Shown piece by piece: positions 1-64,000 of a DNA stretch of 64,000 bases; positions within the stretch are counted from its first letter, which is position 1; each line of letters opens with the position of its first letter. Made by a program: the position numbers and the translations under genes. The stretch lies in the NCBI GenBank assembly GCA_021324685.1, contig JAJPIQ010000085.1, forward strand, positions 5,713 through 69,712. Reading direction: 5' to 3'. The notes below the pieces were generated by a model that saw nothing but the letters and a program-made list of their open reading frames with translations, did no database searches and had not been told where the DNA came from. This stretch comes from Bacteroidota bacterium. Lineage in GTDB: Bacteria > Bacteroidota > Ignavibacteria > Palsa-1295.

Positions 1-385
1 GCGCCGAAAAAATAAACAAGAATAAATTCGTGCGACTGTGCTGAATGATATCCTCGCGAATGAAGAAAAGGACGGCAATGAGAATGAGCGCATTGATGAG
101 CAGTGCGCGCGAAAGTTGCGCAAATTGCATTACGCCCGTGGAGTAGACCTTGAATTTATAGAGCAGGTGTTGACGAAAAATCAGAATCAGCAACGGGAAC
201 GAAGCGTAGAGCGTCGCAATCCGAAGGACGTATTCACCGAGGGAGTGTTCGACGTCGTAGGTATCGCCAGTGAAATAATGCAGGACGAGCGCCGCGATCG
301 CGGCAAGCGTGATCGCGACCCAGTCCAGAAGGACCAGCGTCACCTTTGGCCAACCATGGCGCCGGATCGTCGATGCAAAAATCAC
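1..385 (-). CDS. N-terminal membrane part of a polyprenyl-phosphate sugar transferase (WcaJ/WbaP type), runs off the window
   Basis: Manual translation from GTG at 385 (GTGA overlap with the aminotransferase stop): MIFASTIRRHGWPKVTLVLLDWVAITLAAIAALVLHYF...; four hydrophobic segments; open to the window edge; polysaccharide-cluster context. Confidence 0.6.
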   Translation of the reverse strand, partial: MIFASTIRRHGWPKVTLVLLDWVAITLAAIAALVLHYFTGDTYDVEHSLGEYVLRIATLYASFPLLILIFRQHLLYKFKVYSTGVMQFAQLSRALLINALILIAVLFFIREDIIQHSRTNLFLFIFSA

Positions 386-1497
386 GCTCCCCCGCCGCCT
401 CCATAAAATTCCCGGATGGCTCCGGCCGTGTACTCGATCTGATCGTCCTTTAGTTCCGGGAACATGGGGAGCGAGAGAATCCGCTTCGCAGAGCGCTCGG
501 CGCGTGGAAACGCGCCTTCTTTATATCCAAGCTCCGCAAAACAGGGTTGAAGGTGCAGCGGAATGGGATAATGGAGACCCGTCGATATCTCGCGTTGTTC
601 CAGAAAATTTCGAAGCGAATCTCGCCGGTCGGCTTCGATCACAAAAAGATGATAGACGTGCCGTGCTCCATCGCGGACGGAAGGCAATTTTATTTCCGCA
701 ACGTCCTGCAATAATTCGCAATATTTTTTAGCGTGTCGTTCTCGTGCTTGGGTCCACGCTTCAAGATACTGAAGTTTTATTCGAAGGACCGCCGCCTGTA
801 AGGCTTCCATTCGGTAATTATGGCCCGCAATGATATGTCGGTATTTTTGTTCCGAACCGTGATCGCGAAGCTTGCGCATGGTTTCGGCAAGCGTACTATC
901 GGTCGTAACGACAGCTCCCGCCTCTCCATACGCTCCTAAGTTTTTTCCAGGATAAAAACTAAAGCCTGCCGCAACGCCCCAGGCGCCTGCCAGTTTTTCA
1001 TCGAGGGAAGCAAGATGAGCCTGGGCCGCATCTTCAATGAGCGTAAGGCCATATCGCTCCACGAAGGGAGCGATCGAACGCATATCCGCGATCTGGCCGT
1101 AGAGATGAACAGGAACCGCAGCGCGCGTACGGCGCGTCATGCGCCGCTCCAGTTCTTCCCCATTGAGCACGAAACACTCATCGTGATCGGCGAAGATCGG
1201 CCGAGCGCCGGCGAGCAGCACAGCTTCTGCGGTAGCGATGAACGTATTGACCGGCACAATAACCTCGTCGCCACGCTTGATTCCTACCGCCCAGAGTGCA
1301 AGATGCAGTGCGGACGTGCCGTTGTTTGTTGCAATGCAATGCCGGGTGTGCTGTGCATGGGCAAAGGCTTCTTCGAAGGCGGTGACTTCCGGCCCCAGAA
1401 TAAACTGGGTTGAGTTTAGTACGCGATCGATCGCCTCGGCGATCTCGCTTCGAATAGAGTCATATTGTTGTTTCAGGTCGAGGAACAGTACGCGCAT
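382..1497 (-). CDS. DegT/DnrJ/EryC1/StrS family PLP-dependent sugar aminotransferase
   Basis: Motifs NGTSALHLAL, VHLYGQ, IEDAAQAH, FSFYPGKNLGAYGEAG. Confidence 0.95.
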   Translation of the reverse strand: MRVLFLDLKQQYDSIRSEIAEAIDRVLNSTQFILGPEVTAFEEAFAHAQHTRHCIATNNGTSALHLALWAVGIKRGDEVIVPVNTFIATAEAVLLAGARPIFADHDECFVLNGEELERRMTRRTRAAVPVHLYGQIADMRSIAPFVERYGLTLIEDAAQAHLASLDEKLAGAWGVAAGFSFYPGKNLGAYGEAGAVVTTDSTLAETMRKLRDHGSEQKYRHIIAGHNYRMEALQAAVLRIKLQYLEAWTQARERHAKKYCELLQDVAEIKLPSVRDGARHVYHLFVIEADRRDSLRNFLEQREISTGLHYPIPLHLQPCFAELGYKEGAFPRAERSAKRILSLPMFPELKDDQIEYTAGAIREFYGGGGGA

Positions 1498-2816
1498 TAT
1501 GTTGCAGGAAGTAATTTCATTTGTTCTTTGATGGTGTTGATCTCATCGGGAGCAAGGACCAAACCTTCGCGGCCCACATTGACCCGCTCTTCATAGCAGA
1601 GCCTCGCCCCAAAGCCCATAAAGACGAAGAGATATTGTGTAAAGACATAAAAGTAGAAAAACGTATTGTCGCTGGTACAACTGAGAGCGAACATCACGGG
1701 GGTCATGATAAGAATGGCCTTGAATGGGAAATATTCGTTCATCCCTTTCCCAAGCAGGAGCCCGCGAATGAACATGTCGATAAGACCCAAATAAAACAGG
1801 AACAACCCGATGCGGCCACCATCGAAACGGATACGAAGATATTCGTCGTGCGGGGCACCGACCATCGTAATATGATCGGTGATCCACTTGGCGTAGACTT
1901 CCGTTCCTCCGGCGCCATATCCCCAGAGAGGCCCGGCATCGGCTTTTTCCTCGAAGTAATGCTGGAAAAAGCTCCGACCGCTGTCGCGCATATTGAGCGA
2001 ATCGTCCGTATTGAAAAATTTATTTCGCGAAGGAAGGAGAAAAATAATTCCTATCAGCGCTCCCATCGCAATCGTCCCAATCGCCGTATATCGAAGGTTC
2101 CTGCGGTAAAACATCGCGATCATGGAGCCGGCCATAAAGACGAATGTTGGCGTTCGGCTGGCGGCCAGCAGCAACAAGACCAGATTGACCAGGTAGACGA
2201 CCAGCAGCTTCCACTCGAATTTTTCCATCATGCGCATCGTCAGGATCGTCGCCATCGTGCCATAAAAATAGGCGGTGACCGTCCGGTACCCGATTACGCC
2301 TTCCGTCATCGCACCGGCTCCGCGGATTGCCGCCCAGCCCGTGAAGGCGTTGTAAAGATCGCAGATGGCGACGACGATGTTGATAATGAGCATCCATTTA
2401 TAGTACTTCTGAATGTGCGTATCGTTCTGGATGACATTGAACGCGACGAGGTACAAAATAGACGGGAACGCAATTTCAAGGACCGTTCGAATGCCGGTCG
2501 CAATATTTTCAGACCAGGCAAGCGAAATAAAATAATACCCTAAGAACACCCACCAGAACTTGGGCGAATACTTCCACGCCCGGCGCCGCTCGGTACGCGT
2601 TAACTTTTGCCACGTCATGAAACACACCACCATCGGTAAGACGCCGCTAAACAGTTCGACCTCTGTAATACCGAGATTGATATAGAGACTCTTAAATCCA
2701 AAAAGAATATAAAAGACGGGCGTCGCAAAAGACCACAGGATCGTGTAGGGCCGCTCGGTCTTCGAGATGAGCCCGACGAGGACTAACAAGATCGCTATGG
2801 CAATAATATCATTCAT
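1497..2816 (-). CDS. O-antigen ligase/Wzy-like polysaccharide polymerase
   Basis: Many TM helices; SRT and SGR motifs, P(L)WGYGAG, PHDEYLR loop; start placed at ATG 2816 (ATGA overlap with upstream gene) instead of 2855. Confidence 0.8.
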   Translation of the reverse strand: MNDIIAIAILLVLVGLISKTERPYTILWSFATPVFYILFGFKSLYINLGITEVELFSGVLPMVVCFMTWQKLTRTERRRAWKYSPKFWWVFLGYYFISLAWSENIATGIRTVLEIAFPSILYLVAFNVIQNDTHIQKYYKWMLIINIVVAICDLYNAFTGWAAIRGAGAMTEGVIGYRTVTAYFYGTMATILTMRMMEKFEWKLLVVYLVNLVLLLLAASRTPTFVFMAGSMIAMFYRRNLRYTAIGTIAMGALIGIIFLLPSRNKFFNTDDSLNMRDSGRSFFQHYFEEKADAGPLWGYGAGGTEVYAKWITDHITMVGAPHDEYLRIRFDGGRIGLFLFYLGLIDMFIRGLLLGKGMNEYFPFKAILIMTPVMFALSCTSDNTFFYFYVFTQYLFVFMGFGARLCYEERVNVGREGLVLAPDEINTIKEQMKLLPAT

Positions 2817-4012
2817 CGAATACCTGGAACGGGGGTTGCCATGTCCTGTGAGCATCCGGCCGAGCGATTATTCCTGCCAACGGGCAAGCCTTCGCGCAGC
2901 ATCCATTCATAAATTCGGAATTGGGTTTGAGCGATCGTTTCGTGAGTAAACTGCTTTCGAATACGTTCGACTCCGCGGTCCGCAAGTGCCGTTCGCTCCT
3001 CTTCGTTCTCGAAAATCCGATCGAGGACCTGCGCCAATGCCTCGGCGTTCCCTTCCTCGAAAATGATTCCGGCATTCCCAATGACATTCGGGATCTCCCC
3101 GGAGTTCGACCCGACCACCGGAATTCCGGCCGCCATTGCTTCCAATAAGATATGACCGAACTGTTCGACCCAGCGAGGAGTCGTTCGACTGGGAAGTACG
3201 AGGACATCCATTTTCTCGAGGTGTGCGGGTAATTCATCGTTACGAACCGGTGGGTGCCATTCGAAATCGATCCCGTGATACGCGGCCTCGCGCTTCGCAC
3301 GGTCGAGCGCCTCGCCGGCACCCACACAATAGAGTTTGCTCGAGCCCACGTGCTGCATTCGGCTTACCGCTCGAACGAGGTCGAATACTCCTTTTTCTTC
3401 CGTGATCCGGCCGGCATATCCGACACAAAACGGCGCATTCGAATGCTGCTGTTCTGTGCGCAATGGCAATGGCTCGACCCCGAGTTGGGGTAAGACATGG
3501 ACGGGCTTCATAAAGCCATGCTCTCGAAGGACATCTCGGGCCCGTGCATTTCCGGCGATCGCACAAGTGGAGTGCGACAGGTTGAAACGTTCTGCGATTT
3601 TCTTAATCCCCTTCGGCTGATATGGAAGGTTCCACCACGTAAAAAAAATCGAGCGAGATTGTCTCGAAAATAATTTGAGGGCAAGCAGTACCTGGAGGTA
3701 AACGAGCGCGTATGCGCCTTGCTCAACGTGAACAATATCGGGCTGCAGCCGAGCGATAAGCGGGAAGATGGAAGGTGAAAAAAGATACGCGCCTTCTTTT
3801 CCGATCCCCCACGCCTTGAGAATACGATGATGGACGTTGGGTGCGAGCGCCGAGTCGAATCGGTCGGTCTCATTCCGGTAGAGCGGCCCCTTCCATGCCT
3901 GCGGCGTCACAAGCACGATCTCGACGCCCGGCTGCTTCGCCAGTGCCGCAATCTTGGCATGGTTCGCGCGAACGGTATAGGTATGGCCGATATATAAGAT
4001 CTTCATCGTCAC
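2813..4012 (-). CDS. Glycosyltransferase family 4
   Basis: GRITEEKG and EQFGHILLEAMAAGIPVV motifs. Confidence 0.93.
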   Translation of the reverse strand: MTMKILYIGHTYTVRANHAKIAALAKQPGVEIVLVTPQAWKGPLYRNETDRFDSALAPNVHHRILKAWGIGKEGAYLFSPSIFPLIARLQPDIVHVEQGAYALVYLQVLLALKLFSRQSRSIFFTWWNLPYQPKGIKKIAERFNLSHSTCAIAGNARARDVLREHGFMKPVHVLPQLGVEPLPLRTEQQHSNAPFCVGYAGRITEEKGVFDLVRAVSRMQHVGSSKLYCVGAGEALDRAKREAAYHGIDFEWHPPVRNDELPAHLEKMDVLVLPSRTTPRWVEQFGHILLEAMAAGIPVVGSNSGEIPNVIGNAGIIFEEGNAEALAQVLDRIFENEEERTALADRGVERIRKQFTHETIAQTQFRIYEWMLREGLPVGRNNRSAGCSQDMATPVPGIR

Positions 4013-5010
4013 GTGGCCAGTCCTACGGTGTTGATCATGGTCTGCGCTCGTTTCGCATACGTCTCTTCACGAACGCGTTCGTAACCATTTTTTGATAATG
4101 CAGCGCGATGGGCCGGATCGTTTGCAAGCCGCCGTATCTTTTCCGACAATTCCCGGGCATCCTCGAAGTATTCTGCCTCGTCGCTTTCACGGAACCAAGT
4201 TTCGTGTTCTTCCGATCGCGAGGCGATCATGGGAGCGGCCGAAGCGGGAATTTCAAAGGTACGCATATTATGGCTTCCCGCATTTTGCGGCCGGAGAATA
4301 TTGATCGCCGTCGTTCCCCGATGCAAAAAACGAATGGCCTGTTCCCCATAAAGTGCTTTCGATCGCACCCATTCTCGAGGAATATGGCGCGCACGTTCCC
4401 ACCCATTCCCTGCGATGGCAATCTTCACCCGATCGACCGTTCCTAACACCCGATCTCGTTCCGGGGAATACGTCCCTACGAAGACCGCGTCATAATCGGC
4501 GGTGCAGGCGCTACTCTCGACTGGGAAGTGAAGTTCTGGGTCGTATGCGAACGGAAGATAATGCGCTTCTTTGGCACCGGCATCGAGAAAGCGCGCTACA
4601 AGTTGCTTATTCCATGTAAAATGTGCATGGTAAAGTGGAATCGTTTCCAACAAACGTTGGGAGCGGTTTGAGGCATCCCATGGGCTGTCGGGATTAAAAT
4701 TGACAACCGGCCGGTCTTTCACGACCCTGAGGATTTCCAAAAGCGCATCGGCGCTCAGCGTGCGCCCCTTAACGATAAGGACGAGGTCAGGCTGTTCCTG
4801 CTTCAACGATGCAATTAATTCCTTAGCGACCCGATCTGCAATAAAAAGACGGGCGACTTTTTCGACAAATGAAATTTTGGAAAGCGCAAACTCGCCAGCA
4901 CGCCGCTCCCAATCGAACCGAACGACACGCCATCCGATCGTCTCGAATGCCCGTGCATAGCTCTCTTCCAGTGAGCCATGCCAAAAGCTTCCGCAAAGAA
5001 GAACGGTCAT
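4009..5010 (-). CDS. Glycosyltransferase (CgeB/Glyco_trans_1_2-like)
   Basis: YLPFAYDP, FVGT, HNMRTFEIPA motifs; start at ATG 5010 (ATGA overlap). Confidence 0.85.
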   Translation of the reverse strand: MTVLLCGSFWHGSLEESYARAFETIGWRVVRFDWERRAGEFALSKISFVEKVARLFIADRVAKELIASLKQEQPDLVLIVKGRTLSADALLEILRVVKDRPVVNFNPDSPWDASNRSQRLLETIPLYHAHFTWNKQLVARFLDAGAKEAHYLPFAYDPELHFPVESSACTADYDAVFVGTYSPERDRVLGTVDRVKIAIAGNGWERARHIPREWVRSKALYGEQAIRFLHRGTTAINILRPQNAGSHNMRTFEIPASAAPMIASRSEEHETWFRESDEAEYFEDARELSEKIRRLANDPAHRAALSKNGYERVREETYAKRAQTMINTVGLAT

Positions 5011-6998
5011 TCTACCTCCTCCTTTGGCTTCCGCGCCCACAGGATAATATGTGGCGCGAACATAGCTGGCCAGATCGATTCCAGGAATGCAAGCCGAAAC
5101 AGGCGTGGCAGTTTCCGGCGCAGCATCGAAGAGAGATGCTGCGCAGCATAGCCACCAAAGGCATCGAGCCCATCGAAGATCGATGCGTCGGCATTCGATC
5201 GAACGGACTCGATCTGAAAGCCACAGACCTCCATCAGTCTTCGGAACGAATGCAAATTATAAAATCGAATGTGCGCACCGTTCCATTCGTTCGAAAAATC
5301 GGATATCGATGTCGATAGCTCCGCTTTGGTCAGGGACCGAAGCCGCTCTCGGAAATAGCCATTATTTGGAACGCTCGCGATGAATAAGCCTCCCGGTTTC
5401 AGCACACGGAACGTCTCCTTGACGGCAAATTTCGGATCGTATAAATGTTCCAGCACTTCGAGGCACACGGCACCCTCGAACGAGTTCGAAGAAAATGGGA
5501 ATGGCTTCGAGAGGTCGTGTTCGCGCGCATCGATTCCCATTCGCCGCGCGGCAGCGATGCCGCTGGGGCTGATATCGATCGCCTTAAGGTCCCGGACTTG
5601 CTTCACGAGCCACGCTTGATAATTCGTCGCATCTCCGCAGCCAACATCGAGGACCGAATCGTTCGGATGGAACGCGCCTTTAAAATGAAGATCGAGTTGA
5701 GGCTGGGTAAAGGAATGCGTGGGAGTCCAGCCCGAAGAACGATCCCAATAGGTATCGTAGAAGGACGCAACCTCGCCGGAATCTGTTTTTTCAAAACCCT
5801 TCTCGTCCAGGATATCACGATAGGCACGTTCGATATTCGTTCCGTAACTCTCCCATCCAAAACGTTGGGCCGACTGAGCCGCGCGCGCTCCGAGCGATCG
5901 TGCAAAATTGTGATCGCCGAGGACTCGTTCGATTTGCTCGGCGAGAGAATCGGTATCGGCGGGTGGGACGATGATCCCATTGGTACCGTCTTCGATAAAT
6001 TCTCTCGCTCCGGTGTATTCCGAAGCAATGACGGGTAGGCCACTCGCCATCGCCTCGGCAACGACAAGAGCGAGTCCCTCCTGGACGGAGGGAAGCACAA
6101 ACAGATCCGCCGCATGCATATGGCGAACCAGTTCGCGATTTGCGACGAACGGAAGGTGTTCGTCGATTTCAGAGCGCAGGGAATTCGTTTTCAGCCATTG
6201 TTCAAAATCCGTTTCAAAACGCCCGATCAGCTTGAGCCGAAACTTCGATCCTTTTTGCCGCAGCCGACGCGCCGCTTCCAACAGGTATGGTACCCCTTTC
6301 TGGAACCCTATGGCACCCACAAACAGCACCGTTGGAACTTCGCGCGGTCCGTTCTCCGGACTCGGATAAAATTGTTCCAGATCGACGCCATACCGGATTT
6401 TTACGATCTTTTTTGGATCGAATCCGCGGCGAAGAAAACTTTCGCGGGCAAATTCACTGGGTACCACGATCCGATCGGCCTCATGGTATTCTTTAAGCTG
6501 TTTTTCTTCGAGGAGCCGATCCCAGCGGGAATGCGCCATGGGTGGGATGCCGAACTTTTTTCGTTCCGTATCGATCAAATGGTATTGCTCGGAGATATGC
6601 GTGGAACCTCGCTCGACGATCGTTTTCGCACCCCGCGTTTTTGCTTCACGTAACTGAAAGAGCGATTGGCTCGCCCACCCTACGAAAAGATCGCCGCCAG
6701 CAATGAATTTTACGGCGGACCGATCGTATAAATTATCCTTTACGAAGTAGGAAAACGGCTGGTTATTTCTCATCGGAAGCTGCCGAATTCCATAGGAGAG
6801 ATACTCGGGCAGCGGGACCCGGCGTATGCGCGATAAAAACGCAGGATCGTTTGCGACGGAAGCAGGAAGTGTTCGATTGGGCAGTAAGGTATCGTTCAGC
6901 GTGGTCGTAATAAAGCGCTGCAAAAGGCCGCGCTTAGCCAGTTGCTCCACTAAATGATAGGCATGAAAGCGTCCGGCGACGCTTACGGTTACACGCAT
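5007..6998 (-). CDS. GT4 glycosyltransferase fused to a class I SAM-dependent methyltransferase
   Basis: N-terminal GT4 (KGVPYLLEA, EGLALVVAEAMASGLP); C-terminal VLDVGCG, LEVLEHL, LKPGG. Confidence 0.9.
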   Translation of the reverse strand: MRVTVSVAGRFHAYHLVEQLAKRGLLQRFITTTLNDTLLPNRTLPASVANDPAFLSRIRRVPLPEYLSYGIRQLPMRNNQPFSYFVKDNLYDRSAVKFIAGGDLFVGWASQSLFQLREAKTRGAKTIVERGSTHISEQYHLIDTERKKFGIPPMAHSRWDRLLEEKQLKEYHEADRIVVPSEFARESFLRRGFDPKKIVKIRYGVDLEQFYPSPENGPREVPTVLFVGAIGFQKGVPYLLEAARRLRQKGSKFRLKLIGRFETDFEQWLKTNSLRSEIDEHLPFVANRELVRHMHAADLFVLPSVQEGLALVVAEAMASGLPVIASEYTGAREFIEDGTNGIIVPPADTDSLAEQIERVLGDHNFARSLGARAAQSAQRFGWESYGTNIERAYRDILDEKGFEKTDSGEVASFYDTYWDRSSGWTPTHSFTQPQLDLHFKGAFHPNDSVLDVGCGDATNYQAWLVKQVRDLKAIDISPSGIAAARRMGIDAREHDLSKPFPFSSNSFEGAVCLEVLEHLYDPKFAVKETFRVLKPGGLFIASVPNNGYFRERLRSLTKAELSTSISDFSNEWNGAHIRFYNLHSFRRLMEVCGFQIESVRSNADASIFDGLDAFGGYAAQHLSSMLRRKLPRLFRLAFLESIWPAMFAPHIILWARKPKEEVE

Positions 6999-7053
6999 AA
7001 TAATTACTCGCAGCTTTTGGCAAACCGCTGCGATCGTTTTACAGGATCATCTT

Positions 7054-7551
7054 TCAGGCTAATTCGATCTCAATAAGCGGGGCATTCTTTTCGACCGAAC
7101 TTCCCTCTTCGACAAAAATTGCTTTAACGTGGCCCTTTCCATTTGCCACAATGTTATTTTCCATTTTCATCGCTTCCAGCACGACGAGTATCGAGGCACG
7201 GTCAACGAGGTCGCCGACCTCGACACGGACGACTCGAACGAGCCCGGGCATTGGCGCCTTCACTACAAGGGTTCCAGTGCGAAGGGTTCCCGTGTCCGAA
7301 CGTCCCTGAAAACGGTCTCGAACGATCTTTTCACGCTCCGTCTCGATCTTAAGCTGGACGCCGTCCAGGGCCTCGCCATCGCTTAACGATCCGTCCGGAA
7401 GCTGGAAGACCTCCTGAAAAGCGCTGCCGTTGGTTATGAGGAAATGTCCCGGGGCAACCTCTCGGATCTCCTCGATCGAAGCGGTCACCTCTTGCCAGGT
7501 GCCATTCCACTCGATTCTAAGCGTTTTTGAGTCGGCAGAGTCGTTCGGCAA
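7054..7551 (-). CDS. Biotin carboxyl carrier protein
   Basis: APMPG and EAMKM biotinylation motif. Confidence 0.92.
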   Translation of the reverse strand: MPNDSADSKTLRIEWNGTWQEVTASIEEIREVAPGHFLITNGSAFQEVFQLPDGSLSDGEALDGVQLKIETEREKIVRDRFQGRSDTGTLRTGTLVVKAPMPGLVRVVRVEVGDLVDRASILVVLEAMKMENNIVANGKGHVKAIFVEEGSSVEKNAPLIEIELA

Positions 7552-7557
7552 AGCTCG

Positions 7558-8892
7558 CTAAAAGAAAATATGCGTCTGTATAAGGGCGGTCGTTTCGGTA
7601 TGGTCTTCGGATTGGTGGGGATCTTCAGGAGCCGGCGCTGTCCCGCGGGCCACGCGAAATTCGGGGCGAAATTCCAGAAACCGAACCGGAAACCACTGTA
7701 ATCCAACGGTAATTCGGCTTTTAATGTTCGTTTCCGTGCCATTCGCGTTGCCATCCCGATAATTATCGAAGCGCAGGATACCCGTAAGGCCTTTCGTAAG
7801 ATCGACGGATGTCTCGATGGCAAGGGCATGGACAGTATCGGAGTATCCGCCCGAAATAACATGGTAAATGTAGTGCCCGAAATCGACTTCGGCAAGAATA
7901 CTTACGATACCGACATGGAGGCCGCCATGAATCGCGCCCAGCATTGTATGCGCCATGGAATCTGGAAGTCCCGATGCACCGGTAATATTCTCGATCGTAT
8001 GGTAATAAAGCGAACCCCCAATTTCCGCTGAAACAAGCCGTTCCAGCAACGGACCGGTATTAACAACCCCACGAAGTGAAAATGCGTATGGCTCAAGCGG
8101 ATTATCCTTGAAAATTTGCATTTGACCGGACGAACCGAACCCGGATCCTTCGTTGCCATTGAGGATATCGGCCGTAACGAACGCATGATCGAATAGCTCT
8201 GCGCCAAACTCCACGCCTTCGTCCTTATAATCCGGCTGCCAGAAGAGACCCGCTGGTCCGAACCCCGATAAATTCGCATTGCCTCCTCGTGTATAGATGG
8301 AGTGATCGTCGAACCGGATCCCGAACGCAGGATAAAACGCACCGATCTTGACATAGGCATCGCCGACGACGTCGCCGGACTCTAAGAATTCGCCCGAAGA
8401 ATGAACGAAATGGACGATCCCATATCCTTCCCAGGAGTTCGATGTTACCCCGGCCGCGACAATGGGATCGATTTTAATATAGGCCTGGACCGCTTCGGAA
8501 AGCTGGGCGCTGAAATAGATCGGCAATGCCATTTCGAGTCCCCCGCTCGCCTTTGTGGTCGTATCCCGATGCAGGGTACCCGATGGGAGCGAAAGCGTGG
8601 ACGTGACATGGTCCGAAAAATAAAGGAATTGGCTTCGCATATCGACTCCGATCCGGATCCCCTGCCCAATATTACCGCTGAAATCTGTTTTCGTTGGCCA
8701 CATCGCGAGTCGGTTCATCGCGAATTTGTCGCCGCCTTCGGTCCGAATGCGCCCCCCGGTGGGATCCAAATGACATCCGCGGCAGTCCGCATCGCCGCCG
8801 CGAAGGGCAAATCGCGGAAGGGCAAATGCTCGAGAACTAAAACTTAAAAGGATTAAAACGATGGCACTCGACAGGATGGGATTTCTTTTCAT
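7558..8892 (-). CDS. Monoheme cytochrome c fused to an outer-membrane beta-barrel (Cyc2-like architecture)
   Basis: Signal peptide, then ALPRFA...CRGCH; the rest is amphipathic beta-strands ending in Phe. Confidence 0.72.
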   Translation of the reverse strand: MKRNPILSSAIVLILLSFSSRAFALPRFALRGGDADCRGCHLDPTGGRIRTEGGDKFAMNRLAMWPTKTDFSGNIGQGIRIGVDMRSQFLYFSDHVTSTLSLPSGTLHRDTTTKASGGLEMALPIYFSAQLSEAVQAYIKIDPIVAAGVTSNSWEGYGIVHFVHSSGEFLESGDVVGDAYVKIGAFYPAFGIRFDDHSIYTRGGNANLSGFGPAGLFWQPDYKDEGVEFGAELFDHAFVTADILNGNEGSGFGSSGQMQIFKDNPLEPYAFSLRGVVNTGPLLERLVSAEIGGSLYYHTIENITGASGLPDSMAHTMLGAIHGGLHVGIVSILAEVDFGHYIYHVISGGYSDTVHALAIETSVDLTKGLTGILRFDNYRDGNANGTETNIKSRITVGLQWFPVRFLEFRPEFRVARGTAPAPEDPHQSEDHTETTALIQTHIFF

Positions 8893-8967
8893 GGTAAGAT
8901 TTGCAGAAGTGAAATAAGGACACTTCTCGCTGCAAAATTAAGACACGATCGGTTGCGAGATATAAGC

Positions 8968-9894
8968 TCAGCCGTTTCCGCGCATACCCGCGACGTCGTT
9001 CGCAATCGCTTGCCGAAGTTCTTCGAGCGAGCCGAATTTTTCCTGCGGCCGAATATACCGTAGCAATTCGACAGTGAGTATTTTATCGTAAAGATCGCCT
9101 TTGAACTCCAGGATCAACGCTTCAATGGCCCGCACGCCGTTTTCGTGCGTTGTCGGTTTCGTACCGATGCTCACGGCCGATCGCCAACGCTTGCCGTCAA
9201 GGATCACCCGGGCTTCATAAATACCATCGGCAGGAATCAATTTCACCGGATCGACTTCAAGATTAGCGGTTGGGAATCCGAGCGTACGTCCCAGAGCATC
9301 TCCATGGACTACTCGTCCTGAAAATGTATAGGGACGTCCGAGCCAGATGTTGGCATTGGTAATATCTCTTTCTTTAAGTGCCGACCGTATCTTGCTGGAA
9401 CTTAACGAGATGCCATCGACGGTTACAGGTCCCACTTCTTCAATAGCAATGCCCATTCCCGGTGCGATCTTCTTAAGGTGCTCGGCATCTCCTTCGCGGT
9501 TTTTCCCAAATGCATGATTGAATCCAACGACCATTGCTTTACTTCCAAGCGCTCGCACGATCGTCTGATGAAAAAAGTCGAGATACGAGGTCTGGGAAAA
9601 CTCCTTTGTAAACTCGATCACCAGCGTTTCGTCGATCCCCGTTTCCGCAATGAGTTCCAGGCGTTCGTCGATGGTCGTCAGAAGTTCCACCGAGGTGTTA
9701 TTTCGACGAAGGACCTCCTGGGGATGCGGATGGAACGTGAGAAGAAGCGAACGGTCGAGGCCGAGTTCTGCTTTGCGTTCGAGAAGGCGGTCAAGAATAT
9801 GTCGATGCCCCCGATGGACGCCATCGTAGGCACCAAGCGTGGTTATGGTCTTCGGATCGAAACGAGCGTTTTCTAATCCCCAGGTAGTGTGCAA
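8968..9894 (-). CDS. ribF: Bifunctional riboflavin kinase/FAD synthetase
   Basis: GAYDGVHRGH, TFHPHP, SSSKIR, GRTLGFPTAN; follows truB. Confidence 0.96.
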   Translation of the reverse strand: MHTTWGLENARFDPKTITTLGAYDGVHRGHRHILDRLLERKAELGLDRSLLLTFHPHPQEVLRRNNTSVELLTTIDERLELIAETGIDETLVIEFTKEFSQTSYLDFFHQTIVRALGSKAMVVGFNHAFGKNREGDAEHLKKIAPGMGIAIEEVGPVTVDGISLSSSKIRSALKERDITNANIWLGRPYTFSGRVVHGDALGRTLGFPTANLEVDPVKLIPADGIYEARVILDGKRWRSAVSIGTKPTTHENGVRAIEALILEFKGDLYDKILTVELLRYIRPQEKFGSLEELRQAIANDVAGMRGNG

Positions 9895-9908
9895 GGATAA
9901 TCGACGAA

Positions 9909-10730
9909 TTATGGATGAGTTGCAACTGGAGTTTCCGATGGAGCAAGCAGCCTGATTGCGTCTGTAAGCGTGAGCGCATCTTCGTTCTTGTACGGTCCGA
10001 TCGATTCGCGCACGAGATCGGTGAGAATGCCACCGGTTCCGAGCGACGCTGCCAGGTCACGTACGATACTGCGAATATACGTTCCCTTCGAAACACAAAC
10101 GCGAAATGCTGCCTCGGGCCACTGGGTAGAGAGTATTTCCACCTCGTGGACGAGAATAGCACGCGGCTGTAGCGTTACCTCCTCTCCCGCGCGGGCGCGG
10201 CGATAGACCGGCTTCCCTTTCTGCTTGATCGCACTAAAGGCCGGTGGTTCCTGATTGTGCTCGCCCTGGAGTGCCAGAATGGCATGGCGAAGCTCCGCAT
10301 CGTTGAGATCCCGAGGTGCATCGCAGATCTCGATCGGCCGTTCGAGATCGAAACTTGGAGAAGTAACGCCAAAACGCATACGGACGCGGTATGTCTTTCC
10401 CAGACCCATGAGCATGGGAATTTTCTTTGTCGATCGCCGAGTGGCAAGCAGCAGCAGACCGGTGGCCAGTGGATCGAGCGTTCCGGCATGGCCGCATTTG
10501 ATGCGACGGATCCCGGTGGCACGACTGATCGCCCCGCGAATGCGGTTCACGACAAAAAACGATGTTTCGCCGTACGGCTTGTCGATCGCAAGAAGTCCGC
10601 CCTCTTCGCTTAGCAGTTCTTCGCGGGCAGCATCGGACGCGACCGCATCTTCGCTGCGTCCCAGGATCCGGAAGTCAGGCGTTTCCGTCAGCACCCGGAA
10701 CGATCCTTTCAGATTGGCCCCGTTCTTCAC
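9909..10730 (-). CDS. truB: tRNA pseudouridine(55) synthase
   Basis: IDKP, GHAGTLDPLATG, SKGTYIRS; exact start uncertain (overlaps rbfA). Confidence 0.96.
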   Translation of the reverse strand: MKNGANLKGSFRVLTETPDFRILGRSEDAVASDAAREELLSEEGGLLAIDKPYGETSFFVVNRIRGAISRATGIRRIKCGHAGTLDPLATGLLLLATRRSTKKIPMLMGLGKTYRVRMRFGVTSPSFDLERPIEICDAPRDLNDAELRHAILALQGEHNQEPPAFSAIKQKGKPVYRRARAGEEVTLQPRAILVHEVEILSTQWPEAAFRVCVSKGTYIRSIVRDLAASLGTGGILTDLVRESIGPYKNEDALTLTDAIRLLAPSETPVATHP

Positions 10731-11061
10731 CGATCTGTTTTAAGAGTTGTTCGACCCGTGCGACTTCCTGCTGCGTATCGTCGAGATAAAAGTAAAGTTC
10801 CGGTACGAACCGCAGCCGTACGGAATGCGCGACCGCCGAGCGCAGGTGCGGGGTCTCGGCTCGGATCCGTTCCAGCGTACGGGCCGGGGCCTGAGTACCG
10901 CCCATGAGGCTGATATAGACACGGCCGCTGCGAAGATCGGGCGACATCCGCACTTTCGTCACGGTGACCAGCCCGTCGGAAACGTCGGAAAAATCCTGTT
11001 GTAAGGCACGCGCCAACGCCTGCTGCACTTCCCCGGCCACGCGTTCGGTTCGGATCGACAT
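10675..11061 (-). CDS. rbfA: 30S ribosome-binding factor A
   Basis: RTERVA, VRMSPDLR, LRFVPELYFYLD; follows infB. Confidence 0.96.
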   Translation of the reverse strand: MSIRTERVAGEVQQALARALQQDFSDVSDGLVTVTKVRMSPDLRSGRVYISLMGGTQAPARTLERIRAETPHLRSAVAHSVRLRFVPELYFYLDDTQQEVARVEQLLKQIGEERGQSERIVPGADGNA

Positions 11062-11078
11062 GATGTTGAAATTGGAAT

Positions 11079-13865
11079 TTATCGCGCGGGCACGGCGGTC
11101 GTTAGCTTGCGTTTCACTTCTACGATCTTGTAGGCTTCCACTACGTCGCCCACTTTCACGTCATTGTAATTCTCGAGCCCGATCCCGCATTCGTACCCGG
11201 CATCGACTTCACGGACATCGTCCTTGAAACGGCGCAGCGAAGCCAAACCGCCCGAAAAGACTTCGATGCCATCTCGTAGGAGCCGGACTTTGTTGTTTCG
11301 AACGATCTTCCCGTCCGTGACGTAGCATCCGGCGATGGTCCCGACCTTCGGAACTTTAAAGATCTCGCGAACTTCGACGGTCGCGGTCACTTCCTCTTTC
11401 TCTTCCGGCGAAAGCAACCCTTCGAGGGCATCGCGGACGTCATTGATACAATCGTAAATAACGCTGTAAAGGCGAATTTCGACATGCTCGAGCGCCGCGA
11501 GTTTCCGGGCGTCCAGGTTCGGGCGGACATGGAACCCGAGTATGATCGCACCGGAGGCGGCCGCAAGCGTAACGTCGTTTTCCGTGATCGCGCCGACCGC
11601 GCGGTGGACCATTTCCACCTTTACTTCCGGCGTCGAAAGACGCTGAAGCGAGTCGGCAAGTGCTTCGACCGAACCATCGACATCTCCCTTCAAGACCAAC
11701 CGCAGGTGCTGTACGCCACCCTGCTTGATCTGCGCGCTGATATCATCGAGCGTAATAAACCGGACTTGCTTGAAGTCCTGCTCGCGCTTGAGCTGCTGGC
11801 GACGCCCGGATATCTCTTTTGCCTGCGAATCGGATTCGAGGACGATAAACTGATCGCCGGCCTGCGGGATGCCGTCGAAGCCAAGCAACTGCACGGGCGC
11901 CGAAGGACCGGCCACTTCCACTTTATTGCCACGTTCATCGAACATCGCGCGTACACGGCCCGAGTAGACGCCGGCAAGAAACGGATCGCCAAGTTTGAGC
12001 GTCCCTTTTTGGACGAGCACCGTCGCCTGAATACCACGGCCCCGGTCGACCTCGGCCTCGATAATGACACCACGCGCCGCTCGTTTCGGGTTCGCTTTCA
12101 AATCTAAAATCTCCGCTTCGAGCGCAATGCGATCGAGCAGCGCTTCGACGTTAAGTCCGGTCTTTGCCGATACTTCGACGCAGCCGAACTTGCCACCCCA
12201 TGCTTCGACCAGGATGTTCCGGTCCGCAAGCTGCTGACGAATGCGGTCCGGATTTGCTTCCGGGCGGTCGATCTTATTGAGCGCAATGATAATGGGAACG
12301 CTTGCAGCCTGTGCGTGGGCAATGGCTTCCCAGGTCTGGGGCATGACACTATCGTCGGCCGCAATAACGACGACAACAATATCGGTGATCTGCGCGCCAC
12401 GGGCCCGCATGGCCGTGAACGCTTCGTGGCCGGGCGTATCGAGGAACGTAATGGGGCGCCGTCCGGGAGCCGACACTTCGTACGCACCGATATGCTGCGT
12501 AATTCCACCGGACTCTCCGGCGACGACATTCGTTTTGCGAATGTGGTCCAGGAGCGACGTTTTGCCGTGATCGACGTGTCCCATAATCGTTACCACGGGG
12601 GCACGGGGCTCGAGCGTTTCCGGCGCGTCCGGAGCATCCTCGAGGACATCCGTCGTAAATTCTTCCTGGAACTCGACCGTATAACCGAACTCGTCGGAGA
12701 CGAGCTGGATCGTGTCTTTGTCCAGTCGCTGGTTGATCGAGACCATCAGGCCAAGTCCGATGCACTTCGAAATAATGTCCCCGACGCTGACGTTCATCAG
12801 GTTGGCGAGCTCGTTCGCGGTCAGGAACTCGGTTGCCTGAATGACCGCCTGGTCGCGCTGCGTCTCTTCCTCGGCGCGGCGTTCCGCCTCCTCGGCACGT
12901 TCGGAGCGGCGCAACCGCCGGGCCTTCGCGCGGCGGGCCATCGTCGTCCCTTCGTCCATCCCGGCTAACGTCCGGCGGACCGCATCTTTTACATCGCGTG
13001 CATCGACCGATTTTTCTTTCGACCGGCGGCGGCGAAGTTCCGGAGTTCCCGGAGCGGCCGGTTTTTCAGAGGTCCGTTCGTGCTTGGTCACCAGTCCCTG
13101 GATACGGGAACGAAGTTTTCCATCCCGCGACTCGCTCGGGGTGCTCGGCTGTTTATTCGAGAGCGGTTCGAGATCGATCTTCCCTTTGATCTTGAGGCCG
13201 GGAAGCGGCACGCGGAGATCCACCGGTTCCCCGGTCGCAATGACCGTTTTTCTGCGATGGCGGCGTTTCAGGCCATGTTTCGGTTCCAGGTCCGATTCCG
13301 CGGTCGCAGAGGAAGGCGCTTCGCCGACCGGAGGTGCCGCCGTGGGCGCGACCGGAACTTCGGGAGCCACCGCTTCGACCGGCTCTTCGGGAACGGGAAT
13401 TTCTTCAACGTCCGGGGCCGCCGGTGCGGAAACCGCTTCGACTTCCTGCGGTGCGACGGCGACGCCGATAAAATCAGGTTCGGAAACAGCCGGGGCTACT
13501 TCGGGCGCGACCGGAATAGGAGTGGGAGCCGGAGGCACAACTTCTGCCGGTTTCGCTTCGGCCGGGCGATGTTCGGGATGCTCGTCGAGAAAATCTTCGC
13601 GGGTCTTCGCCCGTTTCTCTTTAAAGGCGGCAACTTTTTTCTGGCGCTTTTCGGCGACGTCCTTCTCTTTGCCGAATTGCTTCATGACGATCTCGAGCGC
13701 GTCCGGCTCGATCTTCGACATGATCGACTTGATAGAGGTGAACCCCTTCTTTTGAAGGAATTCGATCAGCGTTTCGTGAGAAACGTTGATCTCGGTCGCG
13801 AGGGTACGGACCGTAATTTTTTTCGCTCCTGACGAAGCGGAAGTCAGCGTATCGGTTTCTGTCAT
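11079..13865 (-). CDS. infB: Translation initiation factor IF-2
   Basis: [25 protein letters not shown]. Confidence 0.99.
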
Positions 13866-13924
13866 TGCTCTCCTTTTTCGAGCGGACGTGAATAGAATCC
13901 GCTCTTGCGATGAATGGCCGAAAC

Positions 13925-13988
13925 CGTTAGCTCATTCATCGCCCTGCGTGAGCGATCAGCTACGACCGCTCATTCGGATGAGCTAACG
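13925..13988 (-). promoter_or_regulatory. Stem-loop in the nusA-infB spacer
   Basis: CGTTAGCTCAT (13925-13935) / ATGAGCTAACG (13978-13988), a perfect 11-bp stem with inner TGAGCG/CGCTCA stem. Confidence 0.55.
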
Positions 13989-14100
13989 CGGAGGAACCAT
14001 TATTCCCCGCTCGACAGCGGCTTTTCTTCGTCGCAACCGGGCGACCCCAAAAAAGCCTATCCAGACCGGCTCGACCATGCCGGATCATCAGAGTACCGTC

Positions 14101-15528
14101 TTATCCATTGTTGCCACTTTCTTGGTGCGAGGCTTCGGCAGCCGGGGCCGCCTCACCATCGGCTTGTTCTTCGACCGGATGCAGCACGCCGTCCTGATCG
14201 GCAGCGATTTCGCCGAGATCGGCCGTTTGGCCGGGCCGGAGCGTCACCAGCGAGACGCCCGCTTTTTCGGCGGTGCTTTCGAGGAGCTCGTCGGCCTGGG
14301 CAAATTCGCGTTCGATCGAAAGCCGAATATGCTCCAGCCGTTCCGGCGTCATCCCGGGAATACGCAGCAGCGTTTCGCGCGGCGTCGCCAGGAATTCCTT
14401 GGCCGTATCGATGCGGGAGCGGATCAGCTCGCCGTAAAGTTCCGCGCCGATCTCGTCGCGGAAGTCGATCAGCTCGATGTCCTCTTCGTCGCGCGCTTCC
14501 TTGACCAGGTTGATCTGGTACCCCGTCAGCCGCGAAGCAAGCCGGACGTTCTGCCCCTGCTTGCCGATCGCCAGCGAGACCTGGTCGTCGCTCACGAGTA
14601 CGGTCGCCGTCTTCGAATCCTCATTGAGTTCGACCTCGATGAGCTTGGCGGGCGATAACGCACGCCCCAAAAATTGCACCGGGTCCGGAGACCACGGAAT
14701 GATATCGATATTCTCGTTGGCCAGTTCGCGGACGATCGAATGAATCCGGACGCCTTTCATTCCGACGCAGGCACCGACCGGATCGACGCGGTCGTCCGTC
14801 GTTTCGACGGCCACCTTGGCGCGTTCGCCGGGTTCCCGCGCGACGGCCTTGATAAGAATAATTCCGTCGTAAATTTCCGGAATTTCGATCTCCATCAGGC
14901 GCTCGAGGAAGCGCGGGTCGCTGCGCGAAAGCAAAACGACCGGGGCCGAACTCGGCCCGCCGCGGCGCACGTCCTTGACGATCGCGCGGATCGTATCGCC
15001 TTTGCGCCACCGTTCCCGCTGGATCTGCTCCTGCTTCGGCAGCAGGAGTTCCCGGCGGTTGTGGATCACGAAGAGGTCGCCATGGCGGATCTGGTACACC
15101 TCGCCGACGATAATTTCGCCGATGAGCTGATTATACTCGTTGAACACATTATCTTTCTCGATCTCGCGAATACGCTGGTTCAGGTTCTGCTTGGCCGTCA
15201 CGATCAGCCGGCGGCCAAAGTCCTTCCCCATATTGATGATCTCGACGTATTCATCGCCGGGTTCCAGTTCCTCACCCGATTTTTCGAGCGCTTCTTTCGG
15301 CGTGATCTCGGTCGCCGCGTTTTCGACCTTCTCGACCACCGTTTTTTCGAGATAAATTTCGATATCGCCCTTGTCCATATTCATCACAAGGTCGAACTTC
15401 GCGTCCATGCCGTATTTTTTACGGATCATCATGGCGAAGGTCTCCTCGATCACGGACATCAGGATGTCCCGATCGATCCCCTTCTCGCGGACCATGTCCG
15501 CAAACGATTCTACGATAATTGGATTCAA
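14101..15528 (-). CDS. nusA: Transcription termination/antitermination factor NusA
   Basis: FGRR, EIPEIYDG, AREPGERAKVAV, DPVGACVG, AIGKQGQNVRLA; TTG start. Confidence 0.98.
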   Translation of the reverse strand: MNPIIVESFADMVREKGIDRDILMSVIEETFAMMIRKKYGMDAKFDLVMNMDKGDIEIYLEKTVVEKVENAATEITPKEALEKSGEELEPGDEYVEIINMGKDFGRRLIVTAKQNLNQRIREIEKDNVFNEYNQLIGEIIVGEVYQIRHGDLFVIHNRRELLLPKQEQIQRERWRKGDTIRAIVKDVRRGGPSSAPVVLLSRSDPRFLERLMEIEIPEIYDGIILIKAVAREPGERAKVAVETTDDRVDPVGACVGMKGVRIHSIVRELANENIDIIPWSPDPVQFLGRALSPAKLIEVELNEDSKTATVLVSDDQVSLAIGKQGQNVRLASRLTGYQINLVKEARDEEDIELIDFRDEIGAELYGELIRSRIDTAKEFLATPRETLLRIPGMTPERLEHIRLSIEREFAQADELLESTAEKAGVSLVTLRPGQTADLGEIAADQDGVLHPVEEQADGEAAPAAEASHQESGNNG

Positions 15529-15597
15529 AGAAGTACTCTGCTAAATCAATGAAGTGAATATGGAAGAAAACGATCCATTCCCGGAATGTGCCGCCCG

Positions 15598-15921
15598 TGC
15601 AATTTAAGCGCGATGGGCCGCCCTGCAATTCAAGCGCGCGCTTCATATCCGTCAGCGCGCCACTTGAATCGGCCCGCTTCGTAACACCCGGCACGCGCAC
15701 AAATTCCAAAAACAGCCGGTTCCGTGCCTGATTCCGGATGATTTCTTCATCATCAAGGGCTTTCCCAAGGGCTTCCCTGAGGGCTTCCCCAAAGCATCCG
15801 GGCTTTCTTCATCATCCAGGATTGCCACGCCAGCGTTCCTTGCTGCCAGGACGCTCCTGAATGAAAAAGCCCGGCTCCCCAGGATGCCGATCACGATCGC
15901 TCATCCGTTCCAGAAGCGGGC
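15598..15921 (-). ncRNA. Candidate structured leader RNA upstream of nusA
   Basis: Nested inverted repeats (15672-80/15913-21, 15735-41/15901-07, 15798-806/15866-74, 15615-20/15670-75, 15628-34/15663-69) in an intergenic region with no credible ORF. Confidence 0.5.
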
Positions 15922-16227
15922 ACGTTTCCGAGAAGTGCTAAGCAACAGCACCTATTTAAAAATGATTCAAATTGAGGAAACAGCTTAAATTGTGCCTTTT
16001 TTATTTACCCTCGCAAGCAAATCATAGCCACCTCCACCAGCAACTCAGCGTCGCAGCTTCCTGCCCGTCCCTGGCGCGACTGCTCCCATCCATGCATTTT
16101 ACGAGCGTAAGAATATGCAACACCAATAAATATTTCAGGTCGTTCCTACGGGTAATATCATGGGATATTCCAAAAAAGCCAGAATTTGATGCTTTCTATT
16201 CTGGCACATTTGGATGGGGATTGTTTT

Positions 16228-16255
16228 TCATGAACTAACGGTCGTTAGTTCATGA
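16228..16255. promoter_or_regulatory. Perfect 13-bp palindrome (operator or hairpin)
   Basis: TCATGAACTAACG-GT-CGTTAGTTCATGA. Confidence 0.55.
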
Positions 16256-16320
16256 CAGCGGGAGACTGAGTTCCCGATTTCCGAGAATTTTACTATTATT
16301 TTGCAATATCAATGATGGCC

Positions 16321-16386
16321 CGTAGGTCGAGCGTCCCCGCTCGACTCACCGGAGAATCGATGTCGAGCGAGGACGCTCGACCTACG
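16321..16386. repeat. REP doublet (REPIN-like)
   Basis: CGTAGGTCGAGCGTCCCCGCTCGAC (16321-45) and its inverse with one mismatch (16362-86); each has a GTAG foot plus a GTCGAGCG/CGCTCGAC hairpin. Confidence 0.8.
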
Positions 16387-16399
16387 CGCTGCGAAATTC

Positions 16400-16864
16400 C
16401 TAATTAAAAGGCCCCGGAGAAAGATTACGCGTTGGTATCTTAATATATGCGCCAATCATGTTGCTTCGGATAGTATCGCCGAAAGGCACATTAAACTGGT
16501 AAAAAGGATAGATGAATATTCCGAGGAACGGAATTATACTGAAACCACTGTAAACATGATTATCCAAAAAAGTTACAGTGGGGCCAACGTCGAGTCCGAA
16601 AAAAAGCATACCTTCCACGCCGATATGGAGTCTCTGAAAGCGATGACCGAAATCGACATCTGCGGTAATCCCGTAAAATGGGCCAAGGGACTCCGATTGG
16701 CGAGGAAGGTACGTGGCCTCAAATCCACCTACCAACCCGGACCCAAATTCATAGCCAATTTTAGGGCCGATGCTCCACCATGATGCCTTTTGTGCTAAGC
16801 AATAATATGGGAATAAAGTAAGCATTGAATAGACATACATGATTCGAAAAACTTTATTTCTCAT
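16400..16864 (-). CDS. Hypothetical exported protein (small beta-rich, possibly outer membrane)
   Basis: Signal-peptide-like N-terminus ending AQ; Gly/aromatic beta-strands; co-oriented with neighbours. Confidence 0.65.
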   Translation of the reverse strand: MRNKVFRIMYVYSMLTLFPYYCLAQKASWWSIGPKIGYEFGSGLVGGFEATYLPRQSESLGPFYGITADVDFGHRFQRLHIGVEGMLFFGLDVGPTVTFLDNHVYSGFSIIPFLGIFIYPFYQFNVPFGDTIRSNMIGAYIKIPTRNLSPGPFN

Positions 16865-16911
16865 AATGTTATCATAAAACGTAATTTATTACGCGTAGGT
16901 CGAGCGATCGA

Positions 16912-19008
16912 TCAGAATAGTGAAACCTTCGTAAATTCCCTTTCTCCTTGCCCGTGTTTTAACACAATAAAATAATCGCCCGCTGGCAAGACGCCGGTCG
17001 TTATGGATTCTTCAATGCCAGACAGTTGCTCCCAAAAACAGCACGTCCCGAGCTCATCATAAATAAAGACCTCACCCGGTTCCCGTAACTCTGGTTCCCG
17101 GACTACGATGCGGCTGTGAGAGGCGTAGACGGAAAGCGAAGAAAATCCCGATTGAGAATAATCCTTCACCGCATCGGTTTCAGGTCCCCGATAAACGATA
17201 AGGTCCTGACTGCCTATGGAGACGTCGCCTGTTTGCGGACTAACGGCCATACAAAAAATAGTGCTGCTGTCAAGGGCTTTTTCTTTCTTTAGAATTTTGT
17301 TCGTTGCTAAATCGAACCATTCAATCGTATCATTCCACGTATTGTAATTATTGAAGTGCCCAAGCGCAAAACCTCCCACATATTTGCCATCGGGAAGTCT
17401 TATAACCGTCCCCATGGTACCGTCGTGGGGAATTTGTTCTGTTGCACTATTAAAAATATTACGAATTTCATAACCGTTAGTGCCATTCACTAAAAGAGCA
17501 GAGTCTCCCGGCATAAAAGCGATCAGACCGATTCCGCCCCACCCTGCATCGCTCCGATTGAGGGTAGCTAAACGCTTCCCGGTATGAGAATCCCACACGT
17601 AAAAATTATTTGGGTCGCTTGCCGCCAAAAAACTTCCACTGTTCGAAAAAACGAGGGCGAAAATTGGGTTAAGCGGATTATCTAGCGTTGCGACTAACCG
17701 GCGCTGTGGCCCATTCCAAATTTGGGCAGCATTTCTTTCGTCCTGAGACCATCCGCTTTCGGAATAAATCTGTGTGGCCACAGCAAATTCGGAATCGTCC
17801 GGAGAAACGGCGACAACAGTTGGAGCAGATGTATCGCAAATGCCGGATCGCAACTGCACTCCGGTGTCTGACAGGTCCGACCAAAAATAAATTTCTCCGT
17901 TCGGGCCTCCTCCGGTAACGGCATGGTAACCGGTTGCGGTCGAAGAGCGCCCGCCAACAATGGATAACGAACGTACCGCTCCGTTTTTAGCATCGAAGAT
18001 GCTTCCGGCAACGAGACTTTTGCCATCTGCGGAGAACGCCCCATAGAATGTGGGGGTACATCCAAGGTCTTGCACAACCTCGTGGCGAGAAATAGAATAG
18101 AGGGTGGGTCCCGGAACGATAAGAGTATCTTCGTTGAAAAACGATGCGGAAGGGAATGGCAACGGAGTAACTGCGTGAGATTTAAGATCGATAATATCGG
18201 CCGTTTGCGCACCATTCAAAATATTGAACTGCTCCGACGTTATGCTTGAACCGGAAGGACTGAAAGTGATTGCTCCTCCGGCATTTTCACTTCCCCATTC
18301 TGCCAGAATCGCTCCCGAAGTATCCATTTCCTTTAAATCGTTATCCCAGACAATGAACGTTCCGGCACGCTTCGGATTGAAGGCGAGGACCTGCGGCGTA
18401 TTAAAAATATTGCCAAAGCGACGCACTTCTTTTTTCGACGGTATATCTATCAGTGACAAAATACTATTTGCCGTTGCCGCAAGCAGCATCGTGCCGTCGG
18501 AACTTATACTAACACGGCCTCGATCTTTTGCTTTCACGGTTAAGTACAGGCTGTCGCCGATTCGATCGAACAGATACTCCATCGAATCCTCATAGCTCAC
18601 ACATATAAAGTTACCATCGGGCGTTGCATCGATAGAGAGTGGAATACCCTCCGAAGGCAAGCTTACAAGGAGCGTAAACTTGTTCGAATCTGGATTCCAG
18701 GCTATGATCCGTTCTCCACATGCAGAGATGATTTCATGTCCGCCCTTCGTTGAAACAGAGGTCCACGCGACGTCACGGCTCAAGTGGTCGGTGTCTGCAA
18801 ACGAGCTGCCGCGTTCCGGAATTACGGCATTACTGAGAGGCCACGCTTCCCACCCCTCCAGGGTCGTGAATAAAAGCATGTCCTGTCTCGTCGACGGCAC
18901 GAGCGTTCCCGCTGTTCCGCCTCTTGCCCACAAAATGTCCGGCGTCTGCGCGAAGGCGTCCGGCGCAAACACAAGAATGCTTATCGAAAGAATGGCCCGT
19001 TGTAACAT
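16912..19008 (-). CDS. WD40/beta-propeller protein with T9SS C-terminal domain
   Basis: Signal peptide; FSxxG/SPD..WD-type repeats; C-terminal IYDELG...LPAGDYFIVL. Confidence 0.82.
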   Translation of the reverse strand: MLQRAILSISILVFAPDAFAQTPDILWARGGTAGTLVPSTRQDMLLFTTLEGWEAWPLSNAVIPERGSSFADTDHLSRDVAWTSVSTKGGHEIISACGERIIAWNPDSNKFTLLVSLPSEGIPLSIDATPDGNFICVSYEDSMEYLFDRIGDSLYLTVKAKDRGRVSISSDGTMLLAATANSILSLIDIPSKKEVRRFGNIFNTPQVLAFNPKRAGTFIVWDNDLKEMDTSGAILAEWGSENAGGAITFSPSGSSITSEQFNILNGAQTADIIDLKSHAVTPLPFPSASFFNEDTLIVPGPTLYSISRHEVVQDLGCTPTFYGAFSADGKSLVAGSIFDAKNGAVRSLSIVGGRSSTATGYHAVTGGGPNGEIYFWSDLSDTGVQLRSGICDTSAPTVVAVSPDDSEFAVATQIYSESGWSQDERNAAQIWNGPQRRLVATLDNPLNPIFALVFSNSGSFLAASDPNNFYVWDSHTGKRLATLNRSDAGWGGIGLIAFMPGDSALLVNGTNGYEIRNIFNSATEQIPHDGTMGTVIRLPDGKYVGGFALGHFNNYNTWNDTIEWFDLATNKILKKEKALDSSTIFCMAVSPQTGDVSIGSQDLIVYRGPETDAVKDYSQSGFSSLSVYASHSRIVVREPELREPGEVFIYDELGTCCFWEQLSGIEESITTGVLPAGDYFIVLKHGQGEREFTKVSLF

Positions 19009-19180
19009 TCTACCTGATTTCCATCTTCATGTCAGCTCTAAAATTCCCGTTATCGAGGCTTTCGATGGAGCAGCGCGTAGGTCGCTCTAGAAAAATTTAA
19101 AGCTCAAATGAGAGCCCAAGAATAACTCTGAGATCGGTAGTCTTGACATTCGAGCCGGCCAATGGAGTTGACGCTTCAAT

Positions 19181-19978
19181 TTAATGGTCGAGAAAGATTC
19201 GAAAGCATTGCGTGCCCGACTGAATAAAATAAAGCCCGCGCGTCGCATTCGAAAAATCGAAGTCGTAACATGTGCTGGATATTGATTGCGGCGCAATATT
19301 ATTTATTGCCCGGCCGAGTTCATCGTACACTTTGAATTCGCGCGGGCTACAATTCCGCGCCCAAAGATAGGCGTGGCGATTACGGAAATAACATTCCAGG
19401 GAGTCGTCACTCGTGCCCTCCCTAACGCCGGCCCCGCCAGGCATCACAGGCGTCGCCAATTGAAAACTGATATTGGGAATGTTATATAAGAATTTATAAA
19501 CGGAATCGGCGGGTGTAAAAGAAAAAAAGTGAAATTCGAACCAACACGCGTAATCAATGGTATCGTCTGGAAAAAGGCGTCGAACTACAAAAGGTCCGAT
19601 GCTATCGTAAATGTTTTTAAAAACGAAACGCCATTGAGGGTAATTTGTATCGATTGCCGTCCACGGTAGCTCCATGATCGTATCGGCCGGCGCCCAGGGG
19701 ACCCATATAGGAATCTCTAAATGAATACCGCGATGTATCCAAATTGGCCCGTCGGATAAGTTTGACAAACACGTGTCGAGCATCACGGAATCGGGGTTGT
19801 AGAGTGAATCGTCGTGGTAAAAGTCATTTCCATGATACAAAGCATGAAAATACAACTCGAGACAGGTGGTATCGATATTCCACCGATTTTGCGCCGAGGC
19901 ATGCTCCGCCGTCCATGGTGCAGCCGCAACCAGGATTAGCACGACGGCAAACAAAACCGATTTTCGTGTGCGATTCAT
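19181..19978 (-). CDS. T9SS-secreted hypothetical protein, paralog A
   Basis: Signal peptide; NPDSVMLDTC domain; C-terminal VYDELGR...GLYFIQ. Confidence 0.8.
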   Translation of the reverse strand: MNRTRKSVLFAVVLILVAAAPWTAEHASAQNRWNIDTTCLELYFHALYHGNDFYHDDSLYNPDSVMLDTCLSNLSDGPIWIHRGIHLEIPIWVPWAPADTIMELPWTAIDTNYPQWRFVFKNIYDSIGPFVVRRLFPDDTIDYACWFEFHFFSFTPADSVYKFLYNIPNISFQLATPVMPGGAGVREGTSDDSLECYFRNRHAYLWARNCSPREFKVYDELGRAINNIAPQSISSTCYDFDFSNATRGLYFIQSGTQCFRIFLDH

Positions 19979-20017
19979 GGGATTTGATAGGAATTTAAGC
20001 TGTATTCGATGGGATGA

Positions 20018-21277
20018 TTAATTTTGAAAACAAAAAGGTCCCATAAACTCGGATTGAATCTGAAGAAAGTACGGGCCGCGTGCAAGTCCTTCTATGTCCA
20101 ACGGACCAAGTGGATTAACTCTTCCCCTTCGAACGACTCTGCCGCAGATATCGAATATAGAATAATCCGCGGCCGCGAGAAGACCTTCAACAAAATATTT
20201 TCCATCCGATTGAACCGACATTCGCAATTTCGTCGCTGCGGCCGCATTGCTTCTCACGCTTTCATTTGCATGAACGATTATCGGCTGTCCTGCCCACCAT
20301 ACCTTTGAAATCAGGGGGATGCTCGAAAGAATATTGAAGATAGAATCGCGGGACTGATAATCGTTGAAAACGACCTCAAACGTTTTATAGTCCGAGCTTG
20401 TCGAGTCCCCATTAGCCGGGTAAACTTTTCTAAGCCAAAGTCCTCCAAAGGTAGAATCAAGATGCGCAAAGGCTGTGCGCGTAAGAGGGTACGCATCCTG
20501 AATATACTTCCAGGGGACTTCGAGGACCGTATCGGTCAGGATGGGTGGAAGCGTAATCGCTGCATACTGGAATTGAATATACCAGGAGCGCTTCGAATAG
20601 ACCGAGGTGAAACTATCGGAGTTCTGGCAGGTATCGATCATCGTACTATCCGGATTTAGGATCGTACTATCCATCAATTCCGGATCCTGATGCCTCATCA
20701 CATTTTCAGCAAGTTCAAGGCATGAGTCCCTGCCATTTCCCGATAGCGCCCCTGCAACAGGATACCCGAAGAAATATGCATTAGCGACGTTTGGAATCGA
20801 CTTTAAATAATTGACAAAAGAATCGACCGGCACGAAACGGCCCAGAGTTAATGTATAAATTTTAGATCCCAGCCAATTAGTGTCAAGGGTCATTAGCGTC
20901 AGTTTTATACGGATACCTCCATAAATCGAATCCATGAAACGAAATATAGTGCGTGTTTCCGCATAGGTCGTATCAATGGCATGCCATCCACCAGGAACGA
21001 TGCTGTCGGCTGGGAGGGAATCGAGTGGAATGACTGCGTACTGGAACTGAATAGCGTACGCCTGGTCGCAGTATATAGAATCGAACGTAACGGACTGCTC
21101 GCACGTATCGACCATGACGCTATCGGTATTTCCCCATCCAAGGTATTGGGGAGTTCGCTGCGCAAGTTGAAGGCACGCATCCACACTTTGCGCCGCAACT
21201 CGTTCCGCCGTCCAGGGTGCTGCCCCGGCCAGGAGCAGGACGACTGAAAACAAAATCGGTTTTCGCGTGCGATTCAT
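20018..21277 (-). CDS. T9SS-secreted hypothetical protein, paralog B (domain duplicated)
   Basis: Same signal-peptide type; NTDSVMVDTC and NPDSTMIDTC copies; C-terminal IFDICGR...GPYFLQ. Confidence 0.8.
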   Translation of the reverse strand: MNRTRKPILFSVVLLLAGAAPWTAERVAAQSVDACLQLAQRTPQYLGWGNTDSVMVDTCEQSVTFDSIYCDQAYAIQFQYAVIPLDSLPADSIVPGGWHAIDTTYAETRTIFRFMDSIYGGIRIKLTLMTLDTNWLGSKIYTLTLGRFVPVDSFVNYLKSIPNVANAYFFGYPVAGALSGNGRDSCLELAENVMRHQDPELMDSTILNPDSTMIDTCQNSDSFTSVYSKRSWYIQFQYAAITLPPILTDTVLEVPWKYIQDAYPLTRTAFAHLDSTFGGLWLRKVYPANGDSTSSDYKTFEVVFNDYQSRDSIFNILSSIPLISKVWWAGQPIIVHANESVRSNAAAATKLRMSVQSDGKYFVEGLLAAADYSIFDICGRVVRRGRVNPLGPLDIEGLARGPYFLQIQSEFMGPFCFQN

Positions 21278-21333
21278 GGAAAATACAATCTAAGCTTTGG
21301 TTCTGCGATTGGAGTGAAGTAATGGATATAGCT

Positions 21334-22149
21334 TTATTCTTCAATTACTACTTTAGAAACATACGGTCCATATCGAACAAAATAAAGGCCTGTCGAAATT
21401 GTTGAAAAATCGAGGGAACATTCATCGTTAGAACTCCATCTTGACGGTATCGTTGAAATGATTCGACCGACGGCATCGCAAGCCACAAATTTAGAATCAT
21501 TCCCTAACGATGGCACGCGCGCTGTCGCTATTCCGTGGGTGATATTGGGACAAATCATGAATTGCTTGACCGTTGCATCCAATCCTTCGCTTACTCCTGC
21601 TCCTCCCGGGATCAACGGCTTTGCAAATGTAAAAACAAGATTGGGTATTTCCAATAAATAATGATAAACAGAATCAGCGGGACTGAATGAGAAAAAATTG
21701 AATTCAAAGCCGAAGCCATCGGCGTCGGAAGTATCATCAGGCTCATCTTTTCGCATTACATAGGGCCCAATACTATCATAAATTTTTTGAAAAACCGTTC
21801 GAAATAATGGGTACGATGTGTCGATCTTTGTCCAGGGCGCCTCTAGAATCGTGTCCGGCGGCCCCCACGGTAAGCGGATTGGAACGATTAAATGGATTGC
21901 ACGGTGTATCCAAATAGGCGCGTCATCTACAACTGGTAAACACGTATCGAGCATCACGGAATCGGGGTTGTAAAGTGAATCGTCGTGGTAATAGTCGTTT
22001 CCATTATACAAAGCATGAAAATACAACTGGAGGCAGGTGGTGTCGATATTCCACCGATTCTGTGCCGAGGCACGCTGCGCTGTCCAGGGTGCAGCGACAC
22101 TGAGCAACATGGCAACTGCGAAGGAAATCGATCTAATTGTGCAGTTCAT
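21334..22149 (-). CDS. T9SS-secreted hypothetical protein, paralog C
   Basis: Start moved to ATG 22149 (MNCTIRS) by alignment to paralogs; NPDSVMLDTC; C-terminal CPN...DAVGR...GLYFVR. Confidence 0.8.
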   Translation of the reverse strand: MNCTIRSISFAVAMLLSVAAPWTAQRASAQNRWNIDTTCLQLYFHALYNGNDYYHDDSLYNPDSVMLDTCLPVVDDAPIWIHRAIHLIVPIRLPWGPPDTILEAPWTKIDTSYPLFRTVFQKIYDSIGPYVMRKDEPDDTSDADGFGFEFNFFSFSPADSVYHYLLEIPNLVFTFAKPLIPGGAGVSEGLDATVKQFMICPNITHGIATARVPSLGNDSKFVACDAVGRIISTIPSRWSSNDECSLDFSTISTGLYFVRYGPYVSKVVIEE

Positions 22150-22306
22150 CGGATTTTGAGCTAAATTTTCTTTTGAGCTAAATTTAAGACACTCGGTCAC
22201 ATCTCGAACCGTGGGATGTCGGGCCGTGGAGATAGTAACCCTTTAGAACGAAAATCGTTACACGCGATTTTTTGAAATGTTTGGAAAAACAGGTTGCTCG
22301 AGCGTC

Positions 22307-23710
22307 CTACACCGTTTCCATCTTCACTCGCTTAGCGGCTTCTTTTCGTTCTATTCTTTTGGCTTCTTCGTCCTCGACTTTCATCACGGTAAACGAAAGG
22401 CCGGCCTGCGACAGGCGATAGCTATGGTGCAGGCCGAAGGTGCGGGCACTCGTAATAATGCTCGCGCCGAATTTATCGCGAATGTTTCCCAGCGTGCGCG
22501 AAAGGATCTCCTTCCGGACGTCATCGCTGACGAAGAGTTCCTCCTGCTCCCGCACGGGCTCGAAATCGAAGAGCCGCACGCCGAGAAAATCGATCTTTGG
22601 GTTCGGGTGCTCGCGCCAGATATCCTGTACCATTTCGGAGACACGCGGCAGGACGATCTGCTCGGACTGGATCCCCTCTTTTAAATGCACGACGCGGGTG
22701 GCATAACCGTCCTGCGACAGTCGTACGCCAAACGATCCTCCATCGGGATAGGCGCGGCCGTTCGAAGCGAAACGGACAAAAACAGAAACGCCGCGGGTAC
22801 GCTGGTGCGCCGCGCGCAAGCGCCAGAGGCAGCGCTCGGCGATATAGAGCAGGATCGATTCGACGTAGTCCTTGTCGGAGGTTGTCTTCTGGAGCGTGCT
22901 CTGGTGGGAGATCGACTTTGCCGCGCCGCGCTTCTGGAGCGGACGTTCGTCGATGCCGCGAACGAGGTTCCATAAGAAATTCCCATGGACATTCCCGAAT
23001 AAGGTAAGGAGCACGCCGTGGCCGATCTTACAAAGATCGCCACAGGTCACAACGCCGAGTTCGCTGAGCTTTCGGTGGGTCGCGTGGCCCACGCCGGGAA
23101 CGGCTTCGATGGGCAAGGGATCGATCCAGTCGATCTCATATCCGAACGGGACGACGGTAATACCGTGCGGCTTTTTAAAATCGCTCGCCATTTTTGCGAG
23201 CGCCTTGCCGGACGAGATTCCGATCGAAGCGCCGAGATCGAGTTCGTCGTCGATCGTTTTTTGAATGGCCCTGGCAACCTCCAGCGCAACGCTCGCGCGG
23301 TCGTCCGCTTCGGGCCATCGGTGCTGCACGCGCGTGAGTTCGAAAAAGGCTTCGTCCAGGCTCAGCGGTTCGACGTCGGGCGTGAAACGATAGATGATCC
23401 TGAGGATCTGCTCGGAGGCCTCCTGATAGCGGTCGTAATTGGCCCGCACGACGACCGCGCCCGGGAAATCGCGCAGGGCGACCGACGTCGCCATGCCGGT
23501 CTTGATCCCCATGCGCCGCGCCACATAATTGCAGGAGGCGACGGCTCCGCGCCCCACGGGGCCGGCCGCCACGAGGACCGGTTTGCCGCGAAGGCTCGGG
23601 TCGTGCTTTTCTTCGACCGACGCGAAGAACGCGTCCATATCCAAATGACAGACAATGCGCTGCATGAGATTGCCGGCAGGCGGTCGATCATGGTCTCTAC
23701 GGTTGCCCAT
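22307..23710 (-). CDS. dinB: DNA polymerase IV (Y family)
   Basis: HLDMDAFFASVE, NYVAR, SLDEAF, KPHG, VPGVG; start may be ATG 23665. Confidence 0.94.
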   Translation of the reverse strand: MGNRRDHDRPPAGNLMQRIVCHLDMDAFFASVEEKHDPSLRGKPVLVAAGPVGRGAVASCNYVARRMGIKTGMATSVALRDFPGAVVVRANYDRYQEASEQILRIIYRFTPDVEPLSLDEAFFELTRVQHRWPEADDRASVALEVARAIQKTIDDELDLGASIGISSGKALAKMASDFKKPHGITVVPFGYEIDWIDPLPIEAVPGVGHATHRKLSELGVVTCGDLCKIGHGVLLTLFGNVHGNFLWNLVRGIDERPLQKRGAAKSISHQSTLQKTTSDKDYVESILLYIAERCLWRLRAAHQRTRGVSVFVRFASNGRAYPDGGSFGVRLSQDGYATRVVHLKEGIQSEQIVLPRVSEMVQDIWREHPNPKIDFLGVRLFDFEPVREQEELFVSDDVRKEILSRTLGNIRDKFGASIITSARTFGLHHSYRLSQAGLSFTVMKVEDEEAKRIERKEAAKRVKMETV

Positions 23711-23797
23711 AGGTGCCTATATCGGCCAGGTGCCCATAATTGATCACACAATATAGCACCATTTCCGTTCCAGTTATCGTTTTCTCTCTTTCCAGCG

Positions 23798-24559
23798 ATG
23801 ACTTTCAACCGGATTCGTGATAATATCGGAGATATTCCGCTCATGAGCGCGGAGGACGGAAAGATCCTCTATGAATTTATTCTGGCGACGCGCCGCAGGC
23901 GGATTCTCGAACTGGGATTTGCGCACGGCACCTCGACCTGCTACATGGCGGCGGCGCTCGAGGAACAAGGCGACGGCAGCATTGTCACCGTCGATAACAC
24001 GTCGGCGCGCGAACGCGAACCGAATATTTTTTCGCTCCTGGAACGGACCGGACTGAGCCCTTTTGTGACGCCGCTTTTCTCCGAACCCTCCTACACGTGG
24101 GAGCTGAAAAATATGATCGAGCGCCAAACGAGTGGCAACGTAACGGTCCCCTGCTTCGACTTCTGCTTTATCGACGGAGCCCATGCCTGGGAGCCGGACG
24201 GACTCGCGTTCTTTCTCGTCGAGAAATTGCTGGTGCCCGGCGGATGGGTACTCTTCGACGATCTCGACTGGACGTACGACCGCTCGAGCATTCGAAATGA
24301 CGATTGGGTGAAGGCGATGCCGGACGATTACAAGGCCACTCCTCAGATTGATCGCGTTTTTTCCCTGCTCGTTCTGCAACACCCCTCCTTCGAGCATTTT
24401 CGCCGCGAGGGCCGCTGGGGCTGGGCACAAAAGAAGAGCGACCTTCCGGGCCATTCGGACGCCCAGCTCGACTCGATCTATCTCGACCAAAGTATTTCGG
24501 GCGATAGCAAACGGCTCCTGAAAAAAATAGCGAAGCGGCTCCTGCGTAGAAGCGCCTGA
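23798..24559 (+). CDS. Class I SAM-dependent methyltransferase (Methyltransf_24-like)
   Basis: ILELGFAHGTS, FDFCFIDGAH, LVPGGWVLFDD. Confidence 0.9.
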   Translation: MTFNRIRDNIGDIPLMSAEDGKILYEFILATRRRRILELGFAHGTSTCYMAAALEEQGDGSIVTVDNTSAREREPNIFSLLERTGLSPFVTPLFSEPSYTWELKNMIERQTSGNVTVPCFDFCFIDGAHAWEPDGLAFFLVEKLLVPGGWVLFDDLDWTYDRSSIRNDDWVKAMPDDYKATPQIDRVFSLLVLQHPSFEHFRREGRWGWAQKKSDLPGHSDAQLDSIYLDQSISGDSKRLLKKIAKRLLRRSA

Positions 24560-24597
24560 GCGCACCCTTCTGTCGGCATTCGGCGTTTTGATCTCTT

Positions 24598-25515
24598 ATG
24601 AAATTTGGTCATCTGAACGACGTTCGGGGCATCGACTTTACCTTGCCCGAAGATCACCCGATCGTTGAAAACGTACTTTCGGGTACGGCCTCGAAACATC
24701 CAACGGTTTATTCCGGTCTTGCGGAATGGGGTAACGAAGGGTTCCCGGGCAAGATCTATCCGCTGAAGACGAAGTCGAAAGACTTTTTGAAACTCTACGG
24801 GCAGCTATTTCGATGTGTCGAACTTAACGCGACGGGCTATCGCGTGCCGACCGTAAAGACGGTCGAGGGCTGGGTCGCGGCGGTCCCAAAAGATTTTGTG
24901 TTCTGCCCCAAGGTCTCGCAGCCGATCAGTATCACCAGCCCGCTTGGAAAAAATGAAGCAGCATTAAAAGATTTCCAGGAAGCGATGGACGCGTTCGGCG
25001 ATCGTATGGGAACGGTCTTCCTGCAACTGCGGCCGAACTTCGCTCCGAAGCGGATGGACGACCTGCTGCAATTCATCGATCGATGGAATGCCGGTCGTCC
25101 CAACGGTCGGCGCCTTCCGCTCCACGTGGAACTGCGGCACAAAGGATGGTTCACCGATCCGGAACTGCTCGACAAACTCCTCCGTGAACTAAAGGAGCGA
25201 AAGACGGGCCTCGTCCTTACCGACACGCCCGGCGAGCGCGAGATCGTCCACATGGCGCTCACGATCCCGGAAGTATTTATTCGGTTCGAGGGAAACGAAC
25301 TCGATCCCTCGGACTTCATACGGCTCGACGCGTGGGCAAAGCGGTTAACGGCGTGGTTCGAACGCGGGCTGAAGACCGCCTATTTCTTCCATCACACGAC
25401 CACCAAGGCGCTCACGCCGGAGATGTCGAACTACTTTATCGGAAAGATGAACATGCTGATGGGACTCGGCCTCAAAGCGGCGACCATCCTCGAGGAACCG
25501 AGGCTGGAACTATAG
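24598..25515 (+). CDS. DUF72 family TIM-barrel protein
   Basis: MKFG start, VELNATGY, FCPK, FLQL, VELRH. Confidence 0.9.
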   Translation: MKFGHLNDVRGIDFTLPEDHPIVENVLSGTASKHPTVYSGLAEWGNEGFPGKIYPLKTKSKDFLKLYGQLFRCVELNATGYRVPTVKTVEGWVAAVPKDFVFCPKVSQPISITSPLGKNEAALKDFQEAMDAFGDRMGTVFLQLRPNFAPKRMDDLLQFIDRWNAGRPNGRRLPLHVELRHKGWFTDPELLDKLLRELKERKTGLVLTDTPGEREIVHMALTIPEVFIRFEGNELDPSDFIRLDAWAKRLTAWFERGLKTAYFFHHTTTKALTPEMSNYFIGKMNMLMGLGLKAATILEEPRLEL

Positions 25516-26886
25516 CGGCACGCTCGAACCCTCGGGGACCGGCGGCCGGATCTTTGAAAAGCCTCCGTGGAGATTCAGGACGTCTTCAAATCCCTTTTTT
25601 CGGAGCAGGCTCGCGGCGATCATCGAACGGTATCCTCCGGCACAATGAATGAGGTACGGCTCGCGCGGATCGAGCTCGCCCAGGCGCGCTTCGAGTTCGG
25701 CCAGCGGGATGTGCTGTGCGCCATCGACATGGGCCGTCTCGAATTCACCCAATTTTCGAACGTCAAGCACGGTCCTCGTGCTTGCGCTGTCGTGAAATGC
25801 TTCGGGTTCGACGGAAGAAATTCGTTCCACCGGTCGTCCGCCTGCCTGCCAGGTATCGAAGCCTCCGTTTAAGAACCCTACAACCTGTTCATAGCCAACG
25901 CGCGCGAGCCGGCGAATGGCTTCTTCTTCACGCCCGGGCGGAGCGACGATCGCGAGCGGTGACCGGCTATCGATCAACGTTCCAACCCACAAAGCATACT
26001 GGCCGTCCAGCCCGATATTGATCGAGCCGGGAATAAATCCCAATTCGAACTCCTCCGGACCACGAACATCGAGCACGAGGGCGCCCTTCGAGCGTGCGCC
26101 CTCGAACGCTTCGAGGTCCAGGGCATGAACGTTCCTGGCGAGCACTTCCTCGAGCGGCGTATAACCCTTTTTATTGATCGTCGCATCGAAAAAGTAGTAT
26201 GCCGGCGGAGCCGTCAGCCCCTCCGTGACCGCATGGATGAACGCCTCGCGGGACATCTCGCGGAGCGCGTAATTCCGTCGCTTCTGCTCGCCGAGCGTGG
26301 ACCATGTTTCCTTACCGATATTCTTGCCGCACGAAGAGCCGGGGCCATGCCCGGGATACAGCACGATATCGTCGGCCAGCGGTAGGATCTTATTTCGGAG
26401 CGAGTCGTACATGCGAGAGGCGAGCGACTCCTTCGTCACGCGGCCGTCGAGGAGATCCGGACGCCCGACGTCGCCGACAAAGAGCGTATCGCCGGTGAAG
26501 ATCGCCGATGGCCTGCCGGTTTCGTCCGATAGCAAATAGCAGGTCGATTCCGGCGTGTGTCCGGGGGTATGCAGCGTTTCGATCGCGAGGTCGCCGAGCT
26601 GGAACCGTTCCCCGTCCCGCGCGGCATGGACATCGTAGGCGGTCGTCGCTTCCGGCCCGAACACGATCGTGGCCCCGGTCGCCCGGGCAAGATCGAGATG
26701 GCCGGAGACAAAATCGGCATGAACGTGCGTTTCGAAGATATATCGAATTCGCGCTCCGCGCCGCGCCGCAAGCTCCACGTACGGTTCCCACTCGCGAATG
26801 GGATCGACAATGGCGGCTTCGCCATTCGACTCGATATAATAGGCGGCCTGCGCGAGGCAGTTGGTATAAAGTTGCTCGATATACAT
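25510..26886 (-). CDS. MBL-fold hydrolase with two rhodanese domains (persulfide dioxygenase-sulfurtransferase type)
   Basis: ETHVHADFVSG, TPGHTPE, GDVGRPDL, HCAGGYRS. Confidence 0.93.
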   Translation of the reverse strand: MYIEQLYTNCLAQAAYYIESNGEAAIVDPIREWEPYVELAARRGARIRYIFETHVHADFVSGHLDLARATGATIVFGPEATTAYDVHAARDGERFQLGDLAIETLHTPGHTPESTCYLLSDETGRPSAIFTGDTLFVGDVGRPDLLDGRVTKESLASRMYDSLRNKILPLADDIVLYPGHGPGSSCGKNIGKETWSTLGEQKRRNYALREMSREAFIHAVTEGLTAPPAYYFFDATINKKGYTPLEEVLARNVHALDLEAFEGARSKGALVLDVRGPEEFELGFIPGSINIGLDGQYALWVGTLIDSRSPLAIVAPPGREEEAIRRLARVGYEQVVGFLNGGFDTWQAGGRPVERISSVEPEAFHDSASTRTVLDVRKLGEFETAHVDGAQHIPLAELEARLGELDPREPYLIHCAGGYRSMIAASLLRKKGFEDVLNLHGGFSKIRPPVPEGSSVPL

Positions 26887-26960
26887 GGAACCAGCGATCG
26901 TAGAACGAACCTTAGGAATGCTCGATCTTCACACATAATTCCGTTGCGACGCCGACCCCG

Positions 26961-27515
26961 ATGATCTCCGAACTTCATGCCGCCCGCGCCCGAATGCTGG
27001 CGGGTAACGCCCAGGACGCGCTCGAACAGCTCGCTCGATTCGAAGGCGAGTTTGCCTCGCTCGCGCTGGTGCGGGGCGAATGCCAGTACGTGCTCGGCCA
27101 TTGGCGGGAGGCCGTCCGAGAGTTCGAACGCACGCTTCGGCTCGCACCGAATTCCCCGCGTGCCGCGATCCTGCTCGAACTCGCCGGCGAGATGCTGGAA
27201 CTTTCTAACCTGATGCGCCCCGCCGCATCCCCGGAAACCTTACTTCCGGCAACGTTACTTCCTCCAACGCAGCTTCCGGCAAGCGAACCTGCGCCGCCCT
27301 TACGACTGAACAATTCCATCGAACAAACGGAAGCGGCTCCAGCCGAACCGCTGGACGAAATCGGCCTCGTGAGCGAAACGCTCGCCGAACTCATGACACG
27401 GCAGGGAAAAATAGAGGAAGCTCGCAAAGTCTATATTCAACTCTCGCGGCTCAATCCCGACCGCTACGACTATTTCAAGGAACGAATCGAAGCGTTACGT
27501 CCGAGATCGGTATGA
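26961..27515 (+). CDS. Tetratricopeptide-repeat protein
   Basis: TPR-like helices at both ends; VSETLAEL..QGK..EA..VY motif; Pro-rich linker. Confidence 0.8.
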   Translation: MISELHAARARMLAGNAQDALEQLARFEGEFASLALVRGECQYVLGHWREAVREFERTLRLAPNSPRAAILLELAGEMLELSNLMRPAASPETLLPATLLPPTQLPASEPAPPLRLNNSIEQTEAAPAEPLDEIGLVSETLAELMTRQGKIEEARKVYIQLSRLNPDRYDYFKERIEALRPRSV

Positions 27516-27823
27516 ATTTTACACAGCGATATGACACCACGGTCCGGGACCTCGAGCAAAAGCTCGCCTCCCTGATCGATACCGGTCAGGAACTCGATTT
27601 CACCCGGTCCGGCGACGTGCTTTCGATCGAATTCGATGACGGCAAAAAGATCGTCATTACGCCGCAGTCCCCGCTCGAGCAGCTATGGATCTCGGCAAAC
27701 TACGCCGGCCACCGCTTCGACTGGAAGTCGGAAGCGTGGCGAAATGAAAAGACCGGCGAAACGCTCGAAGAATTTCTCGAACGGGCGTTATCGGAGCAAT
27801 TAGGAATTCCTGTCGCCTTATGA
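27512..27823 (+). CDS. cyaY: Frataxin-family iron donor protein
   Basis: GDVLSIEF, VITPQSPLEQLWIS, GHRFDW match the frataxin signature. Confidence 0.85.
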   Translation: MNFTQRYDTTVRDLEQKLASLIDTGQELDFTRSGDVLSIEFDDGKKIVITPQSPLEQLWISANYAGHRFDWKSEAWRNEKTGETLEEFLERALSEQLGIPVAL

Positions 27824-28749
27824 TCGCGCCCGATCTTCGGCGTGCTTTTCTTGACTACGAATTAAAACGCGCTCCGAGCTATGCGATCGATACGCTCGGC
27901 ACAGACGCCGTCCTCGAAAACCTGAGCAGGAAGCTGGACCGGGCAACGATCGCTCAGATGGAAGACTATGCAGCCGTTCAAAAGTACGCGGAACTTTGTC
28001 CGGTCGCCGGTGCGGACCCCGTAGATTATTTTAACAAAATTATCGAGTTAGACGGCGATCGCGCCATTTGCCTCGTCCCCTCGTTCGAGAATTTGGACGT
28101 CGAGCGCCCCTTTGTCCTGGTCAATTTCAGCACGTTCGATGTCGTGGACCGCCTGGAGGAGATCTGGGAACGCGCGGCGTTCGAATACCGGACGTTTCGG
28201 CCGGTCCGCTTGAGTTTTAATGGACCGCCCGGACTTCCCGATTTCGATGCGGACATTCATACCTACGCCTCGACGTTTGGCGAACTTCGAGCGCGACCGT
28301 ATCCATCCGGTTACGATCGCATCGCGCTCGGAGCCGAAACGAATTTGGATTTCTACGATCGATATGCCGAACTTTATCTGCGCCTAAAGGAGAAAAGTCC
28401 GGGCCATCCCTCGTTCCAGGAATCGCGCGAATCGCTTACGCGAGTGATGAACGACCAGGGGCTGTTTTCGATCTTCGTCGATGGGAACTGGGCGGGGATC
28501 TTCGGGGCACGGAACGAATACGAACGTTACCTTCACGGCTTTTGCGTGATCGAAGAAATTCTCGCCGAAGAATATCGCGGACAGCATTTAGGGGCGGCGT
28601 TGCAGCGGCGGGCCATCGAAGCTATTCCGGCGGACGACCGTACCGTGCTCTTTGGCACGATCGACGGGAAGAATATTGCTTCCCAACGGACCGCCGAGCG
28701 GGTCGGAAGAAGACCGATCTATACCGCCTACTGGTATCCGCGCGTGTGA
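27820..28749 (+). CDS. Hypothetical protein with C-terminal GNAT-like domain
   Basis: YRGQHLG acetyl-CoA loop and NIASQRTAERVG. Confidence 0.7.
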   Translation: MIAPDLRRAFLDYELKRAPSYAIDTLGTDAVLENLSRKLDRATIAQMEDYAAVQKYAELCPVAGADPVDYFNKIIELDGDRAICLVPSFENLDVERPFVLVNFSTFDVVDRLEEIWERAAFEYRTFRPVRLSFNGPPGLPDFDADIHTYASTFGELRARPYPSGYDRIALGAETNLDFYDRYAELYLRLKEKSPGHPSFQESRESLTRVMNDQGLFSIFVDGNWAGIFGARNEYERYLHGFCVIEEILAEEYRGQHLGAALQRRAIEAIPADDRTVLFGTIDGKNIASQRTAERVGRRPIYTAYWYPRV

Positions 28750-28763
28750 GCGCGCGGATTCTT

Positions 28764-30368
28764 TTAGCGTTTCGACTTTCCTTTTTGCGCTTTTCGGGCC
28801 GGCTTTTTTGCTTCGATCTTCTCGGCAATGCTCTTGGCCTGCATAAAGAGCAGCAAATAATCGTGCCCGCCGGCTTTGGAATCGGTCCCCGACATATTGA
28901 AGCCGCCGAAGGGATGCGCGCCGACCATGGCGCCGGTGCACTTGCGATTGATATAGAGGTTCCCGACGAAAAATTCCCGTTCGGCTTTTTCGATGTTCTT
29001 CCGACTCTTCGAATAGACCGCGCCCGTGAGCCCATATTCGGTGTTATTCGCGACCTCGATCGCCTCGTCGAAATTCTTCACCGGGATCACCGCGAGCACC
29101 GGGCCGAAGATCTCTTCCTGAGCAAGCCGCGCCGTGGGAGCGATATCCGCCACGACGGTCGGCTTGATATAATATCCTTCCATGCCGGCCGGCTCGCCTC
29201 CGGCCACGACCCGGCCCTCCTTGCGGCCGATATCGATATAACTCAGGATCGATTTATACGCCCGCTCGTTCACGACCGGACCGACCCGCTTGTTTTCCAG
29301 GGGATCGCCGACTTCAATGGCGTTCACACGCTCGACGATCTTCTGGAGCATTTTGGGATAGACGGCTTCCTCGATGATCGCGCGCGAGCAAGCCGAGCAT
29401 TTCTGTCCCTGAAATCCATAGGCGCTGGTAACGATTCCATCGGCGGCCGCATCGAGATCGGCGTCCCGGGCGACAACGATGGCGTCCTTGCCACCCATTT
29501 CGGCGACGACGCGCTTGATCCACTTCTGCCCTTCGCGCGGGGCGGCCGCATTATGCGCGACGCGCAGGCCCACCTGCTTGGAACCCGTGAACGACACAAA
29601 GCGCGTGATCGGGCTATCGACTAAGTAATCCCCTACTTCGCCGCCCGGAGCGGTAAGTAGATTGAGCACTCCGGCGGGAAGCCCGGCCTCTTCCATGATC
29701 TCGTGATAGAGCCAGCCCATCATCGGCGAGTCGCTCGACGGCTTGAGCACAACCGTATTACCGGTCACGATCGCGGCGCTCGACATGCCGACTAAGATCG
29801 CGAACGGAAAATTCCACGGTGGAACGATAACGCCGACTCCGAGCGGAAGGTATTCTAACCAGTCTTTTTCACCTTTGAGCTGGTGCAAGGGCTGCGGCCC
29901 GCCCAGCCGGAGCATCTCGCGGGCATAGAACTCGAGGAAGTCGATCGCTTCGGCCGTATCGGCATCGGCTTCCGCCCAGTTCTTTCCGACTTCACGGACC
30001 ATCCACGCGTTGATCTCATAGCGCCGGCGGCGAGCGATCTTTGCCGCTTTAAAAAGTAAGTTTGCCCGTTTTTCGAACGGGACGCGGCTCCAGGTCTCAA
30101 ATGCTTTTGCGGCCGACTGCAGCGCCTGTTCCGCATGTTTCACGGTCCCCTTTGCAAAATTGCCGACGATCTCGCTCGGGCGCGCCGGGTTGCGGGATGC
30201 GATCGTTTCGGAGGTTGCAAGGTGTTCGCCGCCGATAACGAGAGGATAGATCTCGCCTACCTGAGAGGCCGTCTTTTTGAGCGCGGCTTCCATCGCCTTT
30301 CGCTCGCGGGGCTGCGTGTAATCTTTATAGGTCTCGTTCTGGAATGGAGGAATCTTGGTCGTTGGCAT
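28764..30368 (-). CDS. pruA: L-glutamate gamma-semialdehyde (P5C) dehydrogenase
   Basis: PPWNFP, FTGS, EMGGKD, FQGQKCSACSR, EEIFGP, PFGGFNMSGTDSKAGG. Confidence 0.95.
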   Translation of the reverse strand: MPTTKIPPFQNETYKDYTQPRERKAMEAALKKTASQVGEIYPLVIGGEHLATSETIASRNPARPSEIVGNFAKGTVKHAEQALQSAAKAFETWSRVPFEKRANLLFKAAKIARRRRYEINAWMVREVGKNWAEADADTAEAIDFLEFYAREMLRLGGPQPLHQLKGEKDWLEYLPLGVGVIVPPWNFPFAILVGMSSAAIVTGNTVVLKPSSDSPMMGWLYHEIMEEAGLPAGVLNLLTAPGGEVGDYLVDSPITRFVSFTGSKQVGLRVAHNAAAPREGQKWIKRVVAEMGGKDAIVVARDADLDAAADGIVTSAYGFQGQKCSACSRAIIEEAVYPKMLQKIVERVNAIEVGDPLENKRVGPVVNERAYKSILSYIDIGRKEGRVVAGGEPAGMEGYYIKPTVVADIAPTARLAQEEIFGPVLAVIPVKNFDEAIEVANNTEYGLTGAVYSKSRKNIEKAEREFFVGNLYINRKCTGAMVGAHPFGGFNMSGTDSKAGGHDYLLLFMQAKSIAEKIEAKKPARKAQKGKSKR

Positions 30369-30578
30369 GGGCCGCTAAACACAGGCATCGAAGATTATGC
30401 TCCAAAAAAAGTTGTGCGTGCTTCAACACATTGTCAACGCACTATTCCGGACTGTGGAAACTCAGGAACGCTCCCGCCGTCTCGTGCCTGCTTCATTTGC
30501 TGAATAACACTCGGTTGGGAACCGGATGCCGCGCCGGCCTCCGAGAGCTTTACAAGCCGCGTGCTCGCAGAATCGTTC

Positions 30579-30608
30579 GCCGCCTCTCTCGCCCGGAAGA
30601 GAGGCGGC
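30579..30608 (-). terminator. Hairpin just after the large T9SS gene
   Basis: GCCGCCTCTCT / AGAGAGGCGGC 11-bp stem, 9 nt past the stop codon; U-tract weak. Confidence 0.55.
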
Positions 30609-30617
30609 ATTAATCGC

Positions 30618-33600
30618 TCAATGCTCGATCGTAAACTGCACGGCTTTATGCTGACCCTGCGTTTGAAGATCGGCATAATAAATCCCACTCGGAAGCTGCG
30701 AGCAATCGAGCTGGAGGCAGAGGCCCAGTTCCGCTTCCGGCGTTGCGTTATAAAGCATGGCAACTTGCGTTCCCATTTCGTTTACCACATCGACCGTCAC
30801 CGGAATACCGCCCGGAATATCTTCGACGCAGACCTTCACGCTCGTCCGCGCTGGGTTCGGATGCACCGTGACAGTCAACTCCGGTTGTGGGGTACCTAAA
30901 GCCTGGGGATGAGGGTCGGCTATCTTGAAGCCGCCGACGCTACTGTCGGGAGGAGGAAGGACATCCTGGATGGGATCATCGAAACTCTCGATATGCGCAA
31001 GCGTCAGATTGTCGGTTGAATCGCCGCGAGCAACATCCAGCGTTAGAAAGAATGAATCCGCGATTGGAATTATTGCATGACCATAACCGCTATCCGCCAC
31101 GTTAGTGCTCGAAATAAAGGTAGAGCGAGTGAGTCGCGCCGTATCGAGCACCAGTACAATAGCACTATCGGCAGCACGACGAAGATTAATCGACGCTCGA
31201 AAATAGTCACCGCCGGTGGAATCGAGTCCAGCTTGAATGACGGCCGTATCACCTACAGTGAAGGTTCCCATACGGAAAAAACGTGTATAGCTGAGTGAAT
31301 CGCCAGCGCTGGCTATAAATGTACTTGTCCGAACACTCGGCGAGGTCCAACCAATGTGTGGCGGAGGTTCAGTGCTGTCGAATCGGTTAGGGGCAATCGG
31401 AAGCCATGATGCAGTGGTTGGTATTCCGCCTCCCGAAGGAAAAGCCATAGGAGGGTGACCGCCACCTGAGCGAATTGCGAATACAATACACCCAAAGTTG
31501 TCGGAAGCAGTAATCGTCTGCATCATTAATTTATCTTGCTGAACGGGTGTAACCGGAAAATCGAAGCGAGTAATTTTTGCATCATACGTGCTATCGGAAT
31601 GCAACGAGGTACCTCGAAACATGACAGCCTCTGGCAAATTATTCTGGTTTAGCTCCCAAACGGCTGACGAAGGAGCTATAGATGATTCCACGAAGTGAAG
31701 TCTATTCCAGCCGTTGGAATATGAAGGATATCCATAGCGTGCCATCGTGACATGCCCCAAAAGAGAATCGCTCCAAACAATGCGTTTCCAATCGCGATAA
31801 TACAACGAGGGTCCCGTAGTCGAATAAGTCGTAGCGTCCTGGGGAAGCGATAAAAGGTCGCGGAGTCCTTCGATTGTAGCATGAATAACATTCGGGGTAT
31901 ACCATGCAATGCAATCGAACCACGTTGGGGGAAATGCTGGATTCTTTTCTCGCATCATCACCCATTTATCCCAGGCTATGAGGTCGGTATATGGCGAGTA
32001 TATTTTCTGCCATTCCCACGTAACAGTAACATACCCTTTCCATCAATCGAAATACATGGTGTACGATGTAAGCAAGACCCGTATCCATTAGATATTTTTG
32101 TAAGCCTTCCAGTATCGATGATTCCAGGGTTCACGGTATCTGGCCATGCTTCAAGGTAATAGATATTTCCGTAGTCCGGGACTTGCGGTGGAATCGAGGG
32201 ATAGGATACAGACTCCTGAAAAGCAATATAACAGCGTTTATGTCCGGGCCAAAAAGCAGGCTGAGCATAAGAAGAGCGCGATGCAAGCGAAATAAATTTC
32301 GTATTCGAAGGATCGCCCGCGGAAAAATAGCGAATGCTGGATCGATACCCCGGACCGACAAGCGCGATCGCTCCGCCTTTCGTTGGATTTCGCCAGCCAA
32401 CCCAGAACGAAGCGCTTGCAGTATTCCACAACGTTACTGAAATAGCAGGTGCAGCAACATAATATGAATCTGTGACTGGAAAAGCTTCGAGTGTGTCCTT
32501 TTCAAAATAAATGCGGTCAGTTGTAGACGTTGCGAAGCGGAAAATAATGAACGTCGAATCGCCCGTTGTGCCCGCATGGTCAACACTATAGACGATCCCA
32601 TAACCCCTCCCCACGTCGGGATTGATTGCAATAGCGGGGTTATGAGCCTTGCCACAGGGTTCAAGTAGCAACTCAGGGTTTATCGTGTCGGTCTCGCGCT
32701 TCGAAAGACTTGTGGGAGTTTCAAGGGGAGAATTGACATAAATGTTCCCCTTTCGTTCATAGACCATCCAATAAGAGTGCGATGTATCATACCCTGTCTC
32801 ATTGTAGGCCATGTGACGAGCGTTATTCCATACATTAGTGGTGAGTTTGCCAATAGTTTCGCTTGTCGAGGGAGCGATACGCAGCAGCGCTCCGCGGCCT
32901 GCACCAAGTGTGATCGAGAAGTTGCTGTCCAGTCCCACGATAGTATCCCATCCGGTTCCCTCGTTCGTAATTTCCCACACGGACCAATTAATATAAAATG
33001 GATTGAACGCGCTATCGCGGACCTGCATTGTGATCGTGCGGGTGTCGGTTTGGTCAGTGCCGGTAGAGTCGGTCCATAGAAGACGGTTTAAGACCGAAAG
33101 ATAGCGGGCGAGACTATCCGAAGGAAGCTGATGAATGCCAAAGTCCAAATAAGAAATTGCATCGGTTGTTCCAGAAAGATTTTTCGTGCTAATACTTTGC
33201 ACTGGCAATCGGCTAAGATACGTCGGTGTAGAATCTTTTTTATTCCAGCACACCGATCCCAGCCAATTAAGTTCCTGCAACAGGCTCGATTTGACGAGCG
33301 GTGATAGGTCATCCCGCATTTCACGTTGCACTTCGTTGAAGAGGTGGGCGTAGTTGTTTGGAGGAGGGAGCAATTTGATAATGTGAGAGTTCCCTGCCGA
33401 ATCAACATATGGATATTGATGAAAATCTTCGAATATTGTATAAGGTTGACCATTCCCGTCGAGTATGTTATAAAATTGGGCAACTCGCGTGTCTAACCCT
33501 GCGCCACCATACCTAAGATATATATCTGGAATCCCAACGACACTCTGAGTCTTTGTCAAATCGGGCTGAACAATTCCGTGCTGTTGTAATCCATCATCGC

Positions 33601-35694
33601 TACCATAGTTCAAAAGATAGCCCTTTAGGCCGTGCGTAATGCCCCACCAAAGTTGAAAACTCGCTTCTGTCGTGGTAGGCATTCTACCTCCCCACCAAAA
33701 CCAATCGAGCAACGAATCGAGCTTTACTACGGTATCATAGGGGTGCCTTGCGCGGTATGGATTAAAAATTAAAGAAGCCGTGAGCTCATTTTCAATATAA
33801 TGTGACCACCAGTCTTGTCGGTAAGCAACAGTGCCATTAGATGTCGAAAATGCCTGATTGATCCAATTATTGATATCTGCTGTGTCTCCGGAACCCAACT
33901 GACTACTTAGAACCCCACGAAAAAACGATGTATCATTATTCCCAATAGCCCAAAGGAGTACCATCTGGATCGAATCCATTTTCCACTTCGGCCTCTCCCA
34001 GTGCCCTCCTAACAGTTGAGGGCTCATTCTCATGGGGACAATGGGCCCTGTAGGATCGTCGTAGCAGGAACTCGCGAATTCCTTCATGCCTTGCTCCCAT
34101 CCCAAACCACCTCCTGGTGTTTCAGAAGCGTACCCAATAATGGAGTCCTGATAATTCCGCTTGAACGTTGAAGCACCAAGAACGTGAATTCCGTGTCGGA
34201 ACGCAGTAAAGGAGTCCGGCATCATCGCCGAAGGCACAGGCGTCCAATAGTTATCGTTATATATACCGTAAGCAGATTCGCTCACACGGGCGTTGAAGTG
34301 CTGATATCGTCATGTAAACGGTAACCAACTCCACCGAACAGACCCGCTTCATACCATAGCTGCCCCTTTGCGACATTGACATTTTCGCACTGGTCGCGCC
34401 AGATGCGCGCCAACAGGTCCATTGGCCCACCCTGCAATAAATTAAGCGCCGGAAGACCGTTATCGCAAAAAAGATTGTGAATGTAGGCCAAGCACCGATA
34501 GCCGAGCGGCGACATTTCGCGAGTGAATTTCCAGCTCTTATCTGCGCTGTTATGCGGAGAGACATTCGCTAAAATTTTTCCCGCGGCGACGAGAAGGCTA
34601 TCGCACTTACCGGACAAAACTTGCTCTGCGATCCAATTTCGAATGCGAATCAAACGCGGATAGATCGGCCACACACCATAGGAGAATAACCGAACATCGA
34701 TCGGAGCGCCGTGAAGAGCCCGAGTTACGCTTGCGGGTATGGTAATTCGAAGCCGTTTGTACGGAATAGGTTGGTTCGGGAAGCTTACATTTGGAGACTT
34801 CCAAGTCGCGAGTGAGTCACCACGAACGCCACGGCCGTTAATTAGTTCGTTTGCGATCGGAAGGGTCGCGTACGAAGCCGCGGTTATAATTGTGCTGCTA
34901 AGAATCTGCGTATCGCCGACCGAAATATCGAGCCGGAATAAATTACCGGCTGGTATTGCTACCGTATCCATTCTGAATACAAAATCGTACGTGTATGCGC
35001 CAACGTGATTCGTGTCGAGCCCGAAAATCGTCGGGTCTGTAGTGTGATATGGGTCCGTACCCGCCGGATTGATATTCGTGCTATCGCTGAGCTTAAGCAC
35101 ATAGCCGCCACTGCTACTCACGGCTGTATCAGGAATAAACCATTCGTTTGAATTCCTTGTCCCGAATGGAGGAGCAAGATGATAAATGGAGTCATTCCCA
35201 CCAAGCGCGAAGTTCCACTTGTAATCATACTGTTTCGTCCATCCGGCAGTGCCTGGCAGGAACACGCGCACCTCGGGCGTCTCCACAGCTTCAGTAAAGA
35301 GATTCACGATCGAGGAATCGTTATGGCCGGGATATGCCACGGTGTGGACGTAATGGGTATTTACGGATGTATCCCAATAATACGGGTCCCGGATGCTCAC
35401 TGTGAATGTATCGAATGGCTGCCCCTCTCGTGCGAATTGTCCACCGTCACCCACGGAGTGAAGTTCGAAGTAGGAATTGATGCCGAGCATTTTGACTAGC
35501 GAATCTAATCGTTTGACAGAATCTTCCCCTTCGCCGGTCAGGAGCACCCCGATCGGGAACTGATCGTGGGTTGCTGGCGCACTTAAGGTATCGGGCGTTT
35601 GTGCCCGCGCCACTACCGAGTTCAAAAGGAACAAAAAAATCACAGGGACATACCTTGCACGTCCGCGGATCGAGGGAACAAATCGTCTCTTCAT
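30618..35694 (-). pseudogene. Large (~1,692 aa) T9SS-secreted protein split into three ORFs by two -1 frameshifts
   Basis: Only the first piece (ATG 35694) has a signal peptide and only the last (30618-31961) has the T9SS CTD (VHPNP...QLPSGIYY); frames join at ~34285-34309 and ~32030-32041. Confidence 0.75.
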
Positions 35695-35710
35695 GGTCGT
35701 AAAAGAATGG

Positions 35711-37354
35711 TTAGTGTTGCACGATAAATCGTGTGGTGGAAACTTTCGCAGATGATTGGTCATCCATACTGCCTGCGCTGAGACGAGCGATATAAGTTCC
35801 GCCTGGCCACGCCGAGGTCTCGAAATACTCTGTGTTGCCGCCGGCATCGATCTCGACTCTCCGGGAAGCAATGGCATTGCCCAATAGATCGAAGATCGTT
35901 AAATTCCCAGAGACGGATGTTGGCGTTTCAGTGTAAATCTTGACGTAGCGGTTGGCAATTGCCGGAAAAGCCGACATCGCAATGGTTGGCGTTTCTTCTG
36001 ACGATTTCACTTTTAGCCACAGCGGATTTGTCCGGTGCGGCATTTTATCGCCATTGCGATAGAGCAGGAGGTCGAGATTCTCTACGGAAACAAGTACCGC
36101 GGAGCGCCCTGAATTATCAATACTATGGAGGGTATCGAGAGCATCGTATTCGTCATCGAAACTTGCGTTTTTTTGCAACAATCCATCGAAGAGAGAGTCC
36201 AAAGCTTTTCCGCCACAATAGAAAAAAACGGCATCGTAATCCCCCGAAGTGGAAGACCGCCCGATCACGCCGAGCACCGGAACTCCGGATCCCGTCATAT
36301 CGCCGCAGTTGAACATCGAAACGGCCCACCCGTCAATATATGACCAATCGCTGCTGAGTCCTTCGAGCAATGCCGGATGTGGAATGCGGTAATACGCGCG
36401 GTCCTTCGTCAGCGGGTAGTATCCGAGGGAGTCCGAGCCTTTGAAAATATAGATATAGACGCCATCGGTCACGAGTAAGTCGGGGATGCCGTCGCCCGTA
36501 ATGTCCATCGTGTACAGTCCCGTCGCGGCAATCATACTGTCGGTGCCCGGGTGATAGATGTGAACTGCCTCCGTCGTGTGAGAGAGATAAACGACCGTGT
36601 CGTGAGCAAGATCGTTGAGATACCGAATGACTCCAATCTTATAGGTTACAGTATGAGGAGTATCCGGTGATGTCGCGCTGCCGGCTATGAACATCATTGG
36701 TTTTGCGTTTTTGCCATAGGTTCCTAGTGTTCCAGAATTCCATGCCACTTCTGGGAGGACGAGCATGGAATCAGAGGCTGTAATAACAGAGTCCTTAAAA
36801 TGTGAGCCGCCGTAATATGCGAAGAGTGCGAGAACGCCACTACCACCATCGGCGCCGAACACATCAGGGATACCATCGGCATTTACATCAACTGCACCGA
36901 TTATTCCTGGAGCGTCAGCATAGGCTCTATGATAGCGATCAGTAAAGAAGCCCGTGGCTGAATCAAGATAAGGATAGTCTTTTTTGCCTTTAAAAAAAAG
37001 AGGCCCATTCGATAACGTAAAACCATGAGAAATCAAATCTTGAATTCCATCGCCATTGAAATCACCATGAAGAATCGGCAGCGTAAATGGAGCTACCAGG
37101 CCCAGGCTATCAAAAAGTAACGGACCACCGTACTGATATGTACTTGGATTGTTGTAATCGTACAAGGATAAGTCATCGAACGAGTCATCGTTTAATAGCC
37201 CCATGTTAAAATCGGTTACGAAAACGCGCCTGAGCGTATCCATCTTCGCCGAGAAGTCCACGTAGTTCGGGTCGTAGGCATGGGAGAATTGCGCCTCGAT
37301 GGGAGAGGCGGCAAAAAGAAGCATTACCGTTGCGATCAGTCGTTTCACGTTCAT
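35711..37354 (-). CDS. FG-GAP/VCBS-repeat protein with T9SS C-terminal domain
   Basis: GDFNGDGIQD, DVNADGIPD, DITGDGIPD repeats; IFDLLG...GTYIARL; start at ATG 37354. Confidence 0.87.
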   Translation of the reverse strand: MNVKRLIATVMLLFAASPIEAQFSHAYDPNYVDFSAKMDTLRRVFVTDFNMGLLNDDSFDDLSLYDYNNPSTYQYGGPLLFDSLGLVAPFTLPILHGDFNGDGIQDLISHGFTLSNGPLFFKGKKDYPYLDSATGFFTDRYHRAYADAPGIIGAVDVNADGIPDVFGADGGSGVLALFAYYGGSHFKDSVITASDSMLVLPEVAWNSGTLGTYGKNAKPMMFIAGSATSPDTPHTVTYKIGVIRYLNDLAHDTVVYLSHTTEAVHIYHPGTDSMIAATGLYTMDITGDGIPDLLVTDGVYIYIFKGSDSLGYYPLTKDRAYYRIPHPALLEGLSSDWSYIDGWAVSMFNCGDMTGSGVPVLGVIGRSSTSGDYDAVFFYCGGKALDSLFDGLLQKNASFDDEYDALDTLHSIDNSGRSAVLVSVENLDLLLYRNGDKMPHRTNPLWLKVKSSEETPTIAMSAFPAIANRYVKIYTETPTSVSGNLTIFDLLGNAIASRRVEIDAGGNTEYFETSAWPGGTYIARLSAGSMDDQSSAKVSTTRFIVQH

Positions 37355-37443
37355 TTCAATCGTTACAAACATACAAAGAAAAATTCTACTTCCACCGAAT
37401 CCGGTGTAGATTTATCCGGTGCAACCCGATAAGTTTGCACCCA

Positions 37444-37662
37444 TTGAAAAATCCGAAACACATCCTTAAAGTAGCTGCCGGCAACATTCGCCAAATCAGG
37501 TTGAAAAATAATCTTTCTCAGGAGAAGCTTGCCGAGTTTGCTGATGTGCATCGGAATTATATCGGTCGTGTTGAACGCTGCGAAATAAATCTGTCGTTGG
37601 TCCAACTGGCCCGCATTGCTATGGGTCTTAAAGTCCACCCTTCCGAACTCCTCCGGGAATAA
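37444..37662 (+). CDS. XRE-family helix-turn-helix regulator
   Basis: IRQIR..NLSQEKLAEFADVHRNYIGRVERCEIN; TTG start at 37444 chosen over 37330. Confidence 0.88.
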   Translation: MKNPKHILKVAAGNIRQIRLKNNLSQEKLAEFADVHRNYIGRVERCEINLSLVQLARIAMGLKVHPSELLRE

Positions 37663-38181
37663 TATTCAACGTGTATCCGATCCAAGTTTGATTGTGGGCC
37701 AATTACTGATTTTCCGTTCTTTCATAGCCTTGAATGGGCAATGCGGCGGCAAGAGCGGTTGCACCGCCCCAAACGAGTAAAACGCCAAAAACCGAAATGA
37801 CTTCACATCACGAAGACCCATAAGAGCGCGGAAGGTTACAAAGCTTGGAGCACAAAAGTAAAGTAAAAATTTGGGACTGTTATGAAGTTCGAATCGAGCA
37901 CGGTTCATTGGCGCTCCCGCCAGGAACGTCGCATTCAGGCTTTTAAGTGTGAGTCCGATTCAAAGACGTTATCTCAGACTTCATAGAGAAGGTCGGCAGG
38001 TGACCTGAGCGGAATCTTTACCGAGTCCCACAACCTTGCTTTCGATCATTATTCATTGGTAACGGCGGAACAGCACCAAAGCTAACACAAAAGTAAGGTA
38101 TAAATTTTCACTCTTCGAAAAACGGGACTCGTGCGATCCTCAGGGGAAAATAATTCATGGAAGAGAACGAACGAGAAATCG

Positions 38182-38215
38182 TATTTTTGTAAAAGTTCTT
38201 TCGAAAGTTCTTTCG
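38182..38215 (+). promoter_or_regulatory. Putative Bacteroidota-type -7 promoter element followed by a 12-bp tandem repeat
   Basis: TATTTTTG (TAnnTTTG) at 38182-89; AAAGTTCTTTCG twice at 38192-38215; upstream of ATG 38240. Confidence 0.4.
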
Positions 38216-38239
38216 CATGAATAGACGGATTGCCACGTA

Positions 38240-38989
38240 ATGAACTCTACGCTCCTCGTTTCCCTGCTGGCGGAGGTGATGCCGCGCTCGCCGCAGAATG
38301 GCTACTTCGGTGTGCTGCTCTATGCGTTCGGCCTGTTGCTCGTGCTTTTTTTGCTCATCAATCTCGACCGCCGGTTCCGGGAATACATCGTGCGCTCGCT
38401 TGTGCGACCGTTCAATTTTTTTGCAGATGTGCGGGACCGGCGGATCCTTCCAAACGGGCAAACGACCTTGCTCGCCCTCATTTGCTCTGGGGCATTTGGA
38501 ATTTCAGTGGCCACACTCGTCCATGGGTATGCCGCCGATCCTGCGGCCGCACCCTATTTTTACACGATGTTTCCACGTGCTGTGTACGATCCCATAAAAG
38601 GATTTTTATGGGACTATGCCGCGCTGCTGATAGCCACAACGGCGATGTCCTTCATCGCTATTTTTTTCGTGGCCCTTCTTCTCCGGCTCTGGGCGATGTT
38701 CGTTCGCGGACGATTTTATTTTGCGGATACTTATAACGTCGCGGCATGGTCCGTCCTGCCGATCGCTCTTTTACTTGCATACGATCTAATCCTGCCGCGG
38801 CTCGATATGGACCAGCCGACGGCGATGCTTTCGCTCGCGGTCATTGGCGCTCTCTTCATCTGGTCCTACTTTCGCGTGCTCAAAGGCACCGGCGTGCTCT
38901 TCGATATTTATCCGACGAAGATCTATGGCTACGGAGTGCTCGCGCTCGCACTCTTCGCTTTTCTCGTATTTCTATTTCTTCAGAAATAA
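38240..38989 (+). CDS. Polytopic membrane protein (Yip1-like)
   Basis: About six TM segments; RPFNFFADVRDRR motif; core-genome codon style. Confidence 0.75.
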   Translation: MNSTLLVSLLAEVMPRSPQNGYFGVLLYAFGLLLVLFLLINLDRRFREYIVRSLVRPFNFFADVRDRRILPNGQTTLLALICSGAFGISVATLVHGYAADPAAAPYFYTMFPRAVYDPIKGFLWDYAALLIATTAMSFIAIFFVALLLRLWAMFVRGRFYFADTYNVAAWSVLPIALLLAYDLILPRLDMDQPTAMLSLAVIGALFIWSYFRVLKGTGVLFDIYPTKIYGYGVLALALFAFLVFLFLQK

Positions 38990-39089
38990 GGAACGGCGTG
39001 CTTTTTTTCGGGTTTTGAAAGTCCGTATTGCTCGCTGCCGTTAAAAAATACGCAGCGACTTCTGTTCATCGGCGAGGTTTCGTCCTACC

Positions 39090-42000
39090 ATGTATTTATC
39101 GAAATTAGAGATCATCGGTTTTAAGTCGTTTCCACAAAAAACGATGCTGAAGTTCGACTCGGGCATGACTGCGATCGTGGGCCCGAACGGGTGTGGAAAG
39201 TCCAACGTCGTCGATGCGATCCGTTGGGGCCTGGGCGAGCAGCGCGCGGGCACGCTCCGATCGGACGTGATGGAAAACGTGATCTTCAACGGTACGCGCA
39301 CGCGCAAGCCGCTCGGCATGTCCGAAGTTTCGATCACGATCGAAAACACGAAAGGCATTCTGCCGACGGAATACCAGGAAGTGACGATCACGCGCCGGCT
39401 CTTTCGCTCGGGTGAGTCCGAATACCTCCTCAATAAAGCACAGTGCCGCCTCCGCGATATCGTGGAGCTATTCATGGATACCGGTATGGGTGCCAATGCC
39501 TATTCGGTGATCGAACTGAAGATGATCGAAACGATCCTCTCGGACCGGACCGAAGAACGCCGCAAGCTGTTCGAGGAAGCAGCCGGCGTAACGAAATATA
39601 AAGCACGGCGCAAAGAAGCACTTCGCCGGCTGGACGAAGTGGCCGCCGATCTCGCCCGTGTCGACGATATCGTAAAAGAAGTTACAAAATCGGTCAATTC
39701 GCTCGAGCGCCAGGCCGAAAAAGCGAAGCGCCATGCGGAGCTTTCTCTGGACTTGCGGACTCAGGAGATCGACCTGCTCGAACGTGAATACGCGCAGACC
39801 TCCGAACGGATCGCCCCGCTCGTCAACGAACTCCACGATGCCGAAAGCCAGCGCGATCGCATTACCAGCGAGCTTTCGAAATACGAGGCGTTGCTCGATG
39901 TCCTGGAACGCGAAGAAAACGAGATCGAAACCCAGCTCATTTCTTCGGAACGCTCGGTTAAAGAGAAATCCGAGATCATCCAGCGTACGCGTGAGACGAT
40001 CGTTGCAACGGACGAGCGCATTAAAGCACTACATGAACAGAAAGCCCGCGCGGTCGCTGAATACGAGCGCCTGGAATCGGAAAAGATCGAGCTGGCACAG
40101 CGTATCGAAACGCTCCGCGAAGCCCATGCCCGTGCCGGCGAAGACCGCGAAAAATTAGGCGAAGAAAAACGAGAGAAGGAGCAGGTCCATGCCGAAGCAG
40201 AAACCGTGGTCCGGACCCGACGCGCCGATCTCGGCCGCGCTCGAGACGAGGTCTATGCCCTGCTCGACAAACGGAACGACCGCTCGAACGAACTTGGCCT
40301 TCGCCGTGCGCGCATCGAGGAATTAGAACGCCGCCTTGGAAAATTCGGGAGCGAATATGCAACGCTCGACTCGAAACACGCTTCGCTCCAGGAGGAAGCC
40401 CAGCGGCTTACCGGTCAGCTTGCAGAAGCGGCGCAGCGGATCGAACAGGCCGAGACTGCACACCAGGCCGCACTCGATCGGCAGCAGACGTTAAAGGCAA
40501 AATTAGACGAACTGCAGAACGCTTCGTTCACGGTCCAGAACGAGATCGGAAAAAAGATCTCGAAGATCGAATTCTTTACCGGTCTGGTCGAGCAAGGGAT
40601 CGGGGCCGGTGAAGGAACGCAATATCTCCTTTCGGCTTCCGGATGGGCAAGTTCCGATCCCATTAGCGTCGCCGATGCGTTCGATTGCGATTCGGAATAC
40701 CGCGTCGCATTCGAAAGCGCGTTAGGCGAGATCGCCTATTATCTTATCGTCGAGTCGAGCAGCGATGCCTTCGGAGCGGTCGAAGCACTGCGGCATGCGC
40801 AAAAAGGCAAAGCGACGCTCATCGCGCTCGATCGTGTCCCGAAACTCCCGGACTCCGCTCCTTCGGTGCATAACGGCAGGACGGCGCTATCGCTCGCGCG
40901 CTTTTCGGAGCGGTATCGCGATCTTTTTACGATGCTCCTTTCGAACATCGCGATTGTCGATTCGATCGACGTCGGATTTTCTTTGCTCGACGCCTCGTCC
41001 TCCATCGAACGCTGTGTCACGAAGGACGGCGAAGTCATTACGCGCACGGGCTTTGTCCGCGGCGGCTCGAAAAAGAGCACGGAAGGAATTTTAATCGGCA
41101 AGCGCGAGCAGATCCGCGAGCTCGAAGTCGATGTCGCCAATCTCAAGGCGGAACTGGCGCGCTACGAGCAGGAGATCGCCGAAACGAACCGTAGCTTCGA
41201 AGCGATCGACGTCCGTTCCCTCCTCTCGAAACTTCGGGAATCGGAAGAAGCCCGCCGCACGGTACAACTCCGCGCCGGACAAGTGCAATACGAGCTTACG
41301 CGCAGCGCGGAACAGCGCGAGAACCTTTCGCAGGAAGAAGCACGGCTCAAGGCCGACGTTGCTCCGATGCTCGAATCGTTACCGCCGCTCGAACGAGAGG
41401 TAACCGAGTTCGAACGCCAGCACGGCGAGGCGCTGGAACGCGCGGCCAAGCTCCAGGTCTCGGTCGAAGAGGCCGAGCGGCTGCTGGCCGAAGAAGCCCA
41501 GCGCTCGACCGAAGTCCAGGTCCGCTTTGCAAGCCTTGTTTCGGAGGTCTCTCGACTGGAAAGCGAAACGCGGCAGACCGAGCGCGCCATCCAGAATGCG
41601 GGCCAGCTTGCCGAACAGCGCCTGCGCGAACGCGAGCGGGCCGAAAGCGATCTTATCGAGCTCTCCGGAAAGCTCGATGAATTTCGTTCCATGCTCACGG
41701 GGCTCGACGAACAGCTTGCGGAAGCTTCCGGCTGGCATCAGGAGATCGCCGAACTCCGCAAGGCCAAACAAACCGAAGCCCATAAGTACCGGGAAGCCCT
41801 CCGCGAAGAACGTCAGGCGCACGATAAGACGATCAATATCACGCATGAACTCCAGATGAAGATCCAGGAGTTCGAAGGTAAGCTACGGCAGATCGAAGAC
41901 CGCGCACGCGAAGAGTTCGAGATCCCGCACATGGAGTGTAAGAGCTTCGAGGACGAATTTAATTTCGAAACGGCCCGGGAGTCCGTCCGTGAATTAAAGC

Positions 42001-42692
42001 AAAAGATCAGGAATCTGGGCGCGGTCAATCTGCTCGCCTACGATGAATTCCAGAAAGAGTCCGAGCGGCTGCAATTCCTCACGACGCAGCGGCGTGACCT
42101 TGCCGAAGCGCAGAAGAACCTGACCGATATGATCGAAGAGATCAATCAAACGGCCACAACGCAGTTCCTCACGACCTTCGAACAGATTCGCACTCATTTC
42201 CAGGATATTTTCCGTTCCCTTTTCGCCGAGGGCGACAATTGCGATCTTAAGCTCGAAGAAGACAAGGACCCGCTCGAAGCGCAGGTCGAAATTCTCGCCC
42301 AGCCGCGCGGCAAAAAACCGCACTCGATCGAACTCCTCTCGAGCGGCGAAAAAACACTCACCGCCATCGCGCTGCTGTTCGCGATCTATCTCGTGAAGCC
42401 AAGCCCGTTCTGCATCCTGGACGAAGTCGATGCTCCGCTCGACGATAACGCGATCGACCGCTTCCTATCGATCATTCGTCGTTTTGCGGTAAACACGCAG
42501 TTCATCGTCGTGACGCACAATAAGCGGACGATGGCCGCGGCCGATGCACTCTATGGCGTGACACAGGAAGAGGACGGCGTTTCGAAGATCGTCAGTGTAC
42601 GGCTAAAGAAAGAAGGTGTGGTCGTCCGCTCGAAAGATAAACGCGAGAACGCGATAGACAAACCTGAAGAAGAGATGCTCGAAGCAGCGTAG
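39090..42692 (+). CDS. smc: Chromosome segregation protein SMC
   Basis: GFKSF, GPNGCGKSN, long coiled coils with hinge, LSSGEK, LDEVDAPLD. Confidence 0.98.
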   Translation: MYLSKLEIIGFKSFPQKTMLKFDSGMTAIVGPNGCGKSNVVDAIRWGLGEQRAGTLRSDVMENVIFNGTRTRKPLGMSEVSITIENTKGILPTEYQEVTITRRLFRSGESEYLLNKAQCRLRDIVELFMDTGMGANAYSVIELKMIETILSDRTEERRKLFEEAAGVTKYKARRKEALRRLDEVAADLARVDDIVKEVTKSVNSLERQAEKAKRHAELSLDLRTQEIDLLEREYAQTSERIAPLVNELHDAESQRDRITSELSKYEALLDVLEREENEIETQLISSERSVKEKSEIIQRTRETIVATDERIKALHEQKARAVAEYERLESEKIELAQRIETLREAHARAGEDREKLGEEKREKEQVHAEAETVVRTRRADLGRARDEVYALLDKRNDRSNELGLRRARIEELERRLGKFGSEYATLDSKHASLQEEAQRLTGQLAEAAQRIEQAETAHQAALDRQQTLKAKLDELQNASFTVQNEIGKKISKIEFFTGLVEQGIGAGEGTQYLLSASGWASSDPISVADAFDCDSEYRVAFESALGEIAYYLIVESSSDAFGAVEALRHAQKGKATLIALDRVPKLPDSAPSVHNGRTALSLARFSERYRDLFTMLLSNIAIVDSIDVGFSLLDASSSIERCVTKDGEVITRTGFVRGGSKKSTEGILIGKREQIRELEVDVANLKAELARYEQEIAETNRSFEAIDVRSLLSKLRESEEARRTVQLRAGQVQYELTRSAEQRENLSQEEARLKADVAPMLESLPPLEREVTEFERQHGEALERAAKLQVSVEEAERLLAEEAQRSTEVQVRFASLVSEVSRLESETRQTERAIQNAGQLAEQRLRERERAESDLIELSGKLDEFRSMLTGLDEQLAEASGWHQEIAELRKAKQTEAHKYREALREERQAHDKTINITHELQMKIQEFEGKLRQIEDRAREEFEIPHMECKSFEDEFNFETARESVRELKQKIRNLGAVNLLAYDEFQKESERLQFLTTQRRDLAEAQKNLTDMIEEINQTATTQFLTTFEQIRTHFQDIFRSLFAEGDNCDLKLEEDKDPLEAQVEILAQPRGKKPHSIELLSSGEKTLTAIALLFAIYLVKPSPFCILDEVDAPLDDNAIDRFLSIIRRFAVNTQFIVVTHNKRTMAAADALYGVTQEEDGVSKIVSVRLKKEGVVVRSKDKRENAIDKPEEEMLEAA

Positions 42693-42721
42693 CCCGCTTC
42701 TCTATCTGCATCCTCTGCGCT

Positions 42722-42753
42722 TGCAAGCTTACGCTTGTACGTTTAAGCTTGCA
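42722..42753. terminator. Hairpin between the convergent smc and DUF5916 genes
   Basis: TGCAAGCTTA / TAAGCTTGCA perfect 10-bp inverted repeat. Confidence 0.5.
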
Positions 42754-45082
42754 TGAGATATTGCACTTTTACGAAGAACTGCCGCTCATGGGGCTGGACC
42801 GGAGAAACGAGATCGGCCGCAGTGAAATCGTGAGTGGAACCGGCATAAAAGCAGGTGAAGGGATTTAGTTTGTAAGCCAGCAGCGGGTCGATATCGAGCG
42901 TTCGGGTGAACCCATCGTATTGCACAATGGCCCGAAGATTCAGTTCCTTCGTAAACTGGTAGGTGATCCGTGCGAAGTAAATCGATCCGGAATAAAAATA
43001 TCCGCCGCTATCGTTGCCGAGCTGCGAGAACGTATAATTCGGTTCGATCGTCAGCTCGTCGAACGGCCGAATGCGCGCATACAAATTGAGATCGGTCTGT
43101 TTTCCGGCTTCGGGAATATCGAGCAAGTGAGCAATTTCCCTTCCCACGGTAATTTCCCCGCCGAGCGTGACGATCTGATCGAACCGTGTGCTGCCGCTGA
43201 CGTCGAACTGGTGAAGCCCCGTAAAGGTCACGTGGTGGAACTCTTCGTTATAGGGCCGGTAATAGACGTGGAGCTGGGTCTCCCCCACCATGGAAAGGTC
43301 TATTTCGGGCCGCAGGGCGACGTACTTGGTCTCGTTCTCGTAATTCCAGGTCCGGGAGGCGCTCAGGCTGCCATCGATCTCGACAAGCCATTTCAGCCAG
43401 GCGGGCGGGTCGTGCTGTGGGAATTTATACCCTGTGAACTCCTCGGCCGCATGATAATCGCTTGTCGTGATAAAACCGTCCGCCGCCCGAAAGGTCGGGC
43501 TGTAGTCGATATACGAAAGCTTTACGTCGAGACCCGGAGTAAACCGTTGAATGGCGGCATAGTCCGAATTTCCCCAGAAGTGTTCTCCATCGAGTTCCAG
43601 CGTATGGGCTCCGCCATCGAAGCGTTCCGCTGTTCCAAGGTAGGTCGGCGCGAGCGAATCGAAGGACTGTTCCCGAGTTTGGCTGAACAACGTCTGTCCC
43701 AGTATTTCAATATTTTCCCATAATCGGACATGCCCATCGAAGCCGAAGACCGTATTCGTTCCATTCATCGTGTATCGCCGATCCGTGACGAGGATGCCCA
43801 GGTAATCGCTGCTTCCGAAATTATGAGTCGCGCGAAAGATCGTGGCAAGGCTTTTACCGACGTCCGGCAGAATGACGCTGCGTTCCTCGAGCGGAATGAT
43901 CATCGGAGTATTATCGTCGTAGCCGCTTAAGAAGGCGACGCTATTATGCTCGTCGCGATGCAATGTCTTTACGATCGCAAAGGGGCTGTTAATGGAACGT
44001 GTATAGACCGCACTGATATACGTGTTCAACAAATCGCTCCCGTCCTGAAAAAACGGACGGTGCTCCGGATAAAAGAGCGCAAAGGGTGTATTGACTTGTA
44101 CCTGCGCCTGATCGGCCTCGACCTGGCTGAAATCCGGCTTGATCGCGGCTTCCAGGTCCGTCGCCGGCCCGAGTGCGTACGCGATCCCGAGCGATGGCGA
44201 AATCACCGGGGAGCTATTGACGAGCGGCGCACTCGGCGTGGAAAGGTTTGACTCGGCATCCTGCGAGACCACAAGCGCCGGCAGCAGGTCGAGCTTGCCG
44301 GCGGGATGGATATTTTCGATCCCGGTCAGCGTGCCGAACTGACAAAAAAAGCACGGGATCGTGAAGTCCATGGGCGCCCAGCTCATTTTGTAATCGACCT
44401 CACGAGGCCAGTTACGCCAGAACGTCATATGAAAGTCCTGCACGGTACGGTTCGGGAAACGGAGGCTTTTGAATGGGATGCGCATCTCGGTCTGCCAGCC
44501 CGTCGCGGTGATCTTGGACTCTGCATCGTAGACAAGATCGTACGTGTCGTCTTCATTCGTCGTCGTCCAGAAGAGGTCCCCTTGAATGCCTTTGGGCGAA
44601 GCGTAGATTTCGAAGGCGCGGGTCGCATCGCCGTAGGGATCAAGAATAATTCCCATGAAATCGTCGTCCCAGATCTTATCGCGCGCGACCATGCCCGCCC
44701 GGATCCGCTCGGGATGATTGTCATACCCGATCATGGCGATATAGAGATAATTCTCATCGTAGGTGATAAAAGCTTCCGTCCGAACTTTCGGCTTCGTGTC
44801 GGGAATAGGGAGCGCGCAGGTAAAGACATCCGTGTGCGCGGCATGCTTCCACCCTTCGTCGTTCAGATCGCCATCGATCGCGATCTCACCTTCGCGCGGC
44901 GTAACGTGGAGCGTCGGTTTTTTTATGGGGCGATATGCCGTGTCGGCGGCTTCCTGAGCGAAGGCAGTTGGGGCCGTACACAGTGTTGCAACGCATAGCG
45001 CCACCACACACAGCAAAGCAGTGAACGATCGGGGCATCGGGGTATCAAGAAAAAGTGACCGCAAGTATGAATTGGTATTCAT
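42743..45082 (-). CDS. CBM9-like plus DUF5916 outer-membrane protein
   Basis: IDGDLNDEGW, EMRIPFKSLRF, PDFSQVEAD, FYPEHRPFF, YTRSI; beta-barrel C-terminus; start may be 45037. Confidence 0.88.
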   Translation of the reverse strand: MNTNSYLRSLFLDTPMPRSFTALLCVVALCVATLCTAPTAFAQEAADTAYRPIKKPTLHVTPREGEIAIDGDLNDEGWKHAAHTDVFTCALPIPDTKPKVRTEAFITYDENYLYIAMIGYDNHPERIRAGMVARDKIWDDDFMGIILDPYGDATRAFEIYASPKGIQGDLFWTTTNEDDTYDLVYDAESKITATGWQTEMRIPFKSLRFPNRTVQDFHMTFWRNWPREVDYKMSWAPMDFTIPCFFCQFGTLTGIENIHPAGKLDLLPALVVSQDAESNLSTPSAPLVNSSPVISPSLGIAYALGPATDLEAAIKPDFSQVEADQAQVQVNTPFALFYPEHRPFFQDGSDLLNTYISAVYTRSINSPFAIVKTLHRDEHNSVAFLSGYDDNTPMIIPLEERSVILPDVGKSLATIFRATHNFGSSDYLGILVTDRRYTMNGTNTVFGFDGHVRLWENIEILGQTLFSQTREQSFDSLAPTYLGTAERFDGGAHTLELDGEHFWGNSDYAAIQRFTPGLDVKLSYIDYSPTFRAADGFITTSDYHAAEEFTGYKFPQHDPPAWLKWLVEIDGSLSASRTWNYENETKYVALRPEIDLSMVGETQLHVYYRPYNEEFHHVTFTGLHQFDVSGSTRFDQIVTLGGEITVGREIAHLLDIPEAGKQTDLNLYARIRPFDELTIEPNYTFSQLGNDSGGYFYSGSIYFARITYQFTKELNLRAIVQYDGFTRTLDIDPLLAYKLNPFTCFYAGSTHDFTAADLVSPVQPHERQFFVKVQYLMQA

Positions 45083-45394
45083 CCCTACGGTACGCTCCCC
45101 TCCCGTGTTACACTCTTTTGGCCGGCGAGACGCCCTACTCTCGAACGATCTTCATAGCCGCGCTTTCGCCCTTGTCCGCAACGACCTTGTAAAAATAGGT
45201 ACCCTCCGAAAGGTCGCCTTCATCCAGCAAGAGATCGCTGAAGGCACTCGTGACGCGATAGCGCTTCACCTCCGTTCCGTCTTCGCGAAATAGCACGATG
45301 TCACCGGCCACCGACGATTTGTTACAGCTTTAATTTCGCGAACGTTGCCCTGTTTTCGCTTGTTTTTGGCCCGGTTCTCCGCATTGAATTATTT

Positions 45395-47179
45395 ATGAAG
45401 CCGACCGATACTCAAAACCCCGATTATTTTCATAAAGTCGTCGATTGCCAATGGGCATGCCCGGCGCATACGAACGTGCCGGAATACATCCGGCTCATCG
45501 CGCAGGGGCGATATGACGATGCCTACATGGTCAACCGCGAGTCGAACGTGTTTCCGGGGATTCTCGGGCGGACGTGCGACCGACCCTGCGAGCCCGCCTG
45601 CCGGCGCGACCGGGTCGACGGAAAGCCGGTCGCCATCTGCCGTTTAAAGCGCGTCGCTGCCGATATGCGCGACGATATTTCGGATCGCCTGCCAAGCATC
45701 CCCATTGAGAAGAATGGCAAGCGCATCGCCTGTATTGGTGCCGGCCCTGCCTCGCTGACGGTCGCGAACGACCTGATGCCGCTCGGTTACAATGTAACTA
45801 TTTTTGAAGCGATGGACCAGCCGGGCGGGCTCATGCGCTCGAACATTCCCTCCTTTCGCCTTCCGGCCCATGTGCTCGATGAAGAGATCGCGATGATCGT
45901 CGATATGGGAGTCGATGTCCGCTACAACTCCCCGATCGCGAGCATGAAATCGCTGCTGGACGAGAATTACGATGCGGTTTTCGTCGGCTCCGGCGCGCCC
46001 CGCGGAAAAGATCTGAATATTCCGGGCCGTAAAGAAGCGGCCGCCAATATTCATATCGGGATCGACTGGCTTTTCTCGCTCGCCTTCGGGCATATCGATA
46101 AGATCGGCGAGCGTGTGCTGATCATCGGTGTGGGAAATACGGCGATGGACTGCTGCCGCTCGTCCCGTCGATTGGGTGGGAAGGATATTAAAGTCATGGC
46201 GCGCCGCCCCCGCAAATATTTCAAAGCATCACCATGGGAATTGGAAGATGCGGAGGAAGAAGGGATCGAGATCGTGATCAACCACGCGCCGAAACGGTTC
46301 GTGATCGAAAACGGCAAGCTCGTCGGAATGGAATTCGAGCGGCTCGAATGGAACGAAGGCGCCACCGAATCCCGCACCGTCGATACCGTCGTTATTCCGT
46401 GCGACGATGTGATCCTTGCGATCGGCCAGGACAACGCCTTCCCATGGATCGAAAAAGATCTCGGAATGGAATTCGGTAAATGGGACATGCCGAAGGTCGA
46501 CGAAACCACGCACATGTCCACGCTGCCCGGCGTCTTTTTCGGGGGCGATGCCGCATGGGGACCGAAGAATATCATCTGGGCGGTCGAGCACGGACATCAG
46601 GCGGCCATTTCGATCCACAATTATGCGAGCGGGGTCCCGGTCACCGAGCGTCCGCCGCGTGGAATGAATTTGGTGAGCCAGAAAATGGGACTGAGCGAGT
46701 GGTCGTACCACAATAATTACGATCCCATCATGCGGCAGAAAATGAAGCACGTCGATCTCGTCGAGCGCTTCAAGAACCTGTCGACCGAAGTGGAACTCGG
46801 CTTCACGCCCGAGCAGACCGCGCACGAAGTCCAGCGCTGCCTCAACTGCGACATGGAAACGGTCTTCTTCGCGCCGAAGTGTATCGAGTGCGACGCCTGC
46901 ATCGATATTTGCCCGGTGCAGTGCCTCACGATCACCAAGGATGCGCCCGACGAAATGGAACTTCGCAGCCGGCTTTCGGCTCCAGCGATAAATCTTAGTC
47001 AGGCGCTTTTTGTCTCGGAACCATTAAAGCAGACCGGCCGCATTATGGCGAAGGACGAAGATATTTGCGTACACTGCGGCCTCTGCGCCGAACGCTGCCC
47101 GACCTTTGCATGGGATATGCAGAAGTTCGATGCGATCATTCCGAAAGCGATCGATATGCGGGAACTGGCGATGGCATAA
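45395..47179 (+). CDS. GltD-like FAD-dependent oxidoreductase with C-terminal 2x[4Fe-4S] ferredoxin domain
   Basis: CQWACP, CDRPCEPAC, GAGPA, GVGNTAMD, RCLNC, CIECDACIDICP, CVHCGLCAERCP. Confidence 0.92.
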   Translation: MKPTDTQNPDYFHKVVDCQWACPAHTNVPEYIRLIAQGRYDDAYMVNRESNVFPGILGRTCDRPCEPACRRDRVDGKPVAICRLKRVAADMRDDISDRLPSIPIEKNGKRIACIGAGPASLTVANDLMPLGYNVTIFEAMDQPGGLMRSNIPSFRLPAHVLDEEIAMIVDMGVDVRYNSPIASMKSLLDENYDAVFVGSGAPRGKDLNIPGRKEAAANIHIGIDWLFSLAFGHIDKIGERVLIIGVGNTAMDCCRSSRRLGGKDIKVMARRPRKYFKASPWELEDAEEEGIEIVINHAPKRFVIENGKLVGMEFERLEWNEGATESRTVDTVVIPCDDVILAIGQDNAFPWIEKDLGMEFGKWDMPKVDETTHMSTLPGVFFGGDAAWGPKNIIWAVEHGHQAAISIHNYASGVPVTERPPRGMNLVSQKMGLSEWSYHNNYDPIMRQKMKHVDLVERFKNLSTEVELGFTPEQTAHEVQRCLNCDMETVFFAPKCIECDACIDICPVQCLTITKDAPDEMELRSRLSAPAINLSQALFVSEPLKQTGRIMAKDEDICVHCGLCAERCPTFAWDMQKFDAIIPKAIDMRELAMA

Positions 47180-47214
47180 TTTCTTCTGAATCTCTAAGCT
47201 TTCCTACGTTCTCC

Positions 47215-47952
47215 ATGTCCCTGAAGCTTCTTCTCACCGGCGCGACCGGCATGGTCGGTGAAGGCGTGCTGCACGAAGCATTGCAGTTCCCGACTGTCGA
47301 ACGCGTTACACTGCTGGGGCGCCGTGCAAGCGGCGTGGTACATCCGAAAATCCGTGAAATAGTCCACGAAGATCTTTTCGATCTATCTTCGATCGAAGAC
47401 CGGCTTTCGGGCTTCGATGCCTGCCTCTTTTGCCTGGGAACGACCTCCATCGGCAAGGACGAATCCGAGTACCGCCGCACCACGCACGATCTCACCATGT
47501 CCCTTGCCGAAACGCTCGTGAAGAAGAATCCCTCAATGACCTTTTGCTACATTTCTGCAATGGGAGCAGATAATTCACTGCGCGGAGGCGGTTCCAAAAG
47601 CAGATGGAAAGGAGATGAAGCAAAAGGCCTGTGCCTTCCCTCGAACAGGCCTGCTCGTACCATGTGGGCGCAGGTGAAAGGTGAAACCGAAAACGATCTG
47701 ATGAAACTGCCGTTCAAAGCGGTCTACTCATTTCGTCCGGGATTTCTCTATCCGACTCCGGGCATGAAGCATACTCAGAAATATTACAAGTATATTCTGT
47801 GGATGTATCCCTTTCTTCGCATTTTCGTCTCCTCTCGTGTTTCCACCCTTGCCGAACTTGGCCGCGCGATGCTCCGCGTTGCGGAGAATGGATATCCGAA
47901 AACTATTCTGGAGGTGACGGATATAAAAGCAGCTGCTGTGCTACGGCGCTGA
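47215..47952 (+). CDS. NAD(P)-binding epimerase/dehydratase-like protein
   Basis: LTGATGMVG, FCLG, MWAQVKGETENDL, FRPG; start at ATG 47215. Confidence 0.9.
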   Translation: MSLKLLLTGATGMVGEGVLHEALQFPTVERVTLLGRRASGVVHPKIREIVHEDLFDLSSIEDRLSGFDACLFCLGTTSIGKDESEYRRTTHDLTMSLAETLVKKNPSMTFCYISAMGADNSLRGGGSKSRWKGDEAKGLCLPSNRPARTMWAQVKGETENDLMKLPFKAVYSFRPGFLYPTPGMKHTQKYYKYILWMYPFLRIFVSSRVSTLAELGRAMLRVAENGYPKTILEVTDIKAAAVLRR

Positions 47953-48828
47953 ATACTCATCCCACAGTGCTTTCGCTATTCTGGCAATGACCGATTCCCT
48001 TACCTCCATCTCGGCATATGAATCTCCGACGAACACCGCGATGGCAAGATGATGGTGATTCGGAAGTGTGATGATACCAACATCGTTTGTCGCCGGAGAA
48101 AGATGTTCGGCGTTCGTGTTCGAGGTACCAGTCTTGTGTGCGAAGATGGTTCCGGGCGGAAGCAGTGCTTTTATGCGAGCTTGGCCGGTTGTTGTCTCCC
48201 TCATTGTTTGAAGTAAGTAATCGTTACTCGATTTGGAAAGTGCGCTTCCCGCACTCACTATTGCGAGAAGATCGATCATGGTTTGAGGAGTACACCAATT
48301 CCGATATTGTGCCGGCCACTGAGCCGCCATTTGACGCTCCGAAACCTGGATCGAGATCGCTTTTAGTCCCAGGGTATGCATGTATTGATCGACTGCCTTT
48401 GGACCTCCGATGAGTTTCAAAAGTCGATCGCATGCACAATTATCGCTAAACGATACCATCGATTGGATTACTTCTCGGGCAGGAATACTGACGTTGCCTT
48501 TCGGATATTTATCACGAAGTGGGCTATTAAACGTCTTAAACATATCGTCCCGAGTAAAATGAATAGAATCGCTAAGCGAGAACTTCCCTTCATCGACAAG
48601 ATGTAAATAGGTCATAGCGATCGGCAGCTTAAAGACACTATGCAACACGAAGGGTCGCGAACCATTAAAAAAGATGGTATCGCCTGTTTCGAGTTCCTTT
48701 ACGCCAAGCCCAACAACTCCTTTAGATTCCAATGCAATGTTTGCAATCTGGGCACGAAGTAATGGATGATTCGACTTCGTGTCCTGTCCGGTAAGTACAA
48801 GAAGCGAAAGTAAGAAAAGTGACTTCAT
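47941..48828 (-). CDS. bla: Class A beta-lactamase (subclass A2-like)
   Basis: SVFK, SDN, omega-loop Glu (SERQM), HKTGTS, NDVGIITLP; signal peptide. Confidence 0.92.
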   Translation of the reverse strand: MKSLFLLSLLVLTGQDTKSNHPLLRAQIANIALESKGVVGLGVKELETGDTIFFNGSRPFVLHSVFKLPIAMTYLHLVDEGKFSLSDSIHFTRDDMFKTFNSPLRDKYPKGNVSIPAREVIQSMVSFSDNCACDRLLKLIGGPKAVDQYMHTLGLKAISIQVSERQMAAQWPAQYRNWCTPQTMIDLLAIVSAGSALSKSSNDYLLQTMRETTTGQARIKALLPPGTIFAHKTGTSNTNAEHLSPATNDVGIITLPNHHHLAIAVFVGDSYAEMEVRESVIARIAKALWDEYSAP

Positions 48829-48919
48829 TAAGCTGCGAACCGGACCCCCTTTAAGAAAAATCCAATCGGGGCATAAACCGTCTGATATCGTTTTTGAAAC
48901 TCTTCTCCAAAAACTTTCG

Positions 48920-48942
48920 TATATTTGTAACCAAGTGGTTAC
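48920..48942 (+). promoter_or_regulatory. -7 promoter element and palindromic operator at the ArsR start
   Basis: TATATTTG (48920-27) then GTAACCA-AG-TGGTTAC (48927-42), overlapping the GTG start at 48935. Confidence 0.65.
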
Positions 48943-49300
48943 GCATTCAGCACGGAGGGACGTTTTTCAGGCTATCGCCGATCCGAATCGGCGGGCGATC
49001 ATCAGTTTGTTAGCGCAGAAAAAGCTGACCATGAACGACGTCGCGAACCACTTTACCGTCAGTCGTCCGGCCATATCGAAGCATGTAAAAGTACTGACCG
49101 AGTGTGGACTTGTGAAGATCGAAAAGCAGGGACGCGAGCGCTATTGCACCATCCAACCAGATAAACTTTCCGAAGTCTCCGACTGGGTCGAGCAATACCG
49201 CCAGTTGTGGGAAGAGCGCTTCGACCGGCTCGAAAAATATCTGGAGGAAATTCAATCGAAAGATAAAAAACATGGCAACAAAAAATCAGATGACCGTTGA
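48935..49300 (+). CDS. ArsR/SmtB family regulator
   Basis: RRDVFQAIADPNRR, SRPAISKHVKVL, WEERFDRLE; start moved to GTG 48935. Confidence 0.93.
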   Translation: MVTHSARRDVFQAIADPNRRAIISLLAQKKLTMNDVANHFTVSRPAISKHVKVLTECGLVKIEKQGRERYCTIQPDKLSEVSDWVEQYRQLWEERFDRLEKYLEEIQSKDKKHGNKKSDDR

Positions 49301-49820
49301 GGTCGTCGACAATGAAGTCATTTTGCGACGCATGATCAATGCGCCGAGGGAACTCGTGTTCGATGCATTCACGCAGGCGGAACACATATCGGAATGGTTT
49401 GGACCGCACGGGATGGAAACCACGGCCGAAACCGATCCACGCGAAGGTGGGTCATTTCGCATCGTCATGCATGCGACCGATGCCCTTCCACTCGAGTTCC
49501 AGGGCGATTATCCGATGTTCGGAACGTATCTCGAGTTCAAGCGGCCGGAAAAACTTGTCTGGACGAGCGATCTTTCGGAGCATTCCGAATCCTGGAAATC
49601 CCGGATGCGGGAGCGATGCAAAAGCTCGATGGACAGCGAGGTGTTTCGAGCGATCGCCACTCTCACGCTCGATGATGTGAATGGAAAAACATTCGTTACG
49701 CTTCGTTCCACATTCGTTTCGAATCCTATTCGCGATGGATATGTCGAAACGGGCATGAACCAGGGATGGAGCGAAAGTTTCGATCGTCTTGAGCGATATT
49801 TGGAAAGGGTCCCGGCATGA
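49272..49820 (+). CDS. SRPBCC/AHSA1 domain protein
   Basis: APRELVFDAFT, WFGP, GWSESFDRL. Confidence 0.92.
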   Translation: MATKNQMTVEVVDNEVILRRMINAPRELVFDAFTQAEHISEWFGPHGMETTAETDPREGGSFRIVMHATDALPLEFQGDYPMFGTYLEFKRPEKLVWTSDLSEHSESWKSRMRERCKSSMDSEVFRAIATLTLDDVNGKTFVTLRSTFVSNPIRDGYVETGMNQGWSESFDRLERYLERVPA

Positions 49821-50704
49821 CAGGCCCGAGTACACCTGTCGTTGTGGAACGCACATTCCATGCACCGATCGCAGCGGTGTGGGATGCGATCACCAACAAC
49901 GATGCAATGAAACAATGGTACTTCAAACTACCCGAATTCCGGCCCGAGGTGGGGTTCGAGTTTGAATTCGAGGGCGGGCCGCCGGACAAGGAACCCTATC
50001 TCCATAAATGTAAAATCATCGAGGTGATCCCGATGAAAAAATTAGCGCACACCTGGCGTTATGAAGGATGGAAAGGCCATACGGTCGTGACGTGGGAATT
50101 GTTCGAGGATGGAGCGAACACACGGCTTCGACTTACACATTCGGGGCTCGAAAGCTTCGTGCAGAATAACAATCCCGATCTCGATGCAAAGAATTTCGAA
50201 GCCGGATGGACGGATATCATCGGACGGTCGCTGAAAGAATTTGTCGAGACGCGAAGTTCATCCATTGATCGCAGCATGGATGCAACCCGCATCCTCGATG
50301 CTCCCCGCGATCTCGTTTGGAGCGTCCTGACCGATCCCGAACATATTAAGCACTGGTGGGGACCGAACGGCTTTTCGCTGACGACGCACGAACACGAGTT
50401 GCGCAAGGGCGGCCAGTGGAACTTTACGATGCACGGTCCGGACGGCACCGATTTTCTGAACAAGATGGTCATCGAAGAACTCGTTCCAATGGACCGGATC
50501 GTCCTTACCCATGGCTCGGCTCCAAAATTCCAGATGTTCATATCGCTTTTCGATCTTCAAGACAAAACGGAACTTCACTGGCGCAATGTCTTTGAATCAG
50601 CAGAAGATTATAAGCGCGCGGTGGAAGTATTCCATGCGATCGAAGGCCTGCATCAAAACGTCGATAGACTAAAAACGTACATTTCCAACAACAATAACAT
50701 TTAG
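49817..50704 (+). CDS. Tandem SRPBCC/AHSA1 domain protein
   Basis: Two domains: APIAAVWDAIT...GW and APRDLVW...WWGPNGF...MHGPDG. Confidence 0.9.
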   Translation: MTGPSTPVVVERTFHAPIAAVWDAITNNDAMKQWYFKLPEFRPEVGFEFEFEGGPPDKEPYLHKCKIIEVIPMKKLAHTWRYEGWKGHTVVTWELFEDGANTRLRLTHSGLESFVQNNNPDLDAKNFEAGWTDIIGRSLKEFVETRSSSIDRSMDATRILDAPRDLVWSVLTDPEHIKHWWGPNGFSLTTHEHELRKGGQWNFTMHGPDGTDFLNKMVIEELVPMDRIVLTHGSAPKFQMFISLFDLQDKTELHWRNVFESAEDYKRAVEVFHAIEGLHQNVDRLKTYISNNNNI

Positions 50705-50721
50705 AATCCTAAAAAGACAAG

Positions 50722-51378
50722 ATGTCAAAAGTACGAGTTCAAGGATTTTCGTTATCGATCGATGGTTACGGAGCAGGACCGAATCAGGACCTGAAGAATC
50801 CCCTTGGGGTCGGCGGCTTCGGTCTGCACACATGGTTGGTCGAGACCCAAACATTTCATAAGATGCTTGGGAAAGAGGGCGGTGCAACAGGAATCGACGA
50901 CGACTTTGCCCGGCGCGGCTTCGAGAATATCGGAGCCGAGATCCTGGGGCGCAATATGTTCGGACCGATCCGAGGTCCGTGGCCTGACGATGAATGGAAA
51001 GGCTGGTGGGGCCACAACCCACCGTTCCATTGCGACGTGTTCGTGCTGACGCACCACGCTCGCCCGTCCATAAAGATGGAAGGCGGCACCACGTTCCATT
51101 TCGTTACCGACGGGATCCATTCCGCGCTCGAGCAAGCAAAAGCGGCAGCCAACGATAAAGATATCCGGATCGGTGGCGGCGTGGAGACCATCCGGCAATA
51201 TTTGCAGGAAGGTCTCATCGACGAGATGCATCTTGCCATTTCGCCGGTGCTTCTCGGCTCGGGCGAACATCTCTTGTCTGGGATCGACCTGGTCGCGCTC
51301 GGGTATGAGCGCATAGAGCATGTCCCCACCAGTCAGGCTACGCATGTCGTCATCAGCAAACATCCATCAGCACCTTAA
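50722..51378 (+). CDS. Dihydrofolate reductase-like (RibD C-terminal) protein
   Basis: SIDGYGAGP, ILGRNMF, IGGG, LIDEMHL, PVLLGSG. Confidence 0.92.
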   Translation: MSKVRVQGFSLSIDGYGAGPNQDLKNPLGVGGFGLHTWLVETQTFHKMLGKEGGATGIDDDFARRGFENIGAEILGRNMFGPIRGPWPDDEWKGWWGHNPPFHCDVFVLTHHARPSIKMEGGTTFHFVTDGIHSALEQAKAAANDKDIRIGGGVETIRQYLQEGLIDEMHLAISPVLLGSGEHLLSGIDLVALGYERIEHVPTSQATHVVISKHPSAP

Positions 51379-51437
51379 TTGCCGTGATCGATTCGTTCCT
51401 TAACAGCTAAGTTTCATTTTCTTAATTCTATACCCTC

Positions 51438-51902
51438 ATGTCAGAAAAAAACAAACTAACCGTTACTGCCGAAGCAGGCAAGCACGAAGCACTCATGACG
51501 CGAGAGTTCGATGCGCCGCGCGACCTCGTTTTCAAGACCATGTTCAGTGGCGAAGCCATTCCCGAATGGTGGGGCATGGGAACCGTTGTCGAAAAATTCG
51601 ATGCGAAGCCCGGCGGATCCTGGTCCGTGAAAGCTCAGGGCAATGGCTATGAGTACCGAATGCACGGCGTATTTCACGATGTGCAGTCGCCGGAAAAAGT
51701 TATTCGTACCTTCGAATACATGCCCGGCAAAGTGGCGCTCGAAACTACAACGTACGAAGACCTCGGCGGCCGCACCGCCATGCGCCTATCGACCGTCTAT
51801 CCATCCGTCGAAGACCGCGACTGGGTCGTCAAGAACGGAATGGAAAAAGGCGCGAACTGGACGTACGACCGGCTGGAGCAGTATCTTCAATCCAAAAAAT
51901 GA
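51438..51902 (+). CDS. SRPBCC/AHSA1 domain protein
   Basis: REFDAPRDLVF, WWG, GMEKG...YDRL. Confidence 0.92.
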   Translation: MSEKNKLTVTAEAGKHEALMTREFDAPRDLVFKTMFSGEAIPEWWGMGTVVEKFDAKPGGSWSVKAQGNGYEYRMHGVFHDVQSPEKVIRTFEYMPGKVALETTTYEDLGGRTAMRLSTVYPSVEDRDWVVKNGMEKGANWTYDRLEQYLQSKK

Positions 51903-52447
51903 ATTCCTACAATTCGATCGTATCGAGGCTCCGGGAACTGCTCGCGCAAAAGAATCCCGTCCTCGCTGCGATCGATGGATATGGAGGGGCTGGGAAAACG
52001 ACGCTTGCAACGCAGATCCAAGCCGAATTCCCGACTTCTCCCATTATCACGCTCGACGCGTTTGCAACCGACACGACGACCGGTGCAGATCGCATACGCT
52101 TTCGTACTCACGTCCTGGAACCGCTGGCCTCACGCCGGACCGCACGATACCAGCCCTTTAACTGGAAAAAACGAAGCCTGGACGATTGTTGGGTCGAAGT
52201 AAAAGCGGATGGCCTCGTTCTTATCGAAGGCGTGTCGGTGCTCGGCGAGGATTTCCAGCATTATTACGATCTTCGGATCTGGATGGATTGCCCGTTCGAA
52301 CGTGCCCAGGAGCGGATGAAGGAACGCGAACGCAAGGCCGGCCGCGAATTTTCGCTTTCGAATTATTTCAATGTCTGGGAAAAGGAAGACCGCGACTATG
52401 GACTTACAAAGCCATGGGAACGAGCGGATATTATAATCCCCGCTTGA
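51899..52447 (+). CDS. Uridine kinase-like P-loop protein
   Basis: AIDGYGGAGKTT, LIEGV, YDLRIWMD, PWERAD. Confidence 0.85.
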   Translation: MNSYNSIVSRLRELLAQKNPVLAAIDGYGGAGKTTLATQIQAEFPTSPIITLDAFATDTTTGADRIRFRTHVLEPLASRRTARYQPFNWKKRSLDDCWVEVKADGLVLIEGVSVLGEDFQHYYDLRIWMDCPFERAQERMKERERKAGREFSLSNYFNVWEKEDRDYGLTKPWERADIIIPA

Positions 52448-52490
52448 ATTTACATTTCCGTCTATCGACCAACGCGTTGCATGCCGATCC

Positions 52491-54131
<1,641 letters not shown>

Positions 54132-54146
54132 TCACCACGCGGTTTC

Positions 54147-54602
54147 TTACATCATTCCCTTTCGGTTTGACGTCGGTCCGATCCGATAGATGATTTTTCG
54201 GATCGTGTCGATCTGCAAATAAGGATAGACTTCCTGCAGGCGTTCGAGCGCTTCCGAGCTTTTTAATTCGTGCTGCTCCCGCATCGCCTTGAACGCTTTA
54301 CGAATAATATAGTCTCGAATTCCCTTCTCATTAATGAGGTCATTCGAGCGGAGCACGAAATACAATTCATCCGGGATCAACTCCGGAACCGGATTCTGAT
54401 CCGACACGGCATCGCTCGCCGGGTATGGGCTTACCCGCAGATCGATAAAGGTCGAAAAATCCGAAGCGGTGGTTTCCGAGTGACTGGAACGAGTAGAAGG
54501 AAGCGAAGAGAGGTGCCGTCCGCCAAAGCTTCGATTAGCTCCTCCATTGGTCGGAGGGATCGGACTGACGCTCGTGGAAGTGTGAATCGTTGTCGCTGAC
54601 AT
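54147..54602 (-). CDS. Hypothetical protein with C-terminal helix-turn-helix-like domain
   Basis: Ser/Thr-rich N-terminus then helical RDYIIRKAF...ALERLQEVYPYLQIDTIRKIIY, reminiscent of Mor-type HTH. Confidence 0.7.
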   Translation of the reverse strand: MSATTIHTSTSVSPIPPTNGGANRSFGGRHLSSLPSTRSSHSETTASDFSTFIDLRVSPYPASDAVSDQNPVPELIPDELYFVLRSNDLINEKGIRDYIIRKAFKAMREQHELKSSEALERLQEVYPYLQIDTIRKIIYRIGPTSNRKGMM

Positions 54603-54687
54603 AGTCTTTCAGAAGTTAATGTTACGCGACTCTGCAAAGAAAGAGCTTTCGAACTCGCTTTGGAATTCCTCGCGATCCGAAAAATTG

Positions 54688-54844
54688 GTGACGTGCCGCT
54701 TTGAGCTTCTTTCGCCTTAAGTTATTTCTAACTCGCAGCTGAGTTTGTGGCTGGCCGATCCGAGTCTGGAGCCAGTTACTAATCCCGTCAGAGCGGGAGC
54801 AATCGCTTCCTCTCTCTTCCGGGCCGCTCAAAGCGGCATATCAC
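54688..54844. ncRNA. Candidate multibranched structured RNA
   Basis: 19-nt closing stem (17 Watson-Crick pairs) enclosing three hairpins; intergenic. Confidence 0.55.
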
Positions 54845-55265
54845 CCGCCCCTTCCACAACGCATGATAGCACGTGGTCGGAACGTTTAGCCCTTCTGAAG
54901 CCGGAGCCTCAGACAGAGTACCGTATCAATGTTCTACTGAAAGTTATGTTTTGCTACTGATTGTAAGATTCATCGAAATGTAATCTCGATGACGTTTCCA
55001 ACATAAAGACCAACGAATTGCGAAAAGGTTACAATGGCCAGAAGGTCATTTTTTCGTGACCTGCTGGTTTGGGCACGTTGGCGGCCCTGTCACTTAGTAG
55101 CAAAAATCAGATAGGCGGTTCGAATGGGTTGACTTTAAGCATAGCAAATATACGAACGATTCGCGAACATCCCTCAAAAATGAAAAATGAACGCCTCTTT
55201 CCCCTAATCAATCTGATTTTGGCATTTCAAGTCTAATTTTGGCATTTTTGTATTATATTGCAAGC

Positions 55266-57326
55266 ATGAATATGAACCTTCGTCCTTTCCTCGTGACTTC
55301 CCTGTTATTCCTGGTCCCTGCGGTGACATGCCTGGCTCAGCCGGACACGATCCCACGAGAGCTTGAAGTAACGCCATTCTGGATGACTCAAAATCTGAGT
55401 GCTGTTTTTCGAAGTCCGGATACGGTCCTCGCATGCCAGCAGAATTCTGGCTGGCTGGCCGTCTCTTCCGACATGGGTCGAAGCTTCGATTTCCGCGATA
55501 CGGCGTCACCGTCCGGCGGTCACGTGATTTTAACGAAGTCCGGACCCCTCTGGCGGAGTTCGGCTCAAAGAACCGTTCAATGGAGCCGTGACCTGGGCGT
55601 TTCATGGACCTCCGTGAACGAACAACAGAGCGGAATTTTAGGAGCGACGAGCGATGGGCGTCGGTTTTGGTGCGGCAGTTCCGATGGAAAAAAAATAGTT
55701 ACTACCGGAGATTTTGGTTTGACATGGGATACGCTTCCTTTTTCCGCATCTGTGTTGATGTCCTGGCTGGACGTTTTGCATGGAGCGGTCCTTATTGGCG
55801 ATCAGGCGTTACTGTTAACAACGGACGGTGGATTGTCCTGGGACACGTTGGTCAATGCAGCCAGTTCTCAGAAAGGAATCCTACATGAGGCCGCGGCGAT
55901 CGCGTATGTGAAAATTGGAACGTTAGCAACAGAGAGTACCACCGGCCGCATCAATTTAAGTACGGATACCGGTCACACCTGGAAAAGCGAAGTTGGGACA
56001 CCCTATTGGAATATTATCCCTCTGCGCGACAGCATGTGGTATGCGACTGCTACATCGGGCGGAGGCATCGTGCGCTCAACCGATGGCGGTCACACGTGGA
56101 ATGATATCCATTATACTTGTCCCAACGGCCCGGGTCCCTTGGCTTTTTGGGACTCGACGCATGGCACGACACTTCAAACGGCCGAAACAACGGATGGAGG
56201 ACTGTCGTGGGACTGCCTCGATACCACGATCTACGTCAACCAACCGTTCTATCCGAGCGGGTACGATGCCTCGACCTATTATGGAGAAGCGACTCGATCG
56301 GGAGCGACCTGGCTTTGCGTTACAACCGATCGCGGCGACCATTGGTCGGAACTGTTCCCAATGGCCTCCTCCACGTTTATCCCGTCGGGCCATCGCCTCT
56401 TCTTCGGTTTCCCCGATAAGGTCACGTGGACCGATGACGTTGGACAAACGTTCTCAGAATTCGATTACGGGTATTACGGGAATAGCCTCCAGCTTCTCAA
56501 TGCCCCGGACGGAGAAATTTGGGCCGGTAATGAACTCAAACTGTTTACATCGAACGATAATGGCAACACCTGGACGGACCGCTCCTCGGCGCTTCCGTAC
56601 CGCATCGATTCGCCGCAACTCTATTATACATTCCTTCCAGTCGATGGTCGATCCGGCTTTGTAAAGGTCTCGAACGGCAATATTTTTCGCACCATGGATA
56701 CCGGATTGACGTGGCTGCGTGACTCGATCTTTCCGACCACGGTGATCGATTCAAGGCACTGGATCTCCGGTACAAAAATAACGATGAATGCCGGAGACAC
56801 ATGGATCGCTCTGCCAGCCCCGTCGAAAGGGACCGGGAATTTCCTTGCGATCGATTCTGAGCGATGGATCGACAAGGGAAACTATACGACCGATGCGGGT
56901 ACCACCTGGACTCCTATCGCCGGTTGGAATGCAGAACCGACGGTCCACTTTACAGCGATCGATTCTTTGACTGCATTTGGAGGCCTTCTCTGGAGACTCG
57001 ATATGCCATGGTACCAAAAAGAGATAAAAAACAGTGTAACTCGAGCCCCGAACGAGTCGTCGCAAATCAGTATGGTCTCGGTCAATCCGAATCCTGTCCG
57101 GCAGGAAGCAAATATTTCTTTCGATCTCTCACAAGCTGCATTCACGACCATTGAAATCTTCGATGTTCTCGGTCATTCCGTCAGCCAGGCGAATCTAAAG
57201 TCCGAGATGGCCGCTGGGCATCATATGGTTTCTCTTCCGATCGGAATGGTCGGCGCAGGGACGTACTATGTACGTTTGGGAACGGCCGATGGATCTCTTC
57301 AAACATTGAAAATAGTAAAAGAATAG
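55266..57326 (+). CDS. BNR/Asp-box repeat beta-propeller protein with T9SS C-terminal domain
   Basis: Many (S/T)xDxGxxW repeats; signal peptide; VNPNP...IFDVLG...GTYYVRL; start at ATG 55266. Confidence 0.9.
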   Translation: MNMNLRPFLVTSLLFLVPAVTCLAQPDTIPRELEVTPFWMTQNLSAVFRSPDTVLACQQNSGWLAVSSDMGRSFDFRDTASPSGGHVILTKSGPLWRSSAQRTVQWSRDLGVSWTSVNEQQSGILGATSDGRRFWCGSSDGKKIVTTGDFGLTWDTLPFSASVLMSWLDVLHGAVLIGDQALLLTTDGGLSWDTLVNAASSQKGILHEAAAIAYVKIGTLATESTTGRINLSTDTGHTWKSEVGTPYWNIIPLRDSMWYATATSGGGIVRSTDGGHTWNDIHYTCPNGPGPLAFWDSTHGTTLQTAETTDGGLSWDCLDTTIYVNQPFYPSGYDASTYYGEATRSGATWLCVTTDRGDHWSELFPMASSTFIPSGHRLFFGFPDKVTWTDDVGQTFSEFDYGYYGNSLQLLNAPDGEIWAGNELKLFTSNDNGNTWTDRSSALPYRIDSPQLYYTFLPVDGRSGFVKVSNGNIFRTMDTGLTWLRDSIFPTTVIDSRHWISGTKITMNAGDTWIALPAPSKGTGNFLAIDSERWIDKGNYTTDAGTTWTPIAGWNAEPTVHFTAIDSLTAFGGLLWRLDMPWYQKEIKNSVTRAPNESSQISMVSVNPNPVRQEANISFDLSQAAFTTIEIFDVLGHSVSQANLKSEMAAGHHMVSLPIGMVGAGTYYVRLGTADGSLQTLKIVKE

Positions 57327-57344
57327 ATAAAGAAAAGTCTAATA

Positions 57345-57385
57345 TAAAAGCCCGGCATCGATCCTAAATGATCAATGCCAGGCTT
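57345..57385. terminator. Likely bidirectional terminator
   Basis: AAGCCCGGCATCGATC / GATCAATGCCAGGCTT imperfect stem between convergent genes, with an A-tract on the left. Confidence 0.65.
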
Positions 57386-57402
57386 GCTCTTAAAGTAAAG
57401 AT

Positions 57403-59373
57403 TTAACGATTCCCGATCGTATCGTCATCTAACGGACGACGAGGACGCCGAGGCATTTCGTTGCCCTCGTATCCGCTCGTACGTGGCTGCGGATTATAAC
57501 CTCCTGGCCGCGACGGACGAACGTTGGTCGAATAAACAACTTGTCCTCGCTGTTGCCGTATACCGCCGCCCTGCTGAGGTCCTCCCGGTCCCGGGGGCTG
57601 AGGACGATACCCGCCCTGCTGAGGGCGAGGCCGTTGCTGCGGCCGTCCCTGTCCATAAGGTCGGTTCTGTGGTTGTTGACCGTAACCACCGCCCTGCTGA
57701 CCATATCCACGGCCTTGTCCCTGTCCGCCACCCCACTGGCGTCCCTGGTTCGGGCGTTGCGGGCGTCCCTGGCCTTGCTGCTGTCCATAGGATCGGCCCT
57801 GCTGTTGTTGGCCATAAGGTCTGCCTTGCTGAGGTTGCCCGTATGGTCTCGCCGGGCGTTGACCGCCATACGGCCGGCCCTGTCCCTGGCCTCCGCCATA
57901 CGGTCGGCCCTGTCCCTGACCGCCACCATATTGTCGGCCTTGTCCCTGACCTCCACCAAATGGGCGGCCTTGTCCCGGTCCGCCGCCGAATTGTCTACCG
58001 GAAGGCTGGCCATAGGGTCTTCCCGGACCTTGCTGCCGTGGGCGACCTTTGGGTTGCTGCTGCCAGCCACCGCGTTGAGGACCACGTTCGGGACGCTTTG
58101 CACCCGTGCGAGGACCTTTTCCGAACTGTTTCTTCGGTCTTTTGTCTGCGGCAACGAAGACTCGTTTGCCTTTTTCAGCGTCATACTTTTTCTGGGCGTG
58201 TTTGCGCTGCGGCTTTTGTGTTTTCCTTGGGGCGCGAGCAGGCGGAACGACTGCTTTCCATTCTTCCTCTGCAAGCTGGGATTGCGCTCGGACCGGTTCT
58301 GCAATAAACTTGAAGGTATCCAGGCCCATGATCCGGTCGGCGATCTCTTTTCCGCTCCAGAACGCCGAAGCGATCGAACTCTGACCCGCTACATAATCGC
58401 CGGCCAGATATAACGGCGCCTTAAATTCGCCTTCTTTAATCGTATCGACCGAGAACGGCGACGAAGAGAGAAATGCGGCCGGCCACCTCTGGATCTCTCC
58501 ATAAGTGATATCCGGCAGAGCTACATCGAGTACCTCTTCGAAGACTCGCTCGACGGCGATGAAGGTCTCTTTATCCGATTTGAGCACATAGTCGCGGCTG
58601 ATTTCGGCTCCCAATTGAAGCACAAATGCCATCTCATTCTTCCGAATGCCCAGCGGCCTGCGAAGGCTTTCCTGTGACAGCCAGAAGATCGGCGCCGTGA
58701 CATCGTCCGTAAAGAGTGCAGAAAAGGGTTCTGGAAAATCTATCTTCGACGTGCCGAACATCGCACCGATCATCGGCTCGTAGTTGACATCATTAAAGAG
58801 GTCGCAAATCCGCTTAATTTTTTTGTTCGAAGCGGCGTGCGGTAAGAGCAGCGCCAGCGCATATGGTGCCGGCAACGCGATAACGACCCCTTCCGAAGGC
58901 GTTGTCTCCCCTCGCTGATTGCGAAGTTGATAACCATTGCTTTCAATGACGATATCGCTGATGCGTGTATGGGTGCGAACTGGAATATCCCTGGCGAGAG
59001 CGTCGGCAAACGCCTTCATGCCGCCATCGATATAGGACCAGTTGGGTACTTCGACCTGGTGAGCGTTGCGGATAGACCGGCCATCGAAGCGGAAAACAGG
59101 CGCCGGAAACGCTACCGCATGGGCGAGCACTCCACGCTCTTCTGCAACGGCCTTGAGGAGCGTACGAGCTTCTGTTTCAAGATTATTGGCAGAAAGCGGG
59201 GTAAGATCGATGCGCTGAGCGCCGGAATCCATCGTCCGATACCCGACATTTCGTGTAGAAGCTCGGCCCCCGAGGCCTCGCGACCATTCTAAGAGTGTAA
59301 CGTCTTTTCCAGCACGATGGAGAAAATAGGCTGCGGACAGGCCGGAGAAGCCTCCGCCGATGATCGTAATCAT
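57403..59373 (-). CDS. Renalase-like FAD-dependent oxidoreductase with long G/Q/R/P/Y low-complexity tail
   Basis: IIGGGFSGL, SRGLGGRASTR, DSGAQ, GGM, LAGD; tail from about residue 380. Confidence 0.87.
   Translation of the reverse strand: MITIIGGGFSGLSAAYFLHRAGKDVTLLEWSRGLGGRASTRNVGYRTMDSGAQRIDLTPLSANNLETEARTLLKAVAEERGVLAHAVAFPAPVFRFDGRSIRNAHQVEVPNWSYIDGGMKAFADALARDIPVRTHTRISDIVIESNGYQLRNQRGETTPSEGVVIALPAPYALALLLPHAASNKKIKRICDLFNDVNYEPMIGAMFGTSKIDFPEPFSALFTDDVTAPIFWLSQESLRRPLGIRKNEMAFVLQLGAEISRDYVLKSDKETFIAVERVFEEVLDVALPDITYGEIQRWPAAFLSSSPFSVDTIKEGEFKAPLYLAGDYVAGQSSIASAFWSGKEIADRIMGLDTFKFIAEPVRAQSQLAEEEWKAVVPPARAPRKTQKPQRKHAQKKYDAEKGKRVFVAADKRPKKQFGKGPRTGAKRPERGPQRGGWQQQPKGRPRQQGPGRPYGQPSGRQFGGGPGQGRPFGGGQGQGRQYGGGQGQGRPYGGGQGQGRPYGGQRPARPYGQPQQGRPYGQQQQGRSYGQQQGQGRPQRPNQGRQWGGGQGQGRGYGQQGGGYGQQPQNRPYGQGRPQQRPRPQQGGYRPQPPGPGGPQQGGGIRQQRGQVVYSTNVRPSRPGGYNPQPRTSGYEGNEMPRRPRRPLDDDTIGNR
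57871..57990 (-). repeat. Four degenerate 30-bp coding tandem repeats
   Basis: Units begin at 57871, 57901, 57931, 57961 and encode (F/Y)GGG(Q/P)GQGR(P/Q). Confidence 0.85.
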
Positions 59374-59611
59374 GGTGTGATTTGCTTTATGTGAGCTTTT
59401 TTATCACCGGTTTCGCAAGAGAATAGGTTTAGCGCCCGGTGAAATCCGTTATTTAAGTATGAATTGCAAACTTCCGGCATTGCGGCAAAGTGGACTAAAA
59501 ATGCGCCGCATTTCCGGTGCTGCGGAGAAATTCGAACGTATTCTATTGTATGGAGCTTACCCTTCTAAAGTTCGGAGAATCTTCAAAAGGTCAGTTTTTT
59601 CGTGAAACGTA

Positions 59612-59762
59612 GTCGTGAGAGTTGCCCGCCGCCGCGCGCAAGAGGCCATCGTAGCCCGCTCTTGACATTTTTGACGATCCGGCTTTCGCTGCGAGGTTTA
59701 AGTAAGAATGAAAGCGAACCTGAAGCCCGACCGTTTTGAACTCACGGCAGTCCGGCGTGAGT
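59612..59762. ncRNA. Candidate structured RNA in divergent intergenic region
   Basis: GTCGTGAG/CTCACGGC closing stem, CAAGAG/CTCTTG hairpin, GGCTT/AAGCC and AGGTT/AACCT nested stems. Confidence 0.4.
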
Positions 59763-59869
59763 AGATTTGAAAATCCCGAATACTTAAAAGGAGTTCCACT
59801 TATTAAGTTAAATTTCTTTCCAGGAGCACCGGATTCATGGATTTGCTCTTCTGACAGGAAATTACAAGA

Positions 59870-61435
59870 ATGTTTGGTCAAAATTTTCGTTACCGCGGTG
59901 TGAGGTTCTCATCGTTTAATCGCGGCGAAAAATATTGCCTGACCGCGCTATCCATACTCACGTTTTTGCTTCGCGTTCCTTTGGCGTTACGGCCAACGGC
60001 AATGCTGACCGCCCTTCCCTATGGTGACGACGCATATTATCTATTTTCCATTGCGAGACATTTATCATCAGGCCATGGCATTTCGGTCGATGGCATTCAT
60101 CTGACAAACGGCTTTCAACCTCTCATCCTTCTATTTTATACTCCGATTTTTTGGCTGTTTGGTTCCAATGCATGGCTTGCCGTGCGGTGGACATTTGTCA
60201 TGAATGCGGCTATATCTGCATTGACGATTTGGACAGGAGCTTTTACGGTTCGAGCATTGGAACGCCAAACGCAACGAAGCACCGTGTCGGCACCGGTGAT
60301 CTTCGCTGCTTTGAGCGGTCTCGGTTATGAATTCTTCGCCCAGATGACGAATGGTCTTGAAACGGGACTTCTTACACTCCTGCTACTGATATCAATTTAT
60401 TATTACAACAAGATTGCTTTTGAAGAAAAAAACGAGAATGCTCCTCGATCAGAATATATCGCCCTTGGCGTAGTTCTGGGACTCACGGTGCTCGCACGGA
60501 TCGATGCAGCGATTCTTGTTGCGATCATCGTCTTGTCGCTTTTCCTCAGGCGCAAGATCGTTCCAGCGATCATTACCGGAAGCGTGACCTTCCTCATTAC
60601 CCTGCCGTGGTGGCTCTATAATGTCATTTACTTCGGGAATGTAATGCCCTCCAGCGGACAGGCAGAAAATAGCTGGCCCGTACCGCCAGGAATTTCTTTA
60701 CAAAGTGCCGTGAAGTCGCTCTCTGAAATAATCACATTGATATTTTATCTTCCGGGCTCTTTTGGACCTGTTATTCGAACTCTCTGGATTCTTGCCTTGC
60801 TTTCGGCAATCGTTTATGCCTTCACTCGAACACGGTTAAAGAATGTGCTGCGTACGATGCGGTTCAATGTTCTCCTGCCCTTCATCCTTTTTTCTCTTAT
60901 TCTTCTGGTCTACTATACGTTCTTTTTTGGGGCGCCGCATTTTATTTCACGGTATATGCAGCCGATGCGGATATTATGGGCGATCATAGTATCGTTCGCG
61001 GCATCCTGGCTTTGGGATCAGCGGGGGAAATTCGCTCGAGTGCTATTGACTCTGGGGGTAGTTTTGGGAATCACATTTACTATTTATCAATATGCCTTTC
61101 TGTATTTTCCGTCGATCGGGACCTGTGAGCTGTATCATGCTGGCCTCTGGGCAAAAGACCATCCAAGGGAGAAAATAGCGATGCTGCAATCCGGAATTGC
61201 GAGCTTTATTGCGCCGAACATTAGCAATCTTGACGGGAAGGTTAATTCGGATGCCCTCAAAGCACATCTCGATGGGCACCTTGGCGAATATCTTCAACAA
61301 GAGAAGTTCTCCTATATTGCCGATTCGAAATCGTTTATTTCCGACATTAACAGGCTGGCCCAAAAAGATCATGTTTACTTCGATTCCTGCATGATGATCG
61401 GCTCTATTGAAGTCATGAAACGTCGAGATGATTGA
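59870..61435 (+). CDS. GT-C fold membrane glycosyltransferase (ArnT/PMT-like)
   Basis: DDAYYLF loop after TM1, TNGFQPL, GLET, LARID; many TM helices. Confidence 0.8.
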   Translation: MFGQNFRYRGVRFSSFNRGEKYCLTALSILTFLLRVPLALRPTAMLTALPYGDDAYYLFSIARHLSSGHGISVDGIHLTNGFQPLILLFYTPIFWLFGSNAWLAVRWTFVMNAAISALTIWTGAFTVRALERQTQRSTVSAPVIFAALSGLGYEFFAQMTNGLETGLLTLLLLISIYYYNKIAFEEKNENAPRSEYIALGVVLGLTVLARIDAAILVAIIVLSLFLRRKIVPAIITGSVTFLITLPWWLYNVIYFGNVMPSSGQAENSWPVPPGISLQSAVKSLSEIITLIFYLPGSFGPVIRTLWILALLSAIVYAFTRTRLKNVLRTMRFNVLLPFILFSLILLVYYTFFFGAPHFISRYMQPMRILWAIIVSFAASWLWDQRGKFARVLLTLGVVLGITFTIYQYAFLYFPSIGTCELYHAGLWAKDHPREKIAMLQSGIASFIAPNISNLDGKVNSDALKAHLDGHLGEYLQQEKFSYIADSKSFISDINRLAQKDHVYFDSCMMIGSIEVMKRRDD

Positions 61436-61491
61436 TACAATACTTACAGAAAGAGGATTTTTTTGAGTGGCCGTAATCGTTTCGCGTTTTC

Positions 61492-62271
61492 ATGATACTC
61501 ATAATCCCATCGATTCCGATCGTCCATGGCGTTTGTGGCGGCCAGATCGCTTCGCTTGCCCATGAAGTCCATCATGCCGATGGTGAGATTTATTCTCACG
61601 ATCCGATCGATCGCGCGCGATTACTCCGGAAAGAAAATGCAAAGATGCTCCATCTCGAGTTTCTGGATCGCGATGCGTGGGATGACTCCTGCCTGCGGCT
61701 TATCCATAACATCCGCGAAGCGGTCGATATACCGATCGGAGTTTCCGTGGCGGAGGTACCGGCGAGCGAAAACCAATGCAGACAATTGTTCGATGCTGGT
61801 ATTTATCGCATTTTTCTTCCGCTTGGAACTCCGGAAGCAATGTTTTTGCAGTATTGCAAACAATTCACTTCAAGGAAAATCATTCCTAAGGTCGATCTGA
61901 CGTACGAATTTGAAACGAAGCTGCCGCTGTATCGGAGCATGGGTGTCGAACGGATCGGTATCGATATTTCCAAAAGTGACCGGCTCGAAAGTGGAACGAT
62001 CGAGTGGGCACGACTTCAAAGAGCTGCAAAAATTGCTGGCGAACTGGGAATCCGGATTACTGCCTTACATGGCGTTCGCGGATATCCGGAACTTCGGGAG
62101 TTACAGGACTTACATGTCGCACTCGACTCTCTCATACTCTGTCGGGCCTTGAACGAAAATCGGTTTCCATGCCAACTTATCTGGCGCGAAATGGAAGCAA
62201 CTTCTGCGCTCGAATCGACGCCTGCAAGTAATCTTTGGAGCAACCCGTTAGCAGGAAAACCTCACATTTAA
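61492..62271 (+). CDS. HisA/HisF-related TIM-barrel protein, apparently catalytically degenerate
   Basis: MILIIPSI, YSHDP, ENAKMLH, IREAVDIPI, RALNENRFPCQ; lacks PAID and GGG motifs. Confidence 0.75.
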   Translation: MILIIPSIPIVHGVCGGQIASLAHEVHHADGEIYSHDPIDRARLLRKENAKMLHLEFLDRDAWDDSCLRLIHNIREAVDIPIGVSVAEVPASENQCRQLFDAGIYRIFLPLGTPEAMFLQYCKQFTSRKIIPKVDLTYEFETKLPLYRSMGVERIGIDISKSDRLESGTIEWARLQRAAKIAGELGIRITALHGVRGYPELRELQDLHVALDSLILCRALNENRFPCQLIWREMEATSALESTPASNLWSNPLAGKPHI

Positions 62272-62272
62272 T

Positions 62273-63850
62273 TTAACGCCGTTTAAAAAGATAAAAATGT
62301 CCGATCGTCGTCTCGAGCGAATAACGGCTTGTGAGGAACTGGAATAATTCCGTCCACTGAACGAGGGAATGATACGAATCGAGTGAACTGCCGGTAATAT
62401 ACGGCTTTGCGTCACCAAATTCCACTACGAAATAAGACGGACTCGAAACCTGAAGCTGAGAAAGAAGGCTTGCTTTCCAACGTACCGGAGTAAACGACGT
62501 TCGAAGCGGAGTCGCAGTCAGACATAGCGTGCCTGGATCCTTTCTCAAATAATAATAGATCCCAACGTCGTTCCCCCAGAGGAAGACATTCTCGTCCGAA
62601 ATTATCCTTTTGGAAAGATAACGAGCAACTTCAATCTGTTCCGTTGCAAAATAATCCGAAACCCGCAATTGCGCGCGTTCCACACGATCCTTCCTCAAGG
62701 CATGGAACGGCCAGTAAAACGTTTGTGTGAACAGTCGGGGCATAGGCGAAAAAATCGTGAGCAACAATATAAAAGCGAGCGCCATTACTGTTCTGCGATT
62801 TCCCTTTTGTCTCGTCATCGCCTCGCAGAACTTAAATATTCCAATTGCCATAAAGGGAGAGATCGCCCACAAAGCGCGCGTATACTGATATGGAAATTCA
62901 AATTTGCGTTCGAACAATATTCCCGCTAATTGTAAAATGAAAGTAAGAGCGAGTAATGAATAAAATACTTCGGTCTTTCCTTTATCAAGATTGTCCATTC
63001 TTCGGTAAAAATAATAGCCAAGCACCGCAAGAAGGAAAAGAGAAAGGGACATCGAATAGATCAATCGCTCGGGGAATATCACGAAGTAGTCTTCGAGCGC
63101 AGAACGATTCAGCGATGGAAGTGAACTATAATGTAAAAGCCATTCAAGCCATTCACGATATGGAGTAATTGCATCTGCCTGCCAAAGAATATACAGCCCG
63201 ACGAATCCTATAATAAACGCTGATAAAAAAAAGCCAGTCAAAAAATAAAGTGTTGCCTTCTTATCCATTTTCCTCGTAGCGATAATAACGAGGATACTTG
63301 CAACTCCACCGAACACGAAGGTGATCTTGAGCAAAAAAAGAGTAGCCGTTGCGACGGCCGCTGTTATCCCCAGGATGAACGCTTTCGACGAATTTTCAAT
63401 CGCACGAAGCGTCACATCGAGTAAAAGGACCGAAGGGATCAGTGCAAAACTTTCGGCTTGAGCGGTCATCCAGAATCCGGAGCCGGCATACATGATCTCT
63501 GTCAGGGAGACAGCAACGATTGCGATTTGAACACTGCAATAACGCCGCAGTACTCGAAAGAAATAATAGCAGGCAAGGAGTTGATAAATGACATCGAAAG
63601 CATGAGGCGCCCACATATGGTGTCCGAACATTGCGCTTGCAGCCGCATAAAGATAAAAAATGAGCGGGGGTTTCGTATCCAGAAAATCGCGAATCGGAAG
63701 GGCGCCGTTGCGTACCATCTCACCGCCGACACTAAAAACGGCTTGATCGTAACCAAAGGGATAAAAAATCGTTGCCACCAACATCACAAAAGCGATGATG
63801 GCAACAATTTTCAGGAATGGGCGAGAAAAATCAGAAGTGCGCGCGTTCAA
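62273..63850 (-). CDS. GT-C fold membrane glycosyltransferase (family 39/ArnT-like)
   Basis: YDQAVF, RDFLDTKPPLIFY, AQAESF, LLK; many TM helices. Confidence 0.83.
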   Translation of the reverse strand: MNARTSDFSRPFLKIVAIIAFVMLVATIFYPFGYDQAVFSVGGEMVRNGALPIRDFLDTKPPLIFYLYAAASAMFGHHMWAPHAFDVIYQLLACYYFFRVLRRYCSVQIAIVAVSLTEIMYAGSGFWMTAQAESFALIPSVLLLDVTLRAIENSSKAFILGITAAVATATLFLLKITFVFGGVASILVIIATRKMDKKATLYFLTGFFLSAFIIGFVGLYILWQADAITPYREWLEWLLHYSSLPSLNRSALEDYFVIFPERLIYSMSLSLFLLAVLGYYFYRRMDNLDKGKTEVFYSLLALTFILQLAGILFERKFEFPYQYTRALWAISPFMAIGIFKFCEAMTRQKGNRRTVMALAFILLLTIFSPMPRLFTQTFYWPFHALRKDRVERAQLRVSDYFATEQIEVARYLSKRIISDENVFLWGNDVGIYYYLRKDPGTLCLTATPLRTSFTPVRWKASLLSQLQVSSPSYFVVEFGDAKPYITGSSLDSYHSLVQWTELFQFLTSRYSLETTIGHFYLFKRR

Positions 63851-63942
63851 ACTTCTTCCTTAAACGATAATCGGAGCACTGATAAGTCCAACAATTTCTT
63901 CTTTATAGTATCGATTTCAAAATAGAATCATTGAAAGAAACA

Positions 63943-63959
63943 TGTATCGATTCGATACA
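63943..63959. promoter_or_regulatory. Perfect palindrome, possible operator
   Basis: TGTATCGA-T-TCGATACA, about 90 bp upstream of the GT-C start. Confidence 0.35.
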
Positions 63960-64000
63960 AATACAAAAAAGCTGTTCGAAGTTGAGAATTACAGCAATGC

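Follow-up and report, generated by a model that had tools for sequence, protein, structure and literature searches.

The window is a 64,000-nucleotide stretch of contig JAJPIQ010000085.1 from an uncultured soil bacterium of the Kapaibacterium group (family Kapaibacteriaceae, Bacteroidota). On its reverse strand, at 57403..59373, lies a gene which, as read from the open reading frame list and its translation, encodes a protein of 656 amino acids, with an ATG start and a stop codon at 57403-57405. Upstream of the ATG there are nine in-frame codons and then a stop, giving an open frame of 665 aa. A terminator-like hairpin (57348..57385, reverse strand; 16 pairs, 8 of them G-C) lies immediately 3' of the stop codon, and counts by its position and length only, as the terminator scan overall returned 4 sites against 3.3 expected from shuffles. 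The promoter scan returned a single weak site (59569-59540) against 1.4 expected and is thus not taken as evidence, and a search of 57200-60000 against Rfam (E ≤ 1) gave no matches and no element upstream. The gene is flanked by a divergent membrane-protein gene without a Pfam match and by a convergent gene for a Sortilin/Por_Secre_tail (T9SS-sorted) protein; the former is the sole conserved neighbour and is retained in 7 of 19 related loci, which all belong to the same genus. An operon context was considered and rejected, as the gene stands alone and its neighbourhood is uninformative. The predicted product begins with MITIIGGGFSG, a Rossmann strand starting at residue 1, and has no signal peptide, and a Pfam search of the full 656-residue protein found no Por_Secre_tail, no other sorting domain and no recognisable RNA-binding domain.

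Residues 1-351 (58321..59373, reverse strand) form a domain identified, by sequence and predicted fold, as a renalase/COG3380-type FAD-dependent oxidase, as had been proposed from the letters of the sequence. Pfam assigns it to Amino_oxidase (9.1e-21) and NAD_binding_8 (2.1e-12), and its best phmmer match in the PDB is the bacterial renalase 4zcc (E 7.3e-18; query 2-349 against residues 5-324 of the chain, 25% identity), the next family being PPO (4e-06), which is matched in the Rossmann part only. The AF2 model has a pLDDT above 90 over residues 1-370 and is matched to 4zcc by Foldseek (E 3e-26; TM 0.85, normalised to 4zcc). The VIA comparison of model residues 1..351 aligned 321 of 328 residues with 4zcc (Z 34.9, rmsd 2.5) and gave a Z of 31.8 with human renalase 3qj4, while the larger oxidases PPO, LAAO, MAO and LSD1 align in part of their length only (Z 25-31). 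The compact two-domain FAD fold is common to bacterial renalase (Pseudomonas; 4zcc, 4zcd, 5krq and 3kkj), human renalase (3qj4) and COG3380. The FAD-binding motifs (G6, G7, G8, G11; E29; G35, G36, R37; D326) are invariant in 23 family members, and 18 columns, including W231, R296 and W297, are conserved in the tailed and tail-less groups alike. Two positions occupied by arginine in 75% and 69% of the tail-less relatives are N42 and S333 in this protein, which makes dihydro-NAD(P) uncertain as its substrate. Other residues are invariant in the tailed clade specifically, among them H19, R20, K23, R46, R80, R99, H135, R154, K187, K265 and R276. Among the tail-less relatives the nearest, P0051, matches 4zcc at 1.4e-30, and P0053, P0055 and a member of the P0052 cluster are named 'renalase' in JGI/IMG. 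The known renalases and 89 tail-less relatives are 320-380 aa long and end at this domain, whereas the tailed clade adds a 64-residue extension and a tail of about 240 residues.

The extension (residues 352-415; 58129..58320, reverse strand) is specific to the clade and predicted to be structured, as judged by its pLDDT (73-96) and by an alignment with the 89 tail-less relatives, more than 70% of which have no counterpart to positions 357-415. It contains the invariant residues D352, I357, P360, Q364, W372, P377 and P378, the block WKAVVPP (58240-58260) and a Lys-rich patch, and the AF2 model places helices at residues 355-358 and 369-372 and strands at 395-398 and 403-406, with a predicted beta-hairpin at 395-410 (58144-58191). 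The sequence-only reading had described a domain of about 350 aa followed by a tail of about 270 aa; the tail is indeed in frame, but its boundary has to be moved, as folding is predicted to continue to about residue 415 (pLDDT 73-96 over 351-410), which leaves a disordered tail of about 241 aa (416-656).

The AF2 model predicts this polycationic tail (residues 416-656; 57406..58128, reverse strand) to be disordered, as from about residue 421 up to the C-terminus its pLDDT stays under 50 even with an alignment of 126 sequences. It consists of 28% Gly, 21% Gln, 15% Pro, 15% Arg and 6% Tyr with a net charge of +32, and when counted from residue 381 to 656 (69 Gly, 54 Gln, 39 Arg, 38 Pro and 15 Tyr) the net charge is +43. 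The proximal stretch at residues 351-460 contains 15 Lys, 14 Arg and 14 Pro (net +20). At +40, such a tail would bind to DNA, polyphosphate or acidic membranes just as readily as to RNA. The earlier label 'prion-like' does not fit, as the tail is too highly charged (Arg 15%, net +32 to +43) and too poor in Asn (2%), and Gln falls to 7-10% in distant homologs. The description as RGG-like stands in part: the tail is disordered, rich in Arg and Gly and equipped with aromatic stickers, but the literal RGG triplet occurs only once in 416-656 and the repeating unit is G-R-x-Y-G.

A sticker array (residues 454-589; 57607..58014, reverse strand) has an aromatic residue at about every 10 residues, mostly as G-R-x-[YFW]-G. 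Residues 441-600 contain 14 aromatics with gaps of 8, 10, 10, 10, 10, 9, 9, 9, 18, 10, 7, 9 and 16 (median 10), and none of 5000 shuffles of this region had a coefficient of variation of the aromatic gaps as low, which confirms the regular spacing noticed from the sequence. Twelve of the 14 stand in the context R-x-[YFW] and 13 are followed by Gly, and the motif R-x-[YFW]-G is counted 12 times. Within the array, the decapeptide GGG[PQ]GQGR[PQ][FY] occurs four times in tandem (residues 463-502; 57868..57987, reverse strand) with a 30-nt period, for which TRF reports 4.2 copies with 84% matches at 57863-57987. The diverged codons previously noticed in the GGGQGQGRPY repeats are also borne out: the five GGG[QP]GQGRx[YF] units differ by 37 synonymous against 15 non-synonymous changes in 100 codon comparisons. 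Further along, alignment of the homologs identifies a conserved island, VVYSTNVRP (residues 612-620; 57514..57540, reverse strand). A feature search of residues 420-656 in the ESM Atlas gave RDM3_C and DeaD_C, the tails of RNA helicases, as the best named clusters with scores of 0.76-0.80, which is below the level often reached by shuffled proteins and makes them a lead only; neither is reported by Pfam on this protein, and structure matches for the same residues had a TM below 0.25.

Of 24 genomes from the same family, 19 have an ortholog at E ≤ 1e-100, and 17 of these orthologs read as open frames of 618-810 aa; none of 16 genomes from other families of the class has one, the best match there (3.1e-7) covering residues 2-80 only. 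In a search of 1.84 billion representatives the tailed clade ends at E 3e-120; beyond it come full-length proteins of 320-380 aa at E 2.6e-24 and weaker, and identity to the tailed clade is only about 30% even for the closest proteins without a tail. Short proteins (30-359 aa) sharing residues 595-656 were also sought, and none of 23 candidates matched at E ≤ 10. In G001, a related genome assembled as one contig, TAA and TGA stops break the gene into pieces, and it may be dispensable there or affected by assembly errors. The probability that the fusion is an assembly chimera or a wrong frame through GC-rich repeats, the refutation envisaged by the sequence-only reading, is close to nil. Several frames are open across the repeats and the homolog P0020 ends in an Ala/Val-rich sequence, like a frame-shifted read-through; against this, 17 related genomes and about 40 database proteins have the same frame without interruption, the hairpin follows the stop codon, and a sequencing run from a separate study spans the junction, with contig pieces 99+% identical at 58157-58398 (domain/linker junction) and at 57694-58048 (repeats). 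These contig pieces are DNA, no RNA sequencing run being listed as containing the gene. These genomes, homologs and the separate run refute the artefact, and the fusion is real and old, a lineage-specific single gene of Kapaibacteriaceae.

The sequence-only reading asked whether orthologs keep a similar tail; composition and pattern are conserved across the whole bacterial family. In a set of 42 homologs, which includes five truncated or frame-shifted entries, the net charge of the tail is +27 to +45 except in P0017 (a 22-residue stub, net +6), and the aromatic content (7-10%) and median aromatic gap (8-12) are likewise kept except in P0017 and the frame-shifted P0020. Tail length is 255-411 aa among the entries read to their natural end, and the tailed architecture is maintained down to 44% identity of the flavin domain. 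The context of the stickers shifts across the homologs from R-x-Y to GG-Y, and distant homologs keep Gly, Arg and Tyr while Gln decreases to 7-10%. The block [VT]YST[NGS] occurs in 14 of 23 aligned homologs, and in the other clade, which is more distant, 8 of 9 rows carry V-x-V-[YF]-Q-T nearer to the start of the tail (absent in P0041). As judged from these alignments, the grammar of the tail (charge, aromatics, spacing and motifs) is under selection while its sequence drifts.

The protein ends with the motif PRRPRRP-L-DDDTIGNR (residues 641-656; 57406..57453, reverse strand), a basic patch followed by an acidic/hydrophobic tip. Within the genus the C-terminus is RRPRRP-x-[DE]D[DE]-x-[IV]GN[RQ], while distant members have DN-x-N-x-[GF]N[RQ] and an acidic extension; in all, [DE]D-x-x-GN[RQ] is present in 32 of 42 homologs, the terminal GNR motif that the sequence-only reading asked about being kept in these. 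In the AF2 model neither the tip nor the other islands are docked on the enzyme domain (pLDDT below 50). No other protein of the same genome carries the end motif, nor does any in 400 further Bacteroidota genomes searched with a strict pattern, which gave one junk match against two in the reversed control. An unbiased DNA scan for [DE]DDNIGN[RS] followed by a stop identified six stretches in 185,579 species genomes (four from the family, one from an RluB-type protein with a basic tail and one from CsrA) and seven in metagenomes (three from the family, three from CsrA and one 14-aa junk ORF). VDDDIGNR also closes a second tail of the RluB type, whose sequence is in other respects unrelated. A C-terminal profile search returned, beyond the family, only PseudoU_synth_2 (4 clusters, each with the motif at its end) and CsrA (41 clusters), with weak E-values for these non-family matches (1e-3 to 10) and with a bias towards RluB and CsrA, as rows of both were contained in the profile input. 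Twenty-eight of the 41 CsrA clusters end with [DE][DEN]x[IVL]GNx, and 36 have the motif at most 4 residues from the end; Marinicella is a cultivable CsrA carrier.

By pattern and profile searches, then, the end motif is found outside the family only on RNA-binding proteins, namely some RluB pseudouridine synthases and many CsrA. To our knowledge, no function is known for DD-x-[IV]GN[RQSN] at a C-terminus. The two groups of carriers share this extreme C-terminal motif with the tailed enzyme, but they belong to other phyla and have unrelated folded domains. The RluB carriers have long Gly/Pro/Arg-rich tails with a net charge of +10 to +17 over the last 220 residues, whereas the CsrA extensions ending in the motif are short and acidic (median 28 aa, net -6); as these are not polycationic, the tip may not need a basic tail in order to work. 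The motif is sporadic in RluB, a pattern search finding it in 2 of 301 Burkholderiales genomes, and it was rejected as a general feature of RluB, since only 1 of 22 orthologs read has it, that of the genome which supplied the RluB query (30 loci were collected and 8 without an ORF under the filter were dropped). With this sporadic occurrence and its absence from other Bacteroidota proteins, the motif may be convergent and marks no common hub in the lineage. The parts consulted of the literature on acidic CsrA C-terminal extensions (including PMC7286519) contain nothing on the end motif.

Arg/Gly(/Tyr)-rich disordered tails occur on RNA proteins, for example as the RGG regions of eukaryotic FUS/hnRNP, and in the same genome the other Arg/Gly-rich tails found belong to PNPase, a DEAD-box helicase and two RRM proteins. 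The tail described here is likewise disordered, positively charged and supplied with regularly spaced aromatics, but it is far longer, rich in Gln and Pro, has one literal RGG and a conserved acidic tip, and is attached to a metabolic-type flavoenzyme without an RNA-binding domain. In layout it also resembles bacterial SSB, which comprises an OB fold, a disordered Gly/Gln/Pro linker and an acidic C-terminal tip, and Hfq, as in all of them a folded domain is followed by a low-complexity linker and then by a conserved C-terminal peptide of acidic/hydrophobic character. The likeness goes no further than this layout: the SSB-type tip D-D-[DL]-[IL]-P-F is absent, the protein ending with DDDTIGNR (DDxIGNR in general) while the SSB-like ORF of the same genome ends with VDDLPF, the linker carries a strong positive charge, and an enzyme takes the place of the N-terminal nucleic-acid binder. 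In the parts of these reports consulted, the SSB linker is described as governing condensation (PMC12143593) and the acidic tip of Hfq as autoregulating RNA binding (PMC5606850).

Targeting of the enzyme to RNA or RNP by its tail is plausible on this circumstantial, sequence-based evidence. The explanation we favour, to which we give about an even chance of being correct, is that of a renalase-like oxidase which a polycationic sticker-spacer tail tethers to RNA or RNP. In this reading the protein is a cytoplasmic FAD-dependent oxidase to which a disordered tail of about 240 residues and about +40 is permanently joined, a sticker-spacer polymer with Arg-x-Tyr/Phe stickers at about every 10 residues and Gly/Gln/Pro spacers. 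Through its Arg and Tyr residues the tail could bind RNA or RNP (ribosomes, mRNA or degradosome-like assemblies) multivalently and without a fixed structure, so that the flavoenzyme would accumulate at these sites, possibly in condensates. The acidic tip at the C-terminus may either engage a partner or adjust binding by folding back on the basic tail, while the catalytic domain would perform renalase-like chemistry locally, presumably the FAD-mediated oxidation by O2 of a reduced pyridine or dihydro-nucleotide. A bolder form, which we regard as improbable, makes the protein an RNA-directed flavin oxidase or repair 'eraser' in a bacterial RNP condensate and DD-x-[IV]GN[RQ]-COOH a cross-phylum docking or autoregulatory motif shared by CsrA, RluB and the tailed enzyme. 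In that form the tail-held domain would oxidise reduced nucleotides borne by RNA, such as the 2-/6-dihydro isomers of a 5'-NADH cap, or convert dihydrouridine to uridine in RNA. The action near NAD(H)-capped RNA put forward speculatively in the sequence-only reading finds no support in these results; the literature searched has no text joining renalase with NAD-capped RNA.

Docking on a protein hub, for which the layout of FtsZ (linker and C-terminal peptide) may be invoked alongside that of SSB, would make the tail a flexible tether whose VVYSTN and PRRPRRP-x-DDxIGNR elements bind one partner, RNA binding being incidental. The persistence of short conserved islands in a drifting tail, the retention of the end motif in most homologs (32/42) and the presence of the same tip on acidic CsrA extensions all speak for it, but the tip occurs on no other protein of the same genome and is not docked on its own domain in the AF2 model, and a tether alone leaves the family-wide charge of about +40 and the regular aromatic spacing unexplained; we consider it unlikely. 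Anchoring to another polyanion, either the nucleoid through the histone-H1-like Lys/Pro/Arg stretch at residues 380-445 or polyphosphate granules, is a reading of rather low probability. Basic Lys/Arg/Pro-rich stretches resemble the basic tails of DNA-binding proteins, the proximal region (351-460) is of this type, and electrostatics cannot separate DNA or polyphosphate from RNA; nevertheless, it is to RNA proteins that both the further Arg/Gly tails found in the genome and the end motif outside the family belong, with no DNA-binding protein among them.

The tail may alternatively have no targeting role and act as an entropic bristle, a solubility or crowding element, or be a tolerated low-complexity expansion, which would agree with its variable sequence and length (255-411 aa), with repeat units that differ by clade and with the apparently broken gene of G001. 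Such freedom is hard to reconcile with an architecture kept to 44% flavin-domain identity, with charge, aromatic fraction and spacing held in narrow ranges, with the conserved motifs and with the excess of synonymous over non-synonymous differences among the repeat units, and a tail without targeting role is therefore judged to be quite improbable. As the GGGQGQGRPY repeats recall elastomeric Gly/Tyr repeats, a resilin- or glutenin-like structural or extracellular material, cross-linked through dityrosine by H2O2 from its own oxidase, was also weighed. Renalase-type oxidases, according to the part of PMC7660482 consulted, pass electrons from 1,2- and 1,6-NADH to FAD, which is in keeping with such a material, but the protein has no signal peptide, no Por_Secre_tail or other sorting domain, and its high Arg content and acidic tip are atypical of such materials, so that this is extremely improbable.

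Renalase-type enzymes are understood as small soluble enzymes clearing damaged NAD(P)H isomers. In Kapaibacteriaceae, by comparison, the only renalase-like enzyme of the whole family is fused to a tail of about +40 with FUS-like Arg/Tyr stickers, and this family-wide fusion suggests that these cells require its chemistry in a particular location, RNA being the most plausible one. No account of a tailed renalase-like family or of the shared C-terminal motif was found in the literature searched. The recurrence of the end motif on CsrA and some RluB provides a testable handle on a possible shared partner or autoregulatory device. The family is also a natural test case for the disordered sticker-spacer tails of bacteria, as the sequence of its tail drifts while the charge, the aromatic spacing and the short motifs stay.

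The flavoenzyme is encoded on the minus strand (57403..59373) by an ORF of 656 codons with an ATG start, as taken from the ORF list and its translation, in a frame that is open for 665 aa in total (9 in-frame codons before the upstream stop). The flavin domain is assigned by predicted fold and by sequence to the renalase/COG3380 family, as the sequence-only reading had proposed, since the PDB sequence matches, the superposition of the model and the conserved FAD motifs and columns agree. Residues 2–349 match best, among PDB sequences, the Pseudomonas renalases 4zcc (E 7.3e-18) and 3kkj (7.4e-15), the remaining matches covering the N-terminal Rossmann part only at E of at least 4e-06. Pfam finds Amino_oxidase (9.1e-21) and NAD_binding_8 (2.1e-12), and no NCBIfam model matches at its cut-off. 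The AlphaFold2 model, built from an alignment of 126 sequences (37 tailed homologs and 89 tail-less relatives), has pLDDT of 90–98 per 10-residue block over residues 1–370 except for one block at 87. Foldseek ranks bacterial renalase chains on top (E 3e-26 to 5e-24; target-normalised TM 0.85), and VIA-align superposes the model on 4zcc with Z 34.9 (rmsd 2.5, 321/328 residues) and on human renalase 3qj4 with Z 31.8, larger enzymes of the amine-oxidase superfamily giving Z 25–31 with only part of each chain aligned. The FAD-binding motifs are invariant across the tailed family in the alignment, and 18 columns, including W231, R296, W297 and D326, are conserved in the tailed and tail-less groups alike. 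P0051, a 353-aa protein whose cluster name points to a Longimonas MAG, is the nearest tail-less relative and matches 4zcc at 1.4e-30; "renalase" is the JGI/IMG name of P0053, P0055 and one cluster member of P0052. The substrate may nevertheless differ: the tailed clade contains Asn42 and Ser333, whereas Arg occupies these positions in 75% and 69% of the tail-less relatives, respectively, and about 30 more positions, many of them basic, are invariant in the tailed clade only. Renalase-type oxidases are described as transferring electrons from 1,2- and 1,6-NADH to FAD (PMC7660482).

Compared with the tail-less relatives, the tailed proteins have an insertion at positions 357–415. Residues 352–415 are predicted by AlphaFold2 to fold into two short helices and a beta-hairpin (pLDDT 73–96), which in the model rules out a floppy linker; D352, I357, P360, Q364, W372, P377 and P378 are invariant, and no solved chain among those listed in the structure searches aligns past residue 353. 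From about residue 421 to the C-terminus pLDDT falls below 50. The tail (residues 416–656) is made up chiefly of G (28%), Q (21%), P (15%), R (15%) and Y (6%), with a net charge of +32, or +43 when counted from residue 381. An aromatic residue occurs about every 10 residues, a regularity equalled in 0 of 5000 shuffles, and 12 of the 14 aromatics lie in the context R-x-[YFW]-G (x represents any amino acid); the literal triplet RGG occurs once. The diverged codons initially noticed in the GGGQGQGRPY repeats are borne out by the five GGGQGQGRxY units, which show 37 synonymous against 15 non-synonymous changes in 100 codon comparisons. The GC content rises from about 0.50–0.55 across the flavin part of the gene to 0.60–0.66 across the tail part.

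The tailed architecture is conserved and sharply delimited. A word-indexed search finds 43 family proteins besides the query (P0002–P0044), mostly of 620–790 aa, every complete one of which carries a G/R/Q/P/Y tail; a further protein, P0045, matches at the Rossmann level only. The host belongs to the Kapaibacteriaceae, Bacteroidota (genome of 3.47 Mb, 54% GC, 89 contigs), and 19 of 24 genomes of the same family encode an ortholog at E <= 1e-100, the five without one being 67–91% complete. Seventeen of these orthologs read as open frames of 618–810 aa. Another (in genome G013) is cut by a contig end, and that of the single-contig genome G001 (L019, C1:853057-855052) is read as four segments and contains three internal stop codons, one TAA and two TGA, being either a pseudogene or the product of assembly errors in a repeat-rich gene. 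Locus L023 and contig C102 of genome G007 are one and the same contig. In 16 genomes of other families of the class, nothing beyond a Rossmann-level match was found. An HMMER search of 1.84 billion representatives with residues 1–380 shows a gap: matches to tailed proteins, whole or fragmentary, run down to E 1.7e-29, and those to tail-less proteins of 320–380 aa (about 30% identity) start at 2.6e-24. No tail-less paralog was found in the genome of the window.

The tails were compared in 42 homologs, five of which are entries cut short or shifted in frame; two proteins without the WxAVVPP anchor were left out. The tail sequence itself drifts, from GQGRSYGQ-type units in the genus to GGGGGYRDRNQ-type units in distant members. 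The tail net charge stays at +27 to +45 except in P0017 (a 22-residue stub, +6), and the aromatics stay at 7–10% with a median gap of 8–12 except in P0017 and in P0020, a frame-shifted entry. Where an entry runs to its natural C-terminus, the tail is 255–411 aa long. The tail of P0020 (625 aa) is rich in Ala (19%) and Val (15%), not in Gly/Arg/Gln, and looks like a frame-shifted reading of GC-rich repeats in that assembly. One persisting island is the WxAVVPP segment. Another, beta-like, is V-Y-[SQ]-T, which 14 of 23 aligned sequences carry close to the C-terminus as VVYSTNVRP; in 8 of the remaining 9 it takes the form V-x-V-[YF]-Q-T and stands earlier in the tail. The tip, whose terminal GNR had been singled out, is kept in 32 of the 42 homologs, as RRPRRP-x-[DE]D[DE]-x-[IV]GN[RQ] in the genus and, in distant members, as DN-x-N-x-[GF]N[RQ] with an acidic stretch of PDEDE type after it; the ten without it comprise the five truncated or frame-shifted entries and five variant ends.

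The gene is followed directly 3' of its stop codon by a 16-bp hairpin (57385-57348, minus strand; hairpin scan), and its convergent neighbour (55239-57326, plus strand) encodes a 695-aa protein that matches Sortilin/Vps10-type repeats and the T9SS sorting domain Por_Secre_tail. Upstream lie genes for two large multi-pass membrane proteins, one without a Pfam match (59870-61435, plus strand) and one with a Pfam PMT_2 glycosyltransferase domain (62273-63850, minus strand), and between them a weak His_biosynth-like ORF (61492-62271). The 59870-61435 protein is the sole neighbour retained beside the flavoenzyme gene, at 7 of 19 loci, within the genus. No operon was found around the gene in the window and the related loci, nor an Rfam element upstream of it, and the surroundings offer no lead on function.

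Judged by sequence, the tip recurs on RNA-binding proteins of other phyla, but sporadically. Within its own genome it is confined to the flavoenzyme. Back-translated [DE]DDNIGN[RS]-stop gives 6 stretches in 185,579 species genomes, namely four family members, a CsrA whose extension ends in DDDNIGNS, and, from a Nitrosomonadaceae MAG, an RluB-type protein (494 aa, PseudoU_synth_2) whose long basic tail ends in PPDFDDDNIGNR. In metagenomes it gives 7 stretches (three family members, three CsrA that represent two different sequences, and a junk ORF of 14 codons). The looser DDxIGN[RS]-stop matches in 3 of 301 Burkholderiales genomes (reversed control 0); two of these matches are RluB-type proteins whose tails are otherwise unrelated, and the third is a 110-aa ORF of doubtful status. 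A C-terminal profile of 42 residues, run over every longer protein with a cut-off of E <= 10, matches 15 family members, 4 PseudoU_synth_2 clusters and 41 CsrA clusters, the E-values outside the family being weak and RluB and CsrA rows being part of the profile. All four PseudoU_synth_2 clusters end in DDD(N)IGNR, and 28 of the 41 CsrA clusters end in [DE][DEN]x[IVL]GNx, the motif lying at most 4 residues from the end in 36. The recurrence is called sporadic because the tip occurs in 1 of 22 RluB orthologs read in Burkholderiales, that one being the starting protein, and because 400 other Bacteroidota genomes hold one stretch, with an internal stop, against 2 reversed-control matches. That the tip-bearing proteins have a common partner is a hypothesis.

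The CsrA proteins, a large set (L025, L027, L028, L031; P0194–P0236; one named for Marinicella pacifica), are 75–94 aa long and acidic in their C-terminal extension (median length 28 aa, net charge -6). It ends in DD-x-[IV]GN[QRSN], exactly so in 28 of the 41 clusters, and no description of this motif was found in the parts of the literature searched. Some Burkholderiales RluB-type proteins (L026, 6499-7983, minus strand; L037; P0192, P0193, P0208, P0232) are 449–721 aa long, with long Gly/Pro/Arg-rich tails ending in (V/F)DDD(N)IGNR; the other 21 of the 22 RluB orthologs read have plain basic tail ends.

Composition scans of the same genome find other Arg/Gly tails on PNPase, a DEAD-box helicase and two RRM proteins (L068, C20:41584-43854; L069, C61:42208-43656; L070, C64:14874-15248; L071, C87:44236-44595), all four confirmed by Pfam, and that of the flavoenzyme is by far the longest. 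The PNPase tail is rich in RGD/RGG, the helicase tail is (RNDRSP)n-like, and the RGG tails of both RRM proteins end in GGKRW. A TPM-domain protein (L072) has a GGF-rich Gly/Phe tail without Arg, ending in GGGW.

An artefactual fusion is hardly credible, and contig pieces from a sequencing run of a separate study are 99+% identical both across the junction of domain and linker and within the repeats. That the tail tethers the enzyme to one specific hub protein is unlikely; that it binds DNA or polyphosphate rather than RNA is somewhat less probable again. A tail without any targeting role is improbable, and cross-linkable structural material very much so. Action on NAD-capped RNA, as first proposed, is pure speculation, and its widened form, action on RNA-linked reduced nucleotides, is improbable.

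The enzyme family and the tail type are each already known; their combination, its conservation and the common tip are not described, and no account of the renalase-tail fusion or of the tip motif was found in the open-access literature covered. The likeliest reading, to which we give an even chance, is that of a renalase-like flavin oxidase held on RNA or ribonucleoprotein by its tail: the polycationic Arg/Tyr sticker-spacer sequence would concentrate the oxidase there, and the acidic tip would act in docking or in autoregulation.
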